From: Anthoceros angustus
Lineage: Eukaryota > Plantae > Anthocerotophyta
Length of the DNA stretch: 64,000 bases
Direction of reading: 5' to 3'
Assembly (NCBI GenBank): GCA_010909165.1
Contig: MU008197.1
Location: 248,001-312,000, forward strand
Made by a program: the position numbers and the translations under genes. The notes below the pieces were generated by a model. The model saw only the letters and a program-made list of their open reading frames with translations. It was not told where the DNA came from and did no database searches. Positions 1 through 64,000 of this stretch are shown one piece after another (position 1 is the first letter of the stretch; each line of letters opens with the position of its first letter).

Positions 1-1200
1 AAGCGTGGGGCGGATACGGAGCCGGCATTGCGGGATCAAATTTGATGATAAAGCCAATGCATGCGACCAATTGGAGAGTTTTCCGGGCATGCCTCCGGTG
101 CGGTGAAAAGGATTATCTTGTCTGCTGGAGAAAGTGATTCAAGGCGAGTTGACCGTGGCGGCATGAAAACGTGGATACGAAGGCCAAGAAGTTGAATGTC
201 ATCCAGAAGACATTTTGCTGGGTGAGGTGCAATTCATTTGCGAAGTTGAGAGAGAATATCCGAGGCACTCAACACGGAAGATATAGCGAAATTTCAACCG
301 GTGTTTGATCACATTGTGCAGTAATCCGACACGAGTTAGCAAGTGCGCAAACTAGTTTGCGCACTGTCTTCGTGTTCGACCTATGAACGTCTCCATCTGC
401 GGACCAAAAGCGGTGAAGAGTACAAGAGAAGATGATACCCGATAGCTTCAAAGAGCACATCAATGCGGCAAGAAATTGGAAGAGGGTGGAAGATTTTGCG
501 AGAGAGGCGAGAGGAAGACAACGGCAAACTAGACATTTTCCATGTTCGAAAAGCAAGCAAAGGTCCGTTACGGTGTAATGGTGATATTCGTGAAATGGCT
601 GCCTACTTGGGGAAAAGAGAATACAAGGCGTTGGTCGTCGATTTACCAAGGGGCAATTTATCGGAGACATGGGATAAGGAGATGACATGTGAGGATATGG
701 AGAAGATAATGGATGGATTCATGACAATCACCGAATGCAAGACTTTCCGTGATATTATGCATGGACGGACGGATGCGGGATGTCAAAATGCTACGAAAAT
801 GGTGTGAAAAGGGGGTTTATACAATGGTGCAGGAGAAAGACAATTTGGTCTCGGACGAGGACTTTCACGAGCTGAGTACATGACTGGGGTATGGTGTTCA
901 CCCCTCTGAAGATATGAGGAAGTGCGTGCATTGTCCAATAGTCGGTAGAGATTGGAGCAATGCTGCGTTTATTCGACATAAGCGATCGTGAAGAAACTTT
1001 TGAATGTGTCCAACGATGGCCATGTTGTTTCTCCTTACCAAAAGCCAATAGGGTTGATGGTTACGCTATGACCTATTCACGGAAAGGGGAATGGGTTATA
1101 GATGGATGCTCGGGAAGCGGAGTGGAATACTTGCGGCATTCTTTGGAAGGAGGAAGGCTGTTCTGTTGACCAAGAACAGAGGAGCACAATATTCATCGAG
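1..1200 (+). pseudogene. 3' part of a gene ending in a beta-class amino (N4C/N6A) DNA methyltransferase domain (PF01555-like); frameshifted, 5' end outside the window
   Basis: Joined across frameshifts: motif IV-like KALVVDLPRG...WD (DLPRG 640-654, WD 670-675), SPYQKPIGLMVTL (SPYQKP 1030-1047), then TYSRKGEWVIDGCSGSG (WVIDGCSGSG 1092-1121) and GILAA..GR/RKAV. This matches DLPYG..WD / P.QKP..L / S..GD.VLD.F.GSG in the IV-before-I order of beta-class MTases. Confidence 0.75.
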
Positions 1201-1685
1201 CAGTATTACGCCATGAAGTGTTTCCTACAGACGAGGAAGAGTTGACCACCAAACCACACAAAGCGTGGACATCCGGTTTTGCCAAAGAGATGGCGGCGGG
1301 GAGATCGATTAAGCCCGGGGCATAGCGCTACACTTGGTTCAAGGAACATGCGCACCCATCGACCTTCAAGACTTGAGTCAATCAGGGCCGGAAGAAGAAG
1401 GAGAAAGATGGCAAAAAGGTCCGGATAACCCTAAGAACAGAGGAGCACAATATTCATCGAATCAGACATGTGCCATGAAGTGTTTCATGCATTTGAGGAA
1501 GAGTTGACCACCAAACCACACAAACGTGACATCCGTTTTTGCCAAAGAGATGGCGGGGAGATGCCTGTGTGGCCGCAACGCTACACTTGGTTCAAGGAAC
1601 ATGCGCACCCATCGACCTTCAAGACTTGAGTCAATCGCAAGAAGAAGGAGAAAGATGGCAAAAAGGTCCATAACCCTAAGAACAT
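1172..1685 (+). repeat. Tandem duplication, about 260 bp x2
   Basis: AAGAACAGAGGAGCACAATATTCATCGA starts at 1172 and 1433; both copies end in ...AAAAAGGTCC..TAACCCTAAGAAC and differ by many small indels. Confidence 0.9.
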
Positions 1686-1750
1686 GTAAGGAAAGAAGAG
1701 CTAAGACCAAGAAAGCGACCTACTTGGGACAACCAACATCAGGAGGCGTT

Positions 1751-1950
1751 TGGGTTTGGCGAGTCCCAAGGTGGAGAAAGCCATATCTTCCTCTTGCTTT
1801 TACGATCCATAGCGGCTGCAGAGAGCGATGACATCGTCGTCCGAGACGCTTGGGTTTGGCGAGTCCCAAGGTGGAGAAACGCCATATCTTCCTCTTGCTA
1901 TTTACGATCCGCAACTACCGCAAGAGAACGATGACATCGTCGTCCCGAGG
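1751..1950 (+). repeat. Tandem duplication, 100 bp x2
   Basis: TGGGTTTGGCGAGTCCCAAGGTGGAGAAA at 1751 and 1851; both copies end in GATGACATCGTCGTCC. Confidence 0.9.
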
Positions 1951-2240
1951 AAAGACAACATTCGCCAAACTAGCTAGAAACATAGACCGATGTCAATTGT
2001 TGGGCTATTTAAATGTGAGTCGCACAAGTTTGTGCACAAATAGCATGGCGGTCACGAAGGAAAAAGCTGATCTGAATGTCTCTCGATGGTTTTCTCGTAA
2101 TTTCGATGCGAGAATGTCCCATATATTGTATCGCACCAAAATTGAAATGTTTGCGGGTGACATGTCATGGGAGAAATACAAAAAATGATTCGGTCGGATT
2201 TCCCTCGTGTGCGAAGGGTCCGGAAGCGTCCGTGTGTGCC

Positions 2241-2268
2241 AAAAGGGGTTTCAGGAGAAACCCCTTTT
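2241..2268. other. Perfect hairpin, 12-bp stem and 4-nt loop
   Basis: AAAAGGGGTTTC-AGGA-GAAACCCCTTTT. Confidence 0.9.
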
Positions 2269-2351
2269 AGAACAGACGCTGTTTTGTTCCTTTCCGCCTT
2301 ATTTTACACTCCATACCTACGAAAAAAAACAAACCCAGCTTATTTCCTAAC

Positions 2352-4148
2352 CGCAAGGAGAGTCCGTGGTCCACAGGGTCCGAGCTGGAGAATTGGTGAG
2401 GGCACTTAGACTTGGGTTCCTGGAAAAACGGTGGAGCTATGTGAACCCAAGTCTAGTGCAGGAGTGTGCTCGCCAGCTGAAGGCTGAGTCACAAGGGGAA
2501 GGAATCAGGGAAAGGCCGCAAGATTGGGATGTGGAGTTAGTTAGGAAGATCTATGGGCGTAGTGAGGTGGAGATAAATGGGAGGATTTACCAGACCAGCG
2601 ACGAGGAAGGAGGGCCCATGGATTCGGCAGGAGTGGACGGCGGGCCAGCACCAAATCGAGGAGGGTGGAGATAACGGTAGGGTAGTGGCATCCTAGGAAT
2701 AGAGCTGATGGGATTTGATAGATGCCATCCTCGACCCAAGGTCCAAAATTATAGGCGCTTCGTGTTCAAATTTTAGCTTTAGACCTCGAAATCACGGGCT
2801 ATGACGCCCCCAGTGATGAAATAGGTCTAGATTAGGGCACTATTCATTAGGGCCTCATAACTTAAACATTATTATCTACCTAGGGTTATTTAGGTAGTTA
2901 GTAGTTATATTAGTTATATTGGTTACAACAACTTACGGTTGCAACTACTTATGGTTGCAACCATTTATGGTTGCAACCATTTATGGTTGTAACCACCCAA
3001 CTACCCAGCCTATTTAAAGGCTTGTACTTTACTCATTAATTACTTACATTGTTTCTTCTTCTTCAATCTAAGAGCTGCATTCTCATCACCAAAGAATTGT
3101 ATAAAGGGGCCATGCCCCTCACATCGATAATTCCTGCTGAGATCCCCACGCCTGCCGGTGGGCTGGTTGGAGACCACTGATGACAAGAGGTAGTGTGTGC
3201 GAGACGCCCTAGGGTGGTCGGAGCTTGCTCGCAAACTGTGGGGAAGGGGGTGATAGAGCCCTACCGACAACGGAGGAGGAAATTGAGGGATTGCTGGGCG
3301 GAACTGAGCTTGCTGCAACGCCCGCCGGACGCCCGATAATTCTTCTTTCCTACCCTTCTTCCCGCTGGTTGTGTTCCAAAATTTAGAGTGTGTGGGTGTG
3401 TGGGTCAGTTTGGCTGAATCGAGAGAGAGAGAGGATTGGGTGAACCGAGAGAGAGGAAGAAAGAGCGGTGAAGGAGGGTCGAATAGCACTGGCGCGAGGT
3501 GTGAAGCCGTGAAGAGGAGTTGAGAAGGAGAACTAATTGAGAGACTAACAGTGGAGATTTGTGTGGATCAAAGAGAATCCAAACCGGTGCTGTCGGTGGA
3601 AGTGTGCACAAGGGAAAACACCATTCCTTTGTGGAAATTGTGTGGGTGTGGCGCCTTTGTGTGTGTGTGAAAGCGGTTGAGAGGGATCTGTGGAGCTTTG
3701 GTCCCTAGGAATCGGTGTGTACATGAAGTGTGGAGTGCAAAATAAAGTCTGATCTCGCGGAGCAGTGGTACGCCTGCAGAGATTCTGGCGCTGCAAGGCG
3801 CTAGAAATAAGTTGCTAGGATTTGGCGTGGGACCACTCTTGCGTTACACCAAACTACCCCAGAGTGGTGAGAGTCACCATGCAGTAGTAGCTTCCTGAAC
3901 CGGAGGTCGTGGAATAAGATTTGTGGTCGTGGGAATAAGATGTGTGCAGTTAGACAAGTGGGAGGTAGTAGTAGTTGAGTAGATAGGTTAGAGGAGTAAT
4001 AGCAAGTCCCGACTTAGGCGAAGGCCGTGAAGTGATAGAAGTTAGCGCCCTTGGCACAAACCATTCCCTTGGGAGCAATCCTAGGCCTACAATGACATTG
4101 AGGGTGAACGGGACCTCATGGTGTCTCTAGACACGTTCACACTCCACC
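2352..4148 (+). mobile_element. 5'-truncated gypsy LTR related to family B (42243-49439)
   Basis: Shares GTAGTGGCATCCTAGGAATAG, GCTATGACGCCC..AAAGAATTGTATAAAGGGG, the GA/GT tracts, GTCGTGG(G)AATAAGAT repeats and terminal ..TTCACACTCCAC with the B LTRs; no PBS follows. Confidence 0.85.
2814..3088. mobile_element. 275-bp solo-LTR-like insertion nested in the B-like LTR
   Basis: Absent from the B LTRs, where GACGCCCAAAGAATT is contiguous. TGATGA...TCATCA termini, AT-rich, TATTTAAAGG box, four 16-bp TTATGGTTGCAAC repeats at 2933, 2949, 2965 and 2981. TSD imperfect (CCCAG vs CCAAA). Confidence 0.7.
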
Positions 4149-4149
4149 T

Positions 4150-5500
4150 CTTCTAGTGCCGCCTGCCTCCGCCTCCATGCATGTTGTCTCGCCTCCTCAT
4201 CACAGCCCACATATGCGTTCCTCCTCCACGCCCGCCCACGCCCGCCCTCATCTCAAGCACCGGGCAGCCCTGAGCCTGCTTCAAAGAAACCACATCAGAC
4301 ACCTGGCTAGATGTGCAGAGTTTCCTCCTATCCCAACAACCACATACACATTTAGAGTGAGCACCGTCACCATGCAAGTGGTGGTTGTGTGACATGAGCA
4401 TCCTCATCCAGATGCCGCAAGACAATACGCCTTCTCGCTAAGGGTCCTTACCTTCCACCGTGGACAATCCGGACTGGCCGCCTGGAACTGAGAGTTGCAT
4501 CCTCCGCATGCTTCCCTGCCATTTTACCTCCCTTCCGCGACGGGTGGTTTAGCCACCGCATGTAGTTGCTTCCCCAACGGTGGTTGCTTCCGCCATCATG
4601 GTAGCCGCCGCCTCGCCTTCTTCTATTTGCCCGCCTTCTCTTGACCGGCCCTAGCCTCATCTCTCCCGCTTATATCTCTCCGCTAGTTTCTGAACTTCCA
4701 AGGGTGCCATCGTCTCCACCGTTTCTGACTCAAAACTTCATTCGAGCTCCTCAATCAGCATGCGCCTCCTTTTACTTGATTCACTAGGGCCTCCTGGTGG
4801 ACATGGCCTCACCGCCTCCTCTGCCTTGCTGCACTCCCCGCACTCGTCATGCGATCCTCCGCCGCTTTTTCTCTCGCCTCCAATCCCTCCAACTTTTCCC
4901 TTTGAGCATCTCTTGTTGCCCCGCAGACCACCAAGTGAGAGCCATACCGCCTGATCGAGAAGGTCCATCCGGGTTTGAGCCATGCGTCGAACGGGCAGAT
5001 TCTGCACCGTCTGCTCCATTCCTTCCACAATAAGCCTGTGACGCTGGCCGTGTCATTCGCCTCACTTCACTTGCCGGACAGCCAATGGATATCTAAAAAT
5101 GTCCTTGAGTCTCCTGAGCCTCTCAAATTAACCCTTCATCCCCTAGGGGTTGGTCTCGCAGCTTTCATTTGTAAAAACTCCCCAGCACTGCGATCTGCCC
5201 TCCAGACCAACAAGGGGACAACCCGCTTTTGCTTTCCTCCTTCGCCTGTGGCCCGCTGCCACGACCCGTGATCCGAGTAGGTGTGGTTGTGGGCCTCCTC
5301 CACCGCCACTGCTTCTCCTTTTGGCCGACCCCTGCTCACTGCCGCCGCCTCCTCTTCTTACTTTGTAACCTCTCCTCCTTCATCCGAATCCTCGGGTGAG
5401 GCGACCCCAACTGAATCCTTCCCCGAGTCCTCCTTAGACTCTCTCCTCTACCTTGAGTTCCCCGACCGGCTTTCCAACTATGAATACACCACCTCCAACC
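4150..5500 (-). pseudogene. Retrotransposon gag/protease-like remnant
   Basis: Charged gag-like stretch, degenerate zinc knuckle (..GREGHMRRDCNS-like, about 4490-4530) and a possible protease motif region (SSQVSDVVSLKQAQ); heavily frameshifted. Confidence 0.4.
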
Positions 5501-5519
5501 CGCTTTAAAGGCATTCGAA

Positions 5520-6760
5520 TACGCAAAACACATGAATCGTAAAGGGCGAGATCAAAGAGGGTGAGGGGGAGAGCAACGCCCTCTCTCTTCATAGGCCTCT
5601 CGAAAATCATCCTTCCCCAATAATCCGGGTGCCTTTAACCACTTCATGAAGAAAGACCAGAAGTGGTCCGCCATGTGATCCAATTTCCTGCCGCAAAACA
5701 TGTAATCCACTTGGCCAATCCCACGGTTTGTACACGAGTTGGCTGGGTCACCCATCCATTGTTAACCCTCACTTCCCTGTGCTTCATGAGTGCGTCACTG
5801 CAGCCTTAGTGGTCTTTCCTAATCACCACTGACTCCCATCCTCCGATTCCTCTCCATACACCGCCTGAAGAGCCCCAAGTCCCACTTAGGCTCTTCCTCA
5901 TGTCGCCTCTTATGACCACTGGTCCTCAATTACATGATTCCACACTAATGCTGAAATAATATAGCACCATTTCTTCTCCATGAAGCCCAACCTCAATTCC
6001 TCGTGACAAGGTCAGCCACTTAACCTTCCAGTGGTCCATATTGGGCCACCGTGCGTAGTGGGATCTCGCCGCGAGGCGCCATTTCTTCCTCCTCATTGCC
6101 ACGCTCAAACGCTTACGGCTCTACTCTCAAAACTCGCCTGGGCTGGGGAATTACCTCCTGCGATCCACCTGCCCGCCTCCGCCGGCTTCCCGCCTTGCCT
6201 CACCCCGCCAGACCGACGCTGACAGGCCGAGTCTTTCTCCTCCGCCACGCCTGGGCCCCGCCTGCCTCCGCCGCCATACCGCAGACCAGAAGGAAACCTG
6301 CTCCAAAGTGCCAGACGAAGCTGCTGCCACCAAGTCCTGCCCACCGCCACCTTGAAATTTTGCAGCCCACTCGGGTGGTGGTCTTTCCGCCTGCGCCCGA
6401 CTCTGCCCAACTTATCCTGCCCGGCCCGCCCTAGGTTAGCACCCCTCGCCCGACTGACGCCCACTGGCCACCGTGGTGGAGCTAGCCACCTCCCATCTCC
6501 GCCTAACCTGCTGTCGAATGTAGGTATTCCGCATATATAGACACTTTTTATTTCTAAAAATGCCAAGGTCCAAGGACTTTCTATCTGACCTAACATACCT
6601 AGGGTCGAAGCCCAAGGACCAATTATTAAAAATATTATTGCCATGGGCCAAGGACCACTGTCAGTATAAAAAGGCCTTACCCGGACGATTCCTAAGCATT
6701 CCGTTACACTAACAACAACAAAAAAACAAAAAATTCATTCAAACCGACAGTTCAGAGAAG
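5520..6760 (-). mobile_element. 5' portion of another gypsy LTR (family D) with accessory-ORF remnant
   Basis: Reverse complement of 6540-6750 resembles the B-LTR start (TTTTTTGTTTTTTTG, AATAATTGGTCCTT, CCTTGG..AAAGTGTCTATATATG); ORF 5552-5755 reads RKLDHMADHFWSFF, like the xDWA motif of the accessory protein. Confidence 0.55.
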
Positions 6761-6895
6761 GGTTAGTATGCATGTGGTCTCCCACAAGCGTGCCACCTAG
6801 TTGTTCGCCACAAGGGCTCCCTTCATCATGCATGTGTGAAGCACACTTTTTTCTTGAAGCTCAGGGGTAGAATTGGAAGTTGAAACAGATCCACT

Positions 6896-6910
6896 CACTA
6901 CTACAAAAAG
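6896..6910 (+). mobile_element. CACTA (En/Spm) 5' terminal inverted repeat
   Basis: CACTACTACAAAAAG, about 460 bp upstream of a TNP2 transposase; no matching 3' TIR seen in the window. Confidence 0.65.
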
Positions 6911-7356
6911 CCATGTTAAGACGCTTGCCTTAAGATCGCTCATTAGCACATGTTTCTACATCTTAAACTTAAGACTGAGGGAAACCAAAGATGCTCGAGA
7001 CGAACGCCAAAAGGCAAGAAAGACGGCCTCACCCCGCATCTTCATGTCATTTTGCACCATGAGCTCGATCACCATGGAATAATGGACGTGACTCACGCCA
7101 TACTTTTGTCCATTTCAAAGGCACTCATCCGCAGCAGTGCAGCACGAGGGGCCATGAGTTTTGGTGGGTGGCACGATATAATATCCGCTAACCAGATTTT
7201 GCCATGGTGTGTCAAACCCATCGCCCCCAATCCCGCCCGGAAGTGTGATCGCACTTGCCATGGTCGCCCGAGCACTTTTCACAACTTCAATGTATTGTCC
7301 TTGCCCGGATTAAGTAGGGAGGAACCACACACCGAGACATCTCTCACATGTCGTTA

Positions 7357-10300
7357 AGTGGCAAAGGCTTCAAGCAGAGGTGGAAATTGGCAAACCCCGC
7401 CTTTTGTTTTGTTGCGTATGCATCCGGATGTAGATCATTGGGGAGCCGCGAGCTAAGGGCATCTATTTTTATGTAGGCGATGGCCCTGGGCTTCCAGATC
7501 CAGTGATTGCTCAAGAGGTGCCCGTGCTCCGAGGAGTCACCGATGAGGCTCCTCCAGCAGCTCGATTCTGAGGCGGGGGGAGTGACAAGTGACAACGATT
7601 TTCCGACCAGATTTAACATGGAAGACGCGGGTGATAGTGGTCGGGCCCGCCTTACTCCTTTCCGCCACTGCTCCCAACTCAAGCATCACTTAGCCGAGTC
7701 TAACATCCCGCCTGGATTGCAAGCGCGCCAAATCGCAACAAAGCAGGCTCTCCGCCACCTTGGCTTTATTCTTCATCCAAGAGCGCCCGCATATCGACAC
7801 CGCCATACCGCAATCTTTGGTCTCGCTATCTCCACAATGCCGCCGACAATTGCTTACCGTCACTCACCAGAAGCTCCGCCGTGCCGCCAGCCTGCATCGC
7901 TTGTAGGATCGGCGCTCGTGAAGGATCGCATAATTTTTGGGGCGATTGCAAGCGGAACAACTCGCTCATGTAAGGAACCCTGCTATCGAGCTAGTGTGCT
8001 GAGCTACAATCCCGCAAGACCTCGTTCCACTTTCTAATCATTGAGCGCCTTGAGGCTTTTTGAAGTGAAATCGGCAAAGGAGTTGACCCGGTTTGCTTCA
8101 ATAAGAGCACCGATGGGAAATTCAGATTATGGTATACCCGGCCCGAAACGACTTGATGAAATTGATGGGTTTGAAGTAGAGGATAGAAACATCCGACTTG
8201 GGATTTGCACAGATGGTATCAATCCCTCCGGCCACCGCTCATCGGCTTATTCCATTTGGCCGCTTTATTGATCTTGCATAACCTGCGCCATGGATTGCTA
8301 CCAAGAGGCACAAAGGCTTCGCGCAGAGGTGGAAATTGGCAAACCTTGCCCCTTTTGTTTTGTTGCAGATGCATCTGGATGTAGATCATTGGGGAGTCAT
8401 GAGCTAAGGGCATCTATTTTTATGTAGGCTGTATGGCTCGGGCTTCCAGATCTAGTGATTGCCCGAAGAGGTGCCCGTGCTCTTCTGAGGAGTCAGCCTG
8501 ATGAGGCTCCCTCCAGCAGTTCTGATTCGGAGGCAGTGGGGGTGAGTGACAGTGACAACGCATTTTCTGACCAGGATTTTGCGAACATGGAAGACGCGGG
8601 TGGTCGTGGCCCGCCTTACCTCCTTTCCGCCATCGCTCCCAACTCAAGCATCACCAGTCGAGTCTAACATCCCGCCTGGATTGCAAGCGCCAAATCGCAA
8701 CAAAGTAGGCTCTCACGCCACCTTGGCTTTATTCTTCATCCAAGAGCGCTTCCGCATATCAGACACTGCCATATCTGCAATCTTTGGTCTGCTATCCTCC
8801 ACAATGCTGCCCCCGGACAATTGCTTACCGTCGACTCACCAGAAGCACGCCGTGGCCGCGTAGCCTGGATGCATCGCTTGTAGGATCGATGCTCGTGAAG
8901 GATCGCAATTTTTAAAGGATTGCAAGCGGAACAACCTGCCTTTCATGTAAGGAACCCCGTTACCGAGCTAGTGTGGCCGGAGCTACAATCCCGCGCAAGA
9001 CCCTGTTCCACTTTCCAATCATTGAGCGCCTTGAGGCTTTTTGAAGTAAATCGGCAAAGGAGTTGACTGGTTTGCTTGAATAAGAGCACCGATGGGAAAT
9101 TCGTGATTATGGCGATACCCACAAAACGACTTGATGAAATTGATGGGTTTGAAGAGAGGATAGAAACATCCGACTTGGGATTTGCATGATGGTATCAATC
9201 CCTCCGGTCACCGTTCATTACAATTCCATTTGGCCGCTTTATTGATCTTGCATAACCTCCGCCATGGATTGCTACCAAGAGGCGGTTGCTTATGCCTATC
9301 ATTGTGCCCGGCCCAAGTAGCGTAATATGGACGCTTATTTAGAACCCTTTGCAAGAACTAGCGCTCTTGTGGAAAGGCGTGCCTATTGTGGACCACTCTA
9401 AACCATTGGGGACCCAACACGCACTTCACCGCTGGATTTTTGAATGCTACCTGTGATTACCCTGGACTTGGGAGCCTATTCGGTTTACAAGTACGCGAGT
9501 ATGGATGCTGTGTAGACTGTGGGCATGGCCTGCAACCAAGATGGTCACATGCATTGGAAAAGTTAATCTGCGATGGAAACAAGAGGTGGGCCACCTCTAT
9601 GCGTGATCCTCGACGCCGAGAAGACCGAGAATTTTTCAATAATGAAATTGAGGATGTGGTCATCGCCCCACCAAGGCAAGACATTGTATGTAGATGAACA
9701 GTGGGCAAATGCTAGCCGATGAGCGGGCAAATGTTCAAGCATGGAGAGTGAAGCTTAAATCTAGGTTCATTGATCATTTGCCATACATGACACAGCCCAC
9801 AAAATGTGGCTCAAAGATGTAATGTATGTTGAAGTGAATAATTGCTGTATTTTGGAAGCTTTTACGGGAAAGGGAGATACTCGGAAAAGCAAGTAGACTT
9901 GGAAGATGCGATTCAAGCCATGGCTATAGCTAGTTCAAGACAATGATTTAGGCACACTTGCCCCATGCAAGTTACACTTTGCACAGGGCAGATCTAGAAG
10001 CCGTGAAACAGGAGATCTGTCGCATAAAGCCACCTACAGGTATGGGATCAATTTGGGAACGTGTTTTAAGGGTGCCAAAGTCACTGGACTCAAGAGTCAT
10101 GATTGGCATTTATTGATGCATATTTCCTACCCATAGCCCTTCAAGGATATTTAGGCGGTCCTGAATACAAGGCTTTCATAGGCCTAAGCTCACTTTATCG
10201 ATGGTTGTGTCAAAAGGCAATCAAGGTCAGCGACATACCATCAATGAAGACAAAGGTGGTTGACATCATGATCAAATTAGAGAAGTATTATCCGAGTACC

Positions 10301-10385
10301 ATATGGAATCCAATGCAACATTTAATCATGCACTTGGTGGATGAGGTTGAAACTCATGGGCCAGTATATAGTAGGTGGATGTATA
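7357..10385 (+). pseudogene. tnp2: CACTA TNP2-like transposase (transposase-associated domain, Transposase_21, DUF4218), frameshifted
   Basis: RNIRLGICTDGINP, YSIWPL, ATCDYPGLGSL, CVDCG and MQHLIMHLVDEVETHGPVYSRWMY are characteristic TNP2-family motifs. Confidence 0.92.
7358..9280 (+). repeat. About 950-bp tandem duplication of the 5' part of tnp2
   Basis: AAAGGCTTC..GCAGAGGTGGAAATTGGCAAACC at about 7365 and 8310; both copies end in CATGGATTGCTACCAAGAGGC. Confidence 0.9.
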
Positions 10386-10438
10386 TCATCACCAGTAAGT
10401 TACCCATCCACCCTTCCAGTGGAACATTATTGCATGCA

Positions 10439-10975
10439 AAGTCGCATTGTGCCACCAGGTAGAACCAATATGCAGGAAAAGTGGCCTTGGGCATGTGAAG
10501 TGGAAGAGTACATGAGTAAATGACTGTGGTGCAACGACATGTGGCGAGTGGACCAATTGCAGTAAGTGGCATTGTGCACACAGTGGAACAAATGTGAAAA
10601 ATGACATTGGGCACAGTGAAGTGGAAGATGCACGAGTAAATGACGAGGGTGCAACGCACATGTGGCAGTGGACGGTGCAGGCAAAGTGGCATTGTGCACC
10701 ACAGGTGGAACAAATGTGCGGAAAATGACATTGGGCACGAAGTGGAAGATGACAGCAAATGGCAGTTACAGCGCATGTGGCAGAGTGGACGAGTGCGAGC
10801 AAAGTGGCATTGTGTGCAGGTGGAACAAATGTGCAGGAAAATGACATTGGGCACGGGAAGTGGAAGATGACACAAAGCAATGATCGGTGCAACGCACATG
10901 TGGCAGTGGACGAGTGCGGTGGCCTTGTACACCAGGTGGAACAAGCTGAGATAAAGCGACATTGGGCACCAAGCG
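10439..10975. repeat. Minisatellite, about 120-bp unit x4.5
   Basis: AAGTGGCATTGTG..CAGGTGGAACAAATGTG..AAAATGACATTGGGCAC..AAGTGGAAGA recurs at about 10439, 10564, 10683, 10802 and 10920. Confidence 0.9.
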
Positions 10976-11249
10976 GATGAGAAACAAACAAGCACATGAC
11001 TAGGGTGCGGCATGTCGCTCAACCAAGTCAGTGCGGCCGGGGATAAGCTAGTGCATGGTGCACTTCACATGAGCCTACACTATGTCAAATAGGTTGACGA
11101 CAAGGAGGGCCATCACAGGTGCTCCTTAGAGGATACTAGGTAGTCTAGAGGGACTTAGCGACCGAATGCGGAGCAGGAAGATCGTCGCATGTTAGACAAC
11201 CTTGGAGACAAAATAAAAACAAGCACATCCTACCATGAGGTGGCTGCTC

Positions 11250-11990
11250 TCATGTATTGGGCTTCCCTACAATGAGTAGGGGCTCTTCCTCCTTGACTCC
11301 TGCAGCCTTCACCGCCTCGCCCGCTTTCCTCTCGTATTTCTCGTTTCTTATTCCTTCCGGATTGGGTCTTCTCGTGAAACACCTCCAGTTCACCTCAACG
11401 CGACAAGTTTCTCAGCGCAATCCCAAGGGCCATAAGCCTAGGGATCCGCTTCTCCCCAAGGGCCTCAACTCGTACATGCCATAAAAAGATCATCAATTTC
11501 CCTCCATTCTTCTTGACGAGGGCAGCGGTTCCGCCAACCATGCCCCTCGTTAAAAGCGGGGGCCAAAAGCTTCTCCACCTCCTCATTCCCCAACATTTCC
11601 CTCAGTCCATTTACGAGCCCCAAGTCTTTGACATCCACCCAGCTAGCGGATCACGCCATCCGCCTCCATGTCCATCTTGCCATGGGCTCTTTCGCTCCAT
11701 ATTCCCTCGAGCGCTCTCTTTGTTCTTTGCTCTCCTTCCCTTCCGGCCCGCTCACGCCCCTACTTTTGGATTCCATGGATCGCCACTTTGCGCTTGGGCA
11801 CCTCGGTGAGGTCGCTTCCACCTCACCTCGGTCTCGTCCTCTCTGCCCGGAGCTCCCCTCCAGTGTGGTCTTCCACATCTGGCGTCCTCGCTTTCTTCAA
11901 GCTCGGACGTCGCCTTAGATGAATTCCCTCTGCACACACAACCCACATCAAGGACCACTGTTAAGTTACATGGAAAGCACGGTTAGGCAG
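11250..11990 (-). pseudogene. Remnant of the LTR-associated accessory ORF
   Basis: Minus frame LLAPAFNEGHGWRNRCPRQEEWRKLMIF parallels WSQGNGWRISLFKERKWNLFAKIW in the family A LTRs. Confidence 0.45.
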
Positions 11991-12369
11991 ACAGCGAGCA
12001 CCATCCACATCTGCAGCATGAAAAGCACTCTATGAACATAGTTTCGGTTGCAAGGTACCTTGTTGCCATGCTTCCTTCAGGCCGAGCTTTTTGGCGCACG
12101 GCCTGTTTCAAGACATGCATATGGCGTTCGAAGGGGTAAGGGCAGCACGCGAAGGAAGAGCAAGGTGGCTACCATCCTCGGCCACCACCGATTAGAACGG
12201 ATGCGGAGGCGCGGCCGAGAACGGTGCCGTGAGGCCGAGACCGTTCTAGCCGTCGCGACGCTCGCTTCGGCGTGAGGGGCGGTCGGGGCCGAGACGCGCC
12301 TAACTCGACTGCATCGAGGCGGAGCCGAGGTCCGTGAACTTGTTTAGGCGGTGCCTATACCACCCGGCT

Positions 12370-14400
12370 TATATGTCATTTCTCTCTCTCTTACGTAACT
12401 TCCTTCACTCGTATCATTTCGTTTTCAATCCTTTTACACAATAAAAGGATTATCATCCTTTCGTAATTAGGCTCTAATCAAAATAGTTTTGGTTAAATCA
12501 CACATATTCTATTGGAGTAGATGGAGTGTAATATGGTTACAGTCGTCTCTTGAATAGTACTTTTGAGCTGCTGATTGTATGGTCCGGATAAATGTATTAT
12601 CATTTGAATATTTCTCAGCGAGAATATTTCTGCAATTTAAACCATTATCGAATTCATATATAAAACTTATCTATTTTTTAACTTTAGTACTCACCTCAAA
12701 GAGTGAAAACAACTCGTTTTGATTCTCCGATAACTACAAACAAAAAGTAAAAGTAATTAGTCATTTACCTCCATTTCAATTCGGAGAAGATCTTTCTTTG
12801 CATATACCTTTTCGACAAGCGTTAAACACGTCTTTGAAGATTCCCCACATCATGGAAATGTGATCGTATGTTACGAAGAAACATAAACATTAGAATTTTT
12901 TGGAATGCAAGCGGATATTACCTTTCAAACGATGTACCTTTTGAATGTTTTAGTTGTCTGGTTCTTCCATGAGAGACAACAAGTCTGCTGCTTTCAACTC
13001 CTTATTTTCAATTGCTGCCCTATCTCGCATTCAATGCATACGAATTACATTACATAGAATTATATGTAATGAAAATAATAGTGAAAAGAGTTATCGTGAC
13101 TTACTTGCTTGGATCATCTGTCTTTCTTTCGAATGTTGGGTTGGACCCATCTTCATTCAAGATGGGTCACTTGTTTTTAGACTATGCTCCCAAAGTGCAA
13201 ATACTTATCTTTAAAGTCTTGAAAAGTGGTGGATATTGAAAATTGCTCATCCACTTTCCAAACTCGGTGAACTCAAGTGACGGCCCGTAAGTTGGTCCAT
13301 CCTCCTTGAAGTCATCAATTTTTCTCTTTTTGCACGATCAAAACCAAAATCATTAATTTCTTAAACCAAAATCATATTAATGCACATTATATACATTATA
13401 CATTTTGTATACGATTGGAGATGGCTGCGTTGTCAATGTTGTTGTCAATCTTATCGACTTTGTCCTTTATATTTTGCAAATTTTGTTTTCCGGCGTCAGC
13501 AATCCCATGTTATAAGCAAGCATGTGAAGACAAAAAGGTATGAATGTAATTTTAGATTACCTCGATTATTGCTGGATTGAACTTTGATATCCCTCCAACA
13601 TTGTTTGCATTGAAAATCGGTGTCCATTAAACCTTTCCACAAGTGTACGCTTCCCCAATTGAGTCGTTGTTCAAGGTTCTTTTGATATCCTGAGAGATAA
13701 ATTTAGGGTTAAGATTTTGGATTTGAGCATAATTAGATCAAGTTTATGAATTAAAGAAAAGTGCTTACCTTCTTTATCTTATTCAATGGCGGGCATCTAT
13801 AAAAGATGCTTGAGGTCTTGTTTGTCCATGACAGAGAACATTGTGTGCTCATGAGGCGCAACCACGGGTTTTGTTAGACTACGAGAACATACATGACTAA
13901 GCAATCATTTTCACGAATACCTTTTTCTACGATTTTCTTATCTCCGGTGGTGGTTCAAACTCTGCGTTAGCATATCCGGATCCCCATGGGTGGGAAGTAA
14001 TTTGTCGAGTTGCGCTCACGGTGGCATCATGTGGTTCTTGTCTGCGGGGTTGTGCAACAAGTATTAGTAAAAGTAAAGTAAGGTAAGAATCATAGTGAAT
14101 CAAAATCGAAAATATGTAGCAATCAAGTACCTTCTTGGATTTGAAAATCGTTATTGCTGCCGTTCTCGATTCCATCCGATTCCGCCAAAAGGCCATTAGA
14201 ATACCATGTGGAATGCCGTCCGTCTGAACATGAAATCGCGAAACAGCAACGGGTTGAGCAAGGGCAAATTACTTACGTTTACGATCAACGCTCCGGGTGC
14301 TTCACCCGAGCCAATTGTTTGTTCGCATCAAATGTTAAAAGCGTTAGCACCAATCCTTGAACTGAGCGATACAAAAAAGCGGCGGCGACTAAAGAAGATA
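12370..14400 (-). pseudogene. AT-rich multi-exon gene of unknown function
   Basis: Minus-strand open blocks (KKRKIDDFKEDGPTYGPSLEFTEFGKWMSNFQYPPLFKTLK; ISFIYEFDNGLNCRNILAEKYSNDNTFIRTIQSAAQKYYSRDDC) bounded by GTAAGT/GTGAGT/GTAAAT donors with short introns. Confidence 0.5.
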
Positions 14401-15518
14401 CAAAAGCGAAACATGCATAGATCACGATGGCAAGGTTCGACGATCGATGGGACAAAGAAACATGCGCATACAAGACTGAGCTACCGCAAACTTCGGCGTT
14501 TTCGACCTTCTTGCGTGTCGAAAAGCATATACAAACGTGCTCAAAAGCGTGAGCGAGCGTTGATGCATGCAAAAGCCGTCGAAGGGTCAAGGGGCGAGGC
14601 GAGAGGAAACACATCACTACAAAGAAAGACAACACGGCGAGGCGCAGAAGAAAAGAACCCGGCGAGTTGGGCGGGTGGACTAAGAAGATCGCATGGCGTA
14701 AGCGGCGTGCGTGAAGTGACAGTGGCGTCGTGGTGGTGGTGGCGTGGAGAAACACAGCTTGCGGCGTGGTGGTGGCGTGAGAGAACCAAGACACCAACAC
14801 GAGTGCGGTGTGGGTGTGATGGCGCTGTGAAGAAGAGTCGACAAGGTCGTGAGGAAAATCAATGGAAAAGGCAGCGATGTTCAAAGTGATGAGAGCAACA
14901 AAACCATGGACCTTCTTTGGTGCGAGCTCCTCGCAACGTTGTCCCCGCACACCAGGTGGTGGACGTGGCGTGAAGAGCTCTCCGCGGGCAGGCGTTAGAG
15001 GGCGGCGAGACCATGGTGAACTTCACGCTCCGGACGAGGCAAGACTGGCGGCGTTGTGTGAGGTGATGTTCGGAGAGGCTGCTTATGTAGTCCTTTTAGG
15101 GTTCCAAGGTTCGAGGGTCTGCGTGGCGATTTGGAGCCTGCGACCGTTCGCCTCTTAGAGCTTCGATTTTAGGTTTGGATGCATGGCTAGGTTTGGACTA
15201 GAATGACTAGGTTTGGTTGAGGGTGTGGCGGCGGGTCGAATGGCGAACCGAGGTTGGTTGGTGTCGGCTCGGAAGCTTAGGTTCGGCACTTTCAAATTAG
15301 GTCGGTAGAGAGTGGCGGTGGCAGCGAGAACGGTAGGGTTTGGTGGCCTATATAAGGCTCGTTGGATTGAAGTCTTTTCGTCTGATGGTTGGAGTCGAGG
15401 TTGCGTAGGCTGCGGTGTGTAGGGTTCTTTGGGTTGCATTGTGTTAGGTTTTGTCTTTTGTGCTGCGGATGGAGGCGAGGTTGCGTAGCTGCGGTTGTGT
15501 TGAGGCTCAATGTAGGGA

Positions 15519-16310
15519 AGGCCAAATTGTGTGTGTTCTTTGAAGTTGTATTTCAAGGCCAAGGCTCTTCATTTTCTTACGTTTGAAGTCCAAGGTTTTG
15601 AGGTACCGCTTTTGCGCACTCATAGTGTAGCCTTTTGTTTGTTCACATGTCGCGCCTTATTTGCTTGTTACGCTCGCTTTTGTGGTCTCCTCCAAGGCTT
15701 AGTGTTGAGTTCTAGTTTAGGCCATTGTTCTTTACGCTCTTCCAAGGCTAAGGCCTTTGTTCAAGGCCTAGGTGTTTCAGCTCTCGAAGGCTAAGTGTTT
15801 GTTCAAGTTTTCCGCTCTTGAAGGCCTTTGTTCAAGGTTCTTTTGTCGCTCCAGGCTCATGCCTTTTGGTGTTTGTTGCCAAGGTCTCTCGAAGTTTGTT
15901 TGAAGGCCAAATTGTGTGTGTTCTTTGAAGTTGTATTTCAAGGCCAAGGCTTTCATTTTCTTACGCTCAAGTCCAAGGTCTTGAGGTTTTTTGGCACTCA
16001 TAGTGTAGACCTCTGGTGTCGTTTGTTCTGTCGCGCCTTATTTGCTTCAAGGGCGGTGCTTCGGGCCTCAAGGCTTGGACGTGTTGAGTTCTAGTTCGCA
16101 GCCATTGTTCTTTACGCCTGCTTCAAGGCTAAGGCCTTCGTGTGCTGTCCTCAAGGCCTAGGTGTCGTGCCCGGCCCGGCTAAGTGTTTGTTCAAGTTTT
16201 CCGTGCTCGCCTTTAAGGCCTTTGTTCAAGGTTCTTGTGCTCGAAGGCTCATGCCTTTTTTGTTCGGTTGTTGGGCAAGGTCTCTCGAAGTTTGTTCAAG
16301 GCCAAGGCCA
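15519..16310. repeat. About 385-bp tandem unit x2, rich in AAGGC(C/T)
   Basis: AGGCCAAATTGTGTGTGTTCTTTGAAGTTGTATTTCAAGGCCAAGGCT at 15519 and 15904. Confidence 0.9.
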
Positions 16311-16499
16311 AAGTTTGTTCAAGGCCTAGGTGTTCGCTTTTGCGCTTTGTTTTGGTTCTTCAGGGTTTCCATGTCCGAAGGTCAAGGTGTCTCTGCACCT
16401 AACGTCCAGTTTTTTTCGTCCAAGGCCAAGGTGTTTGAAGGCGGTGTGTTCGCTTTAGGGTGAAGGCCTTTGCTCAATTCGGTTTCTTTTCGTTTATGT

Positions 16500-19170
16500 T
16501 TGTTGTTGTTTCTTGTTCTTTCCATTGTTGTTTTGGCTTCGCTTTGTTTTGTGCGGTTTGGTCTGATTGTCAGTGGCGTATGTTTTGGCTTCGCTTTGTG
16601 CGGTTTGGTCTTTGTTGTTTGATTGTTTTCGTATATGGTAAATGTCGTGTTTGTTATTCTTGTTCTTTAGGGAATGACTCTTTGCATGCATAGATGTTTT
16701 CGATTCTTGTCATTCGCCTTCGTTGTCTTTTGCGTTGTTTGATGTTCGTGTTTTGCCGCGTCCAAGGCCAAGGTGTTTTGGCACCGGGCCAGTGTTCGCT
16801 TTAGGGTGAAGCGCCGCCATGTGAATTCTTTTGCGCTTTATGTTGTTTCCGTTGTTCGCTTTCGTTCTTTCCATTGTTGTTTTGGCTTCGCTTTGTGCGG
16901 TTTGGTCTTTTCGATTGTCCCGTGGCCGTATGTTTTGGCCTCGGGTCTTTGTTGCGCTTGTATGTCGCCGTCTCAGATAGGTGTTTTGCTTATGCGCCTT
17001 TGTTCTTTTAGGGAATGACGCATGCATAGATGTTTTCGATTCTTGTCGCTACGCCTTCGCTGTTATTCTTGTTGCGTTGTTTTCGAGTGTTCGTGTTTTG
17101 CCGTGACGCCGCCTTTTGGTGTCCGCCGCTTTATGAAACGACCAGGTGTATTTTCGCTCATAGCTTTGAACTTTTTTGTTGCGCTAGGCTTAGATAAAGG
17201 TCAATGTCTTTTGTGGTGATTGTGCTCTTGTCGGTACCGTGCAGTATTCTGTAGTGTTCTTGTTTCTGTTTTGGTCTTTGTTTCATTGTCTTTTAACGAC
17301 CGGTAGTAACTCTCTTCGACTTAAAGCTTTCGAGGTTTTGTGGTTGCGCTTGGCTTAGTTTGTAAGGTCACCGCATGGTGATGATTTTACTCCTGCGTCT
17401 TCTTTGTTCATTGTCTTCTTACCATCTTGCTTTTTGATGCGATCAAGTTCTCCAAAATTTGAACTCTTAGTTCGCACGACGTGTCGTGAGCATACTTCAT
17501 TTGTGTCTAGTTTCACCGCTTTTATGCAATCGTTGTAGTCTTGTTCATTGTCTTCTTACCATCTTGCTTTGATGCGATCAAGTTTTCCAAAGTTGGACTC
17601 TCGGTTCGGCACCCAACTGTACGTTATTGACAACGCTTTGTTTTGTGGTTTTGGTTATTATTGTCCGTTTTGTTGAATTGTGGTTTTGGTTATTATTGTC
17701 GCTTCAATCCGTTCGTCTCATTCTTATTCTAAGGTTCTTGCTTTGATGCGGACAATCCTGGACGTATAAGCTTTTGTTCGGTGTAACTCGCATATGGTAT
17801 ATTTTAAATTTAAACTTGATGATTTCTCCTCATTGATAATTACCTCGTTGTCTTTTAACGTGTGTGAGTTCTCGTGAATAATCTAATTCTTTACTGTGTG
17901 TAGGCTTTATTGTTCATCGTGTGAAGGGTTGACCGCCAACATTCGATTACAGTGCATGCGAATCGGGATAACCATTTGCGAATTTGAAGTCATGATTAAA
18001 TCTCGTAGTTTGCGTTATCTGTTCTTGTTGTTTGTTGTTCGCTTTCGTTCTTTCCATTGTTGTTTTGGCTTCGCTTTGTGTTTTGGTCTCATGTGGCCGT
18101 ATGTTTTGGCTCGCCGGTCTTTGTTTGTTGTTTGTTTTCGTATGTCGTCTCAGATAGGTGTTTCGTTTATGCTTTTGTTCTTTTAGGGAATGACTCGCAT
18201 GCATAGATGTTTTCTCGATTCTTGTCTCATACGCCTTCGCTGTTATTCTTGTTGTTGTTTTCGAGTGTTCGTGTTTTGCCGTGACGCCTTGGTGTCTCGC
18301 TTTATGAAACGACCAGAAGAACTATTTTCTCATAGCTTTGAACTTTTTTGTTGCTAGGCTTAGATAAAGGTCATGCATGTCAGGTGATTGTGCTCAGTAC
18401 AGACTCGGTACGTGATTCTAGGAGTGTTTGTTGTTTGTTTTGGCTTCGCTTTGTGTTCGCTTTATGAAACGACCGTAGTAACTCTTCGACTTAGAGCTTG
18501 AGGTTTTGTGGTTGCTTGGCTTAGTTTGTAAGGTCACCGCATGGTGATGATTTTACTCCTCATCTTCTTGTTTCATTGTCTTCTTACCATCTTGCTTTTT
18601 GATGCTCAAGTTCTCCAAAATTTGAACTCTAGGCACTTGGTACGTAATCGACAGAGCAGATCGTTCATTGTCTAGTTTCACCCAGCTAATCGATGTAGTC
18701 TTGTTCATTGTCTTCTTACTATCCGCTCGCCCGATGCGTCAAGTTTTCCAAAGTTGGACTCTCGTTCGGCACCCAACTGTACGTTATTGACAACGCTTGT
18801 TAATGTGGTTTTGGTTATTATTGTCGTGCATTGTCGTGCTTCAACTGCTTTTGTCTCATTCTTATTCTAAGGTTCTTGCTTGATGCATAACTCGGACGTA
18901 TAAGCTTTTGTTAAAAACATATGGTATGTGAACCGATTTTAAACTTGATGATTTCTCCTCATTGATAATTACCTCGTTGTCTTTTAACGTACCTGTGAGT
19001 TCTCTGTGAATAATCTAATTCTTTACCTGTGTGTGTAGGCTTTATTGTTCATCGTGTGAAGGGTTGACCTGCCAACATTCTGATTCTGGTCTGTCTGTGA
19101 ATCAGGATCACCATTTCGCCTGAATTTGAAGTCATGATTGAATCTCGTAGTTTGCGTTGTCTGTTGCGCT
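16500..19170. repeat. About 1.15-1.2 kb tandem duplication plus a partial third copy
   Basis: TCTTTCCATTGTTGTTTTGGCTTCGCTTTGT at about 16515, 16865 and 18048; TTTAGGGAATGAC..GCATGCATAGATG at about 16666, 17006 and 18182; GAATTTGAAGTCATGATT at about 17981 and 19122. Confidence 0.9.
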
Positions 19171-19524
19171 GTTTGTGTACTGCGGATAACCTTATTTTTG
19201 TTTGTTTTTTTCCTCTTAAATCTAACTTGCCGACAAAGTCTTCTATTACAGGAAGTATGTGGGTGTTGTTTGAAAAGGAGTTATCTGTTCTCACTAACCA
19301 AAAGTGGAGGGATTTCAATATTTAACAATGTGTATATTCAATGAATGTGTGCCATATCCCCCATCCCTATCCTCGTCCTCGATTGTTTTATAATCAATTG
19401 TTAGACCCTTGACAGTTCCTATCTGGAAGTTCGAACACCATGTAAGTGCTTTATTTTGTCTTTTTGTCAACTTCCCGGGATGTTTGTGTTGTCAAGTTCC
19501 TTGACCACTCAATTGCTCTCGCAG

Positions 19525-21567
19525 ATGGCTCCTAAAAGAAAACCCGGGCTTTCTGGGCGGAAGAAAACAAGGATCTGGTCAAGTTATGGCCAAGCCATAT
19601 ACAAGGCAGTGTCAAATCCATGATTCGCATCGCAACTCATCCGCTGCGGGATGATGGTAAAGTTGATGGTGTCTTGGTGCACAATGAAGGAACTTAGTTC
19701 CCAAAAAGACTTGCCCAAACCGCCAAGGCGATTTTCATCCAAGAAGGACGCTCGGACGTGCGGTGAGTTTGTTCGAGAGGAGAAGGGTGGACACTGACTG
19801 TGGCTTTGGTTGAAGGTCCTCTTGCGAGATTACTAACTATGTCCCAAAGGTCTCGAGAGAGGGGTCCAGCTTTGTGGGGAGAATGATTTCTTGATAACCG
19901 ACGATCCCATGGTTGTGAGTCTTGCCAAAACACATGCGAGTCTAGAGATTTGTCTGCCGTTGAGCAGAATGCTTTCTGGTGGGCTTTTCCATTGTGGTTC
20001 CCGACCGAGTCATCCCCGATCAAGAAGTGCTTGATATGTTTGAGAGGCTAAAGTGTGATGATCCCAAGATGACTTTGCCATGGGTATGGAGGAAATTGAT
20101 GATGAAGCAATTTTCGAGAGCGGTTGACCCAATAGTCCCGAGGGAGTGAATGATGCGTTGAGTGGTGGGGAGGATAGGTCCAAACGCGTAATAACCGTGT
20201 CAAGTCGTCTCGGGGCCTTTATGAAAGTGAGTGGGGTCGGGATGGGATACTCTGTTGAGGATATTCCTTACAAGGATCTAAATCTTATTAATACCTTTTT
20301 CCATCAAGTTCGAATCGAAGGACAAGGAGATTTTCTCCGAAGCGTAAGTAGTGATGTTTTTGACTTGTTGATTTTGATAGTTCGACTTTCATTCACATGT
20401 GATTTTGATTCTCTCTTGTGCGTTGATGTCTTTCTTTCGTGGTTTTAACCGAATTTTAACAAGGAAGTGCATCTTGAACCAAAGCCGGCTTGGTTCGATG
20501 TTCGATGATCAACATGTTCCATGGAATTTTCCATGGGTCCCGGTATTGGTTGCGTCCATGAAAATCAAGGATCTAATTGTGTCATGTCGAAAAGAGGTGA
20601 AGTTGATTTCGGCGATGATGAGCGGCTTCTTTCACACGAGATCATCAATGCTCATTTGGGCGGGGCTCAAAAAGGTAATATTGTTGGTTTAGGGGTGCAC
20701 TTTGATTGTTCATTTATGGTTTTAAACCTGGAGGTCTGTCTCTATTGTTTGCAGGTGTGCATATTTTTGCATGACCAGGTTTGGAGTTCGAGGTGGTGAA
20801 GAGTTACATAACCTGCTCATCAGGGACTTCTCGTTCTCAGCAGATTCAGGAGGACCTTTTGTTCAGTATGTTTTGGTTGTTTTGTTCATTGTATCTTTGA
20901 CGTACTGGTATGTTTTGGTTGTTTTGATGTACTGTATTAAGCTCGCTTTTATTTGCAGGTATCAAGAACGGCTTTCGAAAAATTATAAAGTGGACATGAA
21001 GAATTACCAGAGTGAGCATTTCCGTCAAAAGGTCAAGATTTACGAGCAGGATGTTATCGAAACTTTTAGAGCTGTTATTGAACACTCTCCCAAGTGGTCT
21101 GCAAACGACAAAAATCTGTCAATTCAGGGGTTTTTGTTCAATTCAACAATTGATAACCCAAGATCAAATGTAAGTTTGTTGTTATTGGGCTTAAGTTTTG
21201 TGGTTTGTATTTACTAACTGCTTGTTTTTGGCTAGGCTTGGTATGCAAAACTCCGTGTTTCAAAAAGGAATGTTGTCAAGGTTCATGAAGACCATGGTGA
21301 ATTTGCTTTGGCTATTACACCAATAAGAATTATGTAACAATGATTACACGTTTGACGATGGCTCGGTGCCTTGATCTTTGGGAGAAGTGTGTGGCCATAA
21401 AGCAGATCTTTGGATTCTCAAGGTAATATGTTTTGAAAGCTTGTGACATTTGAGTCCTTTGTATGTTCCTTCCTGACGTTCTGATATGGTTTGCAGATAT
21501 GACCGGTCTGGTCAAGCCAAACAGGCAGCCGCAGCAAGAGTCCTTGTTCCTGGTGAACGGCGATCCT
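19525..21567 (+). pseudogene. Spliced gene of unknown function starting MAPKRKP, 5' part (interrupted by LTR element A)
   Basis: Intron 19441-19524 (GTAAGT...GCAG) followed by ATGGCTCCTAAAAGAAAACCC; long open blocks (20146-20448, 20959-21170) and further GT-AG introns. Confidence 0.55.
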
Positions 21568-21910
21568 TGTGGAACGAAGAATTTTGGTCACCCAAGACGC
21601 GGCAGGAGAGACTGACGCGAAGGATGAATAGCTGTGGTTCAGGCAGGTAGGTAGTAGGTAGGTCGATAGAAACAGGTAGGAAGATGGTAGGACGTCCGAG
21701 GGGAGTTCGGGACTTAACTGAATCGGCGTACCCGTAGGAGGTTCGATCGGGTAGAAAGTATGGGTAGATAGAAGCATATATAGGCATGATAGGTTCCAAA
21801 GTTCCTTGGACCATGGGGAGTAGGAATATTCGGGATAGGAAGTTCCTTGGCCTTCAATTATTTAGGTTCTAGGCTGGCTATATATGCCAAAAGGGCTAGT
21901 TAAGTTGTAG

Positions 21911-24900
21911 ATGGAAAATGGCTGGAGTTTTGAACCGGACACGTGGCCCATCGTGAGGAGCGCCATTAAGGCAGACGGTATGTACCGCAAACTCGTTAGC
22001 TGTGGTTTTGAACGGGCGCCTTCAGCGAACCCGCAGTCGGGCGCGCCGGAGGCGGAGTGCGTCAAGAAGGAAGGCAAAGAAGGAGCGGCGCTTCACCGAT
22101 TGCAAGCAGCCGGAGGAGCGCGAACTCAAGGCGCCGAGGAGCAGCGAGGCGACCTGAGCGGAGCTAGCCGGGGCATGAGCGATTGGCCGGAAAGGAGTTC
22201 GAGGGGATCCGCAAGGCGAGTGGAGGTGCTCGAGCGGAGGCGATTGTGTAGAGGCGCCGAGGGGTGAGCTTGGCTACTGACGCCAAAAGGCGAGCAAGGT
22301 GGAGAAGTTGCTGGAGGGAGATTGAAGGGGCCAAGGCCACCTCTTAGTGGTTGCGTTGAGGCCGACTGCCGAGGAGCGGAAGAACTCCCCTTGCTGCCTC
22401 ACCCAAACCACCACCTCTTTGCTCTCCACTCTCTTAGCCCGATAGATTACTCCAATCTCTCCAATTTTGCTATCCTTGTGTGTGCTCCCTGCGGATGGTA
22501 AAGATAGTGAGGACGGGAACGGGGTACTCCCACGGGAGGAAACCTCCGCCACACCGCCCACAAGGGAAAAGGTAAGAAACACCCACCCCGAGTTCGAGTG
22601 TAGGCCGCCCAAATTTCACCCCGAGATTTGAGGCGTCGAGGCCACGCCCGAGATGAAGATGGAATGGTCAGATTTTGCACTGGTGGCACTTTGCAGCCCC
22701 GCCTTGGTTCAGAGTGTGCGCGATTTAATGAGAGTGACCAAGGCGACGGCCTGGAGGATGCGATCAAGTCATCCCGGGATGTGGAAGGTACGGCATTTCC
22801 GTGGATACGATTTGATACCGGAAGCCCACAAGGGAGGGATCATTCGCAGCCTCCTCCAAGAATCGATCCCGAGGAGGTTATGAGCATGTTCCTACGACCA
22901 AAGGAGGAAGTATGGTCGCAAGGCAATGGCTGGAGGATCTCTTTGTTCAAGGAGCGGAAGTGGAATTTATTCGCCAAGATATGGCTGGGACTAACGCGCG
23001 AGGAAGACGACTGGAAATTCCCATTTAATGATGATGTATGAGATGTCCTGTGGGAAGTTGGTGGATTGGGCCACCATTCTCGTATGAACAAAGTTGCGCA
23101 TCAAACCATTTGGTGATGGAGGGAGCAAGAATCGCTTTGTCTCTACCTTCCTCGACACCTATATCGAGGGAGGAGGTTCTACCGACGAAGAAGCCAAGAT
23201 AGAAGCTACCGTGAGGGTAGCGGAAGGAGAGCCATCACGGCCCCAGAGGATGAAGAGAGAGAGGCCCCGGGCAAGAGACCGCCACGCCCGAACCAACATG
23301 AGGCCTCGTGATCGTGAACCCAACAAGAGAAAGGGAAGAAGGCCATAGAAGCACCTCCTACGAGGAAGGAGGAAAGGATACGAGACCACCTACCGAGGGT
23401 TGAGGATTGGAAGGCCGACAACACCAAGGGGAGTGAACCCCTACCAGGACCTGTGGAGGATGGAGGACCTACGGTAGGAGCTTTACCTCCTACCAAGAAG
23501 TAGTAACAAGACTTGAGGCAGTGGAAGAACGAGGGTTGGTGACCCACGCACCAAGGAGGAGGAGGAAGTGTTCGAACAAACGGGCATCCTGCAGGGTAGT
23601 TGCCGAGTCAAGGAAGTGGGCGCAGGATCTATGGACGCCCTAGTGGACCGTGTCGGAGGTGACCAAGTTCGGAACTTCGAGACCTACGAAAGGAGCCGGA
23701 GGATGCCGAGAAGAAATTGAGAGGAGCTCAAAACCACCTCCGAGAAGCAACACTGCTAGATCCGCCAAAGAGCGACAGATGACCACCAAGTTGGTGAATG
23801 TGTGGGAAATGATTGACTGTCTTAGGACAGAGGCAAAATCAGCCAAGAGGGAGGAGTTGGAAGCCAGAAGGAGGCGTATGAAAGTTGGAAGCTACCCTAG
23901 CAAGGGTAGGACACATCGAACGCAGCAAGGAGGAGGCAAGATCTAGCTAGCAAGGCCCCGGACCTTGAAGACGAGAAGGACCTCCACGAAGAAGTTAGTT
24001 GCCATGGAGCAACGGAAGGAGCATTACAAGGGAAAATACGCTTGGTGAAGGAACGACAAGGATGGGACAATGTGACCAAGGGTCACAAAGAGGAGCTTCA
24101 GACACGAGAGAACTTTTGGAGCAAAGAACGAAGAAGGCCGACGACCTTACCCACGCCTATGAAACGGAGGCAAGGAACGGAAGGAAGTTTTGATGGCCCA
24201 ACGATCTTTGGAGGGTCTTCGTGTCATTCGAGGAGCAGCGAGAGATCACGCTATAGTGAAACGCATGGCGATGGAAGCCATGGAGAAAGATAAGGAGATT
24301 GGGAGGCTTGCCCGAGTTGGAGAGAGCGGTAGTGGAGAAAGAGGCCGCATTGGTAGGAGTGACAAATCAGCCGGTGGGACGAAAAGGCCATCCCACTAAG
24401 GGTCCGCATCATGGACGACAAAAGAAGGAGAGTGGTAGGGTGGCGACCTACTACAACAACCTCCTCGGAAGCGATTGAGGAACGCCAGCTGAGGAAGACG
24501 AAGAAATGACCTCACCGCTCGACGCCAAGTGGAATGGCACCGGAGGTCAAACTTTGAGTTGGTACAAGGAAAGCCAGTCGCCGGACATAGCCGAGCGAGC
24601 GAGTCAAGAAGCACCTACGGCGACGCCAGAGAACCTCCCGAGACGGTGGAGCTATCAAGCGGGAGGAAGAGACCGATGGTAGGATGGTACTACCAAAGTT
24701 CCTACTGTAGGAACTGCTGAAGAGGAGGAGGTGACCGGGAAGGGTACCTCCGGCCTACGAAACCTGTGCCGTGAGGGAAGGTACCCCATAGCAAGGTCTG
24801 AAACAGAGGTAGGAGATGAACCGCCTACCAAGAAGACGAGAACATGAGGGGAGGAACCCATCGAGGATGAACGAGTAGGAGGAATGGAACCTCCTACCAC

Positions 24901-24950
24901 GGGAAGACCTACCACCAATGACGAGGCGCACGGCAGTATAGTCCCGGAGA
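21911..24950 (+). pseudogene. Accessory ORF remnant within U3 of LTR A (also about 33590-36350)
   Basis: Same peptide blocks in both LTRs: LVLECA..PGMWKVRHFRIRFDTG, GNGWRISLFKERKWNLFAKIW, VDWATIL..RFVSTFL.HLY, then charged coiled-coil (MAMEAMEKDKEIGRLARSWRELVEKEAALV). Confidence 0.6.
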
Positions 24951-25246
24951 AGACTCGGAGGTGGGCAAGGCTAAACACCCATCAAGGGGAAGACATTGAA
25001 GCCGCGAGGCTAACAAAAGCCGAACGAGGATGTCGAGGACCTTTTCAAGAGGACGTTTTGTCCCAAGTGGTGCACACCTTGGGAAGTGTGAGTATTTAAG
25101 AGTGGCGCAGATAGATGACAGGATATTCGTCAAGGTGAGCCGGATCGAGCCGAGAGGACGAATCGAAGGGGCCGACAAGAGTCCTATTGTTGGACTTGGC
25201 AAGTCGCCTAGCATTAAACTAGCACGAGTGGCGTCGACTCCCCACC

Positions 25247-25276
25247 TATAAAAGGGAGGGTGGAAGAATGAATAAA
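25247..25276 (+). promoter_or_regulatory. LTR A TATA box and poly(A) signal (also 36690-36719)
   Basis: TATAAAAGGG at 25247 and AATAAA at 25271, conserved in both LTRs about 700 bp before the LTR end. Confidence 0.6.
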
Positions 25277-25589
25277 CACCGGACCTTGCTTTGTCATGCA
25301 TTCTTCGCCTCCCCGCATCCCTTTGTGTGTGTGTGCTGACCGCCGCCGCCAAGCGACGAAGGCGAAGGGTGGGGTTCGGTCGAGGCCCTCGCGGTGGGGT
25401 TCGCCAACGCAGCTCCTCCTCTCGTGAAAGATTGTTGTTGGATGTGCTTTGTGTTTCTGGGTGGCCTCGCAGGAGGATCGGCGCGCTCACGCGCCGCTGT
25501 GTGTTCGTATACGCAATCGCCCGAGAGAAATACCCACTAGTCGTCACCCTGTGCCAGCAAGGGAGGCGAAACCGCGAACGCTATGTAGT

Positions 25590-27735
25590 AGAGTTAGATT
25601 TGGGGATCGAATGAAGTGAGTCCGTATGTGGTGTCCGTGAGCTATGTTTCTTTTGAGAATGGTGAAGAGGTTGGCTATGGGTGTGTCGTTGTAGAGTGAA
25701 TTGATCGCTGTAGTTGGAGGAGAGTGTTGAGGTGGAGGGAATCTCGAAGGCGTGGAGCGCGCTGGGGCCGAGCAACCCAAACGCATAAGTTGTTGCCCAC
25801 ACCGAGGACAAGTAGATGGGCGTAATGACGAGAGTGAGAGAGTGAGAGGAACGACTCGCAAACAATCCGAACCAAATCTCTTGGGATCGAACCCACGATT
25901 CAACGACTGGATAAGTGTGGCCACCGAGGCGAGCTCCGGTGACCGAGGCAAACCTACCACATTTTTGGCGCCGCTGTCGGGATTTGCTGCTTGAGGATTG
26001 TGTGAGTGAATGATGATAGAGGGAGTAAACGGGCATTGCGAATCCATCCCCTTTCAACTCGTGCGAAAGGGCGCCGAAGGGATGAGTATCGACGCGGATA
26101 GAGGCAATCCCGAGAGGTTAGCCATCGCGGCCAGAGTGGAGGTGTAAGCACAACAAGCGAAGCTCACCGAGGAAGAAAGTACGGTACAACGATCGTCACC
26201 ACGCTAGGTTGTCTCGATTGTTTTGCAGAGAAAGGTCCGACAGCGCCTACCCACGGACGGGAGCCGTGGTACTTTGGAACATCAAGAAGAGCGGAACCGA
26301 ACGGAGGCTCATTTTTGCGAACCCTTCGAGATCACGACTGTGGAGTTAGTATCACCACGAACGGTGAAGGACTCGAGAGGGAAGTAGGTGGTCCCGCCGC
26401 TACCACCCGTCCGAACGCACTCGCATCCTCTTCTCGACATCGACACCTTAGAAGATTTTTCGGACTCGAGCCGAGAAAACGCCTTGTTTGATGAGATCAT
26501 CTCGAGGGGAGTCAACGAGCACACACGCTGAATTTGTTACCGAGAGCTCGGGAGGCAGCCATACGGCGGCGTTGATCGCACCAGCAGGAGCAAGGATTGG
26601 GACACTTACAATACAATATCTCGATCATTTGGCTCGACAGGAAGTTGCGCAATGTAAGCCGAGGCGCAAGGCGAGCGTTGCGAGTAGAGTTAGATTTGGG
26701 GATCGAATGAAGTGAGTCGTATGGTGGGTGAGCTATGTTTCTTTTGAGAATGGTGAAGAGGTTGGCTATGGGTGTGTCGTTGTAGAGTGAATTGATCGTT
26801 GTAGTTGGCAGGAGAGTGTTGAGGTGGAGGGAATCGAAGGCGTGGAGGCGGCGCCGTGGGCAGATAACCCGCATAACACGTTTTGTTGCCCTCGAGGACA
26901 AGTAGGGCAAGGCGGGAATGACGAGGTGAGAGAGTGAGAGGAGACTAAACAATCCGAACCAAATCTCTTGGGATCGAACCTACGATTCGAGTGGGATAAG
27001 TGTGGCCACCGAGGCGAGCTCGGGTGAGGCAAACCTACCACATTTTTGGCGCGCTGTCGGGATTTCTGTTTGAGGATTGTGTGTGAGTGAATGATAGAGG
27101 GAGTAAACGGGCATTGCGAATCGTCATCCCCCCCTTTCGCTAAAGGGCGAAGGGATGAGTATCGGCGGATAGAGGCAATCCCGAGAGGTTAGCCGTAGCC
27201 ATCGCGGCTAGAGTGGAGGTAAGCGAGCATGCTGAAGCGGAAGCTCATGGGAGAAGAAAGTACGTACAACGTCGTCACCACGCTTAGTTGTCTCGATTGT
27301 TTTGCAGAGAAAGGTCCGAGCGCCCTACTCCACGGACGGGAGCCGTGGTACTTTGGAACATCAAGAAGACAGGCGGAAACGATGGCCGAGCTCATTCTTT
27401 GCGAACCTTCGAGAGTCACGACCGGAGTTAGTATCACCCACGACGTGTGAAGGACTCGAGGGGAAGTAGGTGGTCTGCCGCTACCACCCGTCCGAACGCA
27501 CCATCCTCTTCGACACGACACCTTAGAAGATTTTTCGGACTCGAGCCGAGAAAACGCCTTGTTTGTGAGAGATCATCTCGGGGGAGTCAACGAGCGACAC
27601 GCTGAATTTGTTACCGAGAGGGCTCGGGAGGCAGCCATACGGCGGCGTTGATCGCAAACAGGAGCAAGGATTGGGACACTTACAATCGACAATATCTCGA
27701 TCATTTGGCTCGACAGCGGAAGTTGCGCGAGGCGC
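25590..27735 (+). repeat. About 1.1-kb tandem duplication of LTR end, PBS and leader
   Basis: GAGTTAGATTTGGGGATCGAATGAAGTGAGTC at about 25590 and 26687; both copies run to CTCGACAG..GAAGTTGCGC. Confidence 0.9.
25966..25982 (+). other. Primer-binding site of element A (second copy about 27047-27062)
   Basis: TGGCGCCGCTGTCGGGA just after the LTR end, resembling the Athila-type TGGCGCCGTTGCCGGGGA PBS. Confidence 0.85.
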
Positions 27736-30700
27736 GAGCGGCTGAGAAGAAGCAAGAATTGTGGGAGCCGGAAGACACAATCAAGTCCACAACCCACGAG
27801 CAAGAGCTGCCCGAGTTTCTCACTTACTCGTGCGTGTGACACCCGCTCACAAGATCGACACCTTTGCCCATAGCCATGAGCGGAGCGGAGGAGCTGACGG
27901 GAGCAAGCCCCCATCACCCGCACACAAGGCAGCCATATCCCAAATTTGGATCCAAGAAGGAGGACGACATCGATGCCGAAAGTTTTGTAAAACTTTTCGA
28001 ATCCATCTCGAGGGCTAACATCGAGGATTCCTCGATGATCGCACGGATTTTTCCAGATCGCTAGGGACCGCGCAACAATGGTATGCGCTGAAGTTCTCTA
28101 CCCCACCCACCGCTTGATTGCGAGCTGATTTCTTATTCGCTGGTTTGAGCCACACTACCCATGTGTTAACAAAACTTCGCACTGGCGAAAGAAGAAAGAA
28201 TCCTTGCTCGATTATGTGGAACGGTTTTAGCTCGGAGAAGATACCTCCGAGTGGACAACACGGGAGGAGAATCACAAGCGTATTCGGAAGAACAAGCGTT
28301 GGATTGGTTCGTCTGTGGACTACCACGAAGATGGAGATTCACCGCAGGGCAATGATACCTTGAGGAAGGCATCAGCAAGCATGGGAGGCCGCACCGGGGA
28401 GGAGAAGACGGAAGAAAGCGAGTGGCAAGAGGAAGAAAGGAAGAGACATCGCCTTCAAGTTCGAAGAATCGACGTCAAGACACTCACAACCATCATCATC
28501 AAGAGAATTCAACATCCGGACGGATGATAGCGAATCGGAAGAAGCACATCATAAGCGAGTGAAAAAGACTTGGAACATTTGTCAAGAAGAAGGAGAGAGA
28601 CAAGAGAAACGCCACGAAGGTTTCGTGAGAAGGGAAAAGGGAACGAATGGAAGGTCGCCCCAAGAGACACCGGAAAGATGTGATGAAACGGTGACATCGA
28701 GATCAAATTAGTCAAGAATCGACCGACTCGACGATCTCCTTCCCCTACCCGGCAGCAAGTCTTTTGTAGCAATTGTCATCAGCCAGGCCATACGCATCAG
28801 GAATGCCGTCTCAAGACACGATGGGTCAATCAGGTGGAGTACGATCTAGACCCATACTATTCAGGAGAGGAGGTGTACCAGATGCAGGCCGTGCCAGGAG
28901 CTCGACCGCCTCAATCCATGAGAGCCACCTATCAACCGGCATCACCCAGTGGGATGAGGTATGGTCCAAGGCAATCGCGCAATCAATGGCGGCGGAATCC
29001 TCTAACGACCCCGTACCGGGTCGCCATTGTTACAACTGGGGCGCCTGATCATTATGCGAATGCATGTAACCGGCATGGCGATTGGGTACACCCTTCACAG
29101 TCTGCAAGGCGCCAGTCATATAGCGGGAGATGCAAGATGTACGGCCCAAGACCATTCTCGCCACTGTGGGTACGATTCGCAGCAGAGAGGAGATTCCACC
29201 AAACCCAGACACGTGCCCACCCCCAGACAGTGTGGAAGTAGAAGACGGCGAACGCTGGGGAGAGGAGCAAGAAGGCGAATGGTTGGAAGTGCAGAAGTGG
29301 ACTCGGTATATTCCGAGAAGACGAGTTAGTCGCCGCCACTGGCCAAGACTAAGGAGGACGACACCTCGACAAGGGAATGCTCGAAATTGGAAGTTCGCGG
29401 AGATGGGCGGAATGAAAGCGAAAGAAAAGAAGAATGCCGAGGAAGTGACATCGAGAGATGAAGAAACGCCCGAGACCGGGCCGAGGGAGGGCGGTCCAAA
29501 GGTTTTGCACCGACATCACCAGAGGTGGCGTGCATGCTCGATGCCGAATTACGAAACTCACTCAAGAGAAGAAACATGCACCCCAAAACCATGGGTCCAG
29601 GGAGTGATGACAAAAGATGGAGGGTTACGCTCAAAGAAGAAGTAAGGAGGAAAAGAAGACCCTCTCACCGAGAAGGTCACCGCTTTGCGACTTCTGGATC
29701 AAGAATTCCTTGTGACATTTCGACAACTCTTGTCCGACAACCCCAAGTATCGACGATGATGCGAGAAGCGATGAAAGGGACTCAGTCGATCGAAAACCAG
29801 AGACGAATCACGGATGTACGAGTTGTGGAACTCATGGATTTGGGTGCCGTGAAATATCGGTCAAGTGAACGGATGCTTGATAAGGCGGTACCATCGACTG
29901 CTCGTGGTTAACTGATGATGGAAGAAACGCCAGCAAACTAGGATACACCAAGTTCGAGGACACGCACGCCCTACGAATGGCGGATCGACGCGGCGCGATC
30001 ACTGGGGTACTCGCGATACCCACTAACATTGGAGGCATTGTTTTCCTTTGACTTATGTGGTCATGCCCCGACCCGGGTATCAAGTGTTGATAGGGAGGCC
30101 ATGGCTATACGGCAAAAAAGCCGCTTGATTGGGGAAGAAGGAAAATTAATTTTGATCGCTCAAGGGCATGCCGCTGGCTCATGCCTCCGTGAGTCGGAGC
30201 AAGGAAACCTATGAAGGGGAAACTAATCCTCACCGAGGAGTACACCGAGGTTGGGGAGGAGATGAGGGAGAGGAAAATTCTTCGATCGATGATCAAACGT
30301 ATTGTCCTGCTGTTTGCTTGACCCAAGTCGAGATAGAGAAGAATCGAGTACAATGGAGAAGGGACGAGAAAGCATCCTTGGATAAGGAAAGCCGACAATG
30401 AAGATTTTCCGGATGAAGGAACGGGCCACTACGGAAGTTGTCCGGACGGACCAAAGGATCCGGAGCCTTAGAGGAAATGGAGCTGGCCTCGGAAGAAGTC
30501 ATGGTATGCGCATCTGAACAAAGAGAAGAAACAACTCCATCACCGTTGTTAGAATACATAGATTGTTTCGCTCAAGGTAACCGATGACCGTATACCGAGG
30601 AGTTGGGAGTGCACCGAATCGACTTGAAGGAAGGAGCGACTCGTGAGGATCAAGCAAGACGACTCAATCCAAAGTATTCTCTAGTGGTGAAGGAGCAATT

Positions 30701-33230
30701 GGATCAAGATTCGGAGGCGGAGTAATCTATCCTGCATCACAAATGGGTGGCACCGATTGTGATTGTGCCTAAGAAGCAGGGAAAGTTCGGTCTGTCAGAT
30801 TTCGTGAAGTTGAATGAGGCAACTAAGAAAGACCATCACCCTTTGCCGCTTATGGATAGTGTATTGGACACGGTCAGGCAGGCATGAGATGTACAGCTTA
30901 GACGGGTATTCGGATATAATCGATCACTCGAGAAAGGAAGATCAGACAAAACAACGCTTACATCGATTGGGGACGCTTGCATGCCAAATTACCCTTTGGT
31001 CTTTGCAATGCCCCGCCACCTTCGTAGAGTAGTGAATACCATTTTCCGAGAGTACCGAGGAAATTCATGGAAGTATTTCGGATGACTTTTGTGTGTTTGG
31101 GAAGAGAAGGACTTGGGACATCTTCGCCGGTGTTTACGTATGTAGAGAAACCAATTTGAAGTTACCCGAGCAAATGTTATTTCGAATGATGGGAATCACT
31201 GCACATCGTGTTTCAAGCGAGGTTTGAGGTGGATAGGAAAAGGTCGAGTCATCATGTAGATGGATGCTCAAACGAAGGCAAGTTCGAGCCTTCATCGGCT
31301 TGGTGGGATACTACAGAGATTCATCATTGATTTTGCAAAGAAGGCGCACCTCTCACGCAACCATCAAGAAAGATGTTCCTTTGACGACGGCCGAGCGTTG
31401 CCTAAGTTTGAAAAGAGCTTGGCGGGGCACAAGATTGCAACCCCCAACCGGGAAGAACCTTTTCATGTCTTTGTGGATGTATCGCCATGCCATAGGGGCC
31501 ATCCCGAGTCAACGTGATGGAAAGAAGCATGATAGGCCGATCTTCTATGCGTGACGCCAACTTTCGGATGCGTAACGGAACTACTCCACGATCGAAAGAG
31601 AAGTTTTGGCATCATCTATTCTCGCAAGAAATTTCGACATTATCTCGGCTTGCAAAGTTGTGTTCCATGTGGACCATTTCGCATCAAGTACTTGGTAACA
31701 AACCCGATCTATCCGGACGAATCGCGATGGATCAAGCATTACGTGAATTCGATTATGAGGTGGAAACACGGTGGAAGCAACATGTGAACGCCGACTTCAT
31801 TTCGACTACGAATGAAGGGAAGCGCCACCACCGAACGATAAGTTCCCGGATGAGGAGTTGGTAGCCCGAAAGCATGATCGAAAGACGCAGGAGGCACCGC
31901 AGAAGGACGGATCGAGAAACGGCGGAGCTCGGGACTCCTCCGGATATCGCGAGCGCATCGAGAACCGGAGGGGACGCCACAGACCAAGGACTACGCAACC
32001 CGCGACGAAACCCCGACCGTAAGAAGAAGGGAGGGGCGGCGTGTCCAGACACTTCATCAACGCCGAGGTCGAGGTATTTAGAGCATGGGGAGTTGCCGGA
32101 TTTTCAAAGGAAGGAGTTGTCAGATTCATCACTGTATGCACCATATTGCATCGAAAGGGAGTATTGTACAAATTGGGAGTGATGAGGTGATTCAAGATGT
32201 TTGAGGGGATGAGAAAGCCATGGTGATAGAAGCCTTGCACACGAGGAAGGAGGACACTATTCCGCCACAATCACAACAAAGAAGATTCTAACCTGTGGTT
32301 TTGGTGGGATACAATGTATAGAGATGTATGGTTATTCATCGAGTTGTGATGCTTGTCACGAACGGGAGGCCCACGACGACCCAAAGGGCCTCTAACGACA
32401 TCCTACCACGCACCTTTTGAAAATGGGGAATTGATTTTGTGGGACCTATTCGACCACCAACCCCGGACCAGCGACAAGACATTCTGTTGCGACAGACATC
32501 GCACAAAGATGGTCGAGGCGAAGCGAAGGAAGGATGATGCGCCCACCGCCGCCAAGTTTTTGTTTGAACGGATTATCACAAGGTATGGATGCCCACGGAA
32601 CTTGTTAGCGATCGAGGGACGATTTCAACAAAGATAATCGAGTCTGGATCGCTTATTTCAACATTCGACATGTGAAGACTACGCCTTACAACCCGAAAGC
32701 CAACGGACTCACGGAGAAGACAAATGGGTTACTATGCAACATTTTGATAAAGTGACCTCCCATATGTATGATCGGGATACCAAGCTACCCGTGCTATGGG
32801 CTTTCAGGATCGAGAAGGTGACCACAAGAAGACACAGATTATCTCGACATACCAGATGTCACCCGTAATGCCGAATTTGAGGTACCAACGATAGAATTAT
32901 GGAAGATGAGCGAATGACGGGAAGATAGTGAACAAGCCAGTTGGAAGAATTTGAGGCATGAGGAAACTAGGACGATGCCTTAGAGGAGACACAAATGAGT
33001 ACAGGAAGAGGAAGGAGAGGCACGATGGGAGGCTTCACAGACTCGTATAGTAGCGGAGACTTGGTGCTCCTTTACGATAGTAGGTATTTAGATTTTCCGG
33101 AAGCTACGAGAGATGGATGGGGCCTATGCGGTTGTAATATGAAAATGGGTCACAGCTTGAAAGTTTATCGGGGAACTACTTCCTACCAGAGTGAATGGGT
33201 GGAAGATCAAGAAGTACTTTACACTGAGGA
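27640..33230 (+). pseudogene. gag-pol: gag-pol of element A (gag with CCHC knuckles, protease, RT, RNase H, integrase), frameshifted
   Basis: YPKFGSKKEDDIDAESFVKLFES; CSNCHQPGHTHQEC (28765-28806); YQVLIGRPWLYG; WVAPIVIVPKKQG, KLNEATKKDHHPLPLMD, PFGLCNAPATF, DDFCVFG; PFHVFVDVS, RNYSTIERE; FEKWGIDFVGP, YNPKANGLTEKTNG, GDLVLLYDSR. Confidence 0.92.
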
Positions 33231-33247
33231 TGAGGGCGCAAACAAAT

Positions 33248-33260
33248 GGGGAGAGGAGCA
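33248..33260 (+). other. Polypurine tract of element A
   Basis: GGGGAGAGGAGCA directly before the 3' LTR TG. Confidence 0.85.
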
Positions 33261-36200
33261 TGTGGAACGAAGAATTTTGGTCACCCAAGACGCGCAGGAG
33301 AGACGACGCCAAGGATGAATAGTGGGTTCGTGTGTAGGTAGTAGGTAGGTCGATAGAAATGTAGGAAGATGGTAGGACGTCCGAGGGAGTTCGGACTTAA
33401 TCGAATCTGAGAGGAGGTTCGATCGGTAGAAAGTATGGGTAGATAGAAGCATATATAGGCATGATAGGTTCCAAAGTTCCTTGGACCATGGGGAGTAGGA
33501 ATATTCGGGATAGAAGTTCCTTGGCCTTCAATTATTTAGGTTCCGATGGGCTATATATGCCAAAAGGGCTAGTTAAGTTGTAGATGGAAAATAGCTACAG
33601 GAGTTTTGAACCGACACGTGGCGCCATCGTGAGGAGCTTAAGGCATTTGCATGTACCGCAAACTCGTTAGCTGTGGTTTTGAACGGGCGCCAGCGAACCC
33701 GCAGTCAAGGGCGCCGAGGGTAAGTGAGCTGGGAAGGAAGGCAAGGGAGCGAAGTCACGCAGGCAGCGAGGGAGCGAACTCAAGGCGCCGAGGAGCAGGC
33801 GCCATCGAGCGAGCTAGCCGGGGCATGAGCGATTGGAAAGGAGTTCGAGGGGATCCGCAAGGCGCGCGAGTGGAGGTGCTCGAGCGGAGGCGATTGTGAG
33901 AGGCGCCGAGGTGAGAAGGCTACCGACGTCAGAAGCAAGGTGGAGAAGGCCGGAGGGGAGATTGAAGGGGCCAAGGCCACCTCTTAGTGGTTGCGTTGAG
34001 GCCGACTGCCGAGGAGCGCGGAAGCTCCCCTTGTCATGCCTCACCCAAACCACCACCTCTTTGCTCTCCACTCTCTTAGCCCGATAGATTACTCTCCAAT
34101 CTCCAATTTTGCTATCCTTGTGTGTGCTCGCGTGATGGTAAAGATAGTGAGGACGGGAACGGGGTACTCCCACGGGAGGAAACCTCCGCCGCCACACCGC
34201 CCACAAAGGGAAAAGGTAAGAAACACCCACCCCGAGTTCGAGTGTAGGCCGCCCAAATTTCACCTCGAGATTTGAGGCGCTCGAGCGCCGCCCGAGATGA
34301 AGATGGAATGGCTGTACTTGGTACCGGGTGGCACTTTGCAGCCCCGCCTTGGTTCTGGAGTGTGCGACGAATGAGAGTGACCAAGGCGACGGCCAATTCC
34401 GAGGATGCGACTCAAGTCATCCCGGGATGTGGAAGGTACGGCATTTCAGGATACGATTTGATACCGGAAGCCCACAAGGGAGGGATCATTCCGCAGCTCA
34501 GCCTCCAAGAATCGATCCCGAGGAGGTTATGAGTATGTTCCTACGACCAAAGGAGGAAGTATGGTCGCAAGGCAATGGCTGGAGGATCTCTTTGTTCAAG
34601 GAGCGGAAGTGGAATTTATTCGCCAAGATATGGCTGACTAACGTGCCAAGGAGGAAGACGACTGGAAATTCCCATTTAATGATGATGTATGAGATGTCCT
34701 GTGGAAGTTGGTGGATTGGGCCACCATTCTCAGATGAACAAAGCGGTTGCGCACAAACCATTTGGTGATGGAGGGAGCAAGAATCGCTTTGTCTCTACCT
34801 CGACACCTATATCGAGGGAGGAGGTTCTTACACCGACGAGCTGGAAGAAGCCAAGATAGAAGCTACTGTGAGGGGTGGAAGGAGAGCCAGGCCCTGAGGA
34901 TGAAGAGACGTGACAGGCCCCGGGCAAGAGACCGCCACGCCCGCGAACCAACATGAGGCCTCGGATCGTGAACCCAACAAGAGAAAGGGAAGAAGGCTAT
35001 AGAAGCACCTCCTACGGAGGAAGGAGGAAAGGATACGAGACCACCTACCGAGGGTTGAGGATTGGAAGGCCGACAACACCAAGGGAGTGAACCTCTACGG
35101 TAGGGACCTGTGGAGGAGGAGGACCCACGGGAGCTTTACCTCCCACCAAGAAGTAGTAACAAGACTTGAGGTGTGACGAGAAGAACGCCGAGGAACGCTG
35201 GTGACCCACGCACCAACAGGAGGAGCAGAGAAGTGTTCGAGAACCCGCATCCCATGAGGGTAGTGAGAAGGAAGTGGGCGCAGGATCTATGGACGCCCTA
35301 GTGGACCGTGTCGTGGAGGTGACAAGTTCGTGGCCGAACTCGAGACTCACGAAGGAGCCGGAGGATGCCGAGAAGAAATTGAGAGGAGCTCAAAACCACC
35401 TCCGAGAAGCAACACTCCGTACAACCGCCAAAGAGCGACAGATGACCACCAAGTTGGTGGAATGTGTGGAGGAAATGATTGACCAAAGCTTAGGACGAGG
35501 CAAAATCCCCAAGAGGGTCGAAGGAGTTGAAGGCTGCAGATGGCGAAAGGGTCACAAAGAGGAGACTCACGAAGGGGCGACTTTGCAGCCTCACAGAGAA
35601 CGGAGGCAAGGAACCGCCAAGGAGGTTTTGATGGCCCAACGATCTTTGGAGGGTCTTCGTGTCATTCGAGGGAGCAAAGTAGAGCGATCACGCCATAGTG
35701 AAACGCATGGCGATGGAAGCCATGGAGAAAGATAAGGAGATTGGGAGGCTTGCCCGGAGTTGGAGAGAGCTAGTGGAGAAAGAGGCCGCATTGGTAGGAG
35801 TGACAAATCAGCCGGTGGGACGAAAAGGCCATCCCACTAAGGGTCCGCATCATGGACGACAAAAGAAGGAGAGTGGTAGGGTGGCGACCTACTACAACAA
35901 CCTCCTAGAAGCGATTGAGGAACGCCATGCTGAGGAAGACGAAACAGACCTCACCGCTCGACGCCCGTGGAATGGCAACCGAGGTCAAACTTTGAGTTGG
36001 TACAAGGAAAGCCAGGGCCGGACATAGCCGAGCGAGCGAGTCAAGAAGCACCTACGGCGACGCCAGAACCTCCCGAGACGGTGGAGCTATCAAGCGGGAG
36101 GAAGAGACCGATGGTAGGATGGTTTACCAAAGTTCCTACTGTAGGAACTGCTGAAGAGGAGGAGGTGACCTGAAGGAAGGGTACCTCCGGTTCACGAAAC

Positions 36201-37390
36201 CCAGCCGTGAGGGAAGGCCCCATAGCAAGATCCCAAATGAGGTAGGAGACGAACCGCCTACCAAGAAGACGAGAACAGTAGGGGAGGAACCTACTGAGGG
36301 TGAACGAGTAGGAGGAATGGAACCTCCTACCACAGAGGAAGACCTACCACCGAGGGGGCCGACGAGGCGTGCTACTGTGCATAGTCCCGAGAAGACTGGA
36401 GGTGGGCAAGGCTAAACGACCCATCGAAGGGGAAGACATTGAAGCTGCGAGGGCGAACAAAAAGCAGCGAACGAGGATGTCAGAGGACCTTTTCAAGAGG
36501 ACGTTTTGTCCCAAGTGGTGCACACCTTGGGAAGTGTGAGTATTTAAGAGTGGCGGCAGACAGAGATAGGATATTCGTCAAGGTGAGTGGACCGAGCCGA
36601 GAGGACGAATCGAAGGGCCGACAGAGTCCTATTGTTGGACTTGGCAAGTCGCCTAGCATTAAACTAGCACGAGTGGTCGACTCCCCACCTATAAAAGGGA
36701 GGGTGGAAGAATGAATAAACACCAACCTTGCTTTGTCATGCATTCTTCGCCTCCGGCATCCCTTGTGTGTGTGCGCTGACCGTCCCGCCAAGCGACGAGA
36801 AGGCTAAGGGGTGGGGTTCGGTCGAGGCCCTCGCTGGGTTCGCCAACGCAGCTCCTCCTCTCGTGAAAGATTGTTGTTGATGTGCTTTGTGTTGCTGGGT
36901 GGCCTCTCGAGGATCGGCGCCGACTACGCCACGTTCGACACGCAATCGCCCGAGAGAAATACCCGCCCAGTCACCCTGTGCGCCAGCCGCAAGGGAGGCG
37001 CGCAAACCGCGAACGCTACAGTAGAGTTAGATTTGGGGATCGAATGAAGTGAGTCCGTATGTGGTGGTCGTGAGCTATGTTTCTTTTGAGAATGGTGAAG
37101 AGGTTGGCTATGGGTGTGTCACAGAGTGAATTGACTGCCAGTTGGCGTAGGAGAGTGTTGAGGTGGAGGGAATCCGAAGGCGTGGAGCGCGGGCCGAGCA
37201 ACCCGTAAACGCATAACACCAGCTTTGTTGCCCACACGAGGACAAGTAGACCGCGTAATGACGAGTGAGAGAGTGAGAGGAACGATCGCAAACAATCCGA
37301 ACCAAATCTCTGGGATCGAACCCACGATTCACCCACTGGGATAAGTGTGGCCACCGAGGCGAGCTCCGGTGACCGAGGCAACCTACCACA
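33261..37390 (+). repeat. 3' LTR of element A (4130 bp)
   Basis: Colinear with the 5' LTR, lacks a 200-270 bp segment near 35540, ends ACCTACCACA with no PBS after it. Confidence 0.92.
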
Positions 37391-38760
37391 ACTTTATCGG
37401 GGAGCTTTTGAATCCAAGAACTCGAATCGGATGCGGATGATTTAAGGGGTGTTCTTCCGCCAACCGCCCCTCAATGTGACTCAAAATTGTATTTTCTAGT
37501 CACCAAGATCGCACTTGCGAGTGCAACAGTTAACAATGTAAGTGTTGAGATTGTTGCAAGTTTGTAGGGACTTGTTTTGATCAAAATCGTGTCCCGACTT
37601 GTTTTTGTGTGTTAGGTCTGCTACACCCCTGTTCATCATGAAAGGCACCTTTGAACAATGTCAAGACCGAATCGAGTTTTCCGCACCATGTGGTCCACTG
37701 TCCTCAAGTTCAGTTGGTATTGTCGTTGGTTGCGCCCGCCATGTTGGATCTGCTTTAATCATCTTCGAGCGTGGGAGACTGTGGTGTTTTTGTTGCAAAC
37801 ATACCTCAAAGCAAAGGCCAAGGCATCGGATGGATAACGCATCAACAACTGGGTGTTCTAGTGAAATTCCATATGTTGACAAGGTTGATTCTTTGTCTGC
37901 TTGTTTGTTTTCACTTCTTTGGAGTTTCGATTATGTTTATGTTGTGAATCCTGCGACTAGTGGAAGTTTTCATCGTCCCTCATTTCAACATTGATACACG
38001 AGGGAAGTGGATGCGGGTCCCTCCGTTGGAGGGCATTGTGCATAGTGAGTGTGATCACCATCCGTTAACCAGATGAAATGTGGCTGTGGTAGCACCTCGA
38101 TATTGTATTGCACTGGATCGCAAATGGAAATGGAAGTGGCTTTGAGCGCTTGCCGAGATTGCGCGAGTACGGAATTGGAGTATGATAGACAGAAACAGGA
38201 ATTGGAGTTTCAAAAAAAGGATTTGGAGGCTCTTATAGAGAGACAGAGGCGTAGCGCTTGAATTACGAGTCTCTAAGCAAAGAGAGAAAGCCCTTGAGAT
38301 TCGAGGCGAGAAATGTGGAGAGGAGACAAGAGCACATTAAGCATCAAGAGAAATCAAGAAGCAGATGAGCAAGAAGAGGTTCAAGACCGCAGTGGAAAAG
38401 AGAACAGGAGCGTAAGAATGTGCCTCGAGATATTTGCATCGCTATCTCGCGAAAATCCGATTGGTAAGTTTTCTTATGCTCTTTATTAATCGCCAGACAT
38501 TGAAAATCAATGGTTGTATTTTATTAGGTTGTCACCTTGGTGAAGGACAATTTCGCCCAAGTCCTCGCCTTCATCAATTGGTTGCCAAGAATGATGCCGT
38601 ATAACCGCCAATCAAGCCAAGTGGTCGTGAAAATTACGTTTTCAATCAGATTGTACCAATTTCCTAAATAAGGTGAGTATCATTTCCTAAGTATTTGCTA
38701 TGATTATTTGTTTTCTAGTATCACCTAATCACGGTTTGTGTCGCTTTGTTTGTAGGTTCC
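37391..38760 (+). pseudogene. Probable 3' exons of the MAPKRKP gene, including a coiled-coil segment
   Basis: GT-AG introns (about 37538, 38463, 38672) and ELEYDRQKQELEFQKKDLEALIERQRR; continuity with 19525-21567 is inferred from position and strand. Confidence 0.45.
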
Positions 38761-39255
38761 ATTGTTGTTGAAGTAGAGTTCAATCTAGCAGTTCAATCTA
38801 TTCGGTATTTACTCTTCATTAGTTGAATTTGTATTTCATGCCATTCGATATACAGAAACTCTGCAAAGAAAAGGTTTCTTTGTTGGTTTTTTGTATATCC
38901 TGGATCTGCATGAATATTATTTAATAGAAAATGTTTTTGTCAGATTAGCGATTTTGGTGGGATTTCTAGAATGAGCTTCTAGACCCAGCTGGTATTCACT
39001 TGGTCGTCATGTTTTCTACTCTAGTGCTCTATTTTCTACCTTGATGGTAGATGATTTTTACCCCACTTGTATGGTTCAGTTGTTTTGTACCTTGATGGTA
39101 GATGATTTTCTACTATATCAGAATGAATTTTACTGGTAAAATAATGACCAAAAGGTCAATTTTCTCTCTAAAATTTACCCGCACTACTCCCCGAAAAACC
39201 AGTCGGGCTGGCCGAGGTCTGCACCAGGCCGCCGACTTTACGATCGCCGGGGAGT

Positions 39256-40995
39256 TGACATGGAATCGCAACTTGACAAGGTGGATGCCACCGCAAAGAG
39301 GAGGTGAAGCAAGCATTGACCGGTGAAAAACAGAGACTTGGGGAGGTGGCGTCGACATCCGCAAGTGTTCTCAAGAAATGGAGATGGTGCAGAAGAGCAT
39401 TGACGAGGACTAGACTTTGAGGACATTCAAGGGCACATATCCTAATCGCCCACCTTCTGCCACCAAGCCTTGTACACTGGAGAAAAGCCTGCACTTTGGG
39501 TTGAGAGTTAGCACATGAGAGGACCGAGGAATAGGGTTCTCCCTTTGCACTGTGTGCTTTCCCTCCAAAGTCTAATGCTATCATCGCTTTTTCGCAATTA
39601 CATGAAAAGTCTGCCGTGACAGGCCGCCGTGTTCTATTTGGAACACGGCCACTACCCCGCGGCGGCTCTACGGCCGCCATGGCATGGTCAGGAGAGGGGG
39701 TGCTGGACCCGCCCTGAAAAACGGCCCAATGCAAGGGGTCAACTGTAGGCCTCGAGAAGGTTGCAACAATGGAATTGCTGCAGTTGATGACACCCACTGA
39801 GCAATCGCTGTGAAGACCCAAAGGGTCGTGGAACGAGGTGCGGTGGGGAGGCGCATCAGAGGTTCATGGAGGTGATGACGTGGTTGGCGCTTAGTGGACA
39901 TCCAATCCCAAGCACTTGATGACTTTTTACATGATGCAGAAGTTTTGGACAACTTTGCAACAACGCCCACACCTGAGGAAGCGACGCCCAATGAGGAGGT
40001 GGAGAATGAGCCGCCTGAGGTGAAGAAGGCCACACCTGAGCGGGAAAAGGCCACACTTATAGTGGAGAATGCCACATTTGAGGTGGACAAGGACACACTT
40101 GAGGTGGACAGGGAGCTACCTGAGGTGAAGGCCACACCTGGGCAGAAAAGTGCCACACATGAGGTGGAGAATGACATAGCTCAGGTTGAGAAGGCCACAC
40201 TAGAGGTGGACAAGGACACGCTTGAGGTGGACATGGAGGGGCATCAGGTAGAGAAGGCCACAATTCAGGACAAAGGCCACACATGAGGTGGAGAATGACA
40301 CACTTGAGGTTGAGAAGGCCCCACTTGAGGTGGATAGGGACACACCTGAGGTGGAGAATGAGGACACATCTCATGAGGCGAAGGATGATGGACCTGAAGT
40401 GGACAAGGACACATGTCAGGTGGAGCAGGCTTGGGTGGAGGTGTCGCCCGAATCTGAGGCTGGAAATGTGAGTGGGGTGGGCAAGTGTTTGTGATGATAA
40501 TAGTGAGGCTGCCGAGGGATGGGGACCCGCTGAGTAGAGGTAACGGGAAGGCTCCAAAGACGACCAAACCAAGCATTCATCAAGACCAAGACTAGTCACA
40601 GGTCTGAGTTGGAGCCGGAGACAACTATATGGTACGCTGAGCCGCAATGCAGAGCGTTAATTCTACCTCGAGGTGTGTCGGTGCTCGGGCATGAAGACAA
40701 GTTTTGGAAGGTCGCCCAATTGCCGCTGAGGTTGTTGAAGGTAATTATGTGGAAGTAGGGCCCGCCATACCCTCGAACAAGGGAAGTTTTGGGCAACTGC
40801 TCATGCTGCGTGCTGCAGCCAAAGTCGAGATGTTGGAGTGGTGACCTGGATCCCCACAACAAGAAGGACAAGCCCAAGTATTGGGTAAGCCCTCGATTTG
40901 CCACGCTGAGAGAAGCCCTAGAGGCACATGTCAAGCCTGAACGTAGGTGGCTAGACAACCTGGACAATGGAGAGACTAGAAAAGACACCGCTTGA
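39256..40995 (+). pseudogene. Gene of unknown function with a central acidic 7-aa repeat region
   Basis: MESQLDKVDATAK.. start, EVDKDTL/EVEKATL/EVENDT repeats (ORF 39894-40286), C-terminal GNCSCCVLQPKSRC..KPKYWVSPRFATLREALEAH; frameshifted. Confidence 0.5.
39994..40430 (+). repeat. 21-bp coding minisatellite
   Basis: GAGGTGGA(C/G)AA(G/T)GACACACTT-type units repeated about 20 times in frame. Confidence 0.88.
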
Positions 40996-41599
40996 CATAC
41001 TTGATAGAATGTGGACAATTTTGAAGTGCTTCAATTGAGAAACAATAGCGCCTCCGCATGTAATGTGGAGAGCCTTCCTTCCAACACACACCACGCCTAA
41101 ACACGCAAGAACAAACATGGGAATAACGAACTTCTCCCAAACACTAGATGGCCCTTTTCTTGGTCCCTTCTTAGAGACTAGCTTGACTTCATGATTGTAT
41201 CCTCACTCATCGCTCTGGTGGCCACCGCGACGTGATCACCGACGCCTCGGTGGCGACCCTTTGAGACCGGCCATGCCTGGATCTGGGGTGGCTGATCACC
41301 ACCAAATGACTACGCGTTCTTCCGGACACTTGCCTGGCTTGCCCGAGCCATGCCTCACCATCCGCATCCGCCATCGCACTTAACACGCCGCCATCGACAC
41401 CGCCATCGCGCAACATTACCATCGCAGAATACCGCTACCGCCATCGCATTGGCTACCGCCAATTGCCACGCCGTCGGGCATGCTCACTTGCATCAATCTT
41501 TGGCTCTTCCAAGGTCTTCCACGAGATGGGGTTTAAAAGGCGTTAAGTTGGGCATTGTCACCCGCAAGGTCGCAAGTCAAAGTGCTCCAGGATCCAAAG

Positions 41600-42237
41600 C
41601 GAGTGGAGGTCATCACTATGGTGAATATACATCTTGAGCAACTGCACATGGTATTTACAAGTTCGTCAAGGTCATTTCAATTTCAGTTTGGCATATGTAC
41701 AATTGAGGCCTTAGAGTCGACTACGAAAACACAAATGGGTTCTGCTTCCCTCCTCACAAGCTCCTTAAAGGACTCGTGTCCGAGTCAAGCACACACACTA
41801 ATCGGCCTCCTTCCACGCGTTCCAAAAGTGGGAACTTGAGGTCTCCACGTGGGATGAAAGAAGGGTGACCTCCATGACCTCATGATCCAAAGTGTACACA
41901 CAACCATCCGCTCAACCCGAGTAGTATCGTGCCCACACCACCTTATCCCTGGGAGGAAATGTCCGCTCCAGTGACTGCTCGTGGTCACATGCATGCAATG
42001 TGCACTTTGCCAAAAAAAGTTGAACCTTCGTCCACAGGATGCATGCACCACAAAGTTGTCTCCAAGCTCCAAGAGGTCCGCAATTTCGTAGGACATCTTC
42101 ACTAGCAACACCATTAGCTTAGGATCAGCGGCTCCATCCGGACCAACCGCATGTAGCATAATGGTGCAAGGTCTGGTCCGACCACCAACATCCTCCCTGT
42201 CCGCCATAGTAATCGAATGCCATATGCCCGTATGGGC
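41600..42237 (-). pseudogene. C-terminal part of the Sola-like transposase (left of insertion B)
   Basis: Minus-strand coding continuation across the TSD-flanked insertion; Cys/Trp-rich tail (..NCGPLGAWRQLCGA..). Confidence 0.55.
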
Positions 42238-42242
42238 AGCTC

Positions 42243-45200
42243 ACATGTCAGAACGATCCGATTTGAAACTCCCGTTGGATTGTGTCTTTGAGTGATTTTT
42301 TTGTTTTTTTTGCTTAAGTTTGGTGTCAAACGAGCTAGTTGTCGGTAGGAAGGGATATTTATACTAGAAAGTGTCCTTGACCTATGAGTTTTGGGTTGTT
42401 TCGGGTTGAATAATAATCGGTCCTTAGACTATGAACTCGATACTCCTTGGCCTTTGGTCTCGGAATATCTAATAGAAAGTCTATATATGTGGGAGGGGGT
42501 CCCCATATTTGCGAGGTCCGTAGGCTAGAGGTCGAACCAACCGGCGGTAGTTGAAGGTGTGTGGTCACGCGGGGACTATGTTTCAAGACGTTGGCGAACG
42601 GACGGGCGGTGGAAGGAAGGAGCAAGAAGAAGTGGTAGCGAAGCCGGTAAGAGTTTCGGGAAATATAACCCTAAGGGAACTCGGAAAGGCAAGGGCGGGT
42701 AGCTGCACCTCGACAGGCACGAGCTGCACGAGTCAGAAGGGCCCCGTGGCGGCGGGAGCTCGCGATTCGGAAGGAAGAAACCTGGGGACCAAGTTGGAGA
42801 TTCCGAGGCGAGTTATCAGCAATTGAGGCGTGGGGGCGTGAGGGTTTTGCAGAGCATGGCGCCCAAGGTTGCAGGAAATTTGACGCCTAATGGCCAAATA
42901 TGGACCATTGAGGGTCCGAGGTGGAGGATTGGTGAGGGAGGGACTTGGGATCATGGAAAACAAAGTGGAGAGTTTATGGGAGGATTTTCCGATCAAGAAC
43001 GAGGAAGGAGGACCCATAAATTCAGCAAAGAAAGGACGAAGGGCCAGCGACCAAATCGGAGGGGAGATAACATGGGCAGGGAGTAGTGGCATCCTAGGAA
43101 TAGAACTTTGGATAGGATGCCATCTTGGACCTAAGGCCGTCCGAAATTGTAGGGGCGCCTGCTCACCGCTTTTAGGACTGAAAGTCCGTGGCTATGACGC
43201 CCAAAGAATTGTATAAAGGGGCTTGGTTGTGCCCCTCACATCGATAACTCGGTTGAGATCCCCACGCCTCGTGGCTGGTTGGAGACGTCCGATTGATGAG
43301 GTGGTGTGCGAGACGCCCTAGGGGTGGTCGAGCTTGCTCCGCAACCGGGAGGAGGGGTGATAGAGCAATCTTGCCGACAAAGGAGGAGGAAACCAAGGGA
43401 TTGGCGCCCGGAGCTTGCTCAACGTGACGCGGGGTTCTTCTTTCCTTCACCCTTGTTCCTAGTTGTGTTCAAATTGAGAGAGAAGTGTTGAGTGGATGGT
43501 TGGAAGTCGCGAATTGAGGAGAGAGAGAGAGAGAGAAGATTGGGTGAAGGAGTGATCAACATCAGACGATGCGAGGTGTAAGAGGAGTTGAGAAGGGAAC
43601 TAATTGAGAGACTAGGAGATTTGTGGATCCAAAAGAATCCAAACCTGTCATGGAAGTGTGCACAAGAGGAAACAGCTCCTTGTAATTGTGTGAGTGGCGC
43701 CTTTGTGTGTGTGTGTGAAGCGGTGAGAGGATTTGTGGAACTTTGGTCCCTAGGAATCGGTGTGTGTGCATGAAGTGTGGAGGTAATAAAGTCCGACCGG
43801 CGCATGGGTAGCCTGCGTGGATCCGCGGCGCGGAATAAGTCGCTAGGGTTTGGTGGGACCCACCGGTCAAGCAACTACCCAGTGGTGAGAGCCACCGCGG
43901 TCGTGGAATAAGATTTGCTCGTGGAATAAGAGTGGTCGGAATAAGATCCGTGGTAGCAAAGATCTGGAGGTAGTAGTAGTTGAGTAGATAGGTAAGAGGA
44001 GTAATAGCAGTAAGTCCCGACTTAGGTGAAGGTCGAGCGATAGAAGTTAGCGCCTCTTGGCACAAACCATTCCCTTGGGAGCGAATCCTAAGCCTACAAC
44101 GACATTGAGGGTGAATGTGGACCTCACGGTGTCCCTAGACACAATTCACACTCCACATTTTGGCGCTGTCGGGAATGAAATCCAAGGACGAGGTAGAACT
44201 AACCATAGCCTAAGTAGAGTCTAGCATTAGATTGATAGATGGATGCCTCGGGAGACAAGCGACTCCGGACTGGGGAAACGCTCGCAAGACAACGCCAAGC
44301 ACCGGAAAGGTTGGAGAGTTAAGGAGGGCGCACGGGGAGACACACTGCCGGACGAGGAAGAGGGACAGGAGTCGACGAATCGGGATCGGATCTTATCGGC
44401 CGATTCCCAACTCTCTAGGGGTACTGCACCGACCCCACTTGCTTTTGACCTGCTCCAGCCGCCTCACCAAATTCAAATAAACTGTGAGGTGCGGAAGCCA
44501 TCGACGCGGAACTACCGCATGAAAGTACTACCACGGTAGCTATGACTACTACCCGAGTTGTTACCACTACAATCTTACCCGCTGTATGGAGAAAAGAAGG
44601 GCCATGAGGATCCCGACGAGTTTGTCGAGCGCTTTGAGCACCGACGCTTGCCAACCGTGAGGATGCAACGTGCCCATGCTTTATGGAGTCTACGCGAGCG
44701 GCCAAGTGGTACAAGCGAGTACATAGCTTCTTCCACACCCCCCTACCTTTGGGGCCTTGAAGAGAGCTTTTGTGAAAGGTTTAGAGGGTCGATGTGGAAG
44801 GATATGTCTTGTCCAAACTCGAGGGATTGCGGAGAGGGAAGAAGGAGACCCCGCAGCTTATGTGGAAAGGTTCCAACCGCGGATCGGCCGTCCTCACCGA
44901 GTTAATGGCAATCCGCTGGTTTGCAAGAGGATTGGGCCGGAGATGGGAAGCACGACGCCTCCAAGCCGAGAAGATTTGGATCGGGCGATCAAGGCCGCCT
45001 GAACTACGAGGAGTCCAATGCGAAGAAGAGAAATCAAGGGATACGGAGAGACAAGAAGATACAAGAAGAAGAAGAAGTACTACTCATCCTCCGATGATGC
45101 CCACGGAGGAAGATAGCTCTTCACAGACTCCTCGGATAGTTCCACGGAAGAAGAGACCTGATAGCTCGAGGAAGATTCGAGATGAGCAAGGGAGAGAGAA

Positions 45201-48200
45201 GGAAACGAAAATGAGTGGGAACAAGACGAAAGGGAAAGGAGCTGCTATATGCAAAGAAGGACGGAGGTGAGAAGAGAGGTGGAAACAAAAAGGTGGAGCA
45301 ACAAGGGAACAAGATGGAGGAAATGATGGTCAAACCGGAGAAACTCCATCTTAATGCCATCAAGGACCACGATAGAGAAGGGTTGCCAGAGCGGCGAATC
45401 TCTTCGCTCAACTTTGGACAGCAGGCACGAGGTCGAACTCCCACAAACAAAAGTGCAATCTGGCTACGAGGAGGAGAGGAGGAGATGTGCTTGGAAGATA
45501 CATACCAAATTCAAGAGGCGACACCACTGGTACACCAAGACTTTGTACCCTCAAGTTTACGAAACCCCACTATGGGCATTCGCAATCGATGGCAAGGAAC
45601 CCCGCAAATGAGTGCCATTCGGTTACAATTGCCGAGGGTTCATCTCTTGCATGCCTCGCATCTCGCCAGGAATGGTGATTTTGAGAGTGTGTGGATTGCA
45701 AGCAATCACGTGGCGGCGTCCTCCGCCGAAGAAACATGTGAGGATTGCTCAACCCCTGGCAACCCACCCACCCATGGAGCAAAATCACACCGATGCAAGT
45801 CAAGATGCGCTCATGGTATGGGAGGATTCCGAGGCCAACATGTTGAGAAGTTTGAGGGGTTGGGGACATGGATAGTGGTATATGAAACTCGCCATGGCGC
45901 TCGAACGCGGAGGAGCGGAAGGACACCCTAAGAGAACGGGGAAGAAAAAGAAAGAAGGAAGATTGGGAGCCCATAACGAGTGAGGAGGAAGTCGCGTCTT
46001 CATCGGGCGAAGGAAGGGGGTCCAACCACAAAGCCATCGAGGGGCCGAGAGGGAGAGCGAATCCAGGGGAGCGGCGAGGCACGCCATACAGCGCGCCACA
46101 TTGCGATTTTGGGGCACGATGTAACTCCCAGCCGAACCCGGATTCGAGGATGACGCAAGAGCGAGGAGGATGTGAATCGAATCGCACATCCGGGCGAAAA
46201 CCCAAGGAAAAAGGATGAGTTAGGTTTCCGCCGATGTCGAAGGAAGTTATGGAGATGATCCGAGAGAATCGAACACCACGACCACCACACCTGCACCTCA
46301 GCCCACCAACACCACCATCTGCTTCACCGCGACACTGGGGAGCTACCGCGTTGCTGAAACGAGTGGGAGCAAGCGAGAAGGGAGAACACAATGTGTCCTT
46401 TCAATCGGAGGCCATCATGGACCAAAAATTCATGATAACATTTGGACGCCTCGTGGACAATCCGAGGTACCGCCCGCCAGATCCGGGCATTGAAGGCGAC
46501 AACCCAAGAAGAGGCGGACCCTTCCCAAAACAAGGCCGAGGCCCCTTGCGTGAACATGGTGGCCATGGCGATGGTCCCGGAGGCTGCAGAGATAGAAATC
46601 TGGATGTTATCAAGATACCGGATTCGGTCCGGGTCAACATCATGACGGAGGACACTTGGGGCTGGAGATAGAACACACATCCAAGGTGCTGCGTCTTGCG
46701 GACATGTCCGGATGACAATGGGGAGCGATCGAGTTCTAACCCATATTGGTACCATTCCACCTTATGGACTATGTGGTCATCAAACGTAAAGCCCCGGATA
46801 TGACGTTTTGATTGGCCGGACGTGGATGTATGGGGTACTGTACCTTCAAGTGGGCAAGGAAGGAAGTGGGCTTCAAACCTGGACTGGGACCCCAAGGTTA
46901 AGGAAGGGAGGATATGTTTATCTTGGAGTCGAGATACGCAGGAGAGACGCCACGGAAAGATGGCTATACCTCTAGAAGACACATTTGGGGAGGAGGATGA
47001 GAAAGAGAAGTTCCGCTTGCCCACATTTCTTGGTCGGATGAAGAGCGGGACTATCGAAGAGACATTCCCACTCCATCACTGGTGGGTTGTTATGGAGTGA
47101 CAGCTGATCGACCGGTGTGGAAGGTACTATCATGGTGGAAGGTGGTGGGACGGATGTGGAAGTTCTGTCCCGGCGAAGCGTTGTTCGCGAGATGGAGGGG
47201 AAGCGGCGCGTAATCGGAAGACGGCAAGTGATGGTGGTGCGGCAAGAATGAGAAGGGAGATCCGGATACACAGGCCTACTTATTCGTAAATATTTGAGCC
47301 CCGGAATTAAAAGCATCCCTCGACCATTTGTCGAGCAACAATGAAGGTTGTGTGGTATTTGACTATATGACCACTTTCCCGCCTTCACCTTCAGATATGG
47401 CAAGGAACTTCTCACACCGACAAATCTGTGAGGGAGTCAAGAAATAATACATGAGTTGGCGAGGGCGCCAACAAATGAGAAGGGAGTATGTAAACGATCC
47501 GTATTGGAAACTCCTGTTGGATTGTGTCTTTGAGTGATTTTTGTTTTTTGTTAAGTTTGGTGTCAAGAAGAGCTAGGTTAGGAAGGGATATTTATAGTAG
47601 AAAGTGTCCTTGACCTATGAGTTTTGGGTTGTTTAAAATAATAATCGGTCCTAGACTATGAACTCGATACTCCTTGGCCTTTGGTCTTGGAATATCTAAT
47701 AAAAGTCTATATATGGGGAGGGGTCCCCATATTTGGCAGGTCCGTAGGCTAGAGGTCGAACCAACCAAGTAGTTGAATTGGTGTGGTCGCCCGGGGTGTG
47801 CGGGACTATGTTTCAAGACGGTTGGCGAAGGACGGGCGGTCGTGGAAGGAAGGAGCGGTCGAAGAAGAAGTGGTAGCGGCCGGGTGGCGAGTTTCGGGAA
47901 ATATAACCCTAAGGGAACTCGGAAAGGCACGGGCGGCGGCAGTGGTAGCTCAGACGATCCTCGAGGCACGAGCTCGCACGAGGTCAGAAGGGCGGCCCCG
48001 TGGCGGCGGAGCTCGCGATTCTGGAAGGAAGAAACCCGGGGATTGACCAAGTTGGAGATTCCGAGGCGAGTTATCAGCAATTGAGGGGCGTGAGGGTTTT
48101 GTGAGAGCCCAAGGTTGCAGCAAATTTCACGCCTAATGGCCAAATATGGACCATTGGAGGGTCCGAGGTGGAGGATTGGTGAGGGAGCTGGGACTTGGGA

Positions 48201-49439
48201 TCATGGAAAACAAAGTGAGTTTATGGGAGGATTTTCCGGATCGAACGAGGAAGGAGGACCCATAAATTCAGCAGAAAGGACGAAGGGCCAAAGCACCAAA
48301 TCGGAGGAGTGAGATAACATGGGCGGAGTAGTGGCATCCTAGGAATAGAACTTTGGATAGGATGCCATCTTGGACCTAAGGCCGTCCGAAATTGTAGGGG
48401 CCTCTTCGCTCACCGCTTTTAGGACTGAAAGTCCGGTGGCTATGACGCCCAAAGAATTGTATAAAGGGGCTTGGTTGTGCCTCACATCGATAACTCTGGT
48501 TGAGATCCCCACGCTGCTGTGGTTGGAGACGTCCGATTGACAGAGGTGGTGTGCGCGACGCTCCTAGGGGTGGTCGAGAGCTTGCTCAACGGGGGAGGAG
48601 GGGTGATAGAGCAATCTTGCGACAAAGGAGGAGGAAACCAAGGGATTGGCGGGCGGTCCGGAGCTTGCTCGCACTGTGACGCCTGGGGTTCTTCTTTCCT
48701 TCACCCTTGTTCTGAAGTTGTGTTCAAATTGAGAGAGAAGTGTTGAGTGGATGGTTGGAAGCCGGGCGAATTGAGGGAGAGAGAGAGAGAGAGAGAAGAT
48801 TGGGTGAAGGAGTGAATAATCAGACGCTGGCGCGAGGTGTAAGAGGAGTTGAGAAGGGAACTAATTGAGAGACTAGGGAGATTTGTGTGGATCCAAAAGA
48901 ATCCAAACCGGTCACAGGAAGTGTGCACAAGAGGAAACAGTTCCTTGTAAAATTGTGTGAGTGTGGCGCCCTTTGTGTGTGTGTGAAGCGAGAGTGGAAC
49001 TTTGGTCCCTAGGAATCGGTGTGTGCATGAAGTGTGAGTGAATAAAGTCTCGATCTGATGGTAGCCGCCTGCGCGGGGATCCGCGCCGCGGAAATAAGTC
49101 GCTAGGGTTTGTGGGACCCACCTGTAGTCAAGCAACTACCCAGTGGTGAGAGCCACCGCGTCGTGGAATAAGATTTGCGGTCGTGGAATAAGATTTGTGG
49201 TTGGAATAAGATCGTGGGGAATAAGATCGGTGGTAGTTAGACAAGTCGGGAGGTAGTAGTAGTTGAGTAGATAGGTAAGAGGAGTAAGGTGTAAGTCCCG
49301 ACTTAGGTGAAGGTCGAAGAGTGATAGAAGTTAGCGTCTCTTGGCACAAACCATTCCCTTGGGAGCGAATCCTAAGCCTACAACGATATTGAGGGTGAAT
49401 GTGGACCTCAGGTGTCCCTAGACACAAATTCACACTCAT
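42243..49439 (+). mobile_element. Non-autonomous LTR retrotransposon, family B (TR-GAG-like: gag and protease only), about 7.2 kb
   Basis: LTRs about 42243-44157 and 47489-49439, PBS TGGCGCTGTCGGGAA (44161), PPT ATGAGAAGGGAGTA (47475-47488), probable TSD AGCTC (42238-42242 and 49440-49444); 3.3-kb interior has no RT, RH or INT core. Confidence 0.88.
44520..47100 (+). pseudogene. gag: gag and aspartic protease of element B
   Basis: QSYPLYGEKKGHEDPDEFVERFE, degenerate CCHC region about 45575-45720, DSG(S)GVNIMTED (about 46620-46650), GYDVLIGRTWMYG. Confidence 0.8.
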
Positions 49440-49444
49440 AGCTC

Positions 49445-52400
49445 CATGGTCACCGTCTATGCAAAGACAAAAACACTAAGATGCCGCATCTTGAGCCGAG
49501 GGTTGGTTGCATCCACGAGTCACCATATATGCCGTGCATGCCTTTAGAACCCGGGATTGGTGCACACCCCACCGGCCGCTGTTGACTTCATTCTTTCCCA
49601 CCAACCAAAAACCCTTTGCACCGCCTTTCTCCACTTGCATAGGAGGATGCCCCATTGGATATACTGGACAGAAGTCGACAACGCGCACTCGCAGCCTTCG
49701 ATGAAGGTGACAGCTCTTGACGTAGTGCCCTCTTTAATATGGCACCCGCCGTGCTCCCCTTTCCGTGGCTCGACCCAAAATAGCTCCACAAAGATTCTCG
49801 CATCCTCCCGGTTAGACTTGGGTACCGCCACAAAATAGCTTGGTCCGCAAGCCTTAAATCGCCGCACCATCCGACCACATCCAATGCTCGTGGACTCTTG
49901 TATCCATTTGAGAGCCTCCAATGTAGCATAAGGGCATGCCGACAAAGAGAGTGTCATGTCGCATGTCATCACTAATGTAAAAGTGGTAAAACTTGAACAT
50001 TATGAGGGTCCTCCTCCACCACGGCCCCATCCGCATATATGTAACATGAACTAGAATAGTAACTTGATCACTATGCATTGATTGTATCTCATTCGAACTT
50101 GAAAAGCATAGTTCGCAAAAGTCCATAACAAACTATCACATCCTGAAACCAATCAATGCACTTCAAACCTGTGGCTTGCCATCTTTGGACGTAGTCATGT
50201 GAAATGAAAGCGTCAATTTATCCTTAAGAAATTCAATCATCGCCGGATGGGTTTCAGAACTAGCTTTATTCGGACTTGGAGGTTCCGTCCTCATTCACTC
50301 CCACCTTCTCGATATTCAAGCACCGCCACTTCATTTCATCTCCAAAATGCTTGTGAAACCTCCTTAGGATGAGGGCCAGCTTGGAAACTCCGCACGATTT
50401 ACCAAACAACATTTTCGCCTATGCCCCTCATCCGGTGCTCTAGGGCATAAAACAGAGTGCACCATCTCTGGACGGATGAAAACATCTCCGGCGCGTGGCA
50501 CTTGTCCCCTCCTCGGGTTCCTCTCCACACACCGTGTACACGTGCACACGAGGTGCACCTTTGATGTGGCATCGCAGAAAGTATTCGAGCGTCTTCAAAA
50601 TGCCATCTCGACATGGTACCGCAACAGACATTTCTCTTGGAGGATTTGATGAAGAAGGGCTTCAGTCGAATGCTCTGGCCACAATCTTGATATCCGGATT
50701 CTCCTTTGAAAGCGCAAAAACTCCGTCGCACATCACTCACGACAATGTATGCTCAACATCTCCTCTAAAAGCTGGGACACCAAGATGTGACCAAACAAAG
50801 TAGATAGAGTGGAGCGTCGCAAAAGGACACAGAGCCACATGAAGTGCCCCACTCACAAAGTGTGAGCCTTGTATATCCTCGAGTGAACCCGAGCTACAAA
50901 GAAATGAACATTGCACGCAGAGCAAATGATCGTGAGCCATGGCAAAGGAGGGAGCCAGCCAAATGATGTGAGCTGAGCAGAGCTGTGGAACCCGACAGAG
51001 CCGAGCGAATGAGAAGGAGCCAGAGCAAATGAGCAAGAGCTGCTGCAAATGACTGAGCGAGTAAATGACAAGGAGCCGAGAGCAAATGACAAGGAGCCGA
51101 GCAAATGAGCGAGCGCAAATGACCGGAGCCGAGAAAATGAGCATGTGGCAAATGACCATGGAGCAATAAATGATCGAGCCCGGCAAATGACCAGAGCAAG
51201 AGCAACTAAACAAGAGCTGGCAAGCATGGCGCAAAGAGAAGCGTGCGCAGCCCACACAGAGGAAACTCAACATGGAGAGCAGGTGTAGCACTCAAGCGCC
51301 ACTATCACATATAGTGATGATCCCGAGGCTTGTCAAACAAGTTAAAGGGTTAGTGGCGGGTGTTCAATTGCAAGCATAGTGAGCAAGGAGACGCTCCACC
51401 AATGGCGCAGCGCACCGCCGGGAAGCAAAAAGAGAAATTATGGAATCGAATCACCCGAGAGGTATCTAGGAAATGGATGATGCGCGTGCGGAAGACAAGA
51501 GGAGCCCCGCCGCCGCCTCGCATCCTTGGAGTTGGAGGAAGGCCTTGACGACTCCCAAAATTGCAAAGCCTTAACCCCTTGGGGCAAACAATCGAACGAG
51601 CCTTCCGTCCACCCACACCACGCCTCCTGGTGCACTTTGCAAAATCGCTGGTTTGAAGATGGCGTGCCACAACTACTTCTTGACCCCAAGGACTCGGCCC
51701 AAGGCAGCTGCTCCAGCTGCTTGCCTCACGTCGTCAGTTAGCACAATATTCATAAAGGTTTGTCTTGCCTTCAAGTGATCGGACGCTTGTACACTCCAGC
51801 TTTTCATGGCCGATGTTTGAGCGAGGATGTGGCTTCGAGCCTTCACCCCAAGAACGGGGGAAGAATTCCTTGAGGCCACAGCACGGAAAAAGCATCTAAC
51901 ACCTTAGCCTATCGAATTGAAGTGGGCAGTTCTACATGGCGTGGGTTCTCGAGCAATACGCCCACATTGTGCATCACTGGCCCCATCGGACTGGGTGAGA
52001 TCCCGCCCCCTTTGTGCAGAATCGCCTTGACCGCTCTGTGGATGAAAGAGGACTGGTCTTTGTTGCCCTCGTAGACTAGTTCCCTCCTCACTCATTGAGG
52101 GTTCTTGGATCCGGGCGCCTCACACCCACCCTCACCGTATGATTATCACGTGACAATCCTCCTCCATGCGAAGTGCTCCGCCTCTTGCCTAACATCCGCT
52201 TGCACAAAGATGCTCCATCTTCCACACGCAAAGATGCAACTCGAATTTGCTTTTCCCTCCACGGCGCTTCCAGTGCGTGTTTTGCTCTCCTAAGTGCACC
52301 GGAGGGAGGCGCTGCTGAGCCATTCAATTCCTTGCACCGGGAGGCTCCCTTCGCCTCTCCTCCCTCTCAGCTCACAGTCACAGGCACATGGTTCACACAC
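49445..52400 (-). pseudogene. Sola-type (Sola2-like) DDD transposase, N-terminal and catalytic parts, one intron (about 50766-51340)
   Basis: FWESSRPSSNSKDARRRRG, RLKPFFIK, DF.E.Y..NEIQSMH..QVTILVHVTY, YISDDMRHDTLFV, WMWSDG, WSYFGSSHGKGEH.GAGAILKRALRQE. Confidence 0.78.
50900..51260. repeat. About 20-23 bp minisatellite (GAGCAAATGACAAGGAGCC-like) in the Sola intron
   Basis: More than a dozen (G/C)AAATGA-cored units in tandem. Confidence 0.85.
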
Positions 52401-52499
52401 GGGCCTCAGCGCCTCAAGCAGCGGTGGTGAAAGGTCGCAGTGAAGATGGCGGTTATGCTCTCATGACAAGTGCACCAACATGGGTACTTACCATCTTTT

Positions 52500-52725
52500 G
52501 AAAATCCGCTTAGACAAAACTTTGAAATACAAACAAGTTTACACTTGTTTGTGACCATGCTTCACTTCGTGTTCCATGTTCACTTGACTTGCTCTTGAAA
52601 TTGCACGGTACAACTTTGAAATTCCGCTTATTCCAAACTTTGAAATTTGAACAAGTTCCAACTTCAACAAAGACTCACTTTTAGTGTTACGTGTTCACTT
52701 GACAGTTTGTTTGAAATTCAAATGA
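52500..52725. repeat. Short dispersed motifs, possible Sola subterminal region
   Basis: AACTTTGAAAT x3, GTTCACTTGAC x2 and TCCGCTTA x2 within 230 bp upstream of the transposase. Confidence 0.45.
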
Positions 52726-53679
52726 GCTTGGGTTGTGTGTCTTGTGCTCACTTTTTGTATCCAAAGCTCACTTGTCCATCCATGATCAAATAATTAAATA
52801 CCAAATGCAAAATCATATCCTTAAGATCCGAGCATTTTATCGTGGACTTGTTGCCATGCTCTTAGTTTTGGGAAAAAACTTGAATCACTTGATCATTATT
52901 CTAGCGAGGAGAGTTTTTGAAGGTAAATATGTCCACATGTGGACATATTTCCACGTTCGTCCGTCTCACATAATGTGGTCTACCTAACCGCGTGCTTGGA
53001 CCCATTATTGAAAACCACGCGCTGAAGGTTGGTTTGCCCACCCCTCCTGTAGCCTACCTCCCGAGATACATGCATGTCTATGAGATATGTGGTTCTAGTA
53101 TGTGATTGTGGCTAGTACCCAAAGTTTGTGTTTGTTAGAGATCATGTGAAACGCGCGTCATCCCACAACCATGTCCTTCTTATGTCGCACAAAGTTTTAG
53201 CATGACATATAAGATGGGTGAGAGATAGAATAGTCTATCTATGCGGATTTTCACGAACTCTGCTTATTTTCCTCAAGATCGCTTTCCTACTCATAGCGAT
53301 GCTGATGATTCAATGTATCACGACTCCCATATCCAATCGGCACACCTCATTTTCGGGCTTTCTGGGGGAGAGCTCGACTTGGAAGGAGAAGCATAATGAC
53401 CCTACTGCATATTCAAAGAAACAAGCTTCTCATCCAACAAGTGGCTTGAACATGTTGTTTAACGGTGATGGTATGCGGCGCTTTCGGCGGCGGCCAGCGG
53501 TAAACGCACAATCCCGTGTCGTTGTAGTAAAGTCCCAGTTCCAAAGGGAATGATAAACTCCGTTTGCACACGCCGCGTTCTGTCGTTTCTCACCTCACGC
53601 AGTTGTCATGAGCTTAGACTCAACACATTCCTTCCGTTTCCATGACTAACTACCCGTAACGCGTTCACCACGAGCATGT

Positions 53680-56600
53680 GCCCGGCAGGCTAATAGCCCA
53701 GCGTTTAAGAGACCCGTTAGCGGTCAGTATCATTCAAGTTAAGTCACTTTCCGTTCCTCTAGTCCGTTCCTCTCATCATTCTCACTCCACACTCGCCTTC
53801 GTCCTTGGAAAAAGCGGGTGGCGTATGGTCCGGATTACTCCTCGAAATCGCTCTGCCGATGCCTCTCTCCGGGCCTCCGGGTGCTCTACACGCCTCACGG
53901 GAGTTCCTCCATTATGGTTCCCGCTGGTCCGAATCATCCAGGCGCAAATATTTGGGCAGCTGCTCGGAGACGAGCAAGGGTCCCAGTCGCTCTTCACGCA
54001 CACACCACCACACGTTAGGGTCCGTCACAGGCTACCAGTCAGTCCTTGATCCCGGTCTCTCCCGGGTATGCGTGCACCTTTCGGTGACTCGGGACTCACT
54101 TAGTAAGAAGACGACAAGGTCTGCAGGCGGAAAACGCGATCAACACCAAGAGAAGATACTTTACTAGAGCACCCTCTTATACTACGCCTAAGTCGGCGTC
54201 TTTATTACACTCTCAATCACCGGTGGCGTGCTCAAGATGCCCTAATCGGCCGCTTACCATCTTATCCCTTCCTCCTATCTCCGCTGCCTATGGTGGGCCC
54301 GGGATGACCTTGGTTCCGCCTCGGGCGTGGCCCACCCCGCTCGGCTGGCCATGGGCGCACTTAATCGATGATCCGGCGGGCGGACCTTCCTTCGAACTCG
54401 TCAGTTGTTACCGGGCGGCTCCGACAACCGCACCACCACATCTTCCTCTCTTGGCCCCGAGTGGGTCCCCGGTAGGGGCCACCGATTGATCGCTTCCTCA
54501 AGTTGAGGGAGGCTCCCCTTCACCTTTCCCGAGTCCCGACCTCGGGGTCGTTCGACCGAGTCCGAACTTCGTGGTTCGAGTTCCTTATTCCCGGCCCTCC
54601 GGTCCGTCTCATTCGGGTTCGGACCTCGTGGTCCGAACTTATTGTGTGGTCCGGTCTCATCTCTAGGTTCGGACCTCGGGGTCCGAACTTATTACGAGTC
54701 CGGTCCTCAAGTCCGGACCCCTCATCCACTGGACCGCCATCGTTAGCCCATCCTCACCCACCGACCCTTGTCTTGGGTCGTTGGTGTTCCTTCCTCGCCT
54801 CGGGCCCCCATCTCTATCCCTCCCGACAAAGTTGCGGCCGGGCTTACCCCGAGGTTCGCTGTGGCATTGGCCGCCCCCGCCTCCCGGGCTCTTCTCCACC
54901 GCACGCTGCCGTCTCCCAAACAAGGCCACCAAGGCCCCCGTCAGGCCCCCATGTCCTTCTTCCCTTCCACTCCCTCCGAGCCTCCTGAGGTCCGTCCTGC
55001 CAGAAGCGCGCAGAGGCTTCCAACGCCTTGAGGAGCTCAACGCGTGGTAGTAAGCAAAATCCGAGTAAATTTGTCGATTGCCTCTTCCACATGCGCCCGG
55101 AGCACATACCCTTCGCCATAGGTGCTCAAGAATGCGTGCTTTGCGGACCATCTCCTGCCAGTTTGATGTACCGAGCGAGAATCTCTGTGGCCACAAGGGA
55201 AGCCTGCTACTTCCTCGCATCGCTGGCTGCTGCCCGGCTCCAGCCCTGCTGCTTCCGGCTCATTGCCGCCATAACGCGCCTCCTCCGCCTTCCTTAATCG
55301 ACGTGACTTTTTTACTGCCCAAGGCTCGCCCCATTCATCCCGGCCTCAAGCTTCCGCCATCTCCCTCTCCAGACGGTCCGAATCGCCCATTGCGGTTTCG
55401 TCTGTGTCCTTCTCCATTTCGGCGACGTGCCTTGTTCCATCGCGCACCTTCGCCAATGTGTAGCTTGAGTCGCTCTATCTCGCCGTGATCCGCGATCATG
55501 CGCGCGATTCTCCTGAATTGCCCTTGGGCTGCGCCAAGGTCTCTGCGGTCTTCCATCTCCCCGCCGCTATTGCCCACCTCACGCAACTGGCGCCTCGAGA
55601 TCCTCCATCTCCTTGTTCCGGCCTCCTTCTCCTCTCGTGTGGCCGGCTGCACTGCCCACGCCTGCCTGGCCCGTTGGCAGCGGCTATCCCTGCCTCCACC
55701 TCTCCACGCTGTGATCCTGGCCGGCCTTAGCCAGCCTCCCAGCCTTCCACTCGAGCCTCAGGCCAGGTTGGTCCGGCCAAGCCGCCTCCAGTCGCGAGCC
55801 CTCCGCTTGCTTGGGCCTCGGCCTGCTACCCTCCATGCAGAGGTCCGCCCGTGCTTGGGCCTCTCAAGACGGCTGGTGACAACAAGGACCTTGGTCGATC
55901 TGTCGGATAGGACTGACCTCCGCCTCGCTTCTCGCGCTCCTCCTCGATTCGAGGGACTCCGCTCATTCTTCGCCTGGCCGCCCCACTGCTGAAGTTCCAC
56001 CATCCTCCTCACTGTTGCCTCTCCACTTCTGGGTCTTCTACTGCCGCCAAAGACCTCTCTAAAGCATGTCACCATGACGGTGGCCAAAACCTCCGCTGCT
56101 TCCACGGGCCTGGGAGATGCCAGAAGTCCTGTGGGCGCGGCATCTCTGGTCCGCTCGACCGCCATATGCAGATCCGGAGCGAGTCCGGACTTCTCGGGAC
56201 TAATCGGACCCTCGTGTCCACGAGTGTTGTGGTCCGAGACCTCAGCCTTGGCCCTCTTGGCGCTAACTCCTTCTCCGCCTTCTTCTGGGCTCGAGGCAGG
56301 ATGGGGTCCGGAGTCGGCCCTCTTGCCTCGCCGGCCGGGCTGGGACGGCTGTGGTGGGGTGTCAGCCATCCCTGCCCCTAGGCGTCCTCTCCGCCTCCTC
56401 ACGGGCCTCCTCCGCCACTCCGCCCAGAGGCAAGGGCAGTGCGGTCCCGGGTGCCCCTGCTGGTAGGCGCTATCCCGCCGCCTCTTGTTCCCCGAGTCCC
56501 TGGCTCGGTATGCTGTTGTTGGCTGGCGGCCGAGTCAACCGCCAACCGCTGGTCTCCTCCTCCTGCCGGCTACCCGGGGCACCAAGAGGAGGGAAGTGAT

Positions 56601-58165
56601 ATCTTCCCACACTTCCCTAGGTGGCTAGGGGGTCCGCTTCCAAACGGATGGAGTCCGGGATTCTCCTCCTCCTCCCGGACCTGCTTGGCCTTAGAGGGTC
56701 GCCCGCCTTGCCTTTCCCGCCTCGCTCCTAGAGGGCCGCCACTCCCTTCCCGAGCGCCCGCTTCTTCTTCCCCTTCAGGTTGAGGTGTCCCCACACATGG
56801 ATGAGGAAGGGGATACCGACGAGGCACTTCGTAGTTTCTTGGCCTCTTGGTTGATCGAGGCGAGGATGATTCTTCCAGTCGGCCCTCTTCCCCATTGCAG
56901 GCATGCGAGAATACCAGTAGATTGTCCTGGTGATCCACCTTGGTGAGCATGTTCCAGTGGGCCATGATTCAGCCGCTGCTCTCACGTTCCTTTGTCCGTA
57001 GGTCGCCATCAACGGCGGTTGGTTATCAGTTCGTCCACAGCACGTGCCGCCGCGCCTCTATCTCCTTGCCTTGAGGGGCTCGGGACTCCTAATTTCTTCC
57101 TCCCGGGCGGTTTATATCCCCTCGGGATCTCCAATGGTCCACCTCACAGGATCCTCCTTAGGCTCTTGGGCGTACCTCCTTATTAGCGGCATGCGGCATC
57201 TTTCCCCAGTGTATTCACGGCGGGCGTGGCGACTGTCAAACGTCCAAACCGCTACGAAGATGTCGGTGCCACTTCTCCAGTCTTTGCAACCGGGTAGTCG
57301 GGATATCTCACAGTGACAATGTTGCGCTCCACCAGGCGCGAGCTCCCACACACCTCCGCGGCCTTCTTGGGTCCCATCGCCGCCTTCTTTTTGCTCCTTT
57401 GTGGCGTTATATGCGATGCGGCAGCTGCTCCTCTTAGCCGCGTTGCTCCAACCACGAAGGTGAGCGGCGAGGTACTGGCTTTCGAAGATAGTGCGGAGGC
57501 GGTGGGCCTTGAGGCTGTGTCTGAGGTCACAAGAGAAATGACCCTCCCGGTTGGCCTCGGCGTTGGGAGTAGTCAGGTGGGGAGGTGCCTCTTCTGTCAA
57601 TGGCAGTCGATGGAGTTACATGGCCTCACCTTCGCACACTACGGCCTTACGCGCCGTACTCCATTTACGCGCCGCCTTGTCTGGAGCGTGAATGCACGCC
57701 AATACGGCACCCCTACGGTCTGGTGCGTAGTCCTCCTCTTAAGCTCTGAGTCCGTGGCCTTATGCATCTAAAACACGCTCCAACTCCCTAGTTACTTTAC
57801 TTGGCGTGCATCCATCACGCTCCGGTGTGGTCGGACTTACGACATTTACGTGTGCGGGCCACGCGCCCGCCCGGTTATGCGATGCATGGCTTCTCGGTGC
57901 ACTCGGTCCTTCAACCTACTCGGGGTGTAGTCCGGGGTAGTGGAACCTATTCCTTTCTTTCGCCTTATTTTTCTCCCGGGACCTACAAAAAAACAAAACC
58001 CAACTCATTTCCTACCTCAGAGAGGCACCTTAACTCCCACGAGGAGACTCTTGGGACTCCTTGCCAGATGTCGAGGCAAGCAGAGCTCCTCTTACCTCGC
58101 CTAGTTTCCCACTGAGAGAGTCATGGGAAGTGGTGGTGGGAGGGCCCAGTTGCCACGTGGTCACA
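53680..58165 (-). mobile_element. Probable long solo LTR (family C, about 4.5 kb) with accessory-ORF remnant
   Basis: Minus-strand TATAAGAGGG (about 54172-54181), T-rich LTR-start-like tract (57950-58020), charged coding remnant with IILASINQEA..YPLPH block; no PBS or pol. Ends approximate. Confidence 0.5.
54617..54688. repeat. Two 9-bp-stem palindromes 50 bp apart, with degenerate copies nearby
   Basis: GTTCGGACC-TCGT-GGTCCGAAC (54617-54638) and GTTCGGACC-TCGG-GGTCCGAAC (54667-54688). Confidence 0.9.
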
Positions 58166-58339
58166 GCTCGGTGGCATCAAGTCGCTCTCAAGTCATTTAA
58201 CGCTATAAATCGGGGAAAGTGCTTAAATGAATTCAAGTGCTTACCTTGAGAGGCCATGTTGCAGCCCCATCTTATGCATGTTGTATGTTATTGCAGGCGG
58301 GTGAATCAGAAGATGTTCTCCACTAACACTTACTATATG

Positions 58340-58540
58340 GAAATTGGTCTTCTTCTCAAATCTTGTGATGCGCTCTCCAGCATTGACCTCTTCGACAACC
58401 TTTTATCAAGCTCCATTCCTGATCACTTGACTATAGACTTCCCTATCCATGTCTCTCTCACCTTGTCTGGTAACACTATCCAGGTCTAGGAGCATATTCC
58501 AGTTGACATAGTGATGTGCCAGTTTCTCAATCAAACATCT
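58340..58540 (+). pseudogene. Plant LRR receptor-kinase ectodomain fragment (BIR1/LRR-X-like)
   Basis: LKSCDALSSIDLFDNLLSSSIPDHLTIDFPIHVSLTLSGNTIQV*EHIPVDIVMCQFLN, a plant-type LxxLDLSxNxLSGxIP pattern. Confidence 0.7.
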
Positions 58541-59207
58541 CATTCATCTCCATCAGCCTGGAGGCATGGCAGGTAGTGTATTCGTCTTGTACAAATTGGC
58601 TGCTAAAATTGGCTGCTAACATGACTTCAAATTCGATGCCACCGTTTTCGTCCAAGTTTTAAGACAGTTTTGTTGAGTCCTTGGGGAAGGACTTGATCCA
58701 AGTTCTCAGCAATAATCAGCTTTCTTTTGCCAAATGATACCCGCATCACTTCATTGCTCAGAGCACCTGAGCACATGCACCACTAAAGAATATTAAGATG
58801 TTTGCGAATATTAAGATGTTTGCATCCTCCAGCTTCTACTGCAACTTCTGTACAAAGACAGGAATGTATGCATTACATGCATATGAATCCCCTAAAACAA
58901 GTGGGTCAAGTGACTCAAACTACAAGAACTGCAAGTACAGACACCAAAATTGAGTCAAGTGTGGCTCTGCTACCGGATACTTGTGGGATCTGCTGGGATG
59001 TCATTGAGGAGTACCATGGAATTTGCTCCCATGAGCCAGGTGTGTGGAGTCGGCCTTGTCGGAAGTGCCTGAAGTGTGTGAACCCAACTCCAGGTTGCTT
59101 TGTTGCATATTGATGTAGATTGTCTACCAGTCCACCGTCGGGATCACACTTCCCTCACTTGTGACTGTGGTTCTTACTAAAGTATCTTGTGTTTGGAATG
59201 TGGGCAA

Positions 59208-59880
59208 TTACTTCCCGTGCTTGTAGCTGAGGGCAAGCAGATTTTGGTAAGCCCGCAGCAGATCGATCCCTGCGAAGCTGTCTTTGATGAGCGAGGCTGC
59301 GAATCCCGAAGGCTGCCCCACCACTTCCTCAGGCTCCACTTCCCGGGTTCGCACGGACACGACGCTGTTCCCGAAACAGGACGCCGGGGGCAGGCTGCAG
59401 TCGGGACCGGATGAAGACGTCATGCGCTCCGTGGCATCCACAATAGTGCCGAACGTGCGTTTCCCGTTTCCTTGCGCTTCACTGTCACAGATCTGGAGCC
59501 TGGCTCTCGTCACACACTGCCACAAGTGCGCGCAAACGCAGGTGACAGTGGAGAAACTCTGGCCACCGGTGTTCGTCGCAGGTGGCAGCCAAGGCCCGAG
59601 CGTGCAACGATATTGTTGCACACCAGCTGCGGCGGCTGGCCCGCCCTCTCCACCACCCTGCCCGCCATGGGATAGAAGAGCACCAGCACCCTAGCCAGCG
59701 ACTGTTTGAGCTCCTCCACCAGTCCCGCCAATCCCGATCTCGGGGTTTCATCGAACAGCAGGAGAAGGGGCACGTACACGTTGGGGATGAGCTGATCCAG
59801 GCTACGGATCTCACACCTTTCGTTCTCGTGCGATTTCTTCTCTGGATCTCCGGCGGGAACCACCATGGTGGTTACCACAT
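59208..59880 (-). pseudogene. BAHD acyltransferase fragment, internally deleted
   Basis: RSLDQLIPNVYVPLLLLF..LVEELKQSLARVLVLFYPMAGRV..QLVCNN and ASCFGNSVV; HXXXD and DFGWG not seen. Confidence 0.8.
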
Positions 59881-60049
59881 CGCGTAGACCCGTTTCAAGG
59901 CTGCCAAATTTCGCGCAGGCTCTGCTGCCCTCCGGTTGCAATTGGGATCACCATCACAAGTCTCGATTCCCTGGAGAGATGACAATTACCAGTTTCAAAG
60001 TTTGGGGAGGATCACACCACGAAGCACAGACGGGCGTCACCACACCGAG

Positions 60050-61612
60050 AAGCACAATGCCATCATCACACGAAGGCGTCACATACGAAAGCCTAAATAA
60101 GGAATGGCGTGCTACATCATGGGGCCTTCTGGCTCCGGCAAATCCACTCTTCTCGACACTCTGGCAGGCATGTGGGACGTGACAGTTTTGTTGAGTCCTT
60201 GGGGAAGGACTTGATCTCGCACACCGCGTCACAGGAAGTGACCGGTGTGATGGATCACAATGTCGTTTGGGCAGGGAGGTTGGCCAAGAATGCGAGGCAG
60301 ACGCACAGGGGCACATTTATCTCAAAGGCAGCAAGTAGTGGCTGTCGTGCGGCGTGGCGGTAAGTGGGAATGAGTTTTGGGGCTGGGACTGGGACAGTTA
60401 CTGTCACTTCGGGAGCTCATCGCTGCTGTGATTGTAGGCCTATGTGACGCAGAATGACAACTTGCCCGGGACGCTCACCGTATTTGAGACTATGGTGTAC
60501 TGGCTTTCTTCCGGCTTCCGGTCAGGATGCCCAGGGCACAGAATCATTAACACCACGATCGAGGAATGGGTCTTCAGTAAGCTTTGCACACGCCCATAGA
60601 GAATTAACATCTCAGAGGGGTGAGCGGAGGTGAGAGGAGATGGGTCACCATTGCCTTGGAGCTGCTTACCAAGCCTCGCTTTTTGTATCTGGATGAGCCT
60701 ACCAGTGACTTGGATAGGTGTGCGGGGATGGTGCACATTCGGAGTTATTTTTTTGTTGCTTCTCCTCATTCAGTGCTAAAATGGAAGGTGGGCTTGTTGC
60801 AGTGCTGCAGCCTTCTTTGTTACGACTACCTTGAAGAATTTGGCTCCAGATGGACGGACTGTCATCACTTCTATTCACCAGCCCAGCATCGAAGTCTTTG
60901 AGCTGTTCAACGACCTAGTTCTGCAGGACGATCTACGTTGGTGCCGTGTGGAGGCTAATCAGCTTGGTGGAGCAGTCGTCGCGATTTGAATGCGTGCTCC
61001 TGTCATTTCCATGTGGTGACTGGATGTCCCGTACGCGTGTTGAATCAGCATTTTGTGGATGCTGGTATACCTTGTCCACCATGGCAGATTCCCGCTTCTT
61101 GCAAGAGTCGACAGGAAGCGAAGCCAGCACCCTGATGCAGTGTTTTACCCTCACTCGAAGGTCCTTTATCAACATGTCCAGAGACGTAGGTTACTACTGG
61201 CTACGTCTTGCAATGAATTGCTTTGTGCCTGGCCATGGGAACCATGTTCTACAGCGTCGGCAATAGCTATGATGCTATACAGGTAGGTGAACGACCATTT
61301 CAACTCAGGCCCCCAGATATTATCTCCACTCTGTGCAGCCTAGTCACTACTATTGTTCTTAACATCTTCCATTGCTTGTTCTTCTCTTGGACTTCTCTAT
61401 GGGGTGGGAGCTTTTGTCATCAGTAGCACCCTCTCTTCTCTTCCATTCCCATTGCTCATCGCTTCCATTTCTGGAGCCCCTATGTACGCATGGTGGACCT
61501 CCATCCCGGCTTTCACTTCCTTTACTTCGTCTTCATCAGCTCCTCCACCACATCTGCTGTGGAGGGCTTGATGATGGCAATCTCAAGCGTTGTCCCGGAC
61601 TTCCTCATGTCA
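60050..61612 (+). pseudogene. ABCG half-transporter (ABCG11/WBC-like), spliced, frameshifted, TMD partly deleted
   Basis: IMGPSGSGKSTLLDTLA (Walker A), [83 protein letters not shown]. Confidence 0.9.
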
Positions 61613-61619
61613 TCGGAGC

Positions 61620-61730
61620 TGGAGCCTTGGATATTGAGTATACGTATCCTGCTTGGGGCAAGGCACCGTCTATCTTGGGAAAGTAGTTCGAAACCCCAAA
61701 GTTCTTATCCTGACGAAGCTCTGAACACAT
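61620..61730 (+). pseudogene. Short ABCB-like NBD fragment
   Basis: DIEYTYPA followed almost directly by VVRNPKVLILDEA (Walker B), with the intervening NBD missing. Confidence 0.5.
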
Positions 61731-61819
61731 GTGCTCTCTCTCCGCAGGCCCTAATAAGGGTCTTGGCTAGCCATTGCCTGTTTGGGCCAGGTAAGATTAG
61801 TGTTCCACCCTAAAGATGG

Positions 61820-63630
61820 TAGTTGACTGGTATTGCAGCCTCCCCTCCACCTACAGGACTGGTGTCATCGTTAGAATCATATGAAACTCTATTTGGCTCA
61901 ATGCTCCTCAGGAACCATAGAAGACTCGGTTGTAGGAGAAGAGCGGATTGCAGTGCTTGCTCTCCTTCTCAATACCCGCCATGTTTACTCAAGGTGGAAG
62001 CTGGATGGGAACGCTGAGCAACCTGACGGTCCAAAGGTATGAAGCCTTCTCCAAGTTGGTGTGGGGAGATGGAAACTTTCGTTCAGTCTTGTTCCTCTAA
62101 TATTATGTCATGCTCGCTGGCAGGGTCTCGGATGTACGGCACACCCTGGCTGCAACATATCGGTCATTCAATGGGAACCTGGATGACCTGCAGGAGATGG
62201 AAAGCTTGGTGGACCCTTGATGGATGCAGTCACATGGATTGCTGATTTCTCAGCTTTCAGGCGCTGATGCGTGAAAGCAAGGGATTGGCTGAAAGAGAAG
62301 CCAGTGAAAGAGCCCACCTTGCTGCTGATGTCGCCAGGGCGTGCGCAAGTCAGCTATTCTGAACAAGATGTGTCAGCTCACAAGATCGGGGTTTCCAGGT
62401 ACTGTTTGCTGCTATCGCTGTGTTGCACATGAGAGTCATATAGCATCAGGAGAGTCATTGGAGCCTTTGGAGGCCAAGCCTTGCCTATCTGAGATCGTAG
62501 CTTTTGTCTACCGCAGGAGCACTTGAAAAAAGCAAACTTGGACCTCTGCCTGGAGTCACCCGAAACAGATCAGGCTCCCAGGTCTGGGATATGTCCTTAC
62601 CAGCACTTGATATATGTCATCATCTTCCAGCCTGAGGCGAGTGGTGATAGCCTTTGCCTGCTGGCAATTGACATAGGTGGGTAACATGCGTCGTGCCAAG
62701 TTGGTAGACATCCAAGCATCTATGCGCTTGACACACCTGGATTGCTGGTACAAAAGATCCGTGATGTTGAGACAAGGTTGAAGCTGTCATTGACTGGTAC
62801 AGTCTCCCCACCACCTACAGGCCAGGTGCTATTGTTAGAAACACTTGAAACTCTGTTGGCTGATGTTGCTGCCTGCTCTTCAGGAGCCACAAAAGAGTCC
62901 GTGGTAGGAGATGAGCGGATTGCAAGGTACTTGCTCTCGTTACTGAATAATGCGCGTGATGTCTACTCGAGCTGGAAGCTGCATGGTAATGCTGAGCAAC
63001 CTAATGGTCCAGAGGTATGAGGTGTGGGGAGATGGAAACTTTTGTGCATTCCCCTATTATAACATTGTGTCATATATACTCGCAGGCTGTGCCTGACAGG
63101 GTATCAGATGTCCGGCACATCCTGGCTGCCACCTATCGGTCATTCAACGGGAACCTCAAAGATATGCAGGAGATGGAAGGCTTGGTGGACGACCAAATGA
63201 AGGCCTGTTGAAAACGCTCGCTGCGCTGGTAGATGGTGGCTCGCCACGTGTGGCGCAGGAGCTTGTGCAGGTGTACAGAGCAGGTACCTTGGGACGCTAC
63301 ACATGGGATATGGTTCCCGACTGCAGATAAACTTTTGTGCATTCCCCTAATATAACATTGTGACATATATGACTCGCAGGCTGTGCCTGACAGGGTACCA
63401 GATGTCCGGCACACCCTGGCTGCAACATATCGGTCATTCAAAGGGAACCTCTATGATATGCAGGAGATGGAAGGCTTAGTGGACGACCAAATGCAGGCCT
63501 TGTCAGGCCTGTTGAAAATCCTTGCTGAGTTGGTACATGGTGGCTCGCCACGTGTGGCGGAGGAGTTTGTGCAGGTGTACAGGGCAGGTAGCGTGGGACG
63601 CTACACATGGAATATGGTTCCCGTCTGCAG
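61820..63630 (+). pseudogene. Repeated fragments of a YlqF/RbgA-family GTPase (SIN2/DAR GTPase-like)
   Basis: LGPLPGVTR (about 62535), PSIYALDTPGLLV..LKLSLTG (DTPG 62730-62741), KESVVGDERIARYLL, VYRAGTLGRYT. The SVVG.ERIA exon occurs twice and the final exon three times (about 62080, 63085, 63380). Confidence 0.8.
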
Positions 63631-64000
63631 AAAAAGAGGTTTGCACGCACACACTTGCTGAACTGTGAGAATAGGCAGAAGCTTACAAAATGTACACAGG
63701 TTTCTTAGGTTACTACTTGTGGTAACGACTTCTGCAGGGAAGTCGATAGAGGTGGCTGAAGTACATCAAATCACACGGTTGAAGAGAAGCTGGTCAAAGT
63801 GGTGCTGCATCTTGGCTGAGGGGGAGGTCCAGCCGTCGTTGTCTGCGTAGAGGTAATATGCGACAATGGCATTGTGCAAAAAGACGAGTTTGCAGGGTGT
63901 GGGCACAGCCGATGGAGTGAAGACATGTTGCACCAGCTGTTTCATGTTGGATTCCACTATAGCTCGGATGTCGTGGTCCGCTTCCTCCTCGCTCTTCTCC

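Follow-up and report, generated by a model that had tools for sequence, protein, structure and literature searches.

Positions 542 to 1264 on the plus strand of the window, by which we mean the whole 64,000-nucleotide stretch of Anthoceros angustus DNA that was analyzed, hold what is quite probably the decayed remnant, a pseudogene fragment, of a gene for a beta-class (PF01555-type) amino-methyltransferase, situated within a multi-copy eukaryotic repeat. The domain is present end to end, with its blocks in the correct order and a length close to that expected. Judged from these features of the sequence, a beta-class (PF01555-type) amino-methyltransferase gene is its most likely ancestor. The original prediction of a beta-class amino-methyltransferase at this site held as far as ancestry is concerned, given the collinear frameshift-aware match and an ESM-Atlas result for motif I, but not for an intact enzyme. 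The parts of the relic are as follows.

542 to 1264, plus strand: whole relic, a beta-class (PF01555-type) amino-methyltransferase domain; frameshift-aware alignment to profile columns 1-248 of 257.
577 to 741, plus strand: N-terminal block (N block) beginning NGDIREMAAYLGKREYKALVVDLPRGNLSETWDKEM, frame 1, with VVDLPR aligned to 'vtdpPY'; hmmsearch --max, profile 10-62.
816 to 860, plus strand: middle block FIQWCRRKTIWSRTR (W-x-K-like), frame 3; profile 91-105 ('neiiWeknn').
1033 to 1068, plus strand: QKP block PYQKPIGLMVTL, frame 1; profile 181-192 ('ptqkPvaLlerl'); an in-frame TGA (1069-1071) comes directly after it, and the frame then shifts by -1.
1071 to 1121, plus strand: motif I (SAM-binding) block TYSRKGEWVIDGCSGSG, frame 3; profile 195-211 ('assnegdvVLDpfmGSG').
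1124 to 1153, plus strand: weak post-motif-I remnant GILAAFFGRR, frame 2; aligned to 'gvaaiklgRk'.
1192 to 1221, plus strand: weak post-motif-I remnant FIEQYYAMKC, frame 1; aligned to 'fI..eeyfdial'.

The two post-motif-I remnants (1124 to 1221) were chained to the rest under relaxed penalties only and are tentative.

Motif order and broken reading frame

The motifs noticed from the sequence alone were recovered by direct reading of the translated frames of the window, in which DLPR, QKP, and GSG appear in frames 1 and 3 and follow the order motif IV-like, QKP, and motif I, as had been claimed. VVDLPR occupies nt 634-651 in frame 1, inside KALVVDLPRGNLSETWDKEM (longer reading, NGDIREMAAYLGKREYKALVVDLPRGNLSETWDKEMTCEDMEKIMDGF); the QKP motif lies within VVSPYQKPIGLMVTL, also in frame 1 (nt 1024-1068; extended reading HVVSPYQKPIGLMVTL, nt 1021-1068); and the motif I piece YSRKGEWVIDGCSGSG is read in frame 3 (nt 1074-1121). 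Approximately 128 codons separate DLPR from QKP and approximately 26 codons separate QKP from GSG, a spacing that fits a small beta-class domain. The permuted order of this class was evident from the profile positions as well, with the N block (profile 10-63) preceding the motif I block (profile 195-211) collinearly on the plus strand. The combination of P-x-QKP with hydrophobic-D-x-x-x-G-S-G some 20-25 residues further on was found in PYQKPIGLMVTL and, across the -1 frame change, TYSRKGEWVIDGCSGSG. When the whole 64 kb was translated in six frames, P.QKP and D..GSG occurred once each, 70 nt apart on the same strand, and no second copy of the relic was found within the window by tblastx of nt 1-1300 against the remainder or by a regular-expression search for the motifs. 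The catalytic tetrapeptide (D/N/S)-P-P-(Y/F/W) is absent from the relic. The aligned position reads D-L-P-R (nt 640-651), in which the first proline and the aromatic residue of the canonical sequence are both replaced. Of the features needed for a working PF01555 enzyme, the block order, the QKP block, and the GSG SAM loop can still be recognized in part.

The reading frame is broken throughout. The motifs are spread over three frames; from nt 542 to nt 1264 the frame changes no fewer than five times and is interrupted by several in-frame stops, and the longest stop-free piece comprises 123 codons (436-804), so no uninterrupted ORF for a potentially active enzyme was found. Stops crowd all three frames upstream of nt 436. 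The intron-free coding stretch that had been thought to continue past the left edge of the window was not borne out, the motifs lying in different frames and the longest frame that touches the edge having 44 codons. We rejected introns as the cause of the frame changes because the gaps measure from a few to approximately 75 nt and the total length already equals that of an uninterrupted domain. The further suggestion that the methyltransferase could write 4mC or 6mA fails for the present copy on account of these frame changes and stops and of DLPR in the place of DPPY/SPPY. As read from its sequence, the copy probably has no function today and would be unable to bind SAM and flip a base like an intact enzyme.

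Standard searches and frameshift-aware profile alignment

Standard homology searches gave no sign of the domain. Pfam returned no match, even at E ≤ 10, for six stop-free pieces or for a 57-aa C-block sequence read across its two breaks, each written as X, and none of the pieces searched reached the PF01555 gathering threshold of 26.7 bits. A PDB sequence search with the C block yielded only noise, and phmmer comparison of the 123-aa piece with 1.84 billion representative proteins found no relative; two phmmer matches, to Ig-like/SprB repeat proteins, were rejected after a Pfam check as repeat-inflated artefacts. Word-index protein searches with the 123-aa piece and the C block, run with a length filter that leaves out full-length relatives, provided no candidate with three common words. 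An exact-product look-up of the 114-aa ORF gave no record, and none of the 113 pattern matches from a metagenome scan was confirmed.

We constructed a PF01555 profile of 257 columns from 15 aligned enzymes, comprising E. coli yhdJ and 14 phage beta-class enzymes (four of the 15 were checked against Pfam and matched PF01555 at 1e-44 to 1e-64), and aligned the DNA to this profile by dynamic programming with frame changes allowed. A search for PF01555 after such repair of the frame thus gave a divided answer, for Pfam was silent whereas the frameshift-aware alignment to the home-built profile matched nt 542-1264. Using hmmsearch with filters off, the best match in frame 1 was NGD...VVDLPR... (profile 10-62) and the best match in frame 3 was MTYSRKGEWVIDGCSGSG (profile 194-211; domain P = 0.004 at Z = 1). 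In the frameshift-aware alignment, the N block (nt 577-741, profile 10-63) scored 20.2 bits versus a null of 12.5 ± 1.6, a value reached by 0/1000 shuffles and 0/311 genomic segments. The C block (nt 1033-1121, profile 181-211, with one -1 shift after 1068) scored 25.7 bits versus a null of 13.5 ± 1.9; one shuffle in 1000 and none of the 311 genomic segments did as well. For the ordered pair of N and C blocks the score was 45.9 bits versus 24.5 ± 2.5, again reached by 0/1000 shuffles and 0/311 genomic segments. The middle block provided 15.4 bits for nt 822-863 under stricter penalties and 13.3 bits for nt 816-860 within the full path; it is weak by itself and would count only through its collinearity with the other blocks.

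With milder penalties, the full path extended over nt 542-1264 and profile columns 1-248, using 241 codons for the 248 columns, and scored 50.3 bits. This score was reached by none of 5000 dinucleotide shuffles (20.6 ± 3.6, maximum 42.5) and by none of 276 other segments of the window taken from both strands (19.5 ± 4.4, maximum 37.0), while the reversed profile, the reversed sequence, and the reverse complement remained at null level (24.0, 14.6, and 20.1 bits, respectively). An exponential fit to the tail gave P ∼1e-5 per 900 nt, or ∼1e-3 once corrected for the segments of the window. The null tails are heavy, with shuffle maxima of 40-42 bits, and a P of ∼1e-5 for every 900 nt implies that each gigabase would provide a few matches by chance; the alignment statistics are convincing for one window and are not proof at the scale of a genome-wide trawl. 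As a matter of method, relics of this kind are overlooked by Pfam, PDB, and phmmer searches and are recovered by frameshift-aware profile alignment with empirical nulls.

The protein language model gave mixed results for the separate pieces. In the ESM-Atlas, PF01555 was found in 80 of the 100 clusters nearest to the 34-residue motif-I piece (score 0.77), which we treat as a lead toward PF01555 and not as a test. The N block was instead placed with N-terminal fragments of alpha/beta-hydrolases, not PF01555 (score 0.90, 158 features in common), and a query with the whole 123-aa piece returned nothing. Given these hydrolase-like features, the N block alone is ambiguous in identity. We set aside an alpha/beta-hydrolase identity, since nothing else of a hydrolase is present, but keep it as a caveat.

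Repeat status and neighborhood of the relic

We compared nt 1-6000 of the window with the Logan contigs of three sequencing runs: a DNA run (X1), a run from another organism (X2), and a small RNA run (X3). In X1, 316 contigs fell on nt 1-6000 and were mostly 85-99% alike. Summed word depth in the same run was 120-290 over nt 1-1000, ∼3 over nt 1001-1200, and 17-35 over nt 1201-1800. The depth and the divergence of the contigs indicate that nt 1-1000 belong to a diverged multi-copy family; this coverage demonstrates a repeat and does not reveal which element it represents. Compared with the window, one high-depth X1 contig (580-749) had three substitutions and lacked 1 nt at position 650, which creates a further frameshift, with no change listed in the D-L-P codons; given this unchanged contig, the D-L-P reading is probably not private to the present copy. 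The run from the other organism contributed a single 154-nt contig that covers only the QKP-GSG block (nt 986-1132), and the small RNA run showed no coverage over nt 1-2200.

Prokaryotic contamination or a chimeric join to the plant repeats had been named in the original prediction as an outcome that would overturn it. Neither was seen, and both are excluded by the broken frame, the contiguous plant repeats, and the multi-copy diverged coverage in an independent DNA run. The relic is contiguous with plant transposon DNA in the form of a CACTA end and a CACTA ORF containing DUF4218. The following features surround it.

342 to 365, unstranded: perfect 24-nt palindrome AGTGCGCAAACTAGTTTGCGCACT, directly upstream of the methyltransferase domain.
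1172 to 1684, plus strand: tandem duplication consisting of 2 copies of a 253-nt unit (85% alike), into which the 3' end of the relic extends.
1743 to 1941: second tandem duplication, 100-nt unit.
2028 to 2037: degenerate half-site of the 24-nt palindrome, GTGCACAAAC.
6896, facing right: start of a CACTA-type end, CACTACTACAAAAA.
10103 to 10462: DUF4218 ORF (CACTA), E = 1e-13.

The tandem duplication at 1172-1684 is a rearrangement later than the decay of the gene. The relic lies outside the CACTA element, as had been proposed, for the end at 6896 faces away from it and points right, to the DUF4218 ORF.

The rest of a carrier element was sought in the window. Nt 1-8000 yielded no transposase-like ORF and no inverted repeats that match each other, and neither a Sola1 DDE transposase nor terminal inverted repeats enclosing the methyltransferase gene were present in the window. 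Pfam detected no ParB domain in ten upstream pieces, and frameshift-aware alignment of nt 1-560 to a ParB profile made from ten phage ParBs scored 17.0 bits versus a null of 18.8 ± 3.3, a result that allows for a ParB domain beyond the left edge or one too decayed to be recognized. A search of phages with a ParB protein for a ParB-methyltransferase fusion that might be used as a bridge identified none. If a carrier exists, most of what remains of it would lie to the left of the window edge. The proposal that the methyltransferase was borne by a mobile element was upheld in part, in that a multi-copy repeat makes such an origin plausible, but the window contains no ParB, transposase, or element end that belongs to the relic. 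We infer carriage by a mobile element from the repeat status.

Origin of the relic and alternative explanations

The repeat status, together with published examples of transposon-borne methyltransferase/ParB cargo, leads us to suggest that the relic descends from a cargo gene of a DNA transposon family. The source would be a family like the Sola1 element of Ectocarpus, which encodes a ParB-like + N4C/N6A methyltransferase protein, and the copy may have been multiplied or dispersed within a dead, non-autonomous derivative of a Sola1-type element. Its frame is split by at least five indels and by stops, and its 3' end was later duplicated in tandem.

Chance resemblance, in which ordinary decayed repeat DNA with no methyltransferase ancestry shows a QKP...GSG pair together with a D.P-like block in the beta-class order by accident, is unlikely, although several observations suit it. 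No piece was recognized by the standard searches, each block alone reaches only P ∼1e-3 against shuffles, the N block resembles the N-terminus of an alpha/beta-hydrolase to the language model, and selection bias is at work because the site was chosen from a very large scan for exactly those motifs. What decides against chance is that four to six blocks are collinear over the whole profile with the right spacing, at a score that neither the shuffles nor the other segments attained and with the reversed controls at null. In addition, the ESM-Atlas independently gives PF01555 for the motif-I piece, and the run from the second organism keeps only the QKP-GSG block. Distinctly improbable is a pseudogene of a host methyltransferase, or of a bacterial or phage gene acquired once (compare Marchantia DN4MT1 and bdelloid N4CMT), that came to lie among transposons. 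Domesticated PF01555 genes do exist in eukaryotes, and no ParB domain, transposase, or terminal repeat in the window is tied to the relic, both of which agree with such an origin; however, the many diverged X1 contigs at high summed depth over nt 1-1000 indicate a repeat family, and this multi-copy coverage argues against a single-copy host gene.

It is extremely improbable that the locus is a live gene for an active enzyme, interrupted by introns, programmed frameshifts, or assembly errors, or that it represents contaminating prokaryotic DNA. The gaps between the blocks are far too short for introns, and all of the frame changes, at least five, as well as the stops would need to be errors. 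Homopolymer indels are common in long-read assemblies and the domain is complete in length (∼241 codons for 248 profile columns), which speaks for a live gene, yet the high-depth contig of the independent run has another frameshift of its own, the catalytic aromatic residue is replaced in DLPR, and the small RNA run, made from the same sample, does not cover nt 1-2200. A contaminant conflicts with the multi-copy diverged coverage and with the contiguous plant repeats.

In another view of the D-L-P-R sequence, which we regard as quite unlikely, a land-plant family of transposon cargo had D-L-P-R ancestrally and did not arrive at it by decay; the D-L-P codons are unchanged in the high-depth X1 contig. 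Were it so, intact members of the family might travel with transposons as DNA binders or readers devoid of catalysis, or else be amino-methyltransferases whose catalytic loop has no precedent; the 24-nt palindrome could then be a candidate binding site and the relic a fossil of such a system in a land plant.

Relationship to known systems

Eukaryotic PF01555 enzymes are rare, the known examples being bdelloid N4CMT (PMC8885841) and Marchantia DN4MT1 (bioRxiv 10.1101/2021.02.12.428880). The literature searched contained no published description of PF01555-type transposon cargo in land plants. In algae, transposon-borne versions have already been published, and the relic would be a further, particularly poor example of such a gene. 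An accessory gene of Sola1-1_Ec32, a giant transposon of Ectocarpus, combines a ParB-like domain with an N4C/N6A methyltransferase (Dinatale et al. 2025, PMC12477816), and the authors propose that the encoded protein binds the very element that carries its gene and places a mark there; transposon-borne ParB-methyltransferase genes of green and red algae from 2011 are among the work cited there. The relic shares with Sola1-1_Ec32 a prokaryote-type amino-methyltransferase domain in eukaryotic repeat DNA. It differs, in a comparison made by description, in that it consists of a broken methyltransferase domain only, with no detected ParB, transposase, or inverted ends, in that the host is a plant and the neighboring element a CACTA, and in its DLPR sequence.

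With bacterial and phage PF01555 methyltransferases such as E. coli YhdJ, the relic has in common the order of the blocks (GD...D-x-P-x, W-x-K, P-x-QKP, and D-x-x-x-GSG), their spacing, and the length. Unlike those enzymes, it has no Pfam match, no DPPY/SPPY, and a broken frame, and the similarity appears only by frameshift-aware profile. Marchantia polymorpha DN4MT1a/b is an intact and highly expressed host gene pair responsible for 4mC in sperm (Walker et al., bioRxiv 10.1101/2021.02.12.428880). The relic likewise represents a prokaryote-type amino-methyltransferase of the beta class within the nuclear genome of a plant, a likeness of class, but it is dead and multi-copy while DN4MT1 is intact and expressed. 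The N4CMT of bdelloid rotifers is an intact, intron-containing, single-copy (allelic) gene with a chromodomain fusion and does not lie on a transposon (Rodriguez et al. 2022, PMC8885841). Both are permuted PF01555 domains in a eukaryote, and the relic differs in being broken and in a multi-copy repeat.

By itself the locus matters little, being a dead fragment from which no DNA methylation is possible. It serves as a data point for the question of whether the DNA transposons of eukaryotes carry prokaryote-type amino-methyltransferases, in many cases as fusions with ParB, in order to label themselves, and for the narrower questions of whether this extends to land plants and whether enzymes such as Marchantia DN4MT1 could have been domesticated from such cargo.

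Related cargo is found in the Plavaka elements of Bostrychia, where PAG2 (N6-adenine methylase + SET) and PAG3 (ParB + 2OG oxygenase) have been described with adjoining inverted-repeat arrays (bioRxiv 10.1101/2025.02.11.637652). Giant DNA transposons thus carry PAG2 and PAG3 as DNA-modifying cargo, and the cargo origin that we propose for the relic would be similar. Plavaka differs in its transposon superfamily and in its domain combinations, and near the relic there is only a lone 24-nt palindrome, which we noted because inverted-repeat arrays have been published beside ParB-type cargo genes. At a separate site in the window, within another high-copy repeat, there are 4.8 repeats of a palindromic 16-nt unit, TGGTTGCAACCACTTA (2920-2996), directly followed by the TATA-like sequence TATTTAAAGG.

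Palindromes and repeats flanking the probable methyltransferase relic

A perfect palindrome was located within the multi-copy stretch (nt 1-1000), directly upstream of the decayed, probably beta-class methyltransferase relic, and one of its half-sites recurred ~1.7 kb downstream.

342-365, 24-nt perfect palindrome, AGTGCGCAAACTAGTTTGCGCACT
2028-2037, half-site of the 24-nt palindrome with one mismatch, GTGCACAAAC

Inverted repeats have been described in the literature as neighbors of ParB-type cargo (bioRxiv 10.1101/2025.02.11.637652). By analogy, the palindrome at 342-365 could be a candidate protein-binding site of the element, or it may simply be a hairpin. Two tandem duplications were observed immediately 3' of the relic, followed by a strong hairpin that is flanked by these duplications and the next repeat.

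1172-1684, tandem duplication, two copies of a 253-nt unit, ~85% alike, overlapping the 3' end of the relic
1743-1941, tandem duplication, two copies of a 100-nt unit, ~85% alike, adjoining the 1172-1684 duplication
2241-2268, hairpin with a 12-bp stem, AAAAGGGGTTTC-AGGA-GAAACCCCTTTT

The N-terminal block of the relic (GKREYKALVVDLPRGNLSE..., 565-741) exhibited language-model features similar to those of alpha/beta hydrolase N-termini (the '..DlrGhGrS' region), not of methyltransferases; taken alone, this block is thus easily misread.

Other elements and palindromes in the window

Further to the right, the following features were identified.

2920-2996, 16-nt unit containing a palindrome, repeated 4.8 times in an array, TGGTTGCAACCACTTA
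6896, CACTA-type terminus, right-facing, CACTACTACAAAAA
10103-10462, plus strand, open reading frame with Pfam DUF4218 (E = 1e-13)
24697-24715 and 36131-36149, two identical copies of a 19-nt palindrome, 11.4 kb apart, AGTTCCTACTGTAGGAACT
52925-52950, 26-nt perfect palindrome, AAATATGTCCACATGTGGACATATTT
54617-54638 and 54667-54688, two near-identical 22-nt hairpins, 50 nt apart, GTTCGGACC-TCGT or TCGG-GGTCCGAAC

The array at 2920-2996 is situated within a repeat of very high copy number, which shows a summed depth of ~530 in the independent DNA run X1 as well as some RNA contigs, and a TATA-like sequence (TATTTAAAGG) lies directly downstream; the region looks like a promoter or enhancer of another element, e.g., an LTR. 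DUF4218 is a domain found in plant CACTA/En-Spm transposase-associated proteins. The paired hairpins at 54617-54638 and 54667-54688 sit in a region of 61% G+C.
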